DNA of 64,000 bases from Podarcis liolepis (Eukaryota). The notes beneath the pieces were generated by a model. The model made no database searches, was not told the DNA's origin, and saw nothing but the letters and a program-made list of their open reading frames with translations. The position numbers were made by a program, and so were the translations under genes. The stretch lies in NCBI GenBank assembly GCA_965112155.1, contig OZ218102.1. One strand, given 5' to 3'. Shown here piece after piece: positions 1 to 64,000 of this stretch (the first letter of the stretch is position 1; each line of letters starts with the position of its first letter).

Positions 1-65
1 GAGCTCTGCTTTCCTTACCTGTAGAACACCTTTTGCTTATTATTATTATTATTAGTCTTTCCACA

Positions 66-200
66 TGTTTATTCATTTTAACAAAATTTATATACTGCTT
101 GATCGTACGAAAAACCTCTAAGCGGTTTGCAAAAGCATAAAACAAAACCTTTAAATGATCAAAACCAATTACAACTTGATTGGGACAGCTTATGTTTAAA
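66..200 (-). mobile_element. L2-type LINE 3' tail fragment
   Basis: The reverse complement of 67-128 (aaaccgcttagaggttttt...caagcagtatataaattttgttaaa) matches the + strand copy at about 59503-59560, which ends in (TAAA)n. Confidence 0.55.
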
Positions 201-421
201 CTGCCAATGTCCCATGCAGGTGGGCCCTTGCCATAGTGGAAAATGGGTTTTTCCTCTTCTACTGCTCTTACCTGCGGGAGAAATTTCTTGTTCCCAAAGG
301 TGGGACCTTCAGGGCATGGGCATAACACTGGCAATGGTTCCTGGAAGAGCATGCCATTTGGGGGCAGGCAAGCATTATGTCCCTCTGAGCACGTGTGCTA
401 TTTGTCATCTTCCCTTTGCAG

Positions 422-633
422 CCTTCATTTCCACTTTTGAACCAAACAGGCAAAATCACAAAGGAACAAATAGGCAAAGGCATTGCAAGGAGCGGAGACG
501 AAGAGCGGCGAATGAGCAGCAGAGACTAGTCTGGGGCACTGCCTCGAGAAATGCAAGGAACTCTGTTTCTCATCTCCTCGTATCTGCCACCTGCATGCTA
601 ATCCACATTTTCCGAACCCTGCCTTGCTCTTAG
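422..633 (+). CDS. Candidate terminal coding exon of an unidentified gene; C-terminus resembles a GPI-anchor signal or membrane anchor
   Basis: Pyrimidine-rich acceptor tttgtcatcttccctttgcAG ends at 421. The phase-1 frame reads (A)FISTFEPNRQNHKGTNRQRHCKERRRRAANEQQRLVWGTASRNARNSVSHLLVSATCMLIHIFRTLPCS* (TAG 631-633). It is followed by about 1.3 kb of largely repeat-poor AT-rich sequence resembling a 3'UTR. Confidence 0.4.
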
Positions 634-1984
634 CGGTTAACCAAATAGATCTGGAAAGGGTTTTTTACACTTTCCAACAGGTGTACAATATTATATGCAC
701 AGCTGGATTGGGCTGTTACTGAGATTTGGGAGAAAAATAATAATGTGCAGATTCATAAATCACACCAAGTCTGGAGACACTTGCATTTTAGATATTACTG
801 AATATTCAGAATGGTATCTTTCTGGGTAGGATTCTTGTAAGGATACTTCTTCCTTTCCCCTCGACTGTCTTTTGCCCATGTCTCAGTGTCATTTACTATG
901 ACTAAAGAAATATATTGTGCAGTACTTCGCTTAATGATTTACAGCCATGCTTAACAGTACCATATTTTGGCTCAGGGAGGAAAAATCTGTGCCCCATCCT
1001 GTTCCCTTTGTTCCCAGCTTTCCATGCCAGGACTAACATCTCCAGCCCTGAAACCCTATGCAGGGTGTAATGAGATGCAAGTCTTCTCTGCACCCATGGT
1101 TACTATTTACTAACAAAACTGATGATGTCAGAAATTTAATTAGGTTGTTTCTTGCAAAGGGATCTTAAACCATGAAATCATTATAGTGTCTAATCTTTTC
1201 TTTGTTTAATTTCTATTCCTACTCCCCTCTCTTTAAAATGAAAGAGAGAGAGAGAGAGAACCCTAAAACACCATTATCTTCTAAGAGAAAAGCAAGAATT
1301 CTCAATGTTTTGCCAGGCATAATATACTAACTGGTTTAAGAGTAATTAACATACACTGCCCCATATACAGCTATTTTTTCATTTTCTAAGCGGCATCAGC
1401 CTATGCTGGCAATGTTGTACTTGAGGGCCATGTCACTGTTTTCATTATAAATCCTTTCTTTGAGGATTTAAATCTTGTCTCTTAAAAAAAGATTGGCTTC
1501 CGGCTACAAAATTTGACATATGGACTTGAGCCAAAGTTGTTAACTGAATTTTCAACAGGAATGCAAAAGAGCCAAAGGATTTTTGGGTTAGATTGTTCTT
1601 TTTTTTCTTTTTTACTTGAAACATGTGAGAGACACCTGTGTCTCTTACATGAAGTAGTCATTTTCTGTTCTGAAGTAATCACTCAGGATAGCAAACAGAC
1701 CCTTGCATGTGTAAGCCTTTCACTGCGGAACATATTGGAAACAGAAAGAAGGCACCAATTACAAAAAGAAAAGTAACAAATAGCCATTGGATCAACCTGC
1801 TGAGAAAGATGGTGGATTGTCCACCTAAAGAGAACAATTTAATTGTTAAGAACATGCATGCATCACAGTTAGGCAGCTTACAGAAACAAGCTTCTCACCA
1901 ACAATCTCTCCACCCCAATAGATTCCAACAAAAGTGGTGGATAAAACCACAACAAATTATATAGATTGTTATAAAGGAAAGAAA

Positions 1985-2183
1985 CTTTCAGATATTCCCT
2001 CCGCTTGAATATTAGACAGGTGCCATCTCCTTCCTCTTTCCACAAACCTTTTAAGTTCAGATCTTTCCCAGTCTGCATCTGTATTGAAATTGTTTTTAAG
2101 ATGTTTTTATTGTTTTATCACTTGTGCATCACCTGGTCTCCTCTGTGAGGAAGGGTGTGATATAAATCTGATAAATAAATAAA
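1985..2183 (+). mobile_element. Decayed L2-type LINE 3' end
   Basis: L2-like 3' UTR layout ending ...gaagggtgtgatataaatctgataaataaataaa. Confidence 0.45.
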
Positions 2184-2784
2184 GATAGGGCAGTATGAAC
2201 GCCCTATAGTATGGAGTTCTACAAGTGATTGCTGCAACGAAGGAACTTTCATGTGTTTGCACCAATAACATATTTCAGATGACCTTAGAACCAGGATACC
2301 GGAAGAATAATCTTCTATATCCGATGCCACCAGGAATCAGTCATTTAGGGAGTGAAAGGCAATAACCCTCACTTTGAATCACATCTGGGAATGTGCCAAT
2401 AGCCAGTAGAATTGATGGAATTGATGGAAAGGAGAAGCATGCTCTAGAAACCTAGCCTCGGCCAGCAGCTTAGCTACATCATTCTACACTAGCAACAGTT
2501 TCTGGATGTAGAGCACGATACAGTAATTCAATCCAGTTTCAGATTGAGCCTTGTGAAATAATACACCAGGAATCTGAGCAGATATTTTAATGTACAGTGG
2601 GATTTGCTTGGGAACAGGGGATCCTTGTGGAAAATCAAATTAACTGGGCTTCCAGGGAAAAGGCAATAAAGAGGTGAGCACCAACAGCTGGGAATAAACA
2701 GGCCACATTTTTTTTATTAGAGGAGCAGGGCATAACATGCAAGCTTTTAAGACCAGTGCAGTGGAAAGGGTAGCTAGAATGCTA

Positions 2785-2943
2785 CGAAGAAGCTAAGCAG
2801 AGCTTTCTAGATCAGGCTGGTGTCCCACCTAATTCAGCATCCTGTTCTCGCCATGGCCAACCAGATGCCCATGGGAAACTCACAAGCACAAGAACACTCT
2901 CCCATCCCATAGTTTCCAGCAACGGGTATTCACAAGCATTGCT
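2785..2943 (-). mobile_element. Old CR1-family 3' fragment (part 1), interrupted by the young CR1
   Basis: agatcaggctggtgtcccacctaattcagcatcctgttctc...ggccaaccagatgcc motif, also seen at about 9230, 18055 and 36560. It resumes after 6197. Confidence 0.6.
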
Positions 2944-3040
2944 ATCATAGAATCATAGAATCATAGAATCATAGAATCATAGAGTTGGAAGAGACCATAA
3001 GGGCCATCGAGTCCAACCCCCTGCCAAGCAGGAAACACCA

Positions 3041-5961
3041 TCAGAGCACCCCTGACATATGGTTGTCAAGCCTCTGCTTAAAGACCTCCAAAGAAGGAGA
3101 CTCCACCACACTCCTTGGCAGCAAATTCCACTGTCGAACAGCTCTTACTGTCAGGAAGTTCTTCCTAATGTTTAGGTGGAATCTTCTTGCTTGTAGTTTG
3201 GATCCATTGCTCCATGTCCGCTTCTCTGGAGCAGCAGAAAACAACCTTTCTCCCTCCTCTATATGACATCCGTTTATATATTTGAACATGGCTATCATAT
3301 CACCCCTTAACCTCCTCTTCTCCAGGCTAAACATGCCCAGCTCCCTTAGCCGTTCCTCATAAGGCATCGTTTCCAGGCCTTTGACCATTTTGGTTGCCCT
3401 CCTCTGGACACGTTCCAGTTTGTCAGTGTCCTTCTTGAACTGTGGTGCCCAGAACTGGACACAGTACTACAGGTGAGGTCTGACCAGAGCAGAATACAGT
3501 GGCACTATTACTTCCCTTGATCTAGATGCTATACTCCTGTTGATGCAGCACAGAATTGCATTGGCTTTTTTAGCTGCCGCGTCACACTGTTGGCTCATGT
3601 CAAGTTTGTGGTCAGCCAAGACTCCTAGATCCTTTTCACATGTACTGCTCTCAAGCCAGGTGTCACCCATCTTGTATTTGTGCCTCTCATTTTTTTTGCC
3701 CAAGTGCAATACTTTACATTTCTCCCTGTTAAAGTTCATCTTGTTTGTTTTGGCCAATTCTCTAATCTGTCAAGGTCGTTTTGAAGTGTGATGCTGTCCT
3801 CTGGGGTGTTAGCCACCCCTCCCAGTTTGGTGTCATCTGCAAATTTGATCAGGATGCCCTTGAGTCCATCATCCAAGTCGTTGATAAAGATGTTGAATAA
3901 GACCAGGCCCAAGACAGAACCCTGTGGCACCCCACTAGTCACTCTTCTCCAGGATGAAGAGGAACCATTGATGAGCACCCTTTGGGTTCGGTCAGTCAGC
4001 CAGTTACAAATCCACTGAGTGGTAGCATAGTCAAGACCGCATTTTACCAGCTTCTTTACAAGAATATCATGGGGCACCTTGTCAAATGCCTTGCTGAAAT
4101 CAAGGTAGGCTACATCCACTGCGTTCCCTTCATCTACCAGGCTTGTAATTCTGTCAAAAAACGAGATCAGGTTAGTCTGACATGACTTATTTTTCAGAAA
4201 TCCATGCTGACTATTGGTGATCACAGCATTCCTTTCTAGGTGCTCACAGACTGTTTTCTTAATGATCTGCTCCAGAATCTTCCCTGGTATTGATGTCAGA
4301 CTGACTGGGCGATAATTATTTAGGTCCTCTCTTTTCCCCTTTTTGAAAATAGGGACAACATTTGCCCTCCTCCAGTCTGCCGGGACTTTGCCTGTTCTCC
4401 AGGAATTCTCAAAGATGACTGCCAGTGGTTCTGAGATCACATCTGCCAGTTCTTTTAATACTCTTGGATGCAGTTCATCTGGCCCTGGAGACTTGAATAC
4501 ATCTAAACTAGCCAAGTATTCTTGTACTATCTCCTTAGTTATTCTGGGCTGTGTTTCCTCTGCTGAATCATTTGCTCCAAATTCTTCAGGTCGGGCATTG
4601 TTTTCTTTATCGGAGAAGACTGAGGCAAAGAAGGCATTGAGGAGTTCAGCCCTTTCTTTGTCCCCTGTTTGCATTTCACCATCTTCTCCTCTGAGTGACC
4701 CCACTGTTTCTTTGTTCTTCCTTTTGCTACGGACATACCCATAAAAGCCTTTTTGGTTGCTTTTAACCTCTCTAGCAAGCCTGAGTTCATTCTGTGCTTT
4801 AGCTTTTCTGACTTTGTGTCTACACGTGCTGGCTATTTGTTTGAATTCCTCTTTGGTGGTTTCCCCCCTTTTCCATTTTTTGTACACATCCTTTTTTAAT
4901 CTTAACTCAGTTAAAAGTTCTTTAGATAGCCACCCTGGCTTCTTTAGGCACCTTCCATGTTTCCGTCTCATTGGTATTGCCTGAAGTTGTGCTTTTACTA
5001 TCTCCCTCTTAACAAACTCCCAGCCATCATGAACTCTCTTTCCTTTTAGTATTACTGTCCATGGGATCTCACCCAGCACTTTCCTAAGTTTTATGAAGTC
5101 GGCTTTTTTAAAGTCAAGAAATTGAGTCCTAGTATGCTTGGCTGCTCCTTTACGCTGTATAGTAAACTTCCGAAGAGCATGATCACTCGCGCCTAATGAT
5201 CCTTCCACTTCTGCCCCACTAACCATGTCATCAACATTTGTTAGGACCAGATCTAAAATGGCTGTTCCTCTTGTTGCTTCTCCCACTTTCTGGACAATGA
5301 AGTTGTCTGCAAGGCCAGTGAGGAATCTGTTTGACCTTATGCTCTTGGCTGAGTTTGACATCCAACAAATATCCGGGTAATTGAAGTCCCCCATTACTAC
5401 TATCTCCCTTCCTTTTGCATGCTTGGCCATCTGTTCCAGGAAGGCATCATCTATGTCCTCCGTTTGGCTTGGGGATCTATAGTAAACTCCCACAATGAGG
5501 TCTCTGTTATTCTTCTCTCCCTTAATTTTGACCCAAATGCTCTCACTTTGGCTTTGAGGTTCTAAATCTTGGATCTCTTCACAGGTATACACATCCCTGA
5601 CATATAATGCCACTCCTCCTCCTTTCTTGTCTGGTCTGTTTCTCTGAAATAGATTGTATCCCTCCATTATTACATTCCAATCGTGGGACTTATCCCACCA
5701 GATTTCAGTGATGCCTATTATGTCATATTTAGTTTGCTGTACCAAGAGCTCAAGCTCATCTTGTTTATTTCCCATGCTTTGCGCATTAGTGTACAGACAT
5801 TGAAGTCCATTAATCATTCCCCCGTGTCTCTTATTTAAGGATTTTTTCCTCCCACCACTAGGTCTGCGTGCTGTTTGCTCCATTTGGTCTATGACATTTG
5901 GATGATCATCTTCATCAATTGATAGACTCCTACCTTCAGGAACACTGTCTCCCTCCCCCAT
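3041..5961 (-). pseudogene. CR1 ORF2 (APE endonuclease + reverse transcriptase), disrupted
   Basis: APE motifs [29 protein letters not shown] motifs [33 protein letters not shown]. Frameshift at about 3755 (LENW|AKTNKM) and in-frame TAG at 3467-3469 (RPHL*YCVQFW). The three ORF-track pieces join into one ORF2. Confidence 0.96.
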
Positions 5962-5966
5962 ATTAG

Positions 5967-6197
5967 TCAGTTTAAAGCCCTCCTGGTGAGGTTTCTGAGA
6001 TTTTTGGCAAAAACATTCCTCCCAACCGTTGTGAGGTGCAGCCCATCGCTTGCCAGAAGTCCATCTTCAAGAAACTGCAGTCCGTGATCTAAGAATCCAA
6101 ACTGTTCCTGTTTACACCATTTGCGAAGCCAGCTGTTCACTTCCACTATTTTTTCCTCTCTCCCTGGGCCACGTCGTTCAAGTGGGAGGACAGATGA
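5967..6197 (-). pseudogene. CR1 ORF1 C-terminal fragment (SGNH esterase-like)
   Basis: Translates [76 protein letters not shown] (TGA 5967-5969). Confidence 0.88.
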
Positions 6198-6690
6198 CCA
6201 TGGAGGCAGAACATAGCCCTCATGAGAGCCAGTGTGGTGTAGCAGTTAAGAGCGGTAGTCTCGTAATCTGGGGAACCGGGTTCATGTCTCCGCTCCTCCA
6301 CATGTAGCTGCTGGGTGACCTTGGGCTAGTCACACTTCTTTGAAGTCTCTCAGCCCCACTCACCTCACAGCATGTTTGTTGTGGGGGAGGAAGGGAAAGG
6401 AGAATATTAGCCGCTTTGAGACTCCTTAAAGGGATTGAAAGGCGGGATATCAAATCCAAACTCTTCTTCTTCTTCATGGCTAGTAGCCACCAATATCTGC
6501 ATGAATCTGTCCAATCCTCTTTTTAAGCCAGTGTTTTGTGTTTTTCTCAAGGTGGTGAGCACCACTGGCCCCTGTGGGAGCGAGTTCCACAGTTTAACCA
6601 TGTTCTGCACAAAGAAGTACTTTCTTTTATGCATCCCACATCTCCCAGCATTCAGTTTAATGGGATGTCCACGAGTCCTAGTGTTACTGA
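6198..6690 (-). mobile_element. Old CR1 3' fragment (part 2), split by the Squam3 SINE
   Basis: ORF 6407-6742 contains the decayed CR1 C-terminus: NTRTRGHPIKL...RKYFFVQNMVKLWNSLPQ...KRGLDRFM. Confidence 0.8.
6225..6473 (+). mobile_element. tRNA-derived SINE, Squam3-type, full length
   Basis: A-box-like tggtgtagcagtt, B-box-like gggttcatgtctcc, 3' end ...gggatatcaaatccaaactcttcttcttct. Flanked by a short TCATG duplication. Confidence 0.85.
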
Positions 6691-6699
6691 GATTCCCAG

Positions 6700-7138
6700 G
6701 GACACTGGCATGAGCAGCCAACCCTGACATAAACTGGCTCACATGGAGCAGTACCTCACAAAGCGTTCATTTTCCTGGCAGGCAGCGACAGAGCAAGCCG
6801 AACAGGCGTCTGGGGTGGTGCGCGTGCTCTGCGCCCAGGGGCGGGGCCAGCTGCCTGCGGGGCGGGGCGAGTCAGGGCAGGACGTTCCGCTGGGCCTCCG
6901 AGGAATCGGCCTGCCTCCTCCCACTCAGCTGCCCTACAGCTGAGGGGGAGAAGGCGGGTAGATTGTTTGCGGCAGCGAGGAACCTGTGGGTGCCCAAGCC
7001 ACCGCATAACTCCCAGGAGAGACACGTGGCTCGGGCACGCTGCAGGCCCTGCGGTGAGTGACGCCAGGCATTTTGTCACACCCCTCAGTGGTGACACCTG
7101 GGGCAGACTGCCCCCACAGCCCCCTTCCTCCACCCCTG
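6700..7138. mobile_element. GC/CpG-rich hAT-like non-autonomous element fragment
   Basis: Right end ...cccttcctccacccctg resembles a CAGGGG-type TIR, with subterminal tgtcacacccctc...gtgacac. The left TIR was not found. Confidence 0.45.
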
Positions 7139-7163
7139 CTGGCAGGTGCATGTATGTGTGATA

Positions 7164-7817
7164 CAGTGGACGCTCGGGTTGTGAACGTGATCCATGCGGG
7201 ATGCACGTTCGCAACCTGTAGCATTCACAACCACAGGTTGTGCTTCGGCGGTTTGGTGCTGGCACGACTGGCAAAACCCAGAAGTAACCATTCTGGTGTT
7301 TTATGCGCATGTGACAACAAATCAATAGAATCCCTTCATCATATCTTGTTTAATTGTCCTTTATATATTGTTCCCCGATCAAGGATTCTGAGTTCAATCA
7401 TTTTGGAAACTGTTGTTAAACCACCTGAATTACATCTAGCCTATCTACTCCAGAACATTGACTCTTATAGAACATTACAGGTTGCAAGATTCCTGAATTC
7501 TGTTCTTTCATATAAAAGACTTCATGGATTGCTGCATGACTATTAAAATCTAGTAAACTCTATCCACCATCTTTATATTCAAGGCCACAATATGGTACAT
7601 CTAGAGACTGTATGTAATGTGAAGGAGATTATGCATTGAAATATTTTAGTTGATATTTTAGAATGTAAAATGCTATTTTATTTACTGATTGGTTTTACCT
7701 GGTGGGCTTATAGCCGAATAAAGTATTATCTATCTATCTATCTAACCCATTCTGGGTTTCGGCGGTCTGTAACAAAAAGAACGCAACCTGAAGCGTCTGT
7801 AACCCGAGGTATGACTG
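7164..7817. mobile_element. Tc1/mariner (Tigger-like) MITE split by a LINE fragment
   Basis: TA|CAGTGGACGCTCGGGTT ... AACCCGAGGTATGACTG|TA. Related to the copy at 11502-11761. Confidence 0.75.
7297..7746 (+). mobile_element. 3' fragment of a non-LTR retrotransposon with a C-terminal CCHC knuckle (RTE-X-like)
   Basis: LCACDNKSIESLHHILFNCPLY...LAYLLQ...VARFL, then 3'UTR, AATAAA and a (TATC)n tail. Target duplication CCATTCTGG at 7288-7296 and 7747-7755. Confidence 0.75.
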
Positions 7818-8592
7818 TACTGTGATAGGGTGGCTCTCGTTTGGAGCAAAGTGTTCATTCCAAGGGTGATTGCTCAATAAGCAAGTGGTTTGCTCTAGGG
7901 GTTTTACCCCCGGTTTGAGTGAGGGGTGTGTGTGTGTATGGTTTTTTGTTGGTTTTTTTTTGTTTTGTTCTGGGAAGGAACTTCTTAAACCTAACAGTTC
8001 CAGTAGCCTCCTCTTTGTTCTCAGGGGAAGAGGAGGGGGAAAGAGAGAACATCTGATGAATGAGATGTTTAAAATTCTAATTGATAGGGATATGATCAGA
8101 CATAAAATTTCTTCCCTAGAGGAGGAAAATCAAAGAAATAACTTCAAAGTTAAATAAGGTAGAAAGCAAACCCAAGAGAGCAAATTGACACGGAGCAACC
8201 AGGGGATCCAAAGAATAATTTTTCAGAGAAAAAGGCTTTGAATGTAAAACTGATAAAAGGCATCTTGGCAGAAGACCAGAACAGGCAAATCTTTAAAAGC
8301 TAAGCAAGGAACGAGGAGGGTAGTTCAGTTATAGGTTCCCACCACCATCCCCAAAACAGAATGTTGCACATGTGCAGATAAGTCCCATCAGCAGAGCATG
8401 ACAATGTTACAGATAAATCTGTTGTTGTTTTTTAAAAAAGCAGAGTACTTCTTTGAATTACAACAAATAAAACAGACCTTGGGTACTATATTAAGACCAA
8501 TGAGTAATTTGTGAAAGTTTTGAGTTCACTTCTAGGTGAACTTCATGAAAAGAATACCTCCAGGATCCAAAGAGCCATGAGCTTCTTACTTA

Positions 8593-9001
8593 CCATATTT
8601 TTCCGTGTATAACATGCCCCAATGTATAAGACGCACCTTGTTTTGGGGGACTCAAAATTAAGAAAGTTGGGGGGAGGGGAGATTGCCCATAGTTGTTCAG
8701 CTTTTGGGGGGGAGGATTACCCATAATTGATGGACTTTTGGGGGGGTGGCCCAGAGTTGCTGAGCTTTGGGGGGGGTTGCTGAAAATTGCTCACAATCAA
8801 GACTGTCCCCTCGCTGACAAAAACCGCAAATCGTACGCCCAATTGCCGCAGCGACAGCCAATCAACGCCAGCCCTTGCCGCAGCCAACAATATCCAACTC
8901 ACGGCAGCAACCAATCCCACGTCCCCACAATGGGGACGGCCCCCAATTTTTAACATGATTTTCGACTAAAAGAAACTAGTCTTATACACGGAAAAGTACG
9001 G
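8593..9001. mobile_element. pogo/Tigger-like MITE
   Basis: TIRs TA|CCATATTTTTCCGTGTATAA and TTATACACGGAAAAGTACGG, with internal G-rich tandem units. Confidence 0.8.
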
Positions 9002-10146
9002 TCATGCATGAACCCAGTAGGGTTTGGACTCTCCCTTCTCCACCCATTGAACAGCAGTCTGCCAAAATGAGCCCAGCTTTCTTGAGGCTTTCTCAATCCT
9101 AACCAGATGACAAGACACCTTTTTATAAAGGATAGTGGTGTGATGGAGATGGGTAGGTTATTACTGCTACACCTGAACTCCTAGCTGCAGGTCTTGTGGA
9201 AGGGGAATGCGTACATACATAAGGTCCCTGCTAGATCAGACCAAAGGTCCAGGTATTCCTGCAACCTGTTTCCCAGAGTGGTCAGCCAGATGAATCTGGG
9301 AAGCTCACAAGCAGAGTGGAAGGTAAATAGTCCTTCTAGTTGTTGCTCTCTAGCAGCTAGGAATCAGAAGTAGAAATTGGGGGGAACAGTTGCTTTGCTT
9401 CAGATTTTAATGCAAAACCCCCCTAATTCGCGCAAATGATACAGGAACCGAAACACAGCTATCCTGCAAAATTTGCACTTCTGGAATTTCACGGTGCTGT
9501 TTCCCCCAACCAAAATGTGTGTGTATTTTGGGGAAGCATGTGTTGAAATGTATATATTAGCAAGAATAAGATACTGTACAAAAATGCCTTTTACTGAGGA
9601 AGAATGTTTGCAAAAATATTAGGAAAATAGCATAAAATGTATATATTAAGAGAAATTCACATTAAAATGCTGGTGGGTTTTTCATAATAAATGTGGAGGA
9701 ATGAGAAACTGAAATTGACATGCTGCCTCTGAAACTGTAGGTATATGTGTGTTACTATTAAATATGTTGCTTCCTGGCACACATCCATGCATGCTCATAG
9801 ACAACTCTACATAGTATAAGAAATAAACATCCTTCTGTTGTGTTGCTTTCTAAGATAGCAACAGTTGTTTGGGAGTTTAACAGGATTTGACATGCTGCCT
9901 GGGCTTGTTACTCCCAAACAGATGCATAAGTGACCACAGCACAGCTGTAAAAGACTCAGATTGCATAGATGCTATACCTTTAAAGCACATTTTCCCCCTC
10001 AAAGAATTCTGGGCAGTGTAGTTTAGCCCTCACAGAGTTACAATTCCCAGAAACCCTTAATAAACTTCAGTGCCCAGAATTCTTTGAGTGATGGAAAATG
10101 AATCTGTGTTAAAGGTACCCCAAGGTGGTTAAAAAAAGAAGACAAC

Positions 10147-10360
10147 AAAGGTAAAGGACTCCTGGATGGTTAAGTCCAGTCAAAGGTGACTATCGGGTTG
10201 CGGTGCTCATCTTGCTTTTCTGGCCAAGGGAGTCAGTGTTTGTCCACAGACAGTTTCCTGGGTCATGTGGCCAGCATGACTAAACCGCTACTGGCACATG
10301 GAGGACTGTGATGAGTGCCAGAGCACACGAAAATGCCATTTATCTTCCCACTGGTGGTGC
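10147..10360 (-). mobile_element. Sauria SINE, diverged 3' part
   Basis: aaaggtaaagg tail and the ggtcatgtggccagcatgactaa core shared with the other copies. Confidence 0.75.
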
Positions 10361-10377
10361 AAATAGATAAATACCCA

Positions 10378-10498
10378 GGGTGGTATTCAAAGTCAGTCCT
10401 ATGTCGAGAAGAACTATTGAAGTTAATAGGCATGACTAACTTAAGTTCATATTAATTCAATGGGTCTACTCTGCATAGGATGCAGATGAATTCCACCC
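10378..10498. mobile_element. Small palindromic MITE (family also at about 20466-20587, 31700-31820 and 43888-44125)
   Basis: gggtggtattca...attgaagttaat / attaattcaatgggtctact...gaattccaccc inverted arrangement, repeated four times in the window. Confidence 0.6.
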
Positions 10499-10947
10499 TT
10501 GTGTCAGCTCTTTGTTGTGTTCACATTTTGGTTGAACGACTTGCATTCTGTCAAATCATAGAACTCTAAGGAATACTAATGGCGAACGGCTCCGCAGCTC
10601 CTGTCCTGTGAACAGTATCCTCTACCTGCAGATATCAAGAGCAATTTACTGGGTGGGGCAGAGCCACTACTACACTAGCTCTCCATCAGGTGGGTCACTG
10701 TTGCTAAGCATCCTCCTGCTATAGCCAGGAGGACCCTTAGCCTTACAGCAAGTCCCGAGTCAGGTTCAGTCTGGGGGCAATGAATTGGGATCCTGTGATG
10801 GAGCTGAGGAGGACCCATCCACATCCAGGGCAAGTCCAACTCTCCCTGGCATGAGACCAAATGGGTCCCAAACATGAGGGGAAGGCAGAACTTTAAATGC
10901 CAGGTGGAAACCCAACCCATCAGTATTTCAGTCTGCAATTCAACAAG

Positions 10948-11172
10948 AGCAAGTGTTGGGTAGTGGTTAGAGTTCCAGATTTGGACTGGGGAAATCCAGG
11001 TTCAAATCCCCATACAGCCTTGAAACTCACCAGGTAAGCTTAGGCATACCCCTCCACCTCAGAGAGTTGTTATGTGGATAAAATATGTGTTTTTCTGTGT
11101 TTGGGCAAGGGGGAACCATGCATTTGCCCTTGAGATCCTCAGAAGGATATACCGGTAAACGCAATAAATAAA
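10948..11172 (+). mobile_element. Older tRNA-derived SINE (Squam3/MIR-like)
   Basis: gtagtggttagag A-box, ggttcaaatccc B-box, acctcagagagttgttatgtggataaaa core, (TAAA)n tail. Confidence 0.65.
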
Positions 11173-11501
11173 TATGCCTAGTGCTGTGACACAGAGGGCA
11201 ATTGTTGTATAGCTTAACTGCATAGACTTCCAATTTCCACCCACTATTTGTGGACAATGTCTCACTAGCATATTCTTGAAGTTCCGCATGCTTTGCTGGC
11301 ATGAATGGCACTGACTGTGCAGAATGGAGCTTGTGCCAGCAAAAGAACGAGAAAAGCTCCTGGGTTTGAAGGCACACCATCTGGTATTTATTGGCAAGAG
11401 GAACACTTACAGCAGCTTCCACTGAAGACTCCTGTCTTCCAACAATTCTTTAAAGGATACACCTTTCCCAGTTTGCATCTGTACTGGAAATGTTTTCAGT
11501 A

Positions 11502-11761
11502 CAGTGGTACCTCTGGTTGCGAAAGTGATCCATTCTGGAGGCCCGTTTGCAACATGAAAAGCCTGCAACCTGAAGTGCCATATCTGCGCAGGTGCACAGC
11601 ACGATTTGGCACTTGTGCGCATGCACAAAGCGTGATTTAGTGCTTCTGCGCATGCGCGAGCAGTGGAACCCGGAAGTAACCCTTTCCGGTACTTTTGAGT
11701 CGCCGCAGGATGCACCCTGAAAAAATGTATCATGAAGCAAACGTAACATGAGGTATGACTG
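11502..11761. mobile_element. Tc1/mariner MITE
   Basis: TA|CAGTGGTACCTC...GAGGTATGACTG|TA. Confidence 0.8.
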
Positions 11762-12078
11762 TATGTTTCTGTTGGTTTTTTCACTCACTGTTTGCATTTC
11801 CTTTGCATTGAAATGACTGGGGTGGAATGACGTAATGACTAGCTTACTTAAGTTATGTAGTTAATTGCATACATTATGCAATTTCAGCACAGCAGAAAGC
11901 AAGACGAACAACATAGCTTTTGGCAGAAGATGAACTGCATTGGAATAGAAACAATGCAGCATGTGACACATAAGACAATGGAATGGGAAACAATCTCTTT
12001 TTGCATCTGTAGTCAACAACCGGTCCTCTGCCTCATGCAGCAAACTACTTTGTGCTGCTCCCAGTTGTTATTACAATG

Positions 12079-12428
12079 AAGGGGTGCCAGCTCCTGGGGG
12101 CTGAGCCCTTTTAGCCCCCACCATTTGGGGGGATAGGGGCTGAGCCCCCACAATGTCCTAAAAGCATGGAGGTGAAGCATGGAGCCAAGCATGGTGCGGT
12201 CTAGTGGCCAGCTCCTTCTCTTCTTCCTGCTACTGTGGAGGGGAAGGAGGGTTGAAGCAGCTTCTTGCCGGTGGTGGTGCCAGGAGAAGGAGAAGCCATC
12301 AGCCATTGAAGCTGTGCAGCTGCCACATTGGGCTCCACCCCAGTTCCTCCTGATTTCTGACATTGCTGCGCACATGACGTTATGTGCACAACGTTCAGCC
12401 TCATCAGCCTTGCAAGCTGGCGCCTCTG
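12079..12428. mobile_element. hAT-like MITE
   Basis: TIRs aggggtgccagct and agctggcgcctctg, with degenerate 8-bp flanks. Confidence 0.6.
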
Positions 12429-13178
12429 TAACAACATTGTATGACAATGGCTCATGCTGTATTTTAGTCATTTCCTTGCTTACCACATCTCTCTTCTCCC
12501 AGATACTTAAAGACACAATCCTGTACACACGTACCTGGGAATAAATCCAATCGAATTCAGTGGAGTTTACTGCTGAGTAGGCATGTATAGGACTGCTATT
12601 CAAAGCATGTTATTTTATTGAGCTACAGGGTGTAAATTCATGCAGAGCTATTTCTTGCAAAGCTAAACTAGCCATCCTTGGCTCTTTGCCGCTGTGATTT
12701 TGCTTGTTTTCTCCTTGATGGAAAACACTTCTTTGTTGGCAAAAAATAAAAAAAAAGAATTTGTCACAACAGGGGAGGGAAAGAGTGTACGGGTTTCAGG
12801 TCAAAGATTACATTCTACTCCCCATGAATATATTTTTATAGGCCGGTTGTCACCCATGTGATCAGCTGACCCAAGACTTGCCATGTGGCACGCAGCTCAA
12901 AGGGACTGAAAGAGAGAACCTTTTCCAAAACTCCAGGTGGTGGTGGGGAAATGAACAAAATTCCTTCGACTTTGTTTTTATTTTGTTGGCAAAAGAATAT
13001 TTGAAAGATGTTGAAGGAGGGGCAGTCAAAGAGACCTGGAGCAAAGGTCTAAGACGGCAGCGGTGTGGTTTATTGTCCTTTCTTGCCCCTATGAAATTCC
13101 ATTCTGTACTCAGATGGGTAAATAAACACAGAACGAGGCAGAGGAGTTAGGAGGGAGGACTGTGAGATCATGCAGAGA

Positions 13179-13182
<4 letters not shown>

Positions 13183-13226
<44 letters not shown>
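13183..13226. repeat. (GA)n microsatellite
   Basis: Direct reading. Confidence 0.95.
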
Positions 13227-13228
<2 letters not shown>

Positions 13229-13961
13229 GACAGGTGGAAAATAACAGATAGGCAGTTTCAGGCACAGGAGACCACAATCCTGTAACCACACTGTTCTGGC
13301 ACAGGACTAGCAAATATGTTGCCCTCCAGATATTATTGGATTCCAATCCCATCATCCCTGACCATCATCTATGCTTGCTGGCACTGATGGGAGCTGGAGT
13401 GCAGCAACATTTGGAGGGAATCACATTGGCTAGCTCTGTTCTGGGGTCTATTTGTGCTCCTTCCTTGTCCCTGGATGAAATCAGGGCTAATCTCATTAGT
13501 ACCCCACATTTAGACATATTCATTTTTTTTTTATTAGCCCAGATTGCACTGATGGACAATGACCAGCTTTTCCAAGCTGGATATTCACAACCATAAATTG
13601 CCATTTTACTTGCCAAAACTCAACCCACCTTGCAGATCTTTGAAACAGAAAGTAAAATAATGTTTATTGCACAGGACTGCTGGATTTTGGATTTAATTGA
13701 TTAATTAATTAAAATAGCCCTGACTTAATCAATGTCTGCTGTTGGTAAGACCCAAGATAGAAAGAAACATGGAAGCAAAATAAAAATTAGGGAATTCACA
13801 GCAAGTGGAGAAGGCCATCTAGCTGTGAGTTCATGCTTCTCTGTCTGGTTCATTTCAGTCTGGTCTGAGGGGACGGAGCCCTGCCTGGGAAGAACTGGTG
13901 GTGTAGGTTTTGGGATTATCTGATGAAAGGGTGAGGAGTCTAGTATGGAGGATGTCCTAGG

Positions 13962-14146
13962 CAGGGATGCCAACTTGAGGAAAAGTATTGGGTGGGGGCA
14001 GGTAAGCCCCACCCTGCATAATCACATGACACAGCACACACACACCATTTGAATGGCAATGCCCATCAACTTTGGGGAGGCAGCTCCCTCAAATATTTTA
14101 GGGGGGGGGCTGAAGGAACCTCGGCTTCTAGGAGTTGGCTCCTATG
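13962..14146. mobile_element. hAT MITE
   Basis: Perfect 8-bp TSD GTCCTAGG (13954-13961 and 14147-14154); TIRs cagggatgccaact and agttggctcctatg. Confidence 0.85.
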
Positions 14147-14427
14147 GTCCTAGGTGAGAGGCTGAGTGCTAGCAGGTAACGTGGTCCAGGTGAGAGATGA
14201 GCTGCCGAGCCTGTTCTGCAGTATCATATGAGCACTCATCCAGAGCATATTTTCTACAGTGTTTTTATTTGCTTACATGTAAGATTGGCTTGTTAAGAAA
14301 TTGAACTGCATCCTTCTCATATTAATTCTTACAAGTCTGGCTGATGAAGAATTGATCAATATTGACTGATGAAGCATTGAACGAAACAGATTGGTTATCC
14401 AGAAAGTTCTGGCGATATTTGGTGACA

Positions 14428-14682
14428 GGTCCCTGCTCCTGCCAACCTAGCAGTTCGAAAGCACGTCAAAGTGCAAGTAGATAAATAGGTACTGCTCCAG
14501 CGGGAAGGTAAACGGCGTTTCCATGCGCTGCTCTGGTTCACCAGAAGCGGCTTAGTCATGCTGGCCACATGACCTAGAAGCTGTACGCCGGCTCCCTCGG
14601 CCAATAAAGTGAGATGAGCGCCGCAACCCCAGAGTCGGCCACGACTGGACCTAATGGTCAGGGGTCCCTTTACCCTTTACCT
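14428..14682 (+). mobile_element. Sauria SINE (Squam1), 5'-truncated
   Basis: Near-identical to the 3' two-thirds of 42599-42934; ACCTTT-type tail. Confidence 0.92.
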
Positions 14683-15678
14683 ATGCATATATCAAACTTT
14701 TGAATTATTCTACCGCGACTGGTGAAGAGGATTTCGAGACTTTCGTTGAAATTTCTGATCATTTGTTTTAGTCTATAAATACTGTTTTGTGCCATTGTTA
14801 TTGGTCATTGTGTTGTGTTATATTGTTCAGCTTGGTACAAGACAAAGCATGGTTCAGACAGACTGGGGGCAAGGTGGAGCAGGGCTCAGGCTGGATGCAA
14901 GGCTCAGACTGTGCTCTAGGAACACAGAGTTTCTTGCTTTACAAGTCTTATGTAGTAGCAGTAGCGGATTCATCCTAATGGTTAGCCTTTGAAAGCTGGC
15001 AGGTACTCTTTTAATTAAAAGGGCCCAGCCCTCTCCAATATTCTTCTACTGCAACAAAATGCGGGCGCCTCAGATCTCATTGGGTCATCTGCAGTGGAGT
15101 CCTCCAAGTCTGAGGACGGCATTGCCACATCATCAGGCTGAAGAGACAGTGGCCCCACAATCTCATCCACTAGCAGTATTTTCAGGGCTAGCCCTACATG
15201 ACCTTCCTCTTCTGGTTTGGAGTCCCCAGCCCCATCACCTGAAAAAGAGGGAAATGACTCTTGGTCACTGGTACAGTCACAGTTTTTGAGTACTGGACAG
15301 TTTCTTTCTCATGGACCAGGTATGTGGGGATGGGGTGGGGAGGTGACTGAAAAGCATATTTTCCTGTGAACATGTTTTCTCCTGCTCTCATGTTGACTGA
15401 GATCCACATTTGTATGGTTTTATTGCCTCACTGTAATGCTGCTGCTTTGATACATGCTGAATGTCATTGGCTTAAAATGTCACATTTTGATATGGACATC
15501 TTTTCTGATACTGATTTCTTAGTGATTTGGATTAGATACTGACAAAGCGTGTTAGCTAAATAAGGATATGAGCTTACTAATGTGAAGTAATGTACATTAG
15601 CCATCAAAAGATAAATGCTTCTCTTGTACTTATATACTGGAAATTTGCTAACTTTTCTTGTGAACTGATTTGAACATA

Positions 15679-15904
15679 CAGTGGTACCTCGGGTTACAGA
15701 CGCTTGAGCTTACAGACTCCTCTAACCCAAAAATAGTACCTCGGGTTAAGAACTTTGCTTCAGGATGAGAACAGAAATTGCACGGTGGTGGCGTGGCAGC
15801 AGCAGGAGGCCCCATTAGCTAAAGTGGTGCTTCAGGTTAAGAACAGTTTCAGGTTAAGAACTGACCTCCAGAATGAATTAAGGTCTTAACCTGAGGTCCC
15901 ACTG
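15679..15904. mobile_element. Tc1/mariner MITE family A, copy 1
   Basis: TA TSD, TIR CAGTGGTACCTCGGGTTA; collinear with the copies at 39950, 44551 and 53207. Confidence 0.9.
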
Positions 15905-18900
15905 TAATGTGGTACATAAACCAGTTTGCTGAGGATGCCCCATTTCATGTAAAAAAAATTTTGTTTGGCATTGTATCCATAGATATGCCAGCAGGGTTCC
16001 ACTGAAACAATGGAATTTCTCATTCCTCTCCTCTTGTGCCTCCCCCCAAAATCTGCTTGGGAGGCTCCCCCAACTCTTTGGAGCTCATTTTGAGGATGTG
16101 CGGAGAAGTGGGGTAAAGGGGACAGAACTGCATTGTGTGGACAGAAGCCTATTGCACCAGCATTGGATACAGCCCTTTATAGCATACTTGATGAATGTAG
16201 GGAAAGTGAAAAGAACAAGCCACTTATATTTTGAAATAAGAGTCCTATTTTGCAAGACTCATTAGTCCCCGGTCAGACTGTAATTTCATGGCTAATAAGC
16301 TCAGATAGAAACGTAGGTATAGTTCTGTGTTATCTGGACCCTTTCTGCAAAAAATATCTGAGCATTAAGATATTCTGAGTTAATGAGATTTGGGCTTTTT
16401 AAAAAACTGGTGTGTCTCAGTAAGTAGTATGCAAAATGGTTTAATCTGTGTGTAAGTACCATTCTGCATGCACTGGTGATACATTTGGATACACAAAATA
16501 TTGCCTTGCACTATTAGGGAAAATCACTCAGATCTTCTTGTCCCTTTGTAGCTAAACTATTTCAACGATGCTTTTCAGCAACTCATTTATCTCTAGCTCA
16601 AACTAGTGCAGGAGCAAGCACAGTGTCTGAAGCAATAACTATTTGTTGTTGTTGGGTCTCTGCTTCACACTATTGCTGGCTTTTTCATTAGGAGAAAGCA
16701 ACCTTATTGGTATTCCAAACCTGACCACCGTCAATTAGTGTCTTTTTAGAAAGGGGGTAAACCTTTTTCACTGCCTTGTATTCTCACAGCTCATTTCTCC
16801 TCTAAATACCCACAACTTGCAACACGAAAGTTCCTTTAAATAAAGGCAGGAGTTTGGGCAAACAGAATAATGTTTATAAAACTTCCCTTCCTTTATTTTG
16901 CTCTTCGTTTGCTTAGATTTTAGCGCTTAAATGGTTGGATTAATTTGGTTCCCTCTTCTGAGCGGTTGTGAGAGATTGCATCCTGAATACCCCTGCTGCC
17001 ATATTAATTTTTGTGTGCATGCACTAAACATAGGCACAAAAGTATTAAATCTCTTTTTTTAAAAAATTAAAGTGGTCCGTTTTGAAGGGTGGTACTCCAC
17101 AAGCGACTCTTTCAGGATGAATAAATCTTTCCCTTCGCTCTACGGTACATTAAGCTGCCAGTGCAGCAGGTGGTAAACTGCCAGATTTTGGCTTTCATTT
17201 AACTGAGGACCAAAGCAGAAATATGGAGAAGGTGACGAGAAAATGTCACTGTGTGTAGCAGAAAGAGAGACCCCTTTCAAGCCATTTGCCAGACCTCTTG
17301 GTTACCAATGAAACTTCATTTCACGGCTAATAAGCTCATATAGAAATGTGTTTCATTTGAATCCTTGCAGTTTTCACTGTGGAGAAACAAGGTATTTGAG
17401 GTTGTTCTTTTGGCTATTGGGTTCTGAAGTCATTGTTGTATAACATTCCCTGCTCCAAATGCTCAAGCATTGCACTCAGGAAGTACATGTGATATACACC
17501 TCTTGGGTCACATTTTCTCGTTATGCTGAGGTGAATTGCCTTGGAGCGCTGCCTTCGTACTCCCTAGATTGCAAACTATCCAGTGTGGGAATCTTCAAGT
17601 TGATTTAAGAGGCTATTATCCAAGCTCAGACCTGATTACCCGACTAAACAGAATGCAGAGTTTCCTAGCTGAGATGGAGGACATGTCTGTCAGGAATAGG
17701 GACGCTGGAGAAGAGGGAACGGAAATTGCCAATGTTTGCTTATTTGTTCCATGTCCCAAATGGAAACCAATCCAGTGAATATGATCAGTGTTCACTGTTG
17801 CTTTCAGTCCACAAACAAGTAATTGCATTCCGTCCCATCTGCATTGAAATGAGTGGGGTGGAATAATGTAATGACAATAGAATTTACAGAATTTCCCCAC
17901 AGTGGACAGCGAGATGCACAACATAGGTTTTGGCAAAAGATTAACTGTAGCTGAATGGTGCACTGCTGCATGCAATGAATACAGGTTGGAACAGGAAATG
18001 GCGCCTTCTTCTATCTTTAGTCAAGAAATCCGAAGCTTAAGAACAGAAGAAGAGTTGTGCTGGATCCAACTAAGCATTCATCTAGTCCAGACCTTGTTTC
18101 CAGTGCAGACCACCTGGAGGCTTCTGGGAAATCTAGAAGCAGGGCACGCAGGCTCAGTTTGTCCCTCAGCAACAGGAATTCAGAGGTACAACACCTCTAT
18201 ACCTGATCATGACTAATATGAAATCCATTATTTTATGTGCTCCAGCGATGGAGAACCTGTAGCTTTCAATGTGTTTGAACTCCCAGCTTGCACCATCCCT
18301 GACCATTGGTAATGCTAGCTGCAGTTTGTGGCAGTTGGAGTGCCACAACTTTAAGATCCCCAATCTAATCCCCTTCTAAAGCCATCCAGTCCAGCAACTA
18401 CCTCTATATTTTGTGGCAGCAAATCCCATCAATTAATTGTGCATTGTGTGATGCTATTGCACAAATTTTGTTTGTTTGCTTCTTGCTTCTCTTGGTCAGC
18501 CCACCGAGGACTGTGCTTTTCCTTAGTTCAACTGTCTGCACATTTACTTGCATTTCCACATGCAAGCAATTTACCTTCGGTGCCCGATGGCCGCAGCACT
18601 GGTGCATCTAAGCATCCTACAAAGGGAGGACCATTAAGGACATGGTTGGGTAGAGATGGAAACAGAGCCAATGGACTGTTGCTGTCTCTTCTTTCTTTCC
18701 TTCTGTCTTCCTTCCTTTTTTGCTTCCTTGAGCTGAGCTTAAAGTCATTTTTCTCTTTCATTATCTCTGCATTAGATCACCATACAATGTTTATAGTTGT
18801 GATGAGTTGAACTTCGTTTAGGAACAAGTTCTGTGGGTGGAGGCAAATCAGTAATTAGAATCCTCCTCATTGTGGATGTGGATCTGTGCTTTTGTTCAAC

Positions 18901-20141
18901 AATCCCCCCCCCCCCCCCGTGTAGTTCTTTGGGACTGTCCAGGTATATGCAATTCAATCCCCTCACTCCAACTTTATCTGTTATGCCTTGGCTTTAAGGA
19001 ATTTGAGACTGTAGCAATTTGGCTCAAAGCCCTCCAGGTTACAAAATGTGAAATGTGCAAACTTTGGCCCTGGATATAGTTCAATAACTTTTGAACTGGG
19101 AGCCATACAGAGTTTGATCAATTAGTTAAAGGCAGCTAGATTAATATAGTGGAGTGCTAAAACCCAGGCAATGGGCAATCCCTTGTGGGATTTGAGTGTA
19201 ATCAACTATGCAAATACTGCTAAATTAAAAATAGAGTGGAATGTTCTGACTCTATGGGCAATAATTTTTGAATAACTAATTTCTTTAAGACACTGTGCAA
19301 TCTATCACATCAGAGTGCTTGGTCTTTGACTTCAAGTACTATAAAATATATTTTGGGTATGAAATATCCCTGGAACTGAATGTAATTTATTGTGCTAATG
19401 CTGCTAAATTAATGTTGTTGAGTGTTGGGTGATATTTAATTTTAGAGGGAGAAACTCTTTAGAGACAAGATGCGATGTGTCCAATGCTTGGTTATATAGC
19501 TTGGCATCAGCTATGCTTATATGTGAAAAATTTACAGATAATATTTTACACATAAAGTGTTACTCTCTAAGCATTGGTGTGTGTGCTTCCTTTGCATCTA
19601 ACACACATCTCTCTTGCAGAGGTATAGAACTGTGTCCCTCACCCAGGGGATCACAATAATGAGATGCTATTAATAGGTTTAATATTGTTGTTTTTAGGAT
19701 TTTATGTTGTTTTACAAAACTAATTTTAAATGTTTATAGACCACACTAAGAGGTGCCTTTCCACCAGATGGGCAAGAAAGGAAACTCTGAATGAAACAAA
19801 ATAATAAATCAAATTATAAAAGAGGAAAATGGAGAGAAACACCAAAATTTGAAAATATGTTAAGAGGAAAGAATTAAGCAATTGCCTGATACAAACATTG
19901 GCTGTACCATATATGATACATTAAGGGAACATAAGTAAAAGAAGAAGAGATTATTGAGGAGGGTGCATATCTTGAAAAGAGAATTGACTACCAGTATACT
20001 TTTGAGAGACAAAACTGCTTGATGAGACTGGGGTGTGTGTGTAGCAAATAGTACACTGGAAGCTATAATCTGAAACTAATAGCGCAACCATATGTTTACC
20101 TAGAAGCAAGTCACACCCGCCCCAGTTTGCAGCACTGTTAA

Positions 20142-20391
20142 AGGTAAAGGTAAAGGGACCCCTGACCTTTAGGTCCAGTCATGACCGGCTCTGGGGTTGC
20201 GGCGCTCATCTCGCTTTACTGGCTAAGGGAGCCGGCATACAGCTTCCGGGTCATGTGGCCAGCATGACTAAGCCGCTTCTGGCGAACCAGAGCAGCGCAC
20301 GGAAATGCCATTTACCTTTCTGCCGGAGCGGTACCTATTTATCTACTTGCACTTTGACGTGCTTTTGAACTGCTAGGTTGGCAGGAAATTG
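20142..20391 (-). mobile_element. Sauria SINE, 5'-truncated
   Basis: Reverse complement of the 14428 copy; TSD GCACTGTTAA at 20132-20141 and 20392-20401. Confidence 0.92.
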
Positions 20392-21044
20392 GCACTGTTA
20401 ATCTTCTGCAAAAATGAGCAGACTGACATTTTCGGATACTTTCAGGAAGTAGACAAAGACTGGGGCTAGTATTCAACTACATTTTACTCAAAGTAGACCC
20501 ACTGAAATTAATGGGTATGACTAAGTTAGCACTATTAATTTCAATGGGTCTACTGTGAGTGAAACTTACGTAGTTGTCTACTACCCTTGGCCTAGACAGG
20601 GCCTGTAATGCCAAATATGAGGCTCTGCTACCCTGCCATTGTGCGATACTCTGCCACTCAAGTAACACATGAAGAGGGCTATTGTCTTAGTTCTTTTGCA
20701 ACCAGAAGTGTCTGTGTCTATTGCAATTACTTATAAGATCAATCTAGATAAGACTGAGTGGTTTGGTATTTACAGTGGGAAACCAATAGCTAAACTATGC
20801 AATATCTCATAGGAGTCACTGAAATGTGCAAACCTTCTGTTTGACTTATTCATTATCTAGACAAAATGGTAGAAATAAAAAGAATTTTTTTAAAAGAAAA
20901 TTAGCCAGTTGAAGCTAAGATCCTATAGATTCTTATCACACCACATATTATGCGCTGCCTCCTCTTAAGAAATGCATTTGGTTCCACAGCTGGGATGTTC
21001 TTAAAAGTTCAACACTAGCTCCTATGTTAGTTCATTTATTTCAA

Positions 21045-22018
21045 TGTGATATTTACTTCAATATATACAAGCCAAAGTTATGGACTGAGCTTTCCCTGTA
21101 TACATTGTACCATTATAACGAACACAAGACACTTGGGGGGGGGGGTTGACGGAAACATTTGTTTTGCTGGGCAGGTTGGGTCCCCAAGTGTTTTTCTTTT
21201 TCTTTTTCCCTGCCAGCAAACCGTTAACGAATGGCATGCTCTGATTGGCTGGGATTTCAGGAGAAGATTTGGAGAGACAGTTTTGTAGGTTGGGATAGAG
21301 GTTGGGAGATAGGGAGCGAGAGGAGAGAGAGTTAGTTCTGGGTAGAAACATCCACTCTGAGGAATATATCAAAAGCTAGAGAAAGAAGTCTCTGAGCTTA
21401 GTGTGAAGGACAGTGTGGTGTCTTGTAAGAGTAAGAGGTCAGGAATTAACTGGGAGGCTGAGGCTTAGCCAGGAGAAGTAGAAACTGTAGGATACAGTCT
21501 ACTTAGGTCTCATTCCAGTCAGGAGGGGAGAGATTCTTCTACAAAAAAAGACTCCCAAGCCAGTTAAGAGGGGTGTGGTGATCCCTTGGGTCTGTTACTT
21601 GGAGTACCTCAGGAGTAGGGTTGTCAAAGGGGTGTGTAACTGACAGGAACTACCACCTTGTTTAAGAACCAAAGTATTAAGCGGCAACAGCTGTGCAACA
21701 ACTGAGAAAGAACTGAAGTGAAATAATCTGGTTTCTTATGTTTTACCCACTTTGTGTCATGAACTTCCTTTATTTAATAAAATCATTCTTGTTTATTTGA
21801 TCAAATCCTGTCTGAGACTCCAAATTATTAAGTTTTCCCTCACACAAGTCCCCCAACAAGATCATCTGGGATAGTTTGTAGGAATTCGTGGAATTTGTGT
21901 TCTGTGAGGTGGCTACACTATATTTAAATGACGGCGGGCCCAACAGCACCAGGGGTGAAAGTGCTGTTGCGCCGTTGCAGGGGGTTTAAGGAGATACCAG
22001 AAATTTGAGAGGACAACA
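21045..22018 (+). mobile_element. Putative solo LTR (Gypsy/ERV-like), boundaries approximate
   Basis: TG start, ATTGG (CCAAT) box at about 21245, purine-rich U3/R-like tract, AATAAA at about 21776, ends in ...ACA. TSD unclear. Confidence 0.45.
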
Positions 22019-22226
22019 GAATGGTTCATTGAAAGCTCCATCAATCAAAATCATTTCCAGCGCAATCCTATACTCCCCCCCCCCCACAAAGGAAATCTCT
22101 TTCTGGTGTACAGAGCTTGCCCAGTTGTGTGTGTGTACACAGGAGAGCAGCTTACACTTATCAGCTGGTCAAGGACAGAGAAAATGAGACAAGGGCTGTA
22201 TCCACACCATACATTGAAAGGTCATG

Positions 22227-22645
22227 TGTTGCAGTTTCGTGCTGAGCAACAGTGTGCAGAGCTTAGTGGAGTGGAAGACCAGCCAACCAGAAGAATCTCT
22301 AAGGTGCACTTGCCTGGAGGCAGAGGCAGTATCCAAAGTCAGATCCAGTCCTAGGGTCAGGCAAACAGCAATCCACATGGTCCGATGGTCCAGGGGTCAG
22401 GGAATCTGATGATCATGGGGCAAGATGAACAGGAAGCAGGAAGGTAGGGCCAAGAACTACAGGCATTGTTAGCAGCACCTGACTGCTGCTGGAAGCTCTG
22501 CTTAAGAAGGCTGAAGCCAGCTGGTTCTCATCAGTGCCTTCTCCTCTGTGTCCTTGCAGGCTAATCAGCTGCAGGTGGAGTCACTCCGCCTTCTCCCCCT
22601 TCAGACTGCTGTTCAGCAGGTGAAGCTGACTCCTGGCCCAAGACA
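22227..22645 (-). mobile_element. Putative Gypsy-type solo LTR inserted in a small MITE
   Basis: TGT...ACA termini with flanks TCATG/ACATG. The host MITE (catacattgaaag... / ...ccctcaaagaatcctgagaactgta) resumes on the other side; similar intact MITE at about 9965-10090. Confidence 0.55.
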
Positions 22646-22800
22646 ACATGAATTCCCTCAAAGAATCCTGAGAACTGTAATTTGGTAAGGGTGCTGGGAG
22701 TTGTATCTGTGTAAGGGGTAAACTTGTGTTGTCCTGGAATGAAAATGTGGCCCTGTTAGAGATCCAACTAATTTTTACCACTTGGATTGGGCTTACATAT

Positions 22801-23128
22801 CAGCCCCTCCAAGTGTCCCTATTTTCCAGGGACGTCCCTGATTTAGATAAGCTGTCCTGGTTTCTGATTTGCTGCCAGAATGTCCCGCTTTTTCTTTAGG
22901 ATGTCCCTATTTTAATTGGAGAAATGTTGGAGGATATGCAATTATCCAACCCCCCAAGCCATCTGAAAGCAATCCTGTATAGGAAAGTTTTTTTTAATGT
23001 TTATTTATGTTTTTATATATGTTGGAAGCTGTCCAGAGTGCTGAGGCAACCCAATAAGATGGGTGGGGTATAAATAGTAAAATTTTCATTATGGAATGGA
23101 ACGTCCCTATTTTCATCAGAGGGTATGA
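22801..23128. mobile_element. hAT-like element with gtccct subterminal repeats and an embedded L2 3' tail
   Basis: cagcccctccaagtgtccc ... gagggtatg; repeated tgtccc units; gtccagagtg...gatgggtggggtataaat L2-like tail inside. Confidence 0.55.
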
Positions 23129-23168
23129 CATAGAAATGGTTGGTTTGCAATGTTAAGTATGCAGGTAT

Positions 23169-23519
23169 TGTAGGCCAAAGCCAGGCTGTATGCATGCCAT
23201 TGCAGGCCTAGGCCTTAATGCCTCTTGGAGCTCTGGAGCTTCATCTGTATAACAAAAGACAGAGAAGATTCCCAAAACCCTCCAATGATATTTGCAGGTA
23301 GCTGGCAGGCAGCCAATCCCTGCTGTGATAGGGCCAGTGTTCTGATTCGCTAATTGCAGCATTAGGCAACCTGTCACAGGCATAGGGGTGTTGCCTGGGC
23401 CAGCTTAAGGTGTATATATACTGGGCTGAGTGCCTTTGTTTTCCACTCTTGTTCTTATTGTTCCAGTAAATCCTCTTGAGCTGAATCTTGGTCTTGGGTC
23501 ATGCCTGAACCCACCTACA
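23169..23519 (+). mobile_element. Solo LTR (351 bp)
   Basis: Perfect inverted termini TGTAGG...CCTACA. CCAAT at about 23313, TATATATA at about 23413 and AGTAAA polyA-like signal at about 23465 occur in U3-R-U5 order. No clean TSD. Confidence 0.65.
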
Positions 23520-24845
23520 CTTCATTGTAAAATACATACAGAGCTTGCTGGTCTTCTGTGGGTAGGGGGGCATCCAAAGCCCCCATCCCTCCTCTTCCTT
23601 TGCACAAATAACTGCAACCACCCAATTGTTCAGCTCACAGTTGTTTATTAAGGACAAGTTGTTAAATCATACTCTTCCCCCCCCCCCACTGAATACAATC
23701 TAGCAGGTCCTTGTTGGGGCACTTCGTAGATCTAGTCAGGGGCCTCATCCCTTACCATGTGGACTGTGCCTATCTGCGCCTTCTCCCTGGGCCTCCCCTC
23801 TACCCCATCCCTTCCTCATCTGTTCAAAGGATCTCTGAAGCCTCACCATCAACAGTGGTGTCCCTCCTCAGCTGATCTTTGTCTCTTTGTGCAGGCCATA
23901 CTGTAGGTAGGAGAAATGGCATGTCCTGTCTGGTTGCAGTTGCCTCCCTGCCACTCTCCACCAGAAAGCCCTGATGACTGGGACCCGGATTCTGCATCTG
24001 CCCAGACAGGAAACACAAGGGGCAGTGGTGTGGTGCTTCAAGGCCCACAAACGTTTTTTTCTGGTTTGTGTGTGTCTGTTTGTATTGCATTATATACACT
24101 GGGCATCCCTACTTGATTATAATGTGAAGCTGTTATTAAACACAGAGTACTGGGTACTGAAAATAAGTTTTTAAAGATGTTATGAAAGATTGGAAGGTGG
24201 AAAATTGGGTCATTTTTGCTCCACTTCTATTGCCCTCTATGCCTTTGCCTAGGAATGGTTCCAGCACAATACGCACAGCCTGCCTGCTCTTTGCTTTTGA
24301 ATTAATTGAAGGACAAAGTTGTCAGGCCTCGAGTGAGGTTTTGCAAAGTGTTGACAAGGAATTGAGTGGGCTAGGTTTCCAGCCTATAATGCAGACCTGT
24401 TGTTGCCTGTCTCGCTGCAAGAGATAAAGTTAATTAGCTGCTGACAGCACAAGCAGGCCTTCGAGAGATTACATTCAATTCCGTTTATTTTAAAAATGTG
24501 GAACTCACAGTAGCATATTGAGAAAACTGCATGCAGTGAACAAAAGATACCACAGTAGCAGATGCTGGCTCTTTTTTTCTAGTAGGATCTTATTGATTGC
24601 GCCCCTTCCTGATTTGAAGAACAAACGCAAGTAAAGTAAAGAGCAGCATCTGCAATGTGATTGGATGTGCTCCCCCTCTGCCGCCATTTCCCCCACTGGC
24701 ACAGCAACTTAGCACTCGTCCTCACCTCCTTTCATCCTGTGTTTTTTTCCATTCATCCCAATTGATGTCTTCCGATTTGGTGGTAAGCGGCAGGTTTTCC
24801 AGAGGAAAGTTGCAGAATGAAAGAAAAACCTCTTGGATCTGTGCC

Positions 24846-25152
24846 TAGAAATCACAGATAGTACGCACCCCGGAAACTATCTCTTTCAGCTTCTGCCTTC
24901 TGGAAGAAGGTATAGGGTTATAAAGGCCAGGACTAGCTGCCTGAAAAACAGTTTCTACGCTAATGCAATTCTGGTTCTAAACGCAGCATAAGGGGTTTCT
25001 GTAGTATAGTGTGTTTTAAAATGGGGTTTTAGAGTTTTTAGGGGTTTTTGAATGTTTTGTGTAGTTTTTATGTAGTTTTATGTAGTTTTATGTAGTTTTC
25101 AATTTCATTGTTCCGTAAGGGACAATGACAATAAAGATATCGTATCATATCG
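24846..25152 (+). mobile_element. Rex1/Babar LINE 3' fragment
   Basis: Translates EITDSTHPGNYLFQLLPSGRRYRVIKARTSCLKNSFYANAILVLNAA*. The 3'UTR ends caatgacaataaagatatcgtatcatatcg. Confidence 0.85.
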
Positions 25153-25414
25153 AGAAACAGGAGTGTGGATGGGCCCTTAGACCATGCAAGGCTAAGTTCA
25201 GCCCAAGCTGAGGAGAGGGGAAAGAGCCTGCATTGGCACTGCCAACATTTCCATTTCCACTACAAAGTGCCCAGTGTTATTATGCTGCATGTAGATGTCA
25301 TGCATAGCCCTGACCTGATGCCAGACTATTGAGTCCTCGGAAAATGAACCAGAACCCTATAGGTTGGGGATCTTGGGGAGCAGGCAGAGCCCCCTGGGTT
25401 CAGTTCTAGGGTTT

Positions 25415-25436
25415 TACTACTATTACTACTACTACT

Positions 25437-25469
<33 letters not shown>

Positions 25470-25870
25470 AATTTATTTATACCCTGCCCATCTGGCTGGG
25501 TTTCCCCAGCCACTCTGGGCAGCTCCCAACTGGATATTAAAAACACAATACAGCATTAAACATTAAAAACTTCCCTAAACAGGGCTGCCTTCAGATGTCT
25601 TTTAAAAGCAAGATAGTTGCTTATTGCCTTGACATCTGTTGGGAGGGCGTTCCACAGGGCAGGCACCACTACCAAGAAGGCCCTCTGCCTGGTTCCCTGT
25701 AACCTCACTTCTTGCAGTGAGAGAACTGCCAGAAGGCCCTTGGCACTGGACCTCAGTGTCTGGGCTGAACAATGGGGGTGGAGATGCTCCTTCAGGTATA
25801 CAGGACCAAAGGCGTTTAGTGCTTTAAAGGTCAGTACCAACAATTTGAATTGTGCTCGGAAACGTACTTG
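25415..25870 (-). mobile_element. L2 LINE 3' fragment with compound (ACT)n/(ATC)n tail
   Basis: ORF 25556-25843 (LVLTFKALNAFGPVYLKEHL...QRAFLVVVPALWNALP...FKRHLKAALF) is an L2 ORF2 C-terminus. Confidence 0.9.
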
Positions 25871-28800
25871 AGGGGTCCTCTGCGTTGATACCTGATGGAT
25901 GGCCTGTGATGCTGTGAGAGTGTTGGGGTAAAGCTGCCACTGGTCCTCAGGAGTGTCAGCACAAAAGCTTTGGGTCTAGGCCCAAAAGAGATGACATGGT
26001 ATGCATCTCTAAACCTGGAGTTATTGGTCTACTTCTGAATGGGGAGGTTGCATGTGAGTTGACAGTCCCTGGTGCTCCTTCACTGCCAGCCAGTGCCCTC
26101 CCAATGAGAATGTCAGACATTTTAAAAAAATATCTCCTCTCCTCTCAGAGCCATGCACCCTTTCCTATCCCCTCTCCCCTTTTATGCTTCTATGAATTTA
26201 CAGAGGCTTGAGGAGGGATTTCTGACAAACTCTCGTTCTCTGGGCAGCCGGGTCTCTGCACCATTCAGTCTATCCTAATCTAAACTATAGCTATGGCAAA
26301 GTCTTTCCTATGTGTCTCTGAGCAGGAAAACAGCAACACGTGACTGACGCGTTAATATTTATTATCCTGTTTCTCAGCCCCTGTTTTGTTCCTCTCCCAT
26401 TTTGTGAGGTGAGCTTTCTGCTGCTGTTGTTGCCAGTCACCTGGCTTCAGTATCTGGGCTGTAGTGGTGATGTTCCTTTAAATGGTCCTCCGGCATTGTG
26501 TTCAATAGCACAGAGCTTTGGGATGACAGGGTATACTTTATTAAAAGTGCCAGCATTTCCAATAGAATGGAAATCTTCAGGAGCAGAGTGGCAACAAATA
26601 AACCTGTTAAGGGCGGTTTTGACATACGTTGGAAATCCTCTCTAACCTAGTGGAAAAACATTTGCTTTTTCAGTTCCCTAGGAGTCTTCATTGTGGGAGC
26701 TCTCATCTTCATTCAGTGAAAAGCTGGAATTTCACTGCCCATGGCCAAAGGCTCAGTCTATGGGCCATCCATCATTTTCTAATAGCACTGCAAAAAATAA
26801 AAATAAAAAAAATAAAAATCAGTTAGGATATGTCTAGCAGAACCAATCCTACCAGGGAATCAAAACTTGATCAGCTAAAAGTCGCATAGGGACATAACAC
26901 ACATAATCTCACTCGGGAGAATCTCATTTGGAATGAAGTTATCTGTCTTCTTGCAAGACAGGTAGCCATGGCCTTTCACCCCTGATAAACTGGGTGCTGA
27001 ATAGATGCAGTAGTCTGCCCCTGGTATATAATTCTGTGAATCTCTGAGATAGTAACGTAGTGGGACATTTTGAAGAACAGGATTTCTCCATGACAGCCCC
27101 TTTAGCCACGCTCCCAAAGAGTCCAAAAATGCAGGCAGCTGTTTTGATCCATTAATATAGGAGCTCCTATAGCTAAGGTGAGGAGCAAAATAAAAAAACT
27201 AAAAAAAAGGTCCTGACTTTAGGGAGCCTCATACAGCATTTATTTGGCTAATAACTGTAAACATGGCATATGGGATTTGCCTGATGAGATCTCTTAAAGT
27301 TTTCAAACCTATCTAGAACTGTTGACAAGACATGGCAAGTTAAAGTGCTGTAAACTGTAAGCTACAAACAGGCATAGGGCAACCCACAAAAGAATATCTC
27401 TAGCAAGGAAGACCCAGATACTTCATAAGGCAATATAAGACTAGGACAACGTGGACCATCTCTGCTGGTTCCAGGTGCTATTATCCTCACCATCTGAATT
27501 TGGGCCTGATTCACCTGAAAGAACAGTGTGGGCCCATAAGTTGTAAGCAATCACAGTTTGTGACATTGCACAACATCCTGGTGTAACATGCTTTACATCT
27601 GGTAAAGCATTAGCATAACCTTCACATTTTCCAGCTTTGTGACATTTGATCCAACATTACCCTTCATTCTGAGCTTAAACTGGCAGGGGTTTTTTTGCTC
27701 ACTGAATGTATATGATGCAACAGTACATCTTAACACCAGTTTCATAGATCAACTAACAGTCATAGAATAATGAACTGGCAAAGGGTAGTGTTGTGGTTAA
27801 CCATTTTGGAATCCGGCTTGCGTGAAGATGTATGTTGGGTGATGAGGCATGATTGTTCTTAATTGCTGTTGGAGGCACCCAACTGTTGGTGTCCACCTGA
27901 TCTCCAGAAGGAAATCATTCCACAAGGTAGGCACCATCTCAAAGAAAGCCTTTGTCTGTACCACTGTGAGGTGGGTATCTGCAAGCTATGGTATAGTTAC
28001 CAGGTCCCCTTTGTAGATGGTTATCACCTCATTCACTTGCCAGAGTGAAGAGAACCCACATACTCTCATGCTCTGGCATACTACATCAATTTTCCTTACT
28101 CTGAAAACTGCTGCTTTGTGCCCCCCCCCCAACTAACTCTGGCTCTACTACACCACTACTCAGAGCAAGTTATGACTGATGCACCAAATGAGAAGTGCGT
28201 ATTCTTTGCAGAGGCATAGGTTGCCTCCAGACAGTCAACATTCGAGCACATATCAGAAAAGTTGGTTTGAGTGCTGCTTAAAGTAGATTGAAGTGCTCTG
28301 TCACCCTGGCACACAAAGTCCACTTTATTATTATTTTAATTTTTTAAAGTACATTTTGCAGTTAAGAAACTGATAGGAAAATGTGAGATGAAGAAAGGAT
28401 AACTATTCAGTGAAGTTTGGACATGGTTGAACCTCAACATAAGCTTTGTGCAAGCAAACCAGGATGATTGTCCGATAAACAGATCGTATGGAGGAGCCTA
28501 AAGAAAACTATGGAAAAGCAGCATATCTTAGCATATATTAACTGGTTTTGAGTTCATTTGTCTTCTGCTTGTAAATCATGTTACTTCTAAGCTGTACAGC
28601 TAATGTAGACTTCAGTAAAGTTTTGATGGTGCATATTAATAGAATTCCAACTCATGTAGCATTGCATTTGGCAAACTATGTTCTTATGGGAAAGAATGAA
28701 TGTGTGCTGAATGTGTTGAAAAGTTTGGGAACTTCTGGTAATGGAAATGTTGATACCTCAAGTCAGCAGGCTACTGGGAAGAGTTTGCTGGAGAAGAAAA

Positions 28801-29767
28801 TGAAATTAGAGACACCAGTATCCCAGTCCTAAATATATTTACTTAAAAATCCCAATGCTTTAAGACAAAGTTTCTACAAGAGAAATATGCATAGGAATGT
28901 AGCATTAATTCAGTAACACTGAACTCACAGCATTGCATCCATTTGTGATTCACTACCCACAGAAATCTCTTTGGTCCAGCAGAGGCTCATAGGAATGGAA
29001 AAGAGTGGGAGGCATTTTTGCAATTTCCCCTTTCTCCTGAAGTCCCTGCTTCCCTTTGCTATTCCAAAGGGTCCTTCAACCCTTTGAAACAGACTGGTGG
29101 AAGGGCAGATGGAATAAGAAGTCAAGGAAAATCTCCCCCTTTCCATTAACAGAATTATCTCCTGGATCAAAGAGTTTTCCATGAGCAGAGGAGAACCGTT
29201 GGATACAACACAGTGGAATTAAATGAATGTGTTGTGGATTGGGTTATTGGTAACACTTTTTCTTAGATACTGAAGGGAATAATTTAAAGGAATTTCTCTG
29301 CCTGACGTAAAATCTAATGATAAGTATTTCTTCACTGGATTAATTGATAAATAACATTTCAAGGGGAAGGGGAAACCTCGCAAGGCTACTGTCCTATGAG
29401 CATACTACCGCCAAAGGCAAACATGTATTCCTGTCTATTCTACCAATCCATAAAAGTTATTTGATGGGCTGTATTTGCATTGTAATGGGATGCAGGGTGG
29501 GGTGGGGGAGTAGTCTGAAGGACCTCTCATCCATGTGATTCTGATTGTAAAAAGAGACAGGGTCAAACTGGCAGGACAAGCTTGACACGTTCCCCTTTGC
29601 TGGGAAGATCATTTAAAGAAAATGGATGCTGGGTACACATTGCACTTCTGGAGTGTTCACCACTGGGAGAACTGGTGAGATGGGAAAGACAGAGGAGGGT
29701 AGATTAACTGGGGAAAGGTCAAAATGGCTGCCATTAAATCTAGGTAGCCTGTTCCTGCCATCTGCTT

Positions 29768-30128
29768 CAGGGATCGGGAACATTTTACAGCCCAAGGGCC
29801 ACATTTCCATCTGGAAACCTTCCAGGGGCCACATGCCAGTAGTAGACAGGGCTAGAGACAAAAGTGGGTGGAACAATGAATGCAGATGTTAACTTTGTAC
29901 ATTTGGATACTTTATACATACACTCACATAAGCCTCTGTGTCCTTCATCCAGACAAACGAGGCATTAAGAAAATCAGCCAGGTAAAAAAAAAAAGAAAAG
30001 AGTGGAGAAGGGCCAATGAGGGGTGCAGCCTGAGAGCAGAGGGCATGGCTTGGGAAGAATTCTGAGGCCAAGAGAGGGAGGGCTTGAGGGCTGCACTTGG
30101 TCCCTAGGCCTGAGGTTACCCACCCCTG
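29768..30128. mobile_element. hAT (Charlie-like) MITE
   Basis: cagggatcgggaac ... aggttacccacccctg TIRs and aagggccaca subterminal motifs. Confidence 0.6.
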
Positions 30129-30567
30129 ATCAGCCAAGACTGATAAAAATATACAAAAAAGTAGACTCATGGTCTTCCAGATTTGTTCCCATAAGTGAAG
30201 TCTTGGTACACTTAATGTTGGAGCACCGCTGAGTAGAAAGGGTTTAAAACGAGAAGAGAATGTTAATGCTGGATGATCCCCACCCTTCCTTTCCTTACTG
30301 TATTGTCTCCTTGCTGACACACAGACATCAAGAAGAAATATTCAAGATGAGATCATGTCATAACAATCTCCATCTGACTGTTACCATATGGTATTGGCGG
30401 TTTCCTTGGCTCCCACACTAGAAGCAGATTGAATTTCCCAGAAGCTCAGTGGCTCAATTTAAGAATATGAAGCAAAACAAAAAACATTCAAAGTTCAAAG
30501 CAGAGGACCTAATTAATTCATATTTTGACATCAGTATAACCAATGGAATGAAACATAAAAAAATGAA

Positions 30568-30569
<2 letters not shown>

Positions 30570-30599
<30 letters not shown>
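30570..30599. repeat. (TG)n microsatellite
   Basis: Direct reading. Confidence 0.95.
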
Positions 30600-30601
<2 letters not shown>

Positions 30602-30829
30602 GGGGGAAAGGAGGTAGCTATCCTTGTTCAGTATGAATACATACTCAGAGAAGAAGAACATTGACCTCTAAACCCCATACAATCTATCTAATATTCCCCA
30701 ACCTGGTGCCCTCCAACTGCTTTGGACTAAAACTCCCCAGCTACCCAGTCATCATTCTGGCTTGGGCTCTGTAGTCCAAAACAGCTGAGGAACCTTCTGT
30801 ACTTGGGTATATTTAGGCCTGGGTATATT

Positions 30830-31299
30830 TAGGTAGCAGGTGAACCGAGCGAGGTAGGAATCCCATGATTCAGAGGCTGGGGCAAATGGCAGTAGAGGCA
30901 CGAGTAAAGCCATGGTTCCGATGTGATGGATGGAACACAGTGCTCTAGCCAGTATAGTCAGTTCTGAATTGGGTTCTGTTCAGTGATTCCCCTCAATGAG
31001 TGTCCGAATCTGGCTGTGCTCTGATGTCCATCCGATCCCATCGGATGCCAGAGGCCTGGGCCTTTCAAATATCACCAAGGTTCTAATTCTATGGGGAGCC
31101 TGCTTGAGTATAGCCTGTTCCCTGTTCCACAAGTTCAACCCCAATATGTGACGGACAAGATGCTAGAACAGCAACAAGATCTTGATGAAAGAATGAGGGT
31201 AAGAGGCTCATCCTCCCCCCCCCCCCCGCATCTTTCCCTCATATGAGGGTAGTCACAAGAAGGGAGGGGGAAGTTTCCATTTCTATAGGAACTGGAGCA
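30830..31299 (-). mobile_element. Gypsy LTR retrotransposon 5' fragment (LTR about 31080-31299, leader, gag start)
   Basis: ATG at 30913 (minus) opens MALLVPLLPFAPASESWDSYLARFTCYL, resembling a Gypsy gag N-terminus (..ESWDSYL.RF..). The upstream block has imperfect inverted ends (tgctccagttcctatag / ggttctaattctatgg). Confidence 0.65.
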
Positions 31300-33550
31300 T
31301 GCTCTGATTGCACTAATTATTTACTTTGAAAAAATGACTAGAATTCCTTACCCACTATAAGTTTATGCTCCCAACCCATATACTGATTTGTTGTTTGAGA
31401 TGTGAAAGGACGCAGTTGAACTGACAGTGAGGAAAACTCTATCAGTATTGTGTGGGAGGTATTCAGTTACATAGTGGAATTTTAGGTTTGCACAATTAAA
31501 GTGGATTAAAGCACTCTGGAACTACAAATACACTTTAGAAACATGACTTCTTGGGTTAGGAAAGAGAAATGGACTAAATATTTTTGGAATAAATTATTGA
31601 TTAGTGGGATCACTGATTGAAACTGCTACCTCCCAATCTAGCTAAGAGCCCTGAATTAGGCCTCATCTGCACTCATTATTATACCATGTTAACAGTCACG
31701 GGCAGGTATTTAACTAAGCTTTCCTCAGAGCAGACCCATTGAAATTAATTAACATGACTAGGTTAGGTCCATGATTTCAATAAGCCTACTCTGAGAAAAA
31801 CTTAGTTGAGTATCACCAATGGCTTCTCCCAATGAATCCTGGGAACAGTTAAGGATGCTAAGGGTCATTAGGAGACCTCTACAGTATTCTTTTCACAGAC
31901 CCACAGTTCCCAGAGTTTGAGAATCATAGCCCTGTGAGGAGAATAGGCGTTTCCTTACAACACTTAGCACCCTTAACAAATAAAAGTTCCCAGGTTTCTC
32001 TTAGGGAAGCCATGACTTAAAATCGTGTAAGAGTGCTTTAAATACAACATGCAGATGTAGCCTCAGTGTAACTCATATCTACTAAGTGTAAGCCCAAATC
32101 TTTGCTGTTCATTTCACTATCCTTTCCCTCGCTCCCTGAGCTTGGGAGGCTGCACACCCTAGATCATCAATATTTGTACTATTGCAGGGTTTTAAAAGCA
32201 CACCATGGTTTATGTTATGTGTTGTCAAAGATATATTTGTCATTCATAAAACAAACACTTGTGTATAATGTTAACTCCTATCTAAATGAGATCGACAATG
32301 ATTGAGGCATAGATTAAATGTGTGCCAATTCCAGTTCTCATTTATTCAATGCACACATTAAATCTCCTTGCCGCTACACTGCTGTGCCTAGCTTATTAAA
32401 AGTCTTCTGCTGATCCTTCTGTTACTATGTTATGTGAGTGGAGAAAGATCTTATACAGGATGACAAATAATAGCCTTCCACCTGCAAATTGGGAAACCGT
32501 GGATTTTATATTTCCTCTCTATGGTGTCCTGTGTCTCTATGAAAAAGGTAATGCCATATGCACCCTTGAGCCTGCAGCAGAGGAAATGCTTCTCTCTTCA
32601 TTGGGATGGGGGGGGGAGTATGTGTGTGCTTTTGATTTAGCTCCAGTGGTGGTAGAAGGGGGGAGGCTGTGCGTACTCATCAGGGGGCTTCTTCATATAG
32701 CTAAGAGCCACTGAAATCCAGTATTCTTTGGCCATAGAAATACAGAAACTCCAGGGTGTATTTTGTTTGCTTTGCGGCTTGTATTTCTTTCTCCACTTCG
32801 CCAGTCTTGGATGCAAAGTGGTCCAGCCAAGAGTTTATATCCGCCTGAAATTATTCAGGCTTCTGTTCTCCCCTTTTTGAAGTGTTTGCGAAATGGAGAA
32901 GCAACATTCTTTCTGGTTAAATGTTCCCCAAATGCAGAAAACAAACAAAAGCAGAACAGCTTAGATGCTGAACATGGTGTTCAGTGAAAAGGAAGACTCT
33001 TGGGGAAGTGCATGAAAGACAAGTAGGAATTCATCCCTTAAAAAAGAAAGGCAAGGGGGTGTGGGAAGAATGCAAGAGCTCGCACTTTGACAGAAAGCTG
33101 GCTTCTTTGTAACTGTAAATTGGACAGCGACCTGCCAAAAACATTGGCACAGAGTCTCATTTACAATCTCCTGGCTTTATTGAGGCTTCTCTCCCCTCTG
33201 CCCACAATATCAAACTTCCTCATAACAATTTTTTTAAAAATTTTTTTGCATAACTACACCACAGAACAGTTCAGAAAAAGAGCCTGTATTTGCATCCGGA
33301 ACCTGGATTCCAAGTAAGTTAGACTAAGGTTCTTCTTGCAATCCTATCATATGGGCTGCAACAGATTTACTACATGTGCAAGAACAGAATTTGTGTACCA
33401 TTTTCCAGCATCACTATTCATCAGCTGCATTTATACAACTGTCTCTGTTTAATAGGCAGAGATATCAACAAGGTTTTTGCCCATGCATGGAGGCCTTCTC
33501 CCTTTGTGGCATAAGCCATCAAACCAGTAAGCTTCAAACATAGCTTCTCA

Positions 33551-33682
33551 TTTCATCTGAACCCAGAAACTATGGTTAATGGCTTTTGGAACAAGCCAGG
33601 ATCTTAAACCAACTTCAGACCGTAGCTTAAGAATCTGACTTGTTCCAAATCCACTAACCATAGTTTCTGGGCTCAGGTGAAA
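33551..33682. repeat. Fold-back inverted repeat, about 57-bp arms (probable MITE core)
   Basis: TTTCATCTGAACCCAGAAACTATGGTTA... pairs with ...TAACCATAGTTTCTGGGCTCAGGTGAAA. Confidence 0.85.
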
Positions 33683-34427
33683 GGAGGAGTTATGGTTAAC
33701 GAGAGACTTCAAAATGTCATTCCAGCACACAGTGAAGTGAGCACAGAAAGGGTTAATAAACTGTTCTCAATTCAGTTTATTAAGTCAAAGTATGATCATC
33801 CAAACTTAGCCATTGTGTTCTCTTCTCTATTCAAGAGAGGATGGCCAAAGGCACCTGGAAAAATGCAATTAAAACTGAATTACTTAGAGATTTCAAATGT
33901 TTGCATTTTAATCTTATGCTTGGGTGCAGTATTAATTAGGCAACAAACACCACCTTTATGCAGGCTTAGCTTTCCCCCCCCCAAAAAAAATATATATACA
34001 AAAAAGCAACATTATAAGCCCTAAGCATCCCTTGTAGGCAGGGAGCTAATGGAGGTTAACAAAGCTCTGCCAGATTTTCAGCAGGCCAGCAGAACAGAAT
34101 AAATCAAGATGAAAGGCCTACTAATCCTTCCACATATGTGACAGTAAATCAGGGACAATTCCATAAAAGTAAGATGAGGGTTTTCTCCCATGATGTATGC
34201 TTCATCACCTGCTCTTTCAGGATAAGTATGTGAGACAACATCAGCACCATTAAGAAGACTCTCATCAGCTACTGCCTAGCAATTCATGTTTAAGTCTCAT
34301 TTTCTGAAAAGCTTAACACTATAGGACATTAAGCTTAACCTCTCTTAACACTAAAGAGAGATAGAGATAGCAAACCTGAAGGTTGCCACCTGCTCTCCAA
34401 TAGATCCTGCTCCCCAATAGATCCTAC

Positions 34428-34685
34428 CAGTGCTTTCTTTCTGGGGGTACGCATATCCCTATACATTTTGTGAATCTAACAGGAGAAGAAACTAAAAATA
34501 AATAAATAAATAAAATTAGTTTCTTCTCTAGCATGGTGAATTGTCAGTTCCATTGAACACCACAGTGAAACGTCAGTTCCGTTGCTACCTCTGATGGTGG
34601 CCTCATTTACTGTCATGGTGTATCCTGAGTCTCAGACGGAATGAGAGTACCCCTAAACATTATTTTTTAAAGGAAAAAAGTACTG
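34428..34685. mobile_element. hAT MITE
   Basis: TIRs cagtgcttt and aaagtactg; 8-bp TSD GATCCTAC/GGTCCTAC. Confidence 0.75.
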
Positions 34686-35036
34686 GGTCCTACCACTGTC
34701 ATGACTCTCATGATGGGGGCTAATGGGCCACTTCAAACAGTCGTGCCAGCCTAATCTGGACTACAGGTTCACCACTCCTAGTACAGACATACTGAGCTAG
34801 GGCTCATCCAGATGTCCTTAGATTCATCCTGCTTTGCTGGCACAAAGCTTACATGGAGGTTAGATACTATCTCATCTTCAATGAGCATTCACTCTGTTTT
34901 GTTTGTGGGGAGTTACACAGCAATGAGCATTCATCCTGACCAGATATATTCTAATGCTTCTACATTTCAGAGTAGTCGAAACAAAATAAAAAAAATCCTT
35001 CCAGTAGCACCTTAGAGACCAACTAAGTTTGTTATT

Positions 35037-35076
35037 GGTATGAGCTTTTGTGTGCATACACACTTCTTCAGATACC
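35037..35076 (-). ncRNA. Minimal hammerhead ribozyme motif, G12-to-A mutated (probably inactive)
   Basis: The minus strand reads GGUAU-CUGAAGA-A-GUGUG(UAUG)CACAC-AAAA-GCUC-AUACC; GAAA has become AAAA. Confidence 0.65.
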
Positions 35077-35095
35077 AGATACTTCTTCAGATTCA

Positions 35096-35135
35096 GGTAT
35101 CTGAAGAAGTGTGCATGTACACGAAAGCTCATACC
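35096..35135 (+). ncRNA. Minimal type I hammerhead ribozyme motif (core intact)
   Basis: GGUAU-CUGAAGA-A-GUGUG(CAUG)UACAC-GAAA-GC-UC-AUACC: stem I GGUAU/AUACC, stem II 5 bp with one G-U, palindromic AGCU mini stem III, predicted cleavage after C35130. Confidence 0.75.
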
Positions 35136-36656
35136 AATAACAAACTTACCAGTTGGTCTCTAAGGTGCTACTGGAAGAATTTTTTTTATTTTGTTTTGAC
35201 TATGGCAGACCAACACGACTACCTACCTATTTCAGAGTAGGTGAGTCTTGCCTTACATAAGGCAATTGACCTCTGTGTCCACTCTTCCTTATCCCAAGGT
35301 AATTCCAGTTTAGTTGCTCACTGGAAACTTTGCCTTCTACCCAGGAGCTTCCCAGTCTAAATCCTGGCTAGTTCCTAGAGATGGAAGCTCCTCATTCAAT
35401 TTCTCTCATTGATAGCTAGCAGCTTGGTCTTTCCCCCTCACTTGCTCCCACCTTTACCCATGTTTCTTGGTGACTCTGCTCTGGTGCACATGACTTTATG
35501 CTTTATCTTTATGTATCCTCCCACCTCATCTTTATTTCTTCAACCACCCACCTCCCACAGCAGTCTAATTTCCCATTTTGCCCCTTATCTTGGGAGAAGC
35601 CTACTAGAGCTAGTCCGGCTTAGCCATGGGACACCCCCCCCCAAAAAAAAAAATGCCCTCAACCTTTTCTTGTTCACATTTGAATGAAAGGTAGGCTTTA
35701 AAATAGTCTTTCGGAAAGCTGGTCTTTAGCATTGCATTTCAAAACATTAATTTTAGGAGCAGGAGAGTGAATGCCATCATCGTAATGAAACCAGGCGAGC
35801 TAAAACATTGAGCTTTCTTTGTCTGAGCCCTTGCCTGACCCATTGGAACACTCCCTGGGATGTCATCATACTCTGGTGAAAGAACTATTTGCCTGCAATT
35901 GTAATTCATAGATTATGTTTAAGTAGATGAACCACAGACTAATCCAACAATCATCTTCCTGCCAAGAAGATTAAGGCTTTCCTATATACTCTGTAAATCA
36001 AATTGAATATTGGCTCCTGTTACTGATGTTTGTTTAATTACGAATATCGTCAGAACGCATGTGGAATATCTCAAAAATCTCTAAGATGCAAGGGGCAGAT
36101 CATAGCTAATGGGCTGCTGTAGGGGAAGGCTCCAAGTGCTGGATCAGTGACAGCACTAGGTCCAATTGGTGTTATTAAAAGAACACAAAACTAAATGGGT
36201 TCCAGATTAAAACCTTGGGGATTTTTCTAAGTGTGCTTAGGATCAGAAAATGTAAGGCAATGGCACATTCCAAAGGAACTGTGGCCTAAGGATGCAGTCC
36301 ACAAACCACATCCTTTGGGATAATGCTGTATACTTTAATGAAAGTATTCCGCAGTAAAACTTGGTTGATTGCAAGCCTTCCAGATGTTTTATAAAGGGGA
36401 CCAATTTAGGAAGTGTTGTCTTTGCTCCAAACATACTTTTCTCTCTCTGCCTCTACCTATTTCTCCTAGTAGTCACCTCCTGCCCTTTAGCTCTTTGTTT
36501 CCACTGTATTCAGCCCCAACCCAGACACTTAAGACTTCTGGTTTCACATATACATTCAACATAAGAACATAAGAGCCTGCTGGATCAGGTAAATGGCACA
36601 TTTAATCCAGAATCCTGTCCTCACAGCGACCAACTGGGTGCCTGCAGGCTTCCAAT

Positions 36657-36728
36657 TCTTCTTCTTCTTCTTCTTCTTCTTCTTCTTCTTCTTCTTCTTC
36701 TTCTTCTTCTTCTTCTTCTTCTTCTTCT
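36657..36728. repeat. (CTT)n microsatellite
   Basis: About 24 units; produces the poly-Phe ORF artefact. Confidence 0.95.
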
Positions 36729-38606
36729 GTTGTTGTTTATGCAGCTGCTGGAATTCCTTTGTTCTACTCAGTTATTGTCATAATGGAGCTTCTTGCCATT
36801 TTGCATTGGATAACACCTTTTCCTTTCAGTGCCAGAATTCTCCATTTTGCATATTTCGAAAACTAATCAAGCAAAATCCAAATGGTGGCAGTGTTAGGGG
36901 GATTCTCCACCATAGATCCTCTAGGTCCCTATCCATCAGCTGTTGACCATTCCTTGTTTTAACCAATTCTGTTGTGACTTTGCTGGGTTGAGTTGGAAAG
37001 GGCCATCATCAGCCAGGAATCAGCAGCTTCAACTCAAAAAGTATCAATCTCATTTTCTGAAAACAGTGGAGCTAAAGAAAACTTGGAGACCTTGAGGTTT
37101 TCTGGAGCTATGGATACATAATTGCGGCGAAATGGTGAAGAATGTCCAGGTCTCTGAACCAAGCATGTTGTAACTTAAGAAATGTAGCCATTGGAAAGAA
37201 AATATTTCAAGAGGAGTTTTCTATAAATGCCCTTTTACTGCAGCCCTCTACATCTCCCCCTCATCTCCTGCCCCAACCCAGCCCCATACATGCAGGGAAA
37301 AATTACTTCTGCGATATAACTGTAGCTACAACAGCATTGAAATATGCCAGCATGTTATCCAAATTTATTCCATTCTCCCCTCCACCTTCATAGTTTGCAT
37401 TTTTTGCTTCACAGATAATCCTGTTCACAGGATAACCCCCCTAGCATTGTCCCAGAAGTCTTTAACCAAATACAAACTGGGCCCCTTTTGGAGCATTCCA
37501 CATGATCCATCAGCTAGAAACATGAGTGCATACAATCCAGTTTATTACTATTCAAGCATTGCGTCTTTGGACTCTGCATCAGAGCAGAGCAGCTGGGCAA
37601 ACGAAAGGTCCAATGTTGCCCTTTTAACTTAAATCCCACTTGGTGTACTCCGTTATCACGAGGCTATTAGCATTTTTAATAAAATAGTATATGCCATTAA
37701 AAATCTTGACATTTACCAGAACTATCCGTTAAATTAATAGCACATTGCATCCCTTACATACTGCCAACCTGGCAGGAAAGATCAATAGAATGATTTAGGA
37801 AATGTCAACATTTGAATAGGGAATGGTTGCAGGCACCTTTTGATAATTTGTGGATGGGAAGTCATGAGAAAACCAGGCTAATTCGTAGGGTGCTCAGCGG
37901 AAGAACAAACTTTGACTTTATTTACACATGATGATTTGGGATGTAATGGCCCATGTTTATGATACCACTTGAGATGACCACTGACATTTGAACGCCAAGG
38001 AGTGGGGGAGCTATTAATTCCCAGTCCTGTCTGCAGAGCTTTTACTACCAACAATCTTGTTGTTCCAGTCTCAGGGACATCATAAGTGATAGAAATGAAT
38101 AAGCCTCGTTGATGGATAACTTTCTGTGTGAATGCAACATTTCTTTGCAAGAAGCCATTCCAGGCACCAGACCTTCTGTCTTGCTTCTTCTACTCAGTAG
38201 TGCTAAGAATCTTGCATCATTCCATGATGTGTTTGTGTTTTCCCCTTACATCATTTCCCTTCCAGCTGCCTGATTCAGGCTGCAGCCCTATATCTACTTA
38301 GCTAGGAGAAAGTCCCATTGTGTCTGAATAGACCTGAATTCATGAGTGGTATCCAATGCTGTCATTCCACTTGCACAACAGACTAGAGAAGATTTTGGGG
38401 GGTGTCTGGGGACACTGGGACACTCTCTGTCATGAGTTAAAGTCATTGCACCATGCAGCTTTGGGTAGATCCAATTGTTTTGATTTTGTTTTCGAACTGC
38501 TTTGTTTGAAATTATTTAATTACATTGTTGTCACCCACCATGGGACCAAATGCTGAAGAGCAGGGATTAAATTCTCTAAATAAATAAATGTGGCTGATCT
38601 GTAATT

Positions 38607-39027
38607 GTTGTTGTTGTTTAGTCGTTCTAGTCATGTCCGACTCTTCGTGACCCCATGAACCAGAGCACGCCAGGCATGCCTGTCTTCCACTGCCTCCCGC
38701 AGTTTGGTCAAACTCATGTTCAGAGCTTTGAAAACACTGTTCAACCATCTCGTCCTCTGTTGTCCCCTTCTCCTTGTGCCCTCCATCTTTCCCAAAATCA
38801 GGGTCTTTTCCAGGGAGTCTTCTCTTCTCATGAAGTGGCCAAAGTATTGGAGCCTCAGCTTCAGGATCTGTCCTTCCAGTGAGCACTCAGGGCTCATTTC
38901 CTTCAGAATGGATAGGTTTGATCTTCTTTATGGTCCAGCTTTCACTTCCATACATCACTACCTGGAAAACCATAGCTTTTACTATACGGACCTTTGTTGG
39001 CAAGGTGATGTCTCTACTTTTTAAGAT
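38607..39027 (-). mobile_element. BovB (RTE clade) LINE 3' fragment
   Basis: ORF 38631-38897 reads PECSLEGQILKLRLQYFGH.MRREDSLEKTLILGK.EG.RRRG...W...AWRALVHGVTKSRT. (CAA)n tail; 14-bp TSD GCTGATCTG(T/C)AATT at 38593-38606 and 39028-39041. Confidence 0.93.
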
Positions 39028-39189
39028 GCTGATCTGCAATTATCCTACTTTAAATGTTCCTGGAGCTACAGCTCTAGCATGCTTGTCATTCAGAAGCCGT
39101 CTATTTCCTCATCATAAGATTTTGCTGGTACGGCCTTCCACAAGGACGACGGGAATGGAGATGCACCCATTACTCTTAGGTTATGGAAG

Positions 39190-39370
39190 TACATAGGAAG
39201 TTGCCTTACACAGATTCAGACCATTGGTCCAACTAGCTCGCTATTCTCTGCACTGACTCGCCATGATTCTCCAAGATTTCAGACAGGACTCTTCCTACCC
39301 TGCCAGGAGTTGCTAAGGATTCAACCTAGGACCTCTTGCATTCAAAGGAGATGCTCTACCACTGAGCTGC
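39190..39370 (-). mobile_element. tRNA-headed SINE with CR1-like tail (Squam2-like); related + strand copy at about 55500-55675
   Basis: The minus strand begins cagctcagtggtagagcat...ggttgaatcc and ends aaggcaacttcctatgt. Confidence 0.65.
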
Positions 39371-39949
39371 CATTCCCGCACAAGGCAACTTCAGGAGAAC
39401 TAGCTCACCCACAATTCTTTTGGTCCTGATAAAGCAATCCAGAATGGACAAGGTGCCCTAATCTAGTAATTCTAGTCGATTTGCACCTTATCTCATGTTC
39501 TTCATTGTAGAAGAAAGGCTACTGCAGATGAATTGCAGATGTGAGCGACATCTTCCAAGTTGCTCTTGTTCCAGATACCATGAAATATACAGTGTTGCAT
39601 AGACATGAGTTGGAATGCCACATATTAATAACTAGCTATGCTTATGTACTTGTAGGAGGAGGGAAAATTCTTTTCTTCCAAGATGCATACTTTTGACATC
39701 CACTATTTCAAAGCAATTGAAGAAGACAGTAGGGTTTTTCCAAACTCTTTTTAGCTTGTTCTGTTCAGTGGCAAATTGAGGCTCCAATCCAATTCACACA
39801 TCCCTGGAAGCAAGCCTCATTGAACTTAATGAAACATGCTCAAGATTGTGCTAGGAATCAAAGCCATCAGTACATATACAGTAGCTATTGTTGCCTCTTC
39901 TTCATAATGGTGCACTTAGAAAGTGGTGTGTGGATCCCCAGTGCCTATA

Positions 39950-40190
39950 CAGTGGTACCTCGGGTTACAGACGCTTCAGGTTACAGATGCTTCAGGTTAC
40001 AGACTCCGCTAACCCAGAAATAGTACCTTGGGTTAAGAACTTTGCTTCAGGATGAGAACAGAAATCATGCGGCGGTGGTGCAGCGGCAGCGGAGGCCCCA
40101 TTAGCTAAAGTAGTGCTTCAGGTTAAGAACAGTTTCAGGTTAAGAACGGACCTCCGGAACAAATTAAGTTCTTAACCTGAGGTACCACTG
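39950..40190. mobile_element. Tc1/mariner MITE family A, copy 2
   Basis: TA TSD and TIRs; internal 16-bp duplication acagacgcttcaggtt. Confidence 0.9.
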
Positions 40191-42598
40191 TATGCAGAAG
40201 TTCTTATAAAATAATTCTGTAACAAGTCTGATCTTCTGATACATCAGTCAAAAGTGTTTATAGAGAGGTGGCAAGCAGCTTAATACAAACACTGTTTGAT
40301 GGAGCAGCCCAACATACATTTGCAAGCATGGTAGACTTCAAAAGTCTCACACCCTTTATTTGTCTAACCTGATAATTTCTAGACTAAGTAAATAATCAAC
40401 ATCAATTTCCACATTTGACATGTCTGTGCTGATCTCTGTGAACTTAACGATGGAGCACCTTGCAATGTTGTTATTCCCTAAGGAACACTGGTGATATTTT
40501 TGTAGCAAAAACAATACTGGAAACCTCTTTATCTGTTGGCCATTGGAAGCTACTGTGGAACAATATATTTCTTTCCCATTATTTTAGAAGCATGGGACTG
40601 GATGTCAGCATTCATGTACCTTGAAATTGAGTGCCTGCAGAATATTTAACACAAAAAGCGGCAGATGCTGAATCCCCAATGCCAGATAGGGATAGTAAAG
40701 CCAGGTTATTTGCACACTTTCTTGGTCCCTGAAGCCCATTTCAGCTACCTATATTTCACAGGTAACCACCTGGAAGCACGGACCAAAGACAAACTTCAAA
40801 GAACTCTTTTGTGATAAAACAGCAAGACTCATCTTAGCTCTCTCAGAGACCTTCAGCTGCCGAGGTTAAGCAGATACAGTTGCATTCAGATCTGAAGAAT
40901 GGGAAGTTGAAACGTATGCAGAGTTTTGCCATTTCCCCCATCGTCTTCAGATTGGGAATGGAAGGCCTTTCTCCAAAGCCCCCTGCCCTGGCCATGGAAA
41001 GTTATGTACAAGTTACCCTGGCTAAAAGCCAACTTAAATATTTGGTGCCTAAGATTGCAAACCTGGCCACAATTATTTGTAAGCACATTCCACTATCTGT
41101 AAGCATGACCCTTGAGATCATTGTAGCTGGGCATAGTAGACTTTCGTGGTGGCTGGCTCTTCAGCTCCTATGAATCAGAAACTCCAAAGGAATCTTGCAG
41201 AAACTTTAGCCCAGCATCAAGAGGACCAGACTGGATGATTCTTCCACCCACAGCAGGCCTTTCATGTGGAGGAGAGCTCTCCCTGTCCGCTGCATGCACA
41301 GGTTTTACCTCCTCTGGCCTCAATTGTCCCAAGCAGAAATGGCACATCCAAATGTTTATTATATATTTATTATTTACAAGAGTATTTATAAACCTCAAAC
41401 TCATTAAAAAAAATCAAGGTGTTGCGCAATAAAACTGTTAAAAAATCATGAAACCACAAAAATCAAAAAATGTGGCACAAACATGACTTATGTACATAAA
41501 ATCCCAATCACTTTGGGCAAAATTGTGTAACTGATCCCTTGAAAATAATATGCCAGGTATAAATGATCTTAAAGAAACCCTGTTAACTTTGTTAATCAGA
41601 TAGACCATTGCTCAGTGAATGGGTGGATTATCAATTATCTGTTTAAAATTCTGCTGTTTGCCTAGAAACTAATAATAAGTGACTCTGTCCAATGTTTAAA
41701 AATTAAATCGAACTTTGCTAAACTGCAGGTTAATTGGATTGCAATGTAAACAGGAATATCAGAAATGGGATTCAAGCTCAACAGTGTAAAATGTGAGGTT
41801 AAGTAGATGAGTGTATTTAATATTTCACAAGTTCTCCTGAATTCAGCTGAAAGTGACTGATGTGGAAGAGGCATGATGGTTTCAGTTGGCCATAATGACT
41901 AAAAACTACCCACAAAGCAACTCTTTGAAAGGGAAAAACAAAGTGCATATGATGGATTATTGGACCAGAAAAGTATTTTAAAATCATATAACTCCCATAT
42001 CCTCTAAGCCAGAAAGCTATGCTTAGTTAGGTCCCCTGTGTGACTTCCACTTGGGGGGGGGGAATGGAAAGAGAACTAATCCAGGAAGGATGATTTCAAG
42101 AAGGAACCATTTTTATGTAACTTGATGACCCTAGAAAGACCCGCAAAAATTAGGAGTGAGGTGACATATATAAATAGTGTATCAAGAGTGGATACAGGTG
42201 AGGAGGAAGAGACTAACAGAGCTGCCCAAACTATAGAAAGCCTGCATAATTTACTCTGGGGTAAATCATGCTGGTGTAACTTGCCCCACAATTCCTCACT
42301 CCTGCCAGGAGTGGGGCTGCTATTGGCTGAGCCTGAGGAAAAATAAGCTTTTAAAATATAGCCTGACTCACATCACTCTTTCTGGCAGTATATCTTCTGT
42401 TGGGTTACTAAGTTGTGTGAGTTTGGAAAAGCGTGTCTCCTCTTGCCCTGTCCCTACCCCACTCCTACCCCCAGAATGCCTGGTATAGCCTCAGCTTAGT
42501 GCAGGCTCAGCCATCTCAGCTAGACAGCAGCATCTTCCAAACCCTGCTCATCCCTGCAGATCTTGGGTGCGGAATAATCTCTAACTAAAAGAAAATGT

Positions 42599-42934
42599 GG
42601 GACATGGGTGGCGCTGTTGGTTAAACCACAGAGCCTAGGGCTTGCCAATCAGGTCAGCGGTTCGAATCCGCGCAACGGGATGAACTCCCATTGCTCGGTC
42701 CGTGCTCCTGCCAACCTAGCAGTTTGAAAGCACGTCAAAGTGCAAGTAAATAAATAGGTACCGATCTGGTGGGAAGGTAAATGGCATTTCCGTGTGCTGC
42801 TCTGGTTCGCCAGAAGTGGCTTAGTCATGCTGGCCACATGACCCGGAAGCTGTATGCCGGCTCCCTCGGCCAATAAAGCGAGGTGAGCACCACAACCCCA
42901 GAGTTGTCCTAATGGTCAGGGGTCCCTTTACCTT
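42599..42934 (+). mobile_element. Sauria SINE (Squam1), full length
   Basis: gggacatgggtggcgctg tRNA-like head, ggttcgaatcc B-box, ACCTTT tail; TSD TAAAAGAAAAT(G/A)T at 42586-42598 and 42935-42947. Confidence 0.95.
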
Positions 42935-43055
42935 TAAAAGAAAATATGGACACAATAAAATGTCCTTCCGTGTGAGAGACCGGACTAGATAAAACTCTTA
43001 AAAGAATCTCTCAGTTTTGTGGAGAGAATTCTTCCATTATCATGACATTCTTCCT

Positions 43056-43056
<1 letters not shown>

Positions 43057-43102
<46 letters not shown>
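43057..43102. repeat. (GT)n microsatellite
   Basis: Direct reading. Confidence 0.95.
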
Positions 43103-43103
<1 letters not shown>

Positions 43104-44550
43104 AGAGATGCACACATACACCTTCCAGTATGTTTTTAATGAAGAAAAGAGCTTAAGAGAACAGTGGGAAATGAAACTAGGGTATATGGCTGGTTGCCAA
43201 AATGTTAGATTTTGAGGCAAAAACTAAGATAATATAGCAACAGCCATATGATAACGAGCAATAGCAATTTCACATGTTCAAGATGTCTGCAATTATTATG
43301 CGAATAACTCAATGTATGATCTCACCCCTGAGTCAATTCCCAGGATTTGGCATAGCTTATAGATGTTTTTTTCTGCCTAGACATGAATCTCACATACCCT
43401 TTCATGATCTGTGCCTTAATGTTAACACTGTCATGTCCTCAGACTATAGACAGGATTTCAGTCAGGTATGAAGTTTAAACCAATTTTCCCTGGTAATAAA
43501 AGCCTGACAGAAATGGATTCCCTGGTAAATATTCATTATGCAGGAAAAAGAGAAGCCCGCATTTCCTAATGCACCTGGTTTTTACACGGCAGGTGGCCAG
43601 CTGCATCCCATTCTGCCAATTTCATCCTGGGGAGTAGTTTATCTCTGAAATCCTGTGTCTTATATGTTGGGGGAAAGAACAGCAAAGCTGCACAAAAATG
43701 GGCTTTCTGGCTTTACATATAATTCCACCCAATGAAACCTTTGACCCTTAGCAAATGCATGCCCAAAATTGTATATTTCCAGTTCTAGTCGTTTTGCTAC
43801 GCTTTAACAATTGCTCTCTTTGGTATTGTCAGGATGAATTAACTTCATTCTGCTCTCAGCTTTCCTTCTTGACAATAAGCATTCCCTGGGTTGTATCTAA
43901 GTTAGGGTAGACCCACTGAAATTAAGAACCCACAAGTAGTCATGTTCATTCATTTCAGTGGGTCTACTTCAACTATGACCAGTGCTATTTTTCTAGAAAA
44001 AGAGATGCCAGAACTCACCACAAACAGCTCCCTCGTTCTCTTAGAATGGCAATAGCGCCCACCTGAGAGGTGCCGGAACTGAGTTGGGGGGGGGGACTTT
44101 GATTATGACTAATGTTGAATACAACTTCAAGTCCCAGAAGTGGTTTTAATTGGCATTTGATGTTCAGGGGTCATAGGAACTACAGATAGAACCATTGATG
44201 ACCCTTGTCCTTGATTCTGTTCTGCTGCTCAAGTCCCTGCTGGCTTTCCAATAATGGCCACTGATTCGACTGATTCCTTGATTCTCACCAAATGACAACA
44301 GGCAAAGAATTTTTTAATTTTTTAAAAAAGAGCTGCTATCATTTCCTGTCCGCTCTGCATTTAGCTTCATAAGATTATGCACATTTGTGGTGCAAACGCA
44401 CCAGCTGAGCCAATCTGGTGGTTCTCCTGCCAATGTATTTTACGATACGGTAATCTTTATTGTCATTGTCCCATACAGAACAACTATCCCAACTATCCCA
44501 GCCTGGTTAGCCCCTAAAAACTCTGATACCCCATAACTGAATACAATATA

Positions 44551-44775
44551 CAGTGGTACCTCGGGATACAGACACTTCAGGTTACAGACTCCGCTAACCC
44601 AGAAATAGTACCTCGGGTTAAGAACTTTGCTTCAAGATGAGAACAGAAATCATGCTGTGGTGGCGCAGCAGCAGCAGAAGGCCCATTAGCTAAAGTGGTG
44701 CTTCAGGTTAAGAACAGTTTCAGGTTAAGAACGGACCTCCAGAACAAATTAAGTTCTTAACCTGAGGTACCACTG
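44551..44775. mobile_element. Tc1/mariner MITE family A, copy 3
   Basis: TA TSD and TIRs. Confidence 0.9.
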
Positions 44776-44796
44776 TACTCACATAGAAACTACCTT

Positions 44797-44998
44797 ATAA
44801 TAATAATAATAATATTTGTACCCCGCCCATCTGGCTGGGTTTCCCCAGCCACTCTGGGAGGCTTCCAACAAAGATGAAAAATACACTAAAATGTTACATA
44901 TTAAAAACTTCCCTGATGTCTTCTGAATGTCAGGTAGTTGTTTATCGCTTTGACATCTGATGGGAGGGCGTTCCACAGGGCGGGCGCCACTACCGGGA
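44797..44998 (-). mobile_element. L2 3' fragment
   Basis: VVAPALWNALPSDVKAINNYLTFRRH; (TTA)n tail; same family as the 25415 and 50225 copies. Confidence 0.88.
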
Positions 44999-46067
44999 CT
45001 GCGTTTAAAACCAAAATCACATTTGGATAAAAACTGTTTCTCGGGTGGCTTGTCCTAGTCTTCTTCCAGAAGCTGAAAGAGATCATTTCCGGGGTGTGCA
45101 CTATCCTGCACTATCTCTGCAGCTTTGCACCACTGCCACATCCCTCTCCCTTCCAGGAAGCAGCAATACACCTGCTGAGAGGTCAGTTAAGTGCCTCCAC
45201 TCCACAACGTCATCTGCTATGGAGGTGATGTTCATAATATTTCCCCAATATCTCCCCAAAAAGTTTAATAAAAGTAGTGTAAAGGGCGACTTGCATGTAC
45301 CTAGGCAGTAAATGGTAGATATATAGAAAGACAGACTAATAGAAAGATAGCTAGATAGAGATGAAGAGCAATGTTTGCTCTTCCTGGAAGCTGTTATGAA
45401 ATAGGCTACAATCAATACCATACATTTAAAGAAGTCTTATATCACTTTAAGAATCATGGCTTCCTCCAAAGGGAAGGATCCCGGGGACTGTAGGGTGCTG
45501 AGAATGATGAGGAGAGCTTCTCACGGAGCTACAATTCCCAGCGCCCTTCATTACCAACTGGGCGCTGAACTTCACAGCTGGAGCCAAAGTCCAAAGATAC
45601 TTCCATTCACTTCCAGTAGGCAGCAATATGTGCATTGCGGAACAGGTGACTACTAAGTGGAATATCGCAGTATTAATCCGGCAGCTGCTTTTTGAAAATC
45701 CCTTGGCTGGTTTCAGAGCACTTTGGCAGCTCTGGAAGCTGGGGCATCTGAGCTTCTTTCAGAGCTTGCGGACCACCCAGCTCCCATTCTGAAAGCTAGC
45801 CCTTTTTAAGGCATCATTTCAAGCTCTTCCAAGTGCTCCAGTTCAAAACCATTCCGCAGGACCACTCAATCCTTTCTCAAAGGGCTCTAGAACCAGTTGT
45901 GGGTGGTTTTTAATTCTAAGCCTCTTCACTGGAAGAACTGCACATGGACAGTTGTTATTTTTTAAAAAAAAAATCCACTCTGAAAAGGCAAAGAATAAAT
46001 TTAGGGTGGATGCTGCATGTCCAGCTCTTAGTATATGAGCACATTCCAAGTTCAATATCAATATCCA

Positions 46068-46208
46068 AGTTCGATAGCTCAGTCGGTAGAGCATGAGACT
46101 CTTAAACTCAGGGTCGTGGGTTCAAGCCCCATGTTGGGCCAAAGATTCCTGCACTGCAGAAGGCTGGGCTACATGATCCTTGTGGTCCCTTTCAATTCTA
46201 TGATTCTG
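46068..46208 (+). mobile_element. tRNA-Lys(CTT)-derived SINE with CR1 3' tail (POMSINE-like)
   Basis: tagctcagtcggtagagcatgagactCTTaaactcagggtcgtgggttcaagccccatgttgggc closely follows tRNA-Lys-CTT with the 5' acceptor strand lost. The tail ...ggtccctttcaattctatgattct matches the CR1 3' end at 2944-3030. Confidence 0.88.
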
Positions 46209-47370
46209 CTTCAAGGTGCTGCTCACACACATCTTATGTGTAGGGACCGTCTCTTTCCAGGCAAATTTGCCCATCCATCAAGATCAAATGATGTAACCTT
46301 CAGGTGAATATGCCTTTATCTTCTCAGGTACCTTTGGTGGCAATGTGTGAGAGCATTTTCTCTGGTGACATCCTGTCTATGGAAGTCACTGCCCCCCCAA
46401 GTTAACTACATGTTTATTCATATTCCACCTGCATTGAAGGCTTTTCTTTTTCATCTTTTGGTTCTGTTACTGCTTTATGATGCATTCTGTATCTCTGGGC
46501 TCTTTGAAGTTTTCATCTCTTAAGTGGACATCTGTTTTCTTTTCCCTGAGTTTTAATTATTTTCAATATTTTTATATTGGTCTGATGTATCCTGAGCTGC
46601 TTTGTGAAGGTCTTACCCTAGAGGAGTAGCATGGAAATATCTGTACAATAAAATAAAATAAAATGTCCCCTTTAAAATGCAGCCTAATTTTAAAAAATGC
46701 AGCCTAATCCAATGGTGACGGCAGAAACCAGCCATCATGGTTAGCAGCAACTGAGAGACTGATCCTCCACAAATCTGTCAAATCCTCTTTTCAAGGCACC
46801 CAGGCTGGTGGCCATGATAACCTTTTCCAATCCCATAGTTTAACAATGTGCTGTGTGAATAAGTACCTTCTTTTGCCTCTCCCAAAACCTTACAGCATTT
46901 GGCTTCACCGAATGATCCCAAGTTCTAGTTTTATGACAGGGAGAAAAACCACTCCCTGCTTTGGAGACAGTCCCATGACCTCCTTTGAAGTGAAAACTTG
47001 CATAAGATTGGTCTGTACATCTGTTGTTGCAAGACTGGCTAAATCTCCAGTGAATTTAGCTGTGTATTTTTGCCTTGGTTTCATTTTAAACCCCTACTTC
47101 TTGAACATGGGCAACCTAAAGCGGGCTAGAGCATTCCAGACAAAACCTCTTAAAATAATATTTGAACTTTTCTTATCTGTGCTAGAAATAAATGGCCCAA
47201 TTCATCCAAGGGTTACATTGCAGTATAGCTGAATAAGTGTTATTTTTGTAAAGGCAGTTCAAAGGTAGAAATGTATGTGTCCAAACTGCCGAAAGCAAGA
47301 ACTCAACTTTCCTTGTAATGTTCATGTATGTTTGCCTTTTTCTCCCTAGTTATTAGATATGTCTGCTAGG

Positions 47371-47371
47371 A

Positions 47372-47433
<62 letters not shown>
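47371..47433. repeat. (GAAA)n microsatellite
   Basis: Direct reading. Confidence 0.95.
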
Positions 47434-47435
<2 letters not shown>

Positions 47436-48397
47436 GTGCTTGTTTTCCAAAACCACCTTTCCTACGGACTGGAAAGCATAACCATTGTGTACAGCCCTGC
47501 TGTCTGTTGCCATGGAAGTGTGGTCAATGTCAGCCTTATGACTTCACTCTAGGATAGACAGCAGGATACAGGAAACAAGCCCCTAGTTTAAATAAATATG
47601 ACTTGATTAATAATTAGGGAATATTAAGAAGGACTCGCTATGAGACAATCTGGCAATGGATTTGACATCTCCTAGGGTTCGTCGTTATTCCATGTAGCTT
47701 TGGTTCGTTGGGTAGATTTTTCTGAGGACCATATATTTGTTTAGTTTTCAGCTTTAGTCTTACTTTTCCAACAGCCTGAAAGCCCAGCTTGTTAGGATCA
47801 GAGACAGTATTTCATTGCGGATGGGAATGGCAAAGAGTCAGACCTACTGTACGCAATGCATCCTGCATGAACACTCCCTGCTTCTATTCTTATCGGTTTG
47901 CACTGGAAGAACTGTAGGTGTCATGCAAAGCACAGTAGGTTTCCCGTCCCTAAAAGTAGTAACCAACATTTGAGCAAAGGTATTGGGTGTCAGTAATGAT
48001 GATGAGAAAATTTGGCCGGGAAAGAGTCAGATATTGTTGGACACATGTTACCAGCAGTGCTAGTGTGGAAATGAAAGACCCAGACATATGCTTTCTAAAA
48101 TTATCCGTGAAACTAAAACCAAGGGCAACATACTTAAAATATTATTAGAGCCTGCGGGCAGCCTGCAACAGGCCAGCAAAATGCTCTTCCACTGTATCAC
48201 TGCCTGGAATCTGCCTTTGATATGAAGACTGTATAACTACTGGATTTTGACACCACTTTACCCTCTCTCCCTTTACCGTAATCACGCCTGCCTCCCTTGC
48301 ATTTTTAACATTGTTGTTGCAATGCTGCTTGACGTGATTTCGGTGGATCGCTTTACAGAGAAAGCGCAAGAGAGTCTATCGTTTATTGGTAGGTGAG

Positions 48398-49075
48398 CAG
48401 GGGCGTCTTACTCATAGATGTTAGTGATGCGGGGCACCAGGGCGCCAGATTTTGGAGGGCGCCACAGGCTGAGTATCCGGGAAGTAGAGTCAGGGCGTGC
48501 TCCCTTCCCCACTCTGAGGCAGCCCACTCCTCTCCTCTCAGCCACCCATCGGAGTGCTCTGCGTCCGGCTCAGGGAAGCCCCTTTACGTCCCCTCCTGCC
48601 AGGGCTGCCTGGGCGCCTGGCAGGTGCAATCGGGGGCGGGCGTGGGGCAGGGTGGGAGTGTCTCTTCCACCCCTCTCTGGCCACGTCATTGCCTCTGTGC
48701 CTCGTGTAGAGTCTGCGAGAGGAGTAGGGAAGTGCCCTGTGCAATCACAGCACCATGCAAGGATGGGACAGCCAGCGAGCCACTTGATCTGCTTGCTGGC
48801 CCTCCTGTCATGCGGACTTCCCCGGACAGGGGCAGGTAAGGGGCGCCAGGCGCTTAGAGGGAGGCTGCACGGGAGGCCGTCTGGGCTGTGATCCAGGTGC
48901 CTCTTACTTATGTGCAGCGCTGAGCGCGTGTCAGACCATGCAATGTAAATGAGCCGGAGCAAAGTCCACCACCCCACCCCCTGCTTAAAAAGGTTGACAA
49001 CTCTGGGAACCAAGGGGGGGGGGACGCCGGAGAGATATTTGCACCACGGCGCCGGATATGCTTAAGACGGCCCTG
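48398..49075. mobile_element. CpG-rich hAT non-autonomous element (678 bp)
   Basis: 13-bp TIRs CAGGGGCGTCTTA and TAAGACGGCCCTG (one mismatch); 8-bp TSD (T/C)AGGTGAG; multiple GGCGCC subterminal motifs. Confidence 0.88.
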
Positions 49076-49300
49076 CAGGTGAGGATAACTCTTGGAATAT
49101 CCGCAGTATACTTTTTAGTGATGGTCCTAATAAAATGGCCTGGAAACTTCAGCTGGTTCCAAATGTGACTGCCAGAGTCTTGATTTTGGGGCAAGGTAGC
49201 TGGGCACTGTAACACCATTATTCCCAGTTGCACTGGCTGCTGGTGCATCTCTGAGCCCAATTTCAGAGTTCTGGTTTTAACTTTTGAGGGTGCCCTAAAA

Positions 49301-49562
49301 TAGGTTTGCCATACATCAGGAAAATTCCTGACATGTCCTGGTTTCCAGGTATAAAAATGGCATCAGGGGAGATTTTTGCTGAATCGGCAAAATGCCCAGG
49401 GGGAACTCAGCTGTATGGCAATGCGATGGAAAAAGCAGTGGAAACAACTCCAAAATCACTATTTTGGGGGGAGGTTTCCCCAAAATAGCTCAACAATTTT
49501 GGTGGGTCTTCCTTAAGAAAGCTCAACAAGTTTGCAGGCCATTTTGAAATGTGGTAACCCTA
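49301..49562. mobile_element. hAT-like MITE
   Basis: TIRs taggtttgccata and tgtggtaacccta. Confidence 0.6.
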
Positions 49563-50224
49563 CCTAACAGGCACCAGCTGCCCCACTTGCCCTCCGGGAA
49601 GCGGTCACAGGACAGCAACCCAAGGCCCTGAGACATCTCAGGACGGTGTATAAATTCAATAAATAATGAAATAATAATAAAACCTGTACCTGGGAGTAAG
49701 TCCTGCCCAACACAAAGAAACTTGCTTCTGGAGAGGGTTGTATAGGATTGGACTGTAATCCTGGCAGATCTGTTGGTTGCCCCAAAAAATACACACAAGA
49801 AGAACCGTGTGCAAAGCTGCAGGAGGCATCTTTAATAACAAAATATCATTTAACCCAACCCCAAGCAGCCTTTGTATATATTTTGCATAAAATTGTTTCA
49901 ACAAAGGTCTATAACATGGTTGCGCACTGCCCCAATCTCTGAGCTGTTCGAGATTCCAGGGGTTCCAGGCACATACGCGTGGTTTGTGGTTCCTTTGGAA
50001 TGAGGTACAGGGGAGATGGTGGTGTCTTTATGATATATGTATGGTTTACTTACACATATATACAACCTGAGCCTATGGTGGAGAGGGGTTCACAGCATTA
50101 ACACCGCAAGAGGGCCTTGCTTTGCCCACAACTGCAGCCTTGGATTCAAGCAAGAATCGAGCATTGTTCTGCCTCGCAGGCTTCAGCCTACAGCCGGAAT
50201 AAAGCTCCTTCCCTCTCAACTCTG

Positions 50225-50650
50225 ACTTTATTATTCTTACTTACTTACTTACTTACTTACTTATACCCCACCCATCTGGCTGGGTTTCCCCAGCCACTCC
50301 GGGCAGCTCCCAATAGAATATTAAAAACACAATAAAACATCAAACATCAAAAACTTCCCTAAACAGGGCTGCCTTCAGATGTCTTCTAAAAGCCTGTTGT
50401 TTATTTCCTTGACATCTGGTGGGAGGGCGTTCCACAGGGTGGGCGCCACTACCGAGAAGGCCCTCTGCCTAGTTCCCTGTAACCTCACTTCTCACAGTGA
50501 GGGAACCCCCAGAAGGCTCTCGGAGCTGGACCTCAGTGTCTGGGCTGAACGATGGGGGTGGAGGAGCTCCTTCAGGTATACTGGGCTGAGGCCGTTTAGG
50601 GCTTTAAAGGTCAGCACCAACACTTTGTATTGTGCTCAGAAACGTGCTCA
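50225..50650 (-). mobile_element. L2 LINE 3' fragment with (TAAG)n tail
   Basis: Collinear with 25470-25870 and truncated at nearly the same point (tgtgctc(g/a)gaaacgt). Confidence 0.9.
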
Positions 50651-51219
50651 GAAACTTTGTCTTTCTAAGTACCTGCGAGTTGAGGGATGGAGCCCCCACC
50701 CATTTGCTGCCTCACACTGAGCTCCTTCCTTTGTTACTTTGATGGTCCATTACCTAACCAGGAAGGTAGCCTGGCTATTCTGTGAATTTGAATCCTTGAT
50801 TTTAACATCTGCTGGATCCACAGATTAGAAGGGTCTTAGCACACAGCCAACCCCTGCCCCAACTCAACTATATAGAGCAAGTATTCCCAACCTGGTGCCC
50901 TACAGGCCTGCAACTCCCCTCATCCCTGAAAAGTGGCCATGCTGGTTGGGGCTGATGGGAGTTGTAGCTCAGAACATCTGGAAGGCACAAGGTTAGGAAA
51001 ACCTGACATAGTGCAAAGGAGCTCTAAGGAAAGATTTAAGCCTGATACTGATATGCTGCTACGTGGTAAATATGGCCTGGGGAGTATGATGCTATGGCCT
51101 ATGCTCCAGGCAGTAGTCGCTGATCCAGCCAGATGTGCAGGGAGAAGAATTGGAATTGAGGAGGTCTTGCGGTAATCGTTGCATTTGTGGCCATTATGAC
51201 AAAGCTTGAGCTTCAAATT

Positions 51220-51470
51220 GTTAAATGCAAATATTTGCAGGACTGCTTCCTGCTTTGGGAAGAAGAGACCTCAATGAGTTAGTGGGTTGTCTTTGGTGAA
51301 CCTCACGCAGCCTTAAAAATCACAATAAACCATATAAGAATTGAACAGTTAAATGCAAATATTTGCTAGGCTACATCCTGCTTTGGGAAGAGGAGAATTC
51401 AGCAAGTTAATGGGCTGGATTTGGTGAGTCTAACAGAGCTTTTAAAAGTCATAATAAGTCATTAAGTATT
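51220..51470 (+). repeat. Diverged tandem duplication, period 128 bp
   Basis: Units start at 51220 and 51348, both with GTTAAATGCAAATATTTGC, then tcctgctttgggaaga and tttggtga. Confidence 0.85.
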
Positions 51471-53206
51471 AGATGGGTGTGAGGTCCTCTGGGAAAACAG
51501 GAGCCAGGCTGTCTCTCTGAATGCTGTTGGATAAGACTTGGGTAAAGAATTCATGTCCAGAGGAGGTAAAGTGGTCACTTCCCTTGTGGTTCTGTATGTA
51601 TCAGCTCACCATAGTGTCATTGACAGAGGACACTGGAAGCCAGAGACAAATTTGGGCAAGAACTGCAGCAATTCTACAAGTTGTTTGAGCTGACTACAGC
51701 TCTCTTCTTATGTCAGTCAAGTGGACTTGTAAAGACATGATGTCATATTTGGAGGAAAGGATTAAAGAGTGCGGGCTGCCTTCTCTTCACGGCGTTGTCA
51801 TGGTGCCCCTGCCGTGCCATTATGTCATGTGAAACTGAGATGTGGTTCTCTCTCTAAGCCAGGGGTGCACAACCTGTGGCCCAAGGTCTGTGTGTGGCCC
51901 TTGGCTTAATTTCATGCAGGTGGGGGAAGCTGGGAGGGGTGGGGGAGAGAGGAGAGGGAGGTCGTGAACATTGGAGAGAATCCTGAAACAGATAGAGCAA
52001 AGGAGGGAGGTGGGGGAGCCCGCTGCAAGTGATCAGTTCCAACTTTTGGCAAGAGCTATGTATCTCTCCCTTGGCAATCTGTTGTGTAGAGAGGAAGGGA
52101 GAAGGAGAGAAAGGAACTGGCCCCATGCACTGCGGACTCTAGACTGCACCCACTGGACGGTGTCTGATGAAACTGTTGCATTAGCACAAGGAGTTTTAGC
52201 AACAAAATGGAACACCCTCTCCTCTCCCTCTGTGATTCCTAAATCTGTTCTGTGGGTGACCCCAATCCTCTGGAGCAGATTTGCAGGGCATGCAAGGGAC
52301 GTGCAGGGAGAGGAGAGGGCGAGGAAGTTCCTCTGTGCAGCTAAAACACCTAATGCTAGCAAAACCATTTCATTGGACATTGCCCACTGCTGATGTGTGT
52401 CCCTCGACAAATCACCTTGAAGGCTTCAGGAAGAAAAATGGTTCCCCACTAGGCTTTGCCACAGCCTGGAGGCAAAGAGGGAATAGACGGCAATGGGTAA
52501 CCAGTGTAGTCAGATAGACTTGGATGGTCATGGCAACCTGATAGGCTTAAACTAGTTTTGTCTGGGGCCAATCCAGTTTTTGTTGTTGTTATCTGGTATT
52601 GTCATTTCTTGCCCCCTTGCAATGCTCCCAGTTCTCCCCCTCCAGTTGTGTTGATACTGCTAGTTCTGATCCTGTATTCCAGGATTTCTCAGACTAGTTT
52701 CATGCCAATTTTTTTGAGTTATAGTTTCATGCCAACTTTTTTGAGTTATTGTGTTCTGCTATGACTGCTCATGGCACATATAATAATAATAATAAATTTT
52801 ATTTATATCCCGCCCTCCCCAGCCAAAGCTGGAAGACCAGCAGCATGGTCTTATTTTGGTGGGAACAGTAAAAAAAATACCACTTTTTGCACTTTCCAGA
52901 GGCAGGCAGTATGGACTATAAACAAGGGACTTATTTGTGTGGTATTCTGTACAATATGCCCCATGGGCAGCAATTGCATTTGTGGCAAATTCCAGTAGAA
53001 TGCTGCCTTGCAAAAACAAGGGGCTACAATGTGGACCCAGCAGGGTCTGCTAGACAGCACAGAGAGTTGAAAATTAGTATCTGGAGTTTGTTGGACTAAG
53101 AGCTGGCTTAGATATTGGGTGCTGGTTCTGAACTAATATTGCTGTGGTAACTGAGAGAAGGTCCCCAGTGCTTTTGGACCTTTGTGACACCCGCTTCATC
53201 TATATA

Positions 53207-53454
53207 CAGTGGTACCTCAGGTTACATACGCTTCAGGTTACATACACTTCAGGTTACAGACTTCGCTAACCCAGAAATATTACCTCGGGTTAAGAACTTT
53301 GCTTCAGGATGAGAACAGAAAGTGGCAGCAGCAGGAGGCGGCGCGGCAGCAGCAGGAGGCCCCATTAGCTAAAGTGGTGCTTCAGGTTAAGAACAGTTTC
53401 AGGTTAAGAACGGACCTCCGGAATGAATTAAGTTCTTAACCCCAGGTACCACTG
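53207..53454. mobile_element. Tc1/mariner MITE family A, copy 4
   Basis: TA TSD and TIRs; internal duplications. Confidence 0.9.
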
Positions 53455-55984
53455 TATTTGAAAATCAGCAGTTCAGTACAAAAGTCACCAAAGTCTCCAG
53501 TACTCTCCTCCAAAGGTAATCTTTCTTATCGAGACTTTCCTGCACATCTTGCTTCCTGACAAAGAGGTAGGATGAAATGTGAGTGGTTTCCTTGACAAGC
53601 CACTTAACCCGTCTGAACCCAAACTCAGATCTGATCTAATAAAATCCTGATTGAAAAATTGAGCCGAATGATATTTACTAGACACTGATATTAGACAGAA
53701 CTTTTGCATTCAATGCATTTCAATTTATGGTTCCAGTTGCAAGATTCCTAAACAAACTGCACATCTTTGGCTTTCAGCAGGTGCGCTGTGCAATGTTTCA
53801 TACGTCTTAAGAGCTAAGAATCCTTTATATTACTTACAGACTACAGAATCCATAGGTGATGCTTCCAGACTTAGTTGGACATTTGCAGAGATTGCATCTC
53901 ATCTAAAGTCACAGTAACACATGGGGCTGAAGAATTCAGTCTTCAAAAGCTAACGTTTGTTTCCCTGCAAGTGTGGAGGGGAACTTGCCTTGTGACTAAG
54001 CACTGAAATATGTGGGAAGATAATGGATCCTCAAATTCTCTGTGATTGTAGTGATAGCATGAAATAATTGCATTATGGTATATTGTGAGTGAACTCCTGC
54101 AAGGGTCCCAACCTAGATTGTAGCCATAGTTTTTCACAGAAAAGCAAAATATATATTTGAGTATGTAAAAGAAAGTTAAAGGATATGGCGTTACCAATGC
54201 ATTTTTGAAATACCGAGAATTATTCAGGGATAACAGAACTCGGTATAACTCGGTCTAAGAAAACTGGCCATTGATTCCTGTTCTGAATATTTTGGTTCTC
54301 TCACATGAATTCTCCCCCCCCCCCCAGAATCTCCCATGTATGTAGGGATGGGTGAATTGGTCAGTTACAGTTCTCTCAGTTCCTCATTTCTCCAGCCTTA
54401 AGTTCAGTCCTTCACATTTCCACATCAGTGTGAGAATTTTTCAGTCCTCACAAAAATTCATCAGCATTTTAATGCAAAATTCACAAGATATACACATTTT
54501 AGTATTTGATTTTGCCGAATATACACAACTTTGCAAAGCAAATTTCCCCCAACATAATGCATTGTATTTATTTATTTATGTTATTTTTACAAATGTATGG
54601 ATTGTTAGGCACACTTTGTCTTAGTATACAATATGCATTTTTCTCAATGTTACATGGCTGGAAAAGGTCACTGCAAAATTCAGGGAAGTGCGATTTTCAA
54701 TAGCTGAGTTTCAGATCCCATATAGTTTCAGAACATGTGACCTAGACATGTTCATCAAGCCCCTGAATGGAACTAGATGCTTATTGGGTAGGGTAGGGGG
54801 TGCTGTGCTGGGCTGTAGTTGGTTAGCACGCTGTGCCACATAGATGAGGTAAAACTTTGCTTTTTCCATGATATTTGGGTAGATTAGCAGCTCAGGGACT
54901 TCTGGTGTCCTACAGCCATATGCAGTAGTCCCTTCAAACATGTCTTCTCTTTCAGTTTCTAAGATGTAGCTGGTTGAGACCACAACGCCCAATGAAATCT
55001 GAGGCAATCCTCTTCCCAACATGTGCCCCCTTTGGGTGGGGCAGGTGCACACAGTTCTGCGTTCTTGAATTCTGATAAGAATTATCTGTTTCCTTAGAAC
55101 ATGGCATTTAGCTTATTCCTTGCTCACACGTGTGTGGTTCATTTTTTTTGCCTATGGATATATACATTTTGTTTTCACCCAAGTGTGGTTGTTCAAGGCC
55201 ATAGGATACTCTCAGAAAGCAAGACAAACGACACCATGTTTGTGCCTGACACTACTCTTTGGTGCCCTCTTCTGGAATGTTCCCTGCAGCACTATCTCAG
55301 AGTATGCATTTATGCTTCCACTTTCTAAGATCCAAATCATGGGTGATATTCAAGTTATTCTCAGAAAAAGACCCATTAAAATAATGGGTGTGTGTGCACG
55401 CACACATACACATACACACATCTGGACTGAATGATACAAGGTAACAGGAACAGAGTGAACTGAGTTGAAATGGTTGAATATCCTTTGGGGAGGTAGGTCA
55501 GAGGTGGATGACCACTTTACGTAGAGAAGTCCCAGTTTCAATTCCTGGCAACTCCAGATAGGACTGGGAATGTCTGCCATCTGATACCCCAGAGAACCAC
55601 TGGAAATCATTGTAGATGATGGACTGACAGGGCTAGATGCTCTGACTCAACACAAAGTAGCTTCTTATGTTCCCATGTAATATGATTATAAATTAAGTGA
55701 AGAAGAAACAAGTTTAGATACTCTGGGATTGGAGGAGCAAGCTGAGCCAGGGTGGTGGAATATGATTAGCAATTAAACACTGGAATCCTAAACACACTTG
55801 CTAGCCTAGTTCAGTTGGTTGAGGCTTGTCTCCATGTAAACTAATTTAGGGAAGTCAAACAAAATTAATTTTAGACACCCTAGGTCTCAACTGTGCGGCA
55901 CCAGATAACCTGAAAAAGAAATCTGCTTAACTTTGGCCTGATCTGTTTTCATGATTAAGCTCATAATAAAGCCCTATGTTGTTG

Positions 55985-56390
55985 AACAAACACATATATC
56001 TCGTCTTCCCTCCAAAGTAGTGTACATGGTTCTCGCCCTCCACTTTTTCTGTTCACAACAATCCTGTAAGGAAGGTTGGGCTGAGAGATTGTGACAGTGC
56101 CAAGATCATCTTCATGGAGAAGTGGAGATTTGAACCCTGGTCTCCCAGGGCCTAGGACAACACTAACTAACCACTACACCAAATCTTTGGAAACAAGCAT
56201 TCTTAGACCTATAGCTACAAACACCTTGGACCACTGTTAGGCGAGTCAATGTTGTTTGGTGGTCAGTATATTGGATTAGGAGCAAAAAGATCCTGGTTCA
56301 AATCATTCATATATGCAGCTCAACTATGTGACCTTGGGCCAATCACTGTCTCTCAGCCCAACCTACTCCACAGGGTAGTTGTGAGAATGA
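55985..56390. mobile_element. Two old MIR/Squam3-like SINEs head-to-head (minus about 55985-56180, plus about 56245-56390)
   Basis: cacaacaatcctgtaagg...gctgagag...aaccactacacc (minus) and ggttcaaatc...gaccttgggccaatcac...cacagggtagttgtgag (plus). Confidence 0.6.
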
Positions 56391-57914
56391 CATTGTGTAT
56401 AAGGGTAAAACAGGAGTGGGATAGAAATGTAACTAACTGCATATTGAATTTCAAGGTGGGGATCCTGAATTCATCTCTTAAGCCAGGGATATGGAATTTG
56501 TGGCCCTCCAGATGTTATTGGACTCCAAATCCCATCATCTCTAGCCAGTATGGCCAATAATTAGGGATGATGGGAATTGTGGTCTGGCAACATCTGGACA
56601 GCCAAAGGTCCCACACTCCTGTTTAAAACTAATGAGGCAGCTTTGGGTAGAACATTGTCTTATTTCCCTCCTCCATAAGGTGGATCTCAGCTAGCTAGTC
56701 TGGCCAGCTACCACCAAATTAATTGCACATGTTCAAGGGTAAAGCTGAGGGTACCATGTACATTGACAACACATCTTTGTTCATATATTTCCCCAACAGA
56801 CTTTGCTTCCTGTTATTATTAGACTATATGAGAAAAGCTGGCTTGAATGTTAGTGCTGTCATTCATGAGCTACAGTGGGTAGCTGGCACTCTCTGCAAGT
56901 TCTGATTTTTGAAAAACCAGATTCTTTTCACACATGTAGTAGTTTTACTCTTGCAGTAGTATCATTGCTGATGTATTGGCGGTGCAATTGTTACTGTGCA
57001 TTGTAATGACTGAAGCTGCCATCCTTGAAATATTTGTTCTTGAGGCCGTATCGCTGAAGTAACAGGGGTGTTACAAGAATAAATAGTTTGAATGTTTCCC
57101 ACATATCGGGGCAGTATGTTGCAATTACCGCTAGCGTGGAAAAGCACTAGTATGTTCTCACAGTAATTCAGCATTAAAATACTTTTTTACTATTTAGAAC
57201 ACTGTCATTGACAACTCAATCATTCTTAATGCTTTCTAAGTCGCTTATGCACAGTGCAATGGGATATTCAATGCAGCTGTGGAAAGAGGCAAAGTCAGCA
57301 TCAATACGTGTGTGGAACATTAATAAGTGGATCTCTGTGGAGTTCCATGTGTGGAGTGCCGTTTATATGTTCCAACAAGAAAGTCCATATTCTAGGCCAA
57401 GAACAGAGACATTCCACACTCAGAATATATTACTGAATTGGAAATTTGCTGTTTCAGAATAACATGCTTTGTTTCCACAGATTTGGGGGCTCATTTGTTT
57501 TCTTCGCCATGGAATGGTGTGGTAACGGAATTGATGTGTGTGAGGGGGGAGGTTGTGCACACATTACAAGCTTAAAATATAGCAAGGTTGTTGTTTTTCT
57601 CTCAATTCAGATCAAAACTGGTTTGCTTGTAGAGATGGTGATTGAGATGACCAGTTAAGATAGGTCAAAAATCCATCTACACCTTTCTTAGCACTTGGCT
57701 TTCATTCCGGGATCCAGACACATCAAAAAAGGTTGGCAAAAGACAGGACTCCACAGCGTCATCTGGTATCACAGTGTTATAACACATATAAAACATTTTT
57801 TTCTTTACTAAGGTAGCTAAGTCCTAAGATGTTGGAAGAAAAGTCTCCCTCAGTATCAATGTGTTGCTTTATTTTATTTTTTTAGCCTGATGGGAATGCC
57901 TCCCTTTTCTAAAT

Positions 57915-58192
57915 CACTGCGAGAAGCCAAGTTACAGGGAACCAGGCAGAGGGCCTTCTCGGTAGTGGCGTCCTCCCTGTGGAACACCCTCCCACCAGAT
58001 GTCAAAGAGAACAACAACTACCAGACTTTTAGAAGACATCTGAAGGCAGCCCTGTTCAGGGAAGCTTTTAATGTTTGATGTATTAGAGTATTTTAATATT
58101 ATTATTTTTTGGAAGCAGCCCAGAGTGGCTGGGGAAGCCCAGCCAGATGGGCGGGGTACAAATAATAAATTATTATTATTATATTATTATTA
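57915..58192 (+). mobile_element. L2 LINE 3' fragment
   Basis: SLREAKLQGTRQRAFSVVASSLWNTLPPDVKE...FRRHLKAALFREAFNV*; (TTA)n tail. Confidence 0.9.
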
Positions 58193-58383
58193 CTAAATAG
58201 GTCTGTTTCCTTTTGTCTCACCTTAATTCATGATCTGTTCTGTAAGTTTTTTCCATGTCCCACCTGCCTAATGTCCTTTTGTTAAGTATCCAACTATTTG
58301 CTGTTATTGCTTCACTGCTGGTTTCAGCATCATGTTCATTCCCTCTATGTCCAATGTTCAGAGTGTGAGTGACAATGCTTATA

Positions 58384-58635
58384 CAGTGGTACCTTGGTGT
58401 AAGAGCAGTTTAGTTCATGAACAACTTGGATTAAGAACATTGCAAACCCGGAAGTAGGTGTTTTGGTTTGTGAACTTTGTTTTGGAATAAGAACAAGTTT
58501 TGCTTCCTGTTGAGTGTGTTCTATTTGTAAATCGAGTCCCCCGCTGCTAAGGGAAAGGACGCCTTGGTTTAAGAACACTTTGGTTTAAGAACGGACTTCC
58601 GGAATGGATTAAGTTCATAAACCAAGGTACCACTG
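58384..58635. mobile_element. Tc1/mariner MITE, related family B
   Basis: TA|CAGTGGTACCTTGGT ... ACCAAGGTACCACTG|TA, a perfect 15-bp TIR. Confidence 0.88.
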
Positions 58636-60076
58636 TATAGCCAAAATGGCACCACCATGAGAGGAAAGGAGCAGCAGACTTATAGGAACTTCCAAGGTTT
58701 GCCGAAATACCAAAGGAGGGCTTGTGGGGCTTTGTGGGTTGGGGGGAGGAAGGGCATTGTATAAATAATAAAATTCTTATTAAATTATTATTAAACAGAA
58801 AACAAGGGGAGGGTGAATGGAAGAGAGTAACTGGAATCCTGAACAGGAACATTCCACAGTAGAACCTTTTTCATTGCAAATCCCACTTGTTACTGAAAGG
58901 ACTTTATTTTCCTTATGCAAAGATATCCTTGTTTCTATGCAAATAAACATGAAAGAAAGAAAAACAACGTCCCGCTCCTTAGAGCCCTTCACACTCAACA
59001 TTCTTGCTTCATAAAGTCTTCCGTTCCTTTCAGAACAACAGTTGAGAGTCTTGGGAAGAAAACCTTATAAAAAGTAATCTGGCCCATTTGGTGCAAGCTG
59101 CTCACATTCTCTCCTCCTGCTGCTGCAGTAAACGTTCCTAGCTATGCAAGGAAGGCCCACAGAGACAGTTCAACAGCTAAGGGTGTGTATTTCAGGCAGG
59201 GGTGAAATCAAAGCCCGTTACAGAAGTTCACGCGCACACAGTAAGCTGAGAGTGGATTGTTTTCCCCAAATGCCTATTTAATACACTAAAAAGAAAGGAG
59301 GCAGGACTTGCATCTAGATAGCAGCAGGGTAAGGATGAGGAGTCAAGTTTTAGGAGTAGAAATGGGTCTAAGGTTTCAAAAAAGGGAGGAAAATAGTTGA
59401 ACAGAGCCTACTGTTAATTTTAATCATCCTTTGAATTTTTTTAAAATACCTTTTTTAACAGGGTTTTATGGAGAATTTTGATGTTTTGTTTTATGATTTT
59501 GTAAACCGCTTAGAGGTTTTCTTACAGTCAAGCAGTATATCAATTTTGTTAAATAAATAAATACATAATTAAAAAAAACAAATTGAGGGTTTTTTTCTAT
59601 CAATATTATTAAGATATTATTTGGGGACTGAAATCTGGCACAATTAATTTTATTTCAAAATGGAGCAGCGTACACTTTTTAACTAAGAATTCTTCTGAGT
59701 AGTTAATCCACAGTAGTAGACAACTGAAAGGTTGGTGCCACACACAATAGCAACTTATTAGCAAGTATCAAGTGCCCATGTAGATGTTGTTTCCCTCCAG
59801 ATGTTGCTGGACTTCTTTGCTCCCACCATCCCTAACCATTTCCCATGTTTGCTGGGGCTGATGGGAGCTGGAATCCAACAACACTGGGTGGGTCACAGAT
59901 TCTCGCATCTCTAGCATAGAGCACCTCATGTTGCAGAACCTTCTTTATTGCCAAATTCTGTCTTGTAAAATGGCTGGCATCCCAACTGTCACGCTCCTGA
60001 GATTTAAAATGCTTGCTCCTGCTTTCCTTTTTTATATCACAAACCATTTTTGGAACTCCTCACAGGTTCAAAAGTA

Positions 60077-60500
60077 CCGTATTTTTCGCTCCATAAGACA
60101 CACTTTTTTCCTCCTAAAAAGTAAGGGGAAATGTCTGTGCATCTTATGGAGCGAATGTGTGGTCAATCACTGGCTCCCTTTCTGGCCCTGCCCCCTTGCC
60201 CAGGCCTCCATTGTTGGATGTCCTGCAGAGGGAGGCTGTTTGTTTCCCCAGTGACATGTGACTGGCTGATTAGATTATCTGTCTGGAAACTGTAGAAATG
60301 GCTCCCTTTCCTTTCCTAAAGAAATGGGGCTTTACCCCTTTGCAAAAGAAGCTGCACAACTTTGAGCTGATCCTCAAAAAATCGGGGCTTTCCCCTTTGC
60401 AAAAGAAGCTGCACAACTGTGAACTGATCCCCCTCAAAATGGGGATTTCCCCCTTTCCTCCTCTAAAAACTAGGTGCGTCTTATGGAGCGAAAAATATGG
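60077..60500. mobile_element. pogo/Tigger-like MITE with an internal tandem repeat of about 56 bp
   Basis: TA|CCGTATTTTTCGCTCCATAAGAC ... GTCTTATGGAGCGAAAAATATGG|TA. Confidence 0.88.
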
Positions 60501-61811
60501 TAGTTTGCAATGCAGTGTAGGGATGCTATATGGATAATGTCACTATATTAAATCACAAGATGGAGCCAGAAGTTTCCTGTTACTGTTCTGCTCTTGTCTG
60601 ATAGTGAGCATCTTTGTGGCCAATGGCTTGTGGACCAGCACCAGTCCATTGACCACCACTTTGAGTAGCACTGTTCTAAAGCTTCCATGATAGACCTGCT
60701 ATCCAAGAAACACAAGCCCATAGCCGCCTTAGGTGTGTGGATCTAGTCATGCATTTATTTGGGCCCTTGCTAATATATTTATATATAGTATGAAACAGAT
60801 GTGTTTAAATTACCAACATTTAAAGCCATCACATGCCAGCCCTTCCCTTCCTGAATTCTGCAAGGATTTGGACAGACCAGAGTTCAGCAGTAGTACTGAA
60901 TTTGAACAGCCACATGCTTGCATGATTTCGAGCTTCAAAATGCTTATTCCACTATCAATCATAGGATTGAAGGCAGGTTCTAATATTAAAATAATTGAGA
61001 TTTGATGCGCAGCACATCAAGCGAGGACTGCTAGTCAGAGTCATATTCAAATACAATCTGCAGTTGATTGAAACCAGCAGATGAGAAATCGTTAAGTTGC
61101 ACAATACAGCATTCAGGACTGAAGCAGGGGAACCTGGAGTCAGTGGCAAGACAATCTGTTTTCTATTTTCTTAGATGCAAACCCACAGCACACACCTTGA
61201 AATTCTTTCAGATCCTATCAAGGCCACCCTTGTTGAGCGATGGAGAGGAGATTACGTGTTAAGAGTTTGCTAGGGGATATGGTGAGTGCACTGAAACTTT
61301 TGTTTTTATTTTTTGCACTGGGATCTGAGAAAAAAACGTAACGCCAGACCTCCCATGTTTAATGCAGGTCTTTACAATGTGAATTGCTCTCAGTCTCCAG
61401 TGAAAAATATTTGCCTGTATACTTTGTTCCTCACAGTTAAAATCACAGGGAGCCGACTCCCATACAACATCCCCAGGACATTTCAGTCACGTTGGAATTT
61501 GAGTGGGTGGTACAGGAGTTTTTTATTTAAACATTTTAATGTCCAAGCAAAAAGGCACCTAGGGCAGTGACAAAATCATTTGAAATTATTTAATGACTGA
61601 AATATAATTGGAAACATTTTTCTTTATCATTTGAAAAATATTTCACAAGGCATTTGTTGATTTTTAAATTATTGCTTCCCAAGGCTAAAATATATATTAA
61701 CTCCCTCCCCCAATCCTTTAACAATTAACTTCCACCAGTTATGTCCATTAAGTGTTGTTGTTGTTTTAAAAAATGCTACTACACAGTTACTTGTAGTCAC
61801 TTTCTTAAGCT

Positions 61812-62020
61812 TATTTATTTCTTGCATTTATATCCCACCCATTTCTCCAAGGAGCACAAGGTGATGGGCATTTCATCCTCACAAGAACCCTGTGAGGTAG
61901 GTTAGGCTGTGAGGCAGTGACTGGCCCAAGGTCACCTAGTCAGCTTCAAGGATGGTTGGGGGATTCAAACCCTGGTCTCTCAGGTTCTAGCCTGACACTG
62001 CAACCGTTTCACCAGACTAC
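61812..62020 (-). mobile_element. Old MIR/Squam3-like SINE
   Basis: atcctcacaagaaccctgtgaggtaggttaggctg...gactggcccaaggtcacc...ggattcaaaccctggtctc. Confidence 0.7.
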
Positions 62021-63579
62021 AGCCCTCCATCAACACATATTTGTTCCCAAGCTGGCTTGAAAACACAAGAAAATATTAAAATGCATTATGTTGGATTGTA
62101 CTTATTAAAGTTGTCTTGTCTGCACAAAGACTTTCACATGCACAATGGAACTTCCCACGCCCTTATTTATTATTTTTTTCTCTCTGTGCTCCCTGTAACC
62201 CCCCCCCCCGGCAAAGGCTGAAGCAAGAAAACGTTTGATATATAAAGTCAGAATCTGCTCTGGGGAATTGGGGGGTGGGGGACTCAGAACAGAACTAAAG
62301 GGCATGCAGGCTGAGGAGAGAGAGGGGAGAAATTTTGTTGCACAAGCCAAAATCATTATGCAAATAGGTTGACTTTGCTGGATATATAACCCATGATATT
62401 TAAAATCAATATAACATTTATAATCAATCAACCGGCAATAAGTAATAATGTCTGGGTAGGCTTATCTAAACAGAACATTTTGAGTTTGGAGAATAGATGC
62501 TGCCATGCTAAAAGATCGATTTTTCACAGTGGCAGGACAAATATGTGGCACTGGTAAAAGTGTTGCTCCACAGATCAAGGCATTGGAGTGGGCATATATG
62601 GGTTAAGGTGATACTGTTGAGATAAGATCTTGGGTTTGGGGTTTGCCATGCATATAGCTTCTTCCTGTACAATGGGCTGGTGCACCCTTCAATTTTCATC
62701 ATGGGTGAGGAGTATCTCAATCAAAGGGCATAGAAGCCTGGACACAGAAACTATACACTCGTTTTGCAGCACAACCCTAAAAGCAGCTCAGGTGGTGGGA
62801 ACAGTAAAAGTGTAGTAAGATGGAAAATATATGTAACAATATTACAGCAGAAGTGTTGTTTGGGCTGCAGAACTGGGTTTGGCACAAATAAAACAACTAG
62901 GTGTCCTTTTTTTGTTCAGGGACGTTCTCCTATAATACGAATCCTAAGACTGCCACATTAAATTATCATGAACACAGTGAAAATCATTAGACAATTAAAT
63001 TCTACTTCTACAGTGTTCAGTTGAGATAAATTAAAATTAAAGACTTAGGTCACCAGTGTTCAGAAATGTTCCCTATATGATGACTCCTTCGATTACTGCA
63101 TTGAAGTTTCATAAATATAATAGAAATCATTAGGCAATTAAATTCTGGTTCCATGGTGATTTTTTCCAGAGGTTATTGGCCACTAGCTCCTTTTACACCA
63201 TTAAATGTAGATAGTCAATATTGTTAAGTGCACAGTCACTAGGTTTCAAGGGAATTGGTTTGATTTTGTAATCATACTAACAGCCACTTGAATCAATTTC
63301 TACTCTAGAGGACAATTATGCATAGAAAACAAAACATTTTATGTTGTGGCCTCATGGTGATGTTGTAGAGAATTATAAGCAGTAGCTGGAACTATCACAT
63401 TGATTCTTGTGACCTTCTCAATAATTCAGATGGGCAGTATAATAATATAAGAGAGAAAATGTAGGCAAAATTCTGAGGAGGTTTACTCATCCTTTGTTGC
63501 TTCCAGAGAGCCATTGAGATGCAATGGCCTAGTTTGCGCATCACAGTAAGCTATAGTCTGGTATAAACTGTAGTTTATT

Positions 63580-64000
63580 GACAACGTGCAGGGTGCGGGA
63601 CTTCCGGCGAGCCGCGATCCCAGCGCAAGCAAGGGTTTGCACCGCGTGGTGAAGCCCGAGCTATTCTGAAGGATTGGGGCGACTCCAGGGCGCGGAGACC
63701 CCTCAAACTCTTTGGAAGGGTGTCTGAAGAGTCTAGTTCCCAGCACGACCGGAGAAAGGATCAAACCGGCTACCAGGTAACCCCGAGAGAGGCGACGAGA
63801 GTAGCGGAAAGATCCAGCGGGTCCGGGGAGCCATTTTCTTACCTTCAGATAGCGAAGCCCTGCGCTTGCAGGAAGAGCGGCTTGTTTTCAAAAAAAGGAG
63901 ACTCCGATATTTGCAACTTTGTGGCCAAGAGGGGAAACAAAGAAGTTTCGGAGTAACAAAGAGAGATGAATGGAGTTCAGCGGGTGGCCGAAATCAACTA
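63580..64000 (+). promoter_or_regulatory. CpG-rich block at the window edge: L1-type LINE 5'UTR internal promoter or a host CpG-island promoter
   Basis: Abrupt switch from AT-rich to CpG-dense DNA at about 63580, starting gggacttccggcg (ETS-like CTTCCGG). No TIR; truncated by the window. Confidence 0.45.

Follow-up and report, generated by a model that had tools for sequence, protein, structure and literature searches.

We consider it probable that the fold-back at 34964-35240 of the window (the whole 64-kb stretch of DNA that was analysed) represents two pseudo-LTR (pLTR) copies joined head to head, both nicked target strands having each primed a cDNA, and that it is likely inert today. The parts of this reading differ in firmness. 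The insertion is almost certainly a Penelope-like element (PLE), the stub is very likely inert, and two-ended priming, both cDNAs running off where the transcript begins, is the likely route by which its arms were made. The reading is built on the identity of the family, the parent ORF, the copy number, the single tail of each insertion, the target-site duplication, the templated spacer and decay at the neutral rate, all of which were demonstrated.

Anatomy of the stub and its hammerhead layouts

The stub was resolved into the following features.

34964..34975, + strand: left copy of the 12-bp target-site duplication, sharing its final 3-4 nt with the inverted arm's end (microhomology)
34972..35075, - strand: tail-less arm, covering pLTR +1 to about +104 (numbered from the G of GTATCTGA); 96% identical to one family copy
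35037..35076, - strand: minimal type I hammerhead layout with G12>A at 35049 (CpG decay), predicted dead
35076..35096, no strand: junction spacer of 21 nt, unique to the locus; both "extra" G and a third partial copy (35081-35092) lie inside it
35096..35135, + strand: minimal type I hammerhead layout in which the 12 core bases are complete, with a predicted cut 3' of C35130 and a palindromic AGCU replacing stem III
35097..35228, + strand: tail-bearing arm, covering pLTR +1 to about +129 and interrupted by 3 inserted nt at 35149-35151
35203..35228, + strand: one-sided tail; tails of this kind are described in PMC8557442, PMC3846280 and PMC11167929
35229..35240, + strand: right copy of the 12-bp target-site duplication

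The arms at 34972/3-35075 and 35097-35202 form an inverted repeat with six differences in 104 positions, one of them at the outer edge, in addition to the 3-nt insertion. An earlier note on this DNA had described a near-perfect inverted repeat of 230 bp between 12-bp direct repeats. The near-perfect pairing is real, but the 230 bp take in both arms, which pair over about 104 bp. The direct repeats were likewise confirmed, but their placement is not symmetric, as the left copy has 3-4 nt in common with the - arm and the right copy stands 26 nt from the + arm. These 26 nt, found on the + arm side only, are the tail, and comparison with the parent element identified it as the stretch that leads into the parent ORF. 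Both a one-ended tail of 30-40 bp and a target-site duplication are features of endonuclease-bearing PLEs; at the window stub the arms end at +104 and +129 and the duplication is 12 bp. The stub contains no ORF. Three things had escaped the first description: the one-sided 26-nt tail, the origin of the spacer wholly from the arm's end, and the fifth pair that the junction adds to stem I.

In the + hammerhead, C3-A9 was placed at 35101-35107, the extra A at 35108, stem II (with a C>T at 35118) at 35109-35122, G12-A15.1 at 35123-35126 and UC at 35129-35130. This copy has everything expected of a PLE minimal type I hammerhead (a CUGANGA / GAAA / UH core, helices I and II, an extra base after A9 and a palindromic 15.2-16.2), and the - copy departs from it at G12. 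The claims that the + copy keeps all core nucleotides, that the - copy lost G12 by a CpG-type transition and that a third partial copy lies in the spacer were thus correct. Stem I had been given as GGUAU-AUACC; the type I layout stands, but the stem of the family is GUAU/AUAC (4 bp) preceded by T, and the first G is junction on both arms. The fifth stem-I pair at the window is therefore junction sequence, whatever the source of the extra G. The extra A after A9, for which the CChMVd viroid had been cited as the parallel, is described for PLE minimal hammerheads generally (PMC4209133) and not for the viroid only.

A hammerhead pattern scan of both strands of the 64-kb window gave two matches, one of which was the + layout. 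The other, at 33424 on the - strand, is a weak CTGATGA ... GAAA with short stems and is likely due to chance. The covariance-model check that had been proposed found no Rfam hammerhead family among 26 matches at E<=10; all were under the gathering score and most were generic microRNA hairpins, for which reason a microRNA identity was rejected. The fold-back RNA was predicted to be very stable (-174.4 kcal/mol, z=-25.5), and none of 200 shuffles was equally stable. In the arm alone, the hammerhead stems had predicted pairing probabilities of 0.7-1.0, and in the whole fold-back transcript of 0.00, so that the proposed sequestering of the ribozyme by a long dsRNA stem is borne out as a prediction.

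The parent element and the decay of its copies

The family was characterized in the 1.57-Gb assembly, in which the 24-nt hammerhead start has 12,987 exact matches, 10,055 of them after T and 2,932 after another base. In long copies the end of an ORF lies upstream, and a protein search of the genome yielded open frames 910 and 921 aa long. The copy designated L150 (G000:C8:51195300-51203500) is an intact-looking PLE with a 910-aa ORF at 1129-3861 on the - strand. Its Pfam matches to RVT_1 (47 bits, 438-586) and GIY-YIG (24.6 bits, 808-855) were both above cut-off; short endonuclease fragments of the family gave blank results or scores under the cut-off, which the full ORF passed. L150 therefore has the single ORF with RT and C-terminal GIY-YIG that is typical of endonuclease-bearing PLEs. 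It also has their partial-tandem pLTRs (805-2700 matches 3824-5719) and adjacent inverted 5'-truncated copy, which is tail-less and reaches 7453. Since the tandem repeats are 100% identical, the family was active recently; L149, L152, L153 and L154 are young copies resembling L150. The arms of the window are 87-90% identical to young pLTRs of the L150 type, and 92-96% identical to a copy of an older subfamily. As pLTRs of this type flank the ORF with RT and GIY-YIG, the origin from Penelope-like pseudo-LTRs with a minimal type I hammerhead, as first proposed, was upheld.

Read directly, the L150 translation has a CX4CxxC linker before the GIY-YIG stretch. An RT-endonuclease linker of the form CX2-5CxxC belongs to Neptune and is shared with Nematis and Naiad (PMC8557442), and by this linker the parent would be of the Neptune type. 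The nearest named homologues of the parent protein were unannotated turtle proteins with 65-69% identity, which makes a reptile host probable. Among turtle gene models, four (P0012-P0014 and P0026) have the PLE RT region fused to KRAB zinc-finger or DnaJ proteins, by either annotation artefact or exonisation.

The dinucleotide C11.1-G12 was CG in 82 of 115 arms, CA in 15, TG in 13 and otherwise in 5. G12A or its sister CpG change is thus present in 28 of the 115, and the G12A of the window is ordinary CpG decay. All 12 core bases are kept in 44 of the 59 arms that span the motif. The earlier note had set the conservation of core positions above their flanks as a point on which its reading would stand or fall. 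The core was not better kept: non-CpG mismatches amounted to 24/994 (2.4%) in the core and 108/3702 (2.9%) in the flanks (p=0.45, after 9 CpG or subfamily flank sites were dropped). A first result of p=0.004 was rejected because the flanks then held subfamily sites. Selection on the core was not found among the copies, which decay neutrally. Non-CpG sites with a common second allele lie solely outside the hammerhead, and their avoidance of it hints at selection in the source lineage.

That RNA from the locus might itself have a role was considered next to these data: transcribed, its long stem would silence the ribozyme and make the RNA a functional ADAR or Dicer substrate. Neither hammerhead fold is predicted to survive the stem, family RNA exists (1,546 reads on the repeats in about 12% of one run from organism C, a related organism), and among about 1,000 such hairpins some should be intronic. 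This reading is nevertheless highly improbable. In the same portion of that run no read fell on the unique flanks of the stub, and 96% of the reads continue into unlike sequence and therefore come from other copies. No RNA entry was among the sequence records listed as containing the window stretch. Compared with the family majority, the changes in both window arms are all C>T or G>A, bar one A/T site in a T tract, and none is A>G. The core is not spared relative to its flanks, and no Rfam family reached its gathering score. The transcription of the locus assumed in the earlier note thus found no support in the reads covered.

The contigs of organisms B and C continue from the flanks into the element, and the insertion therefore probably predates the split of these organisms. 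The left junction was bridged by 37 nt in organism C and the others by 19-30 nt, under the 31-nt threshold; the joints listed included no empty site. No host gene was found in the window in the 10 of 28 long frames scanned, which gave one LINE match; short exons would escape such a scan. A 776-aa frame at 3736-6066 on the - strand has apurinic-type endonuclease and RT domains and is a LINE ORF2. An older, imperfect palindrome of a different repeat family (79% self-match) lies at 33536-33697, 1.3 kb upstream of the stub. Its family comprises 126 first-look candidates at 67-88% identity, many of them also palindromic, and is possibly MITE-like; the pattern scan found no hammerhead layout in this palindrome.

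Sister stubs and the joining of two arms

Double-hammerhead junctions, defined as two hammerhead starts head to head and at most 30 nt apart, gave 1,125 pattern matches in the genome, the window stub among them, and none in the control. As 2 of the first 50 plus-strand matches were nested, these correspond to about 1,080 loci. With this number, and with CpG loss at the G12 position in 28 of 115 arms, a special status or a role of this fold-back was not supported. Two samples were analysed. Sample 1 comprised the first 100 of 1,838 matches to a motif outside the hammerhead, of which 82 loci and 133 arms were kept, and sample 2 comprised 48 double-hammerhead loci. Left out before counting were L037, L040, L049 and L059, which overlap other loci, L113, whose sequence is that of L112, and the 2 nested matches, and the first 30 loci, ranked by likeness to the window, were excluded from all counts bar L004. 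L112 and L113 (G000:C1:49.33 and 49.39 Mb) have identical matches and offsets 61 kb apart and represent a local duplication or an assembly duplicate.

The arms have two 3' ends. In sample 1, 71 of 133 ended at +78..106 (near +95), 60 at +125 or more (near +135) and 2 elsewhere. Among its 37 close head-to-head pairs, 33 joined a tail-bearing to a tail-less arm, 4 were scored tail-less on both arms and none had two tails; in sample 2, 47 of 48 loci were tail/tail-less and none was tailed on both arms. Target-site duplications of at least 7 nt were present in 33/33 and 46/48 loci of samples 1 and 2, respectively, against 7-8% in mismatched flanks, with a modal length of 12-13 nt. At the 5' end, the tail-less arm extended further in 18 of the 33 pairs (by more than 200 nt in two), the tail arm in 8 and neither in 7. 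A simple fold-back of a tail-bearing cDNA was rejected on account of these 18 pairs, since the copy that a folded cDNA makes of itself could not hold a tail absent from its template; they could arise, however, from a hairpin that a staggered cut trims afterwards.

Such a hairpin is the main alternative. In the self-priming account (PMC3846280), the inverted arm is made by a hairpin on the antisense template, and in PMC8557442 the tail originates when the endonuclease resolves it; a staggered cut would leave the tail on one side. Each insertion would then have exactly one tail, and a tail-less arm reaching further 5' is permitted. Young copies have arms without differences (median identity 100% in the first 75 nt), and variants are shared, as self-priming would have it: subfamily variants agreed within 31/31 and 30/31 pairs, and private variants were common to both arms in L117, L120 and L123. 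At a third variant site 21 of 32 pairs were concordant, with 63% expected, and site +81 was rejected as a mark of a shared template since it sits in a slipping A/T tract. Sharing of variants is, however, predicted equally by a hairpin intermediate and by two copies of one source RNA. In L074, L075 and L106, the palindromic stem II lies in a 13-16-nt overlap of the arms, which annealing of identical single strands at this place would produce.

The spacers also bear on self-priming, as pieces of the fold-back type are common in them. The 21 nt of the window spacer can be assembled completely from pieces, 4 nt or longer, of the 5' end of the arm itself, and in the sister spacers of the 48 loci 374 of 419 nt are templated, against 41% in shuffles. 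This pattern looks like repeated short fold-back synthesis before joining, for which synthesis-dependent microhomology end joining (PMC5728401) is a parallel. In L120 and L121, however, foreign or internal pieces stand between two complete arms, which self-priming leaves unexplained. The window spacer has one match in the genome at up to 2 mismatches, and 44 of the 48 sister spacers are distinct. Each stub therefore arises afresh with its insertion, and the stubs do not constitute a self-copying family; copying of the junction or of a tandem as a unit, as in a MITE-like or retrozyme family, was not observed.

Further data concerned where the arms start. In sample 1, 41 of 131 classed arms began between -3 and +5. 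Genome-wide, a foreign base stood before +1 in the 2,932 arms counted above and before +5 in 357. In hand counts among the matches listed, the base preceding the arm was G in 62/100 at +1 and 14/100 at +5 (p=2e-12). The extra G was present in 11/21 double-hammerhead loci at +1, several within templated pieces, and in 5/31 at the second start, 2 nt upstream. A subfamily variant "GG" was rejected as its source, as none of 12 further loci had element sequence more than 5 nt upstream of its GG arm; the G may come from joining instead of from a cap. A TATA motif lies at -31/-33 in L012 (older) and at -35 in L150 (younger), and a pyrimidine tract and CAG directly precede the hammerhead. From these positions we infer that transcription of the family RNA would start at -2..+1. 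In the same portion of the organism C run, no pile of read ends (starts or ends of many molecules) was seen.

The sequence before +1 also resembles a 3' splice site, and the pile-up of 5' ends could then be a splice junction, with arms copied from spliced RNA, as at the D. virilis intron (PMC4209133). This is very unlikely. A spliced copy would keep the T after CAG, which the 2,932 arms do not have; 96 arm ends showed no common exon sequence before the arms; and reads of organism C continue, unspliced, into the pLTR upstream (95 and 213 loose ends).

A start at +1 might matter to the ribozyme. In L012, a short inverted repeat pairs the pLTR 25 nt upstream with the first core bases of the hammerhead, a predicted block in read-through RNA. 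In folding predictions, 25 nt of natural upstream sequence lowered the pairing probability of stem I to 0.01 from 0.88, and a 136-nt downstream context also lowered it, to 0.09. By this prediction the upstream pLTR would mask the hammerhead when RNA reads through and not when it starts at +1, an effect that depends on context and is only a lead.

In view of the arm stops at the sense-strand start behind the TATA box, in either or both arms, which self-priming leaves unexplained, and of the explanation of the tail in PMC11167929 by a pair of RT start sites seen in vitro, the self-priming hairpin is considered unlikely, and two-ended priming is preferred. For the latter, the following steps are proposed. 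The element RNA would begin just before the hammerhead, 31-35 nt behind the TATA box, and the element protein would nick both target strands about 12 nt apart. One nick would prime at the tail end (about +135) and the other at the T-rich tail start (about +95). Both cDNAs would run off the RNA 5' end, often adding one C (a cap copy or untemplated). The resulting identical single-stranded ends, unable to pair directly, would be joined after short rounds of fold-back synthesis, giving the spacer. The hammerhead would be present in the stub because it forms the first 40 nt of the element RNA, and it would matter to the parent rather than to the stub. As an in vitro parallel from another clade, the Poseidon protein of the anole was seen to nick both strands, to extend both, and to initiate at two internal sites delimiting the tail (PMC11167929). 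A more specific version of two-ended priming, to which we give an even chance, has a fixed split of labour: a dimeric RNP would devote one subunit to each RT start site (hence one tail), strong-stop-like cDNAs made from the 5' pLTR copy would run off the capped start at hammerhead base 1, and synthesis-dependent end joining would follow.

Relation to known systems

Inverted-pLTR insertions of endonuclease-bearing PLEs are known from Pen2a_Av (PMC3846280) and from the legend of Fig. 2 of PMC8557442. As described there, they share with the window stub a head-to-head inverted pLTR, a one-sided tail of 30-40 bp, a target duplication, and TATA and Inr-like motifs; unlike them, the window arms are only about 100-130 nt long and no ORF is left. 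The layout of the stub is already published, and the locus is ordinary, one decaying copy among about 1,000.

The Anolis carolinensis Poseidon element PAc, so far as described in the accessible text of PMC11167929, resembles the window family in that two internal RT start sites bound a tail overlapping the ORF start, and in that the hammerhead lies in the pLTR and no RNA-seq ends fall at the cut site. The clades differ, PAc belonging to Penelope/Poseidon and the window family having the linker of Neptune/Nematis, and the ORF of PAc starts inside the hammerhead whereas that of the window family starts about 100-140 nt after it. Inverted insertions are not treated in that text, where the sole "inverted" is a 3' blocking dT.

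The hammerheads themselves match the metazoan PLE minimal hammerheads of PMC4209133 in a helix I of 4-5 bp, a long helix II, an unpaired base between 9 and 10.1, G10.1-C11.1 and the palindromic 15.2-16.2. Reptile families are reported there, as are dual minimal hammerheads about 100-700 bp apart on opposite strands; the window motifs, in contrast, are only 21 nt apart. According to the same source, a single minimal hammerhead showed no cleavage and dimers had low activity. Being on opposite strands, the window motifs cannot form the same-strand dimer that is needed by this type of ribozyme.

In LINE-1 twin priming, each of the two cDNAs corresponds to a different part of the RNA. At the window stub, by contrast, both would correspond to the same part, and a palindrome results. 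The likeness to twin priming, as summarised in PMC4859970, is that both target strands prime and an inversion with a scarred joint is produced. Animal non-LTR retrozymes (10.64898/2026.07.22.740005) are described as non-coding, PLE-derived and hammerhead-bearing, as is the window stub; unlike these head-to-tail tandems, the stub is head to head and its junction is not propagated.

Among the titles and abstract openings searched, which covered few subscription papers, no two-ended priming model for PLEs was found. The formation of inverted PLE ends is unsettled in the sources at hand, being attributed to self-priming (PMC3846280) and to endonuclease resolution (PMC8557442), with steps "yet to be validated" according to PMC11167929. 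The stub population is useful here, as recently active copies and 1,125 junctions make predictions countable: one tail per insertion, a stagger of 12-13 nt and 5' ends at -2..+1. If the reading with a fixed split of labour is true, the approximately 1,000 stubs would record an unsolved step of Penelope integration.
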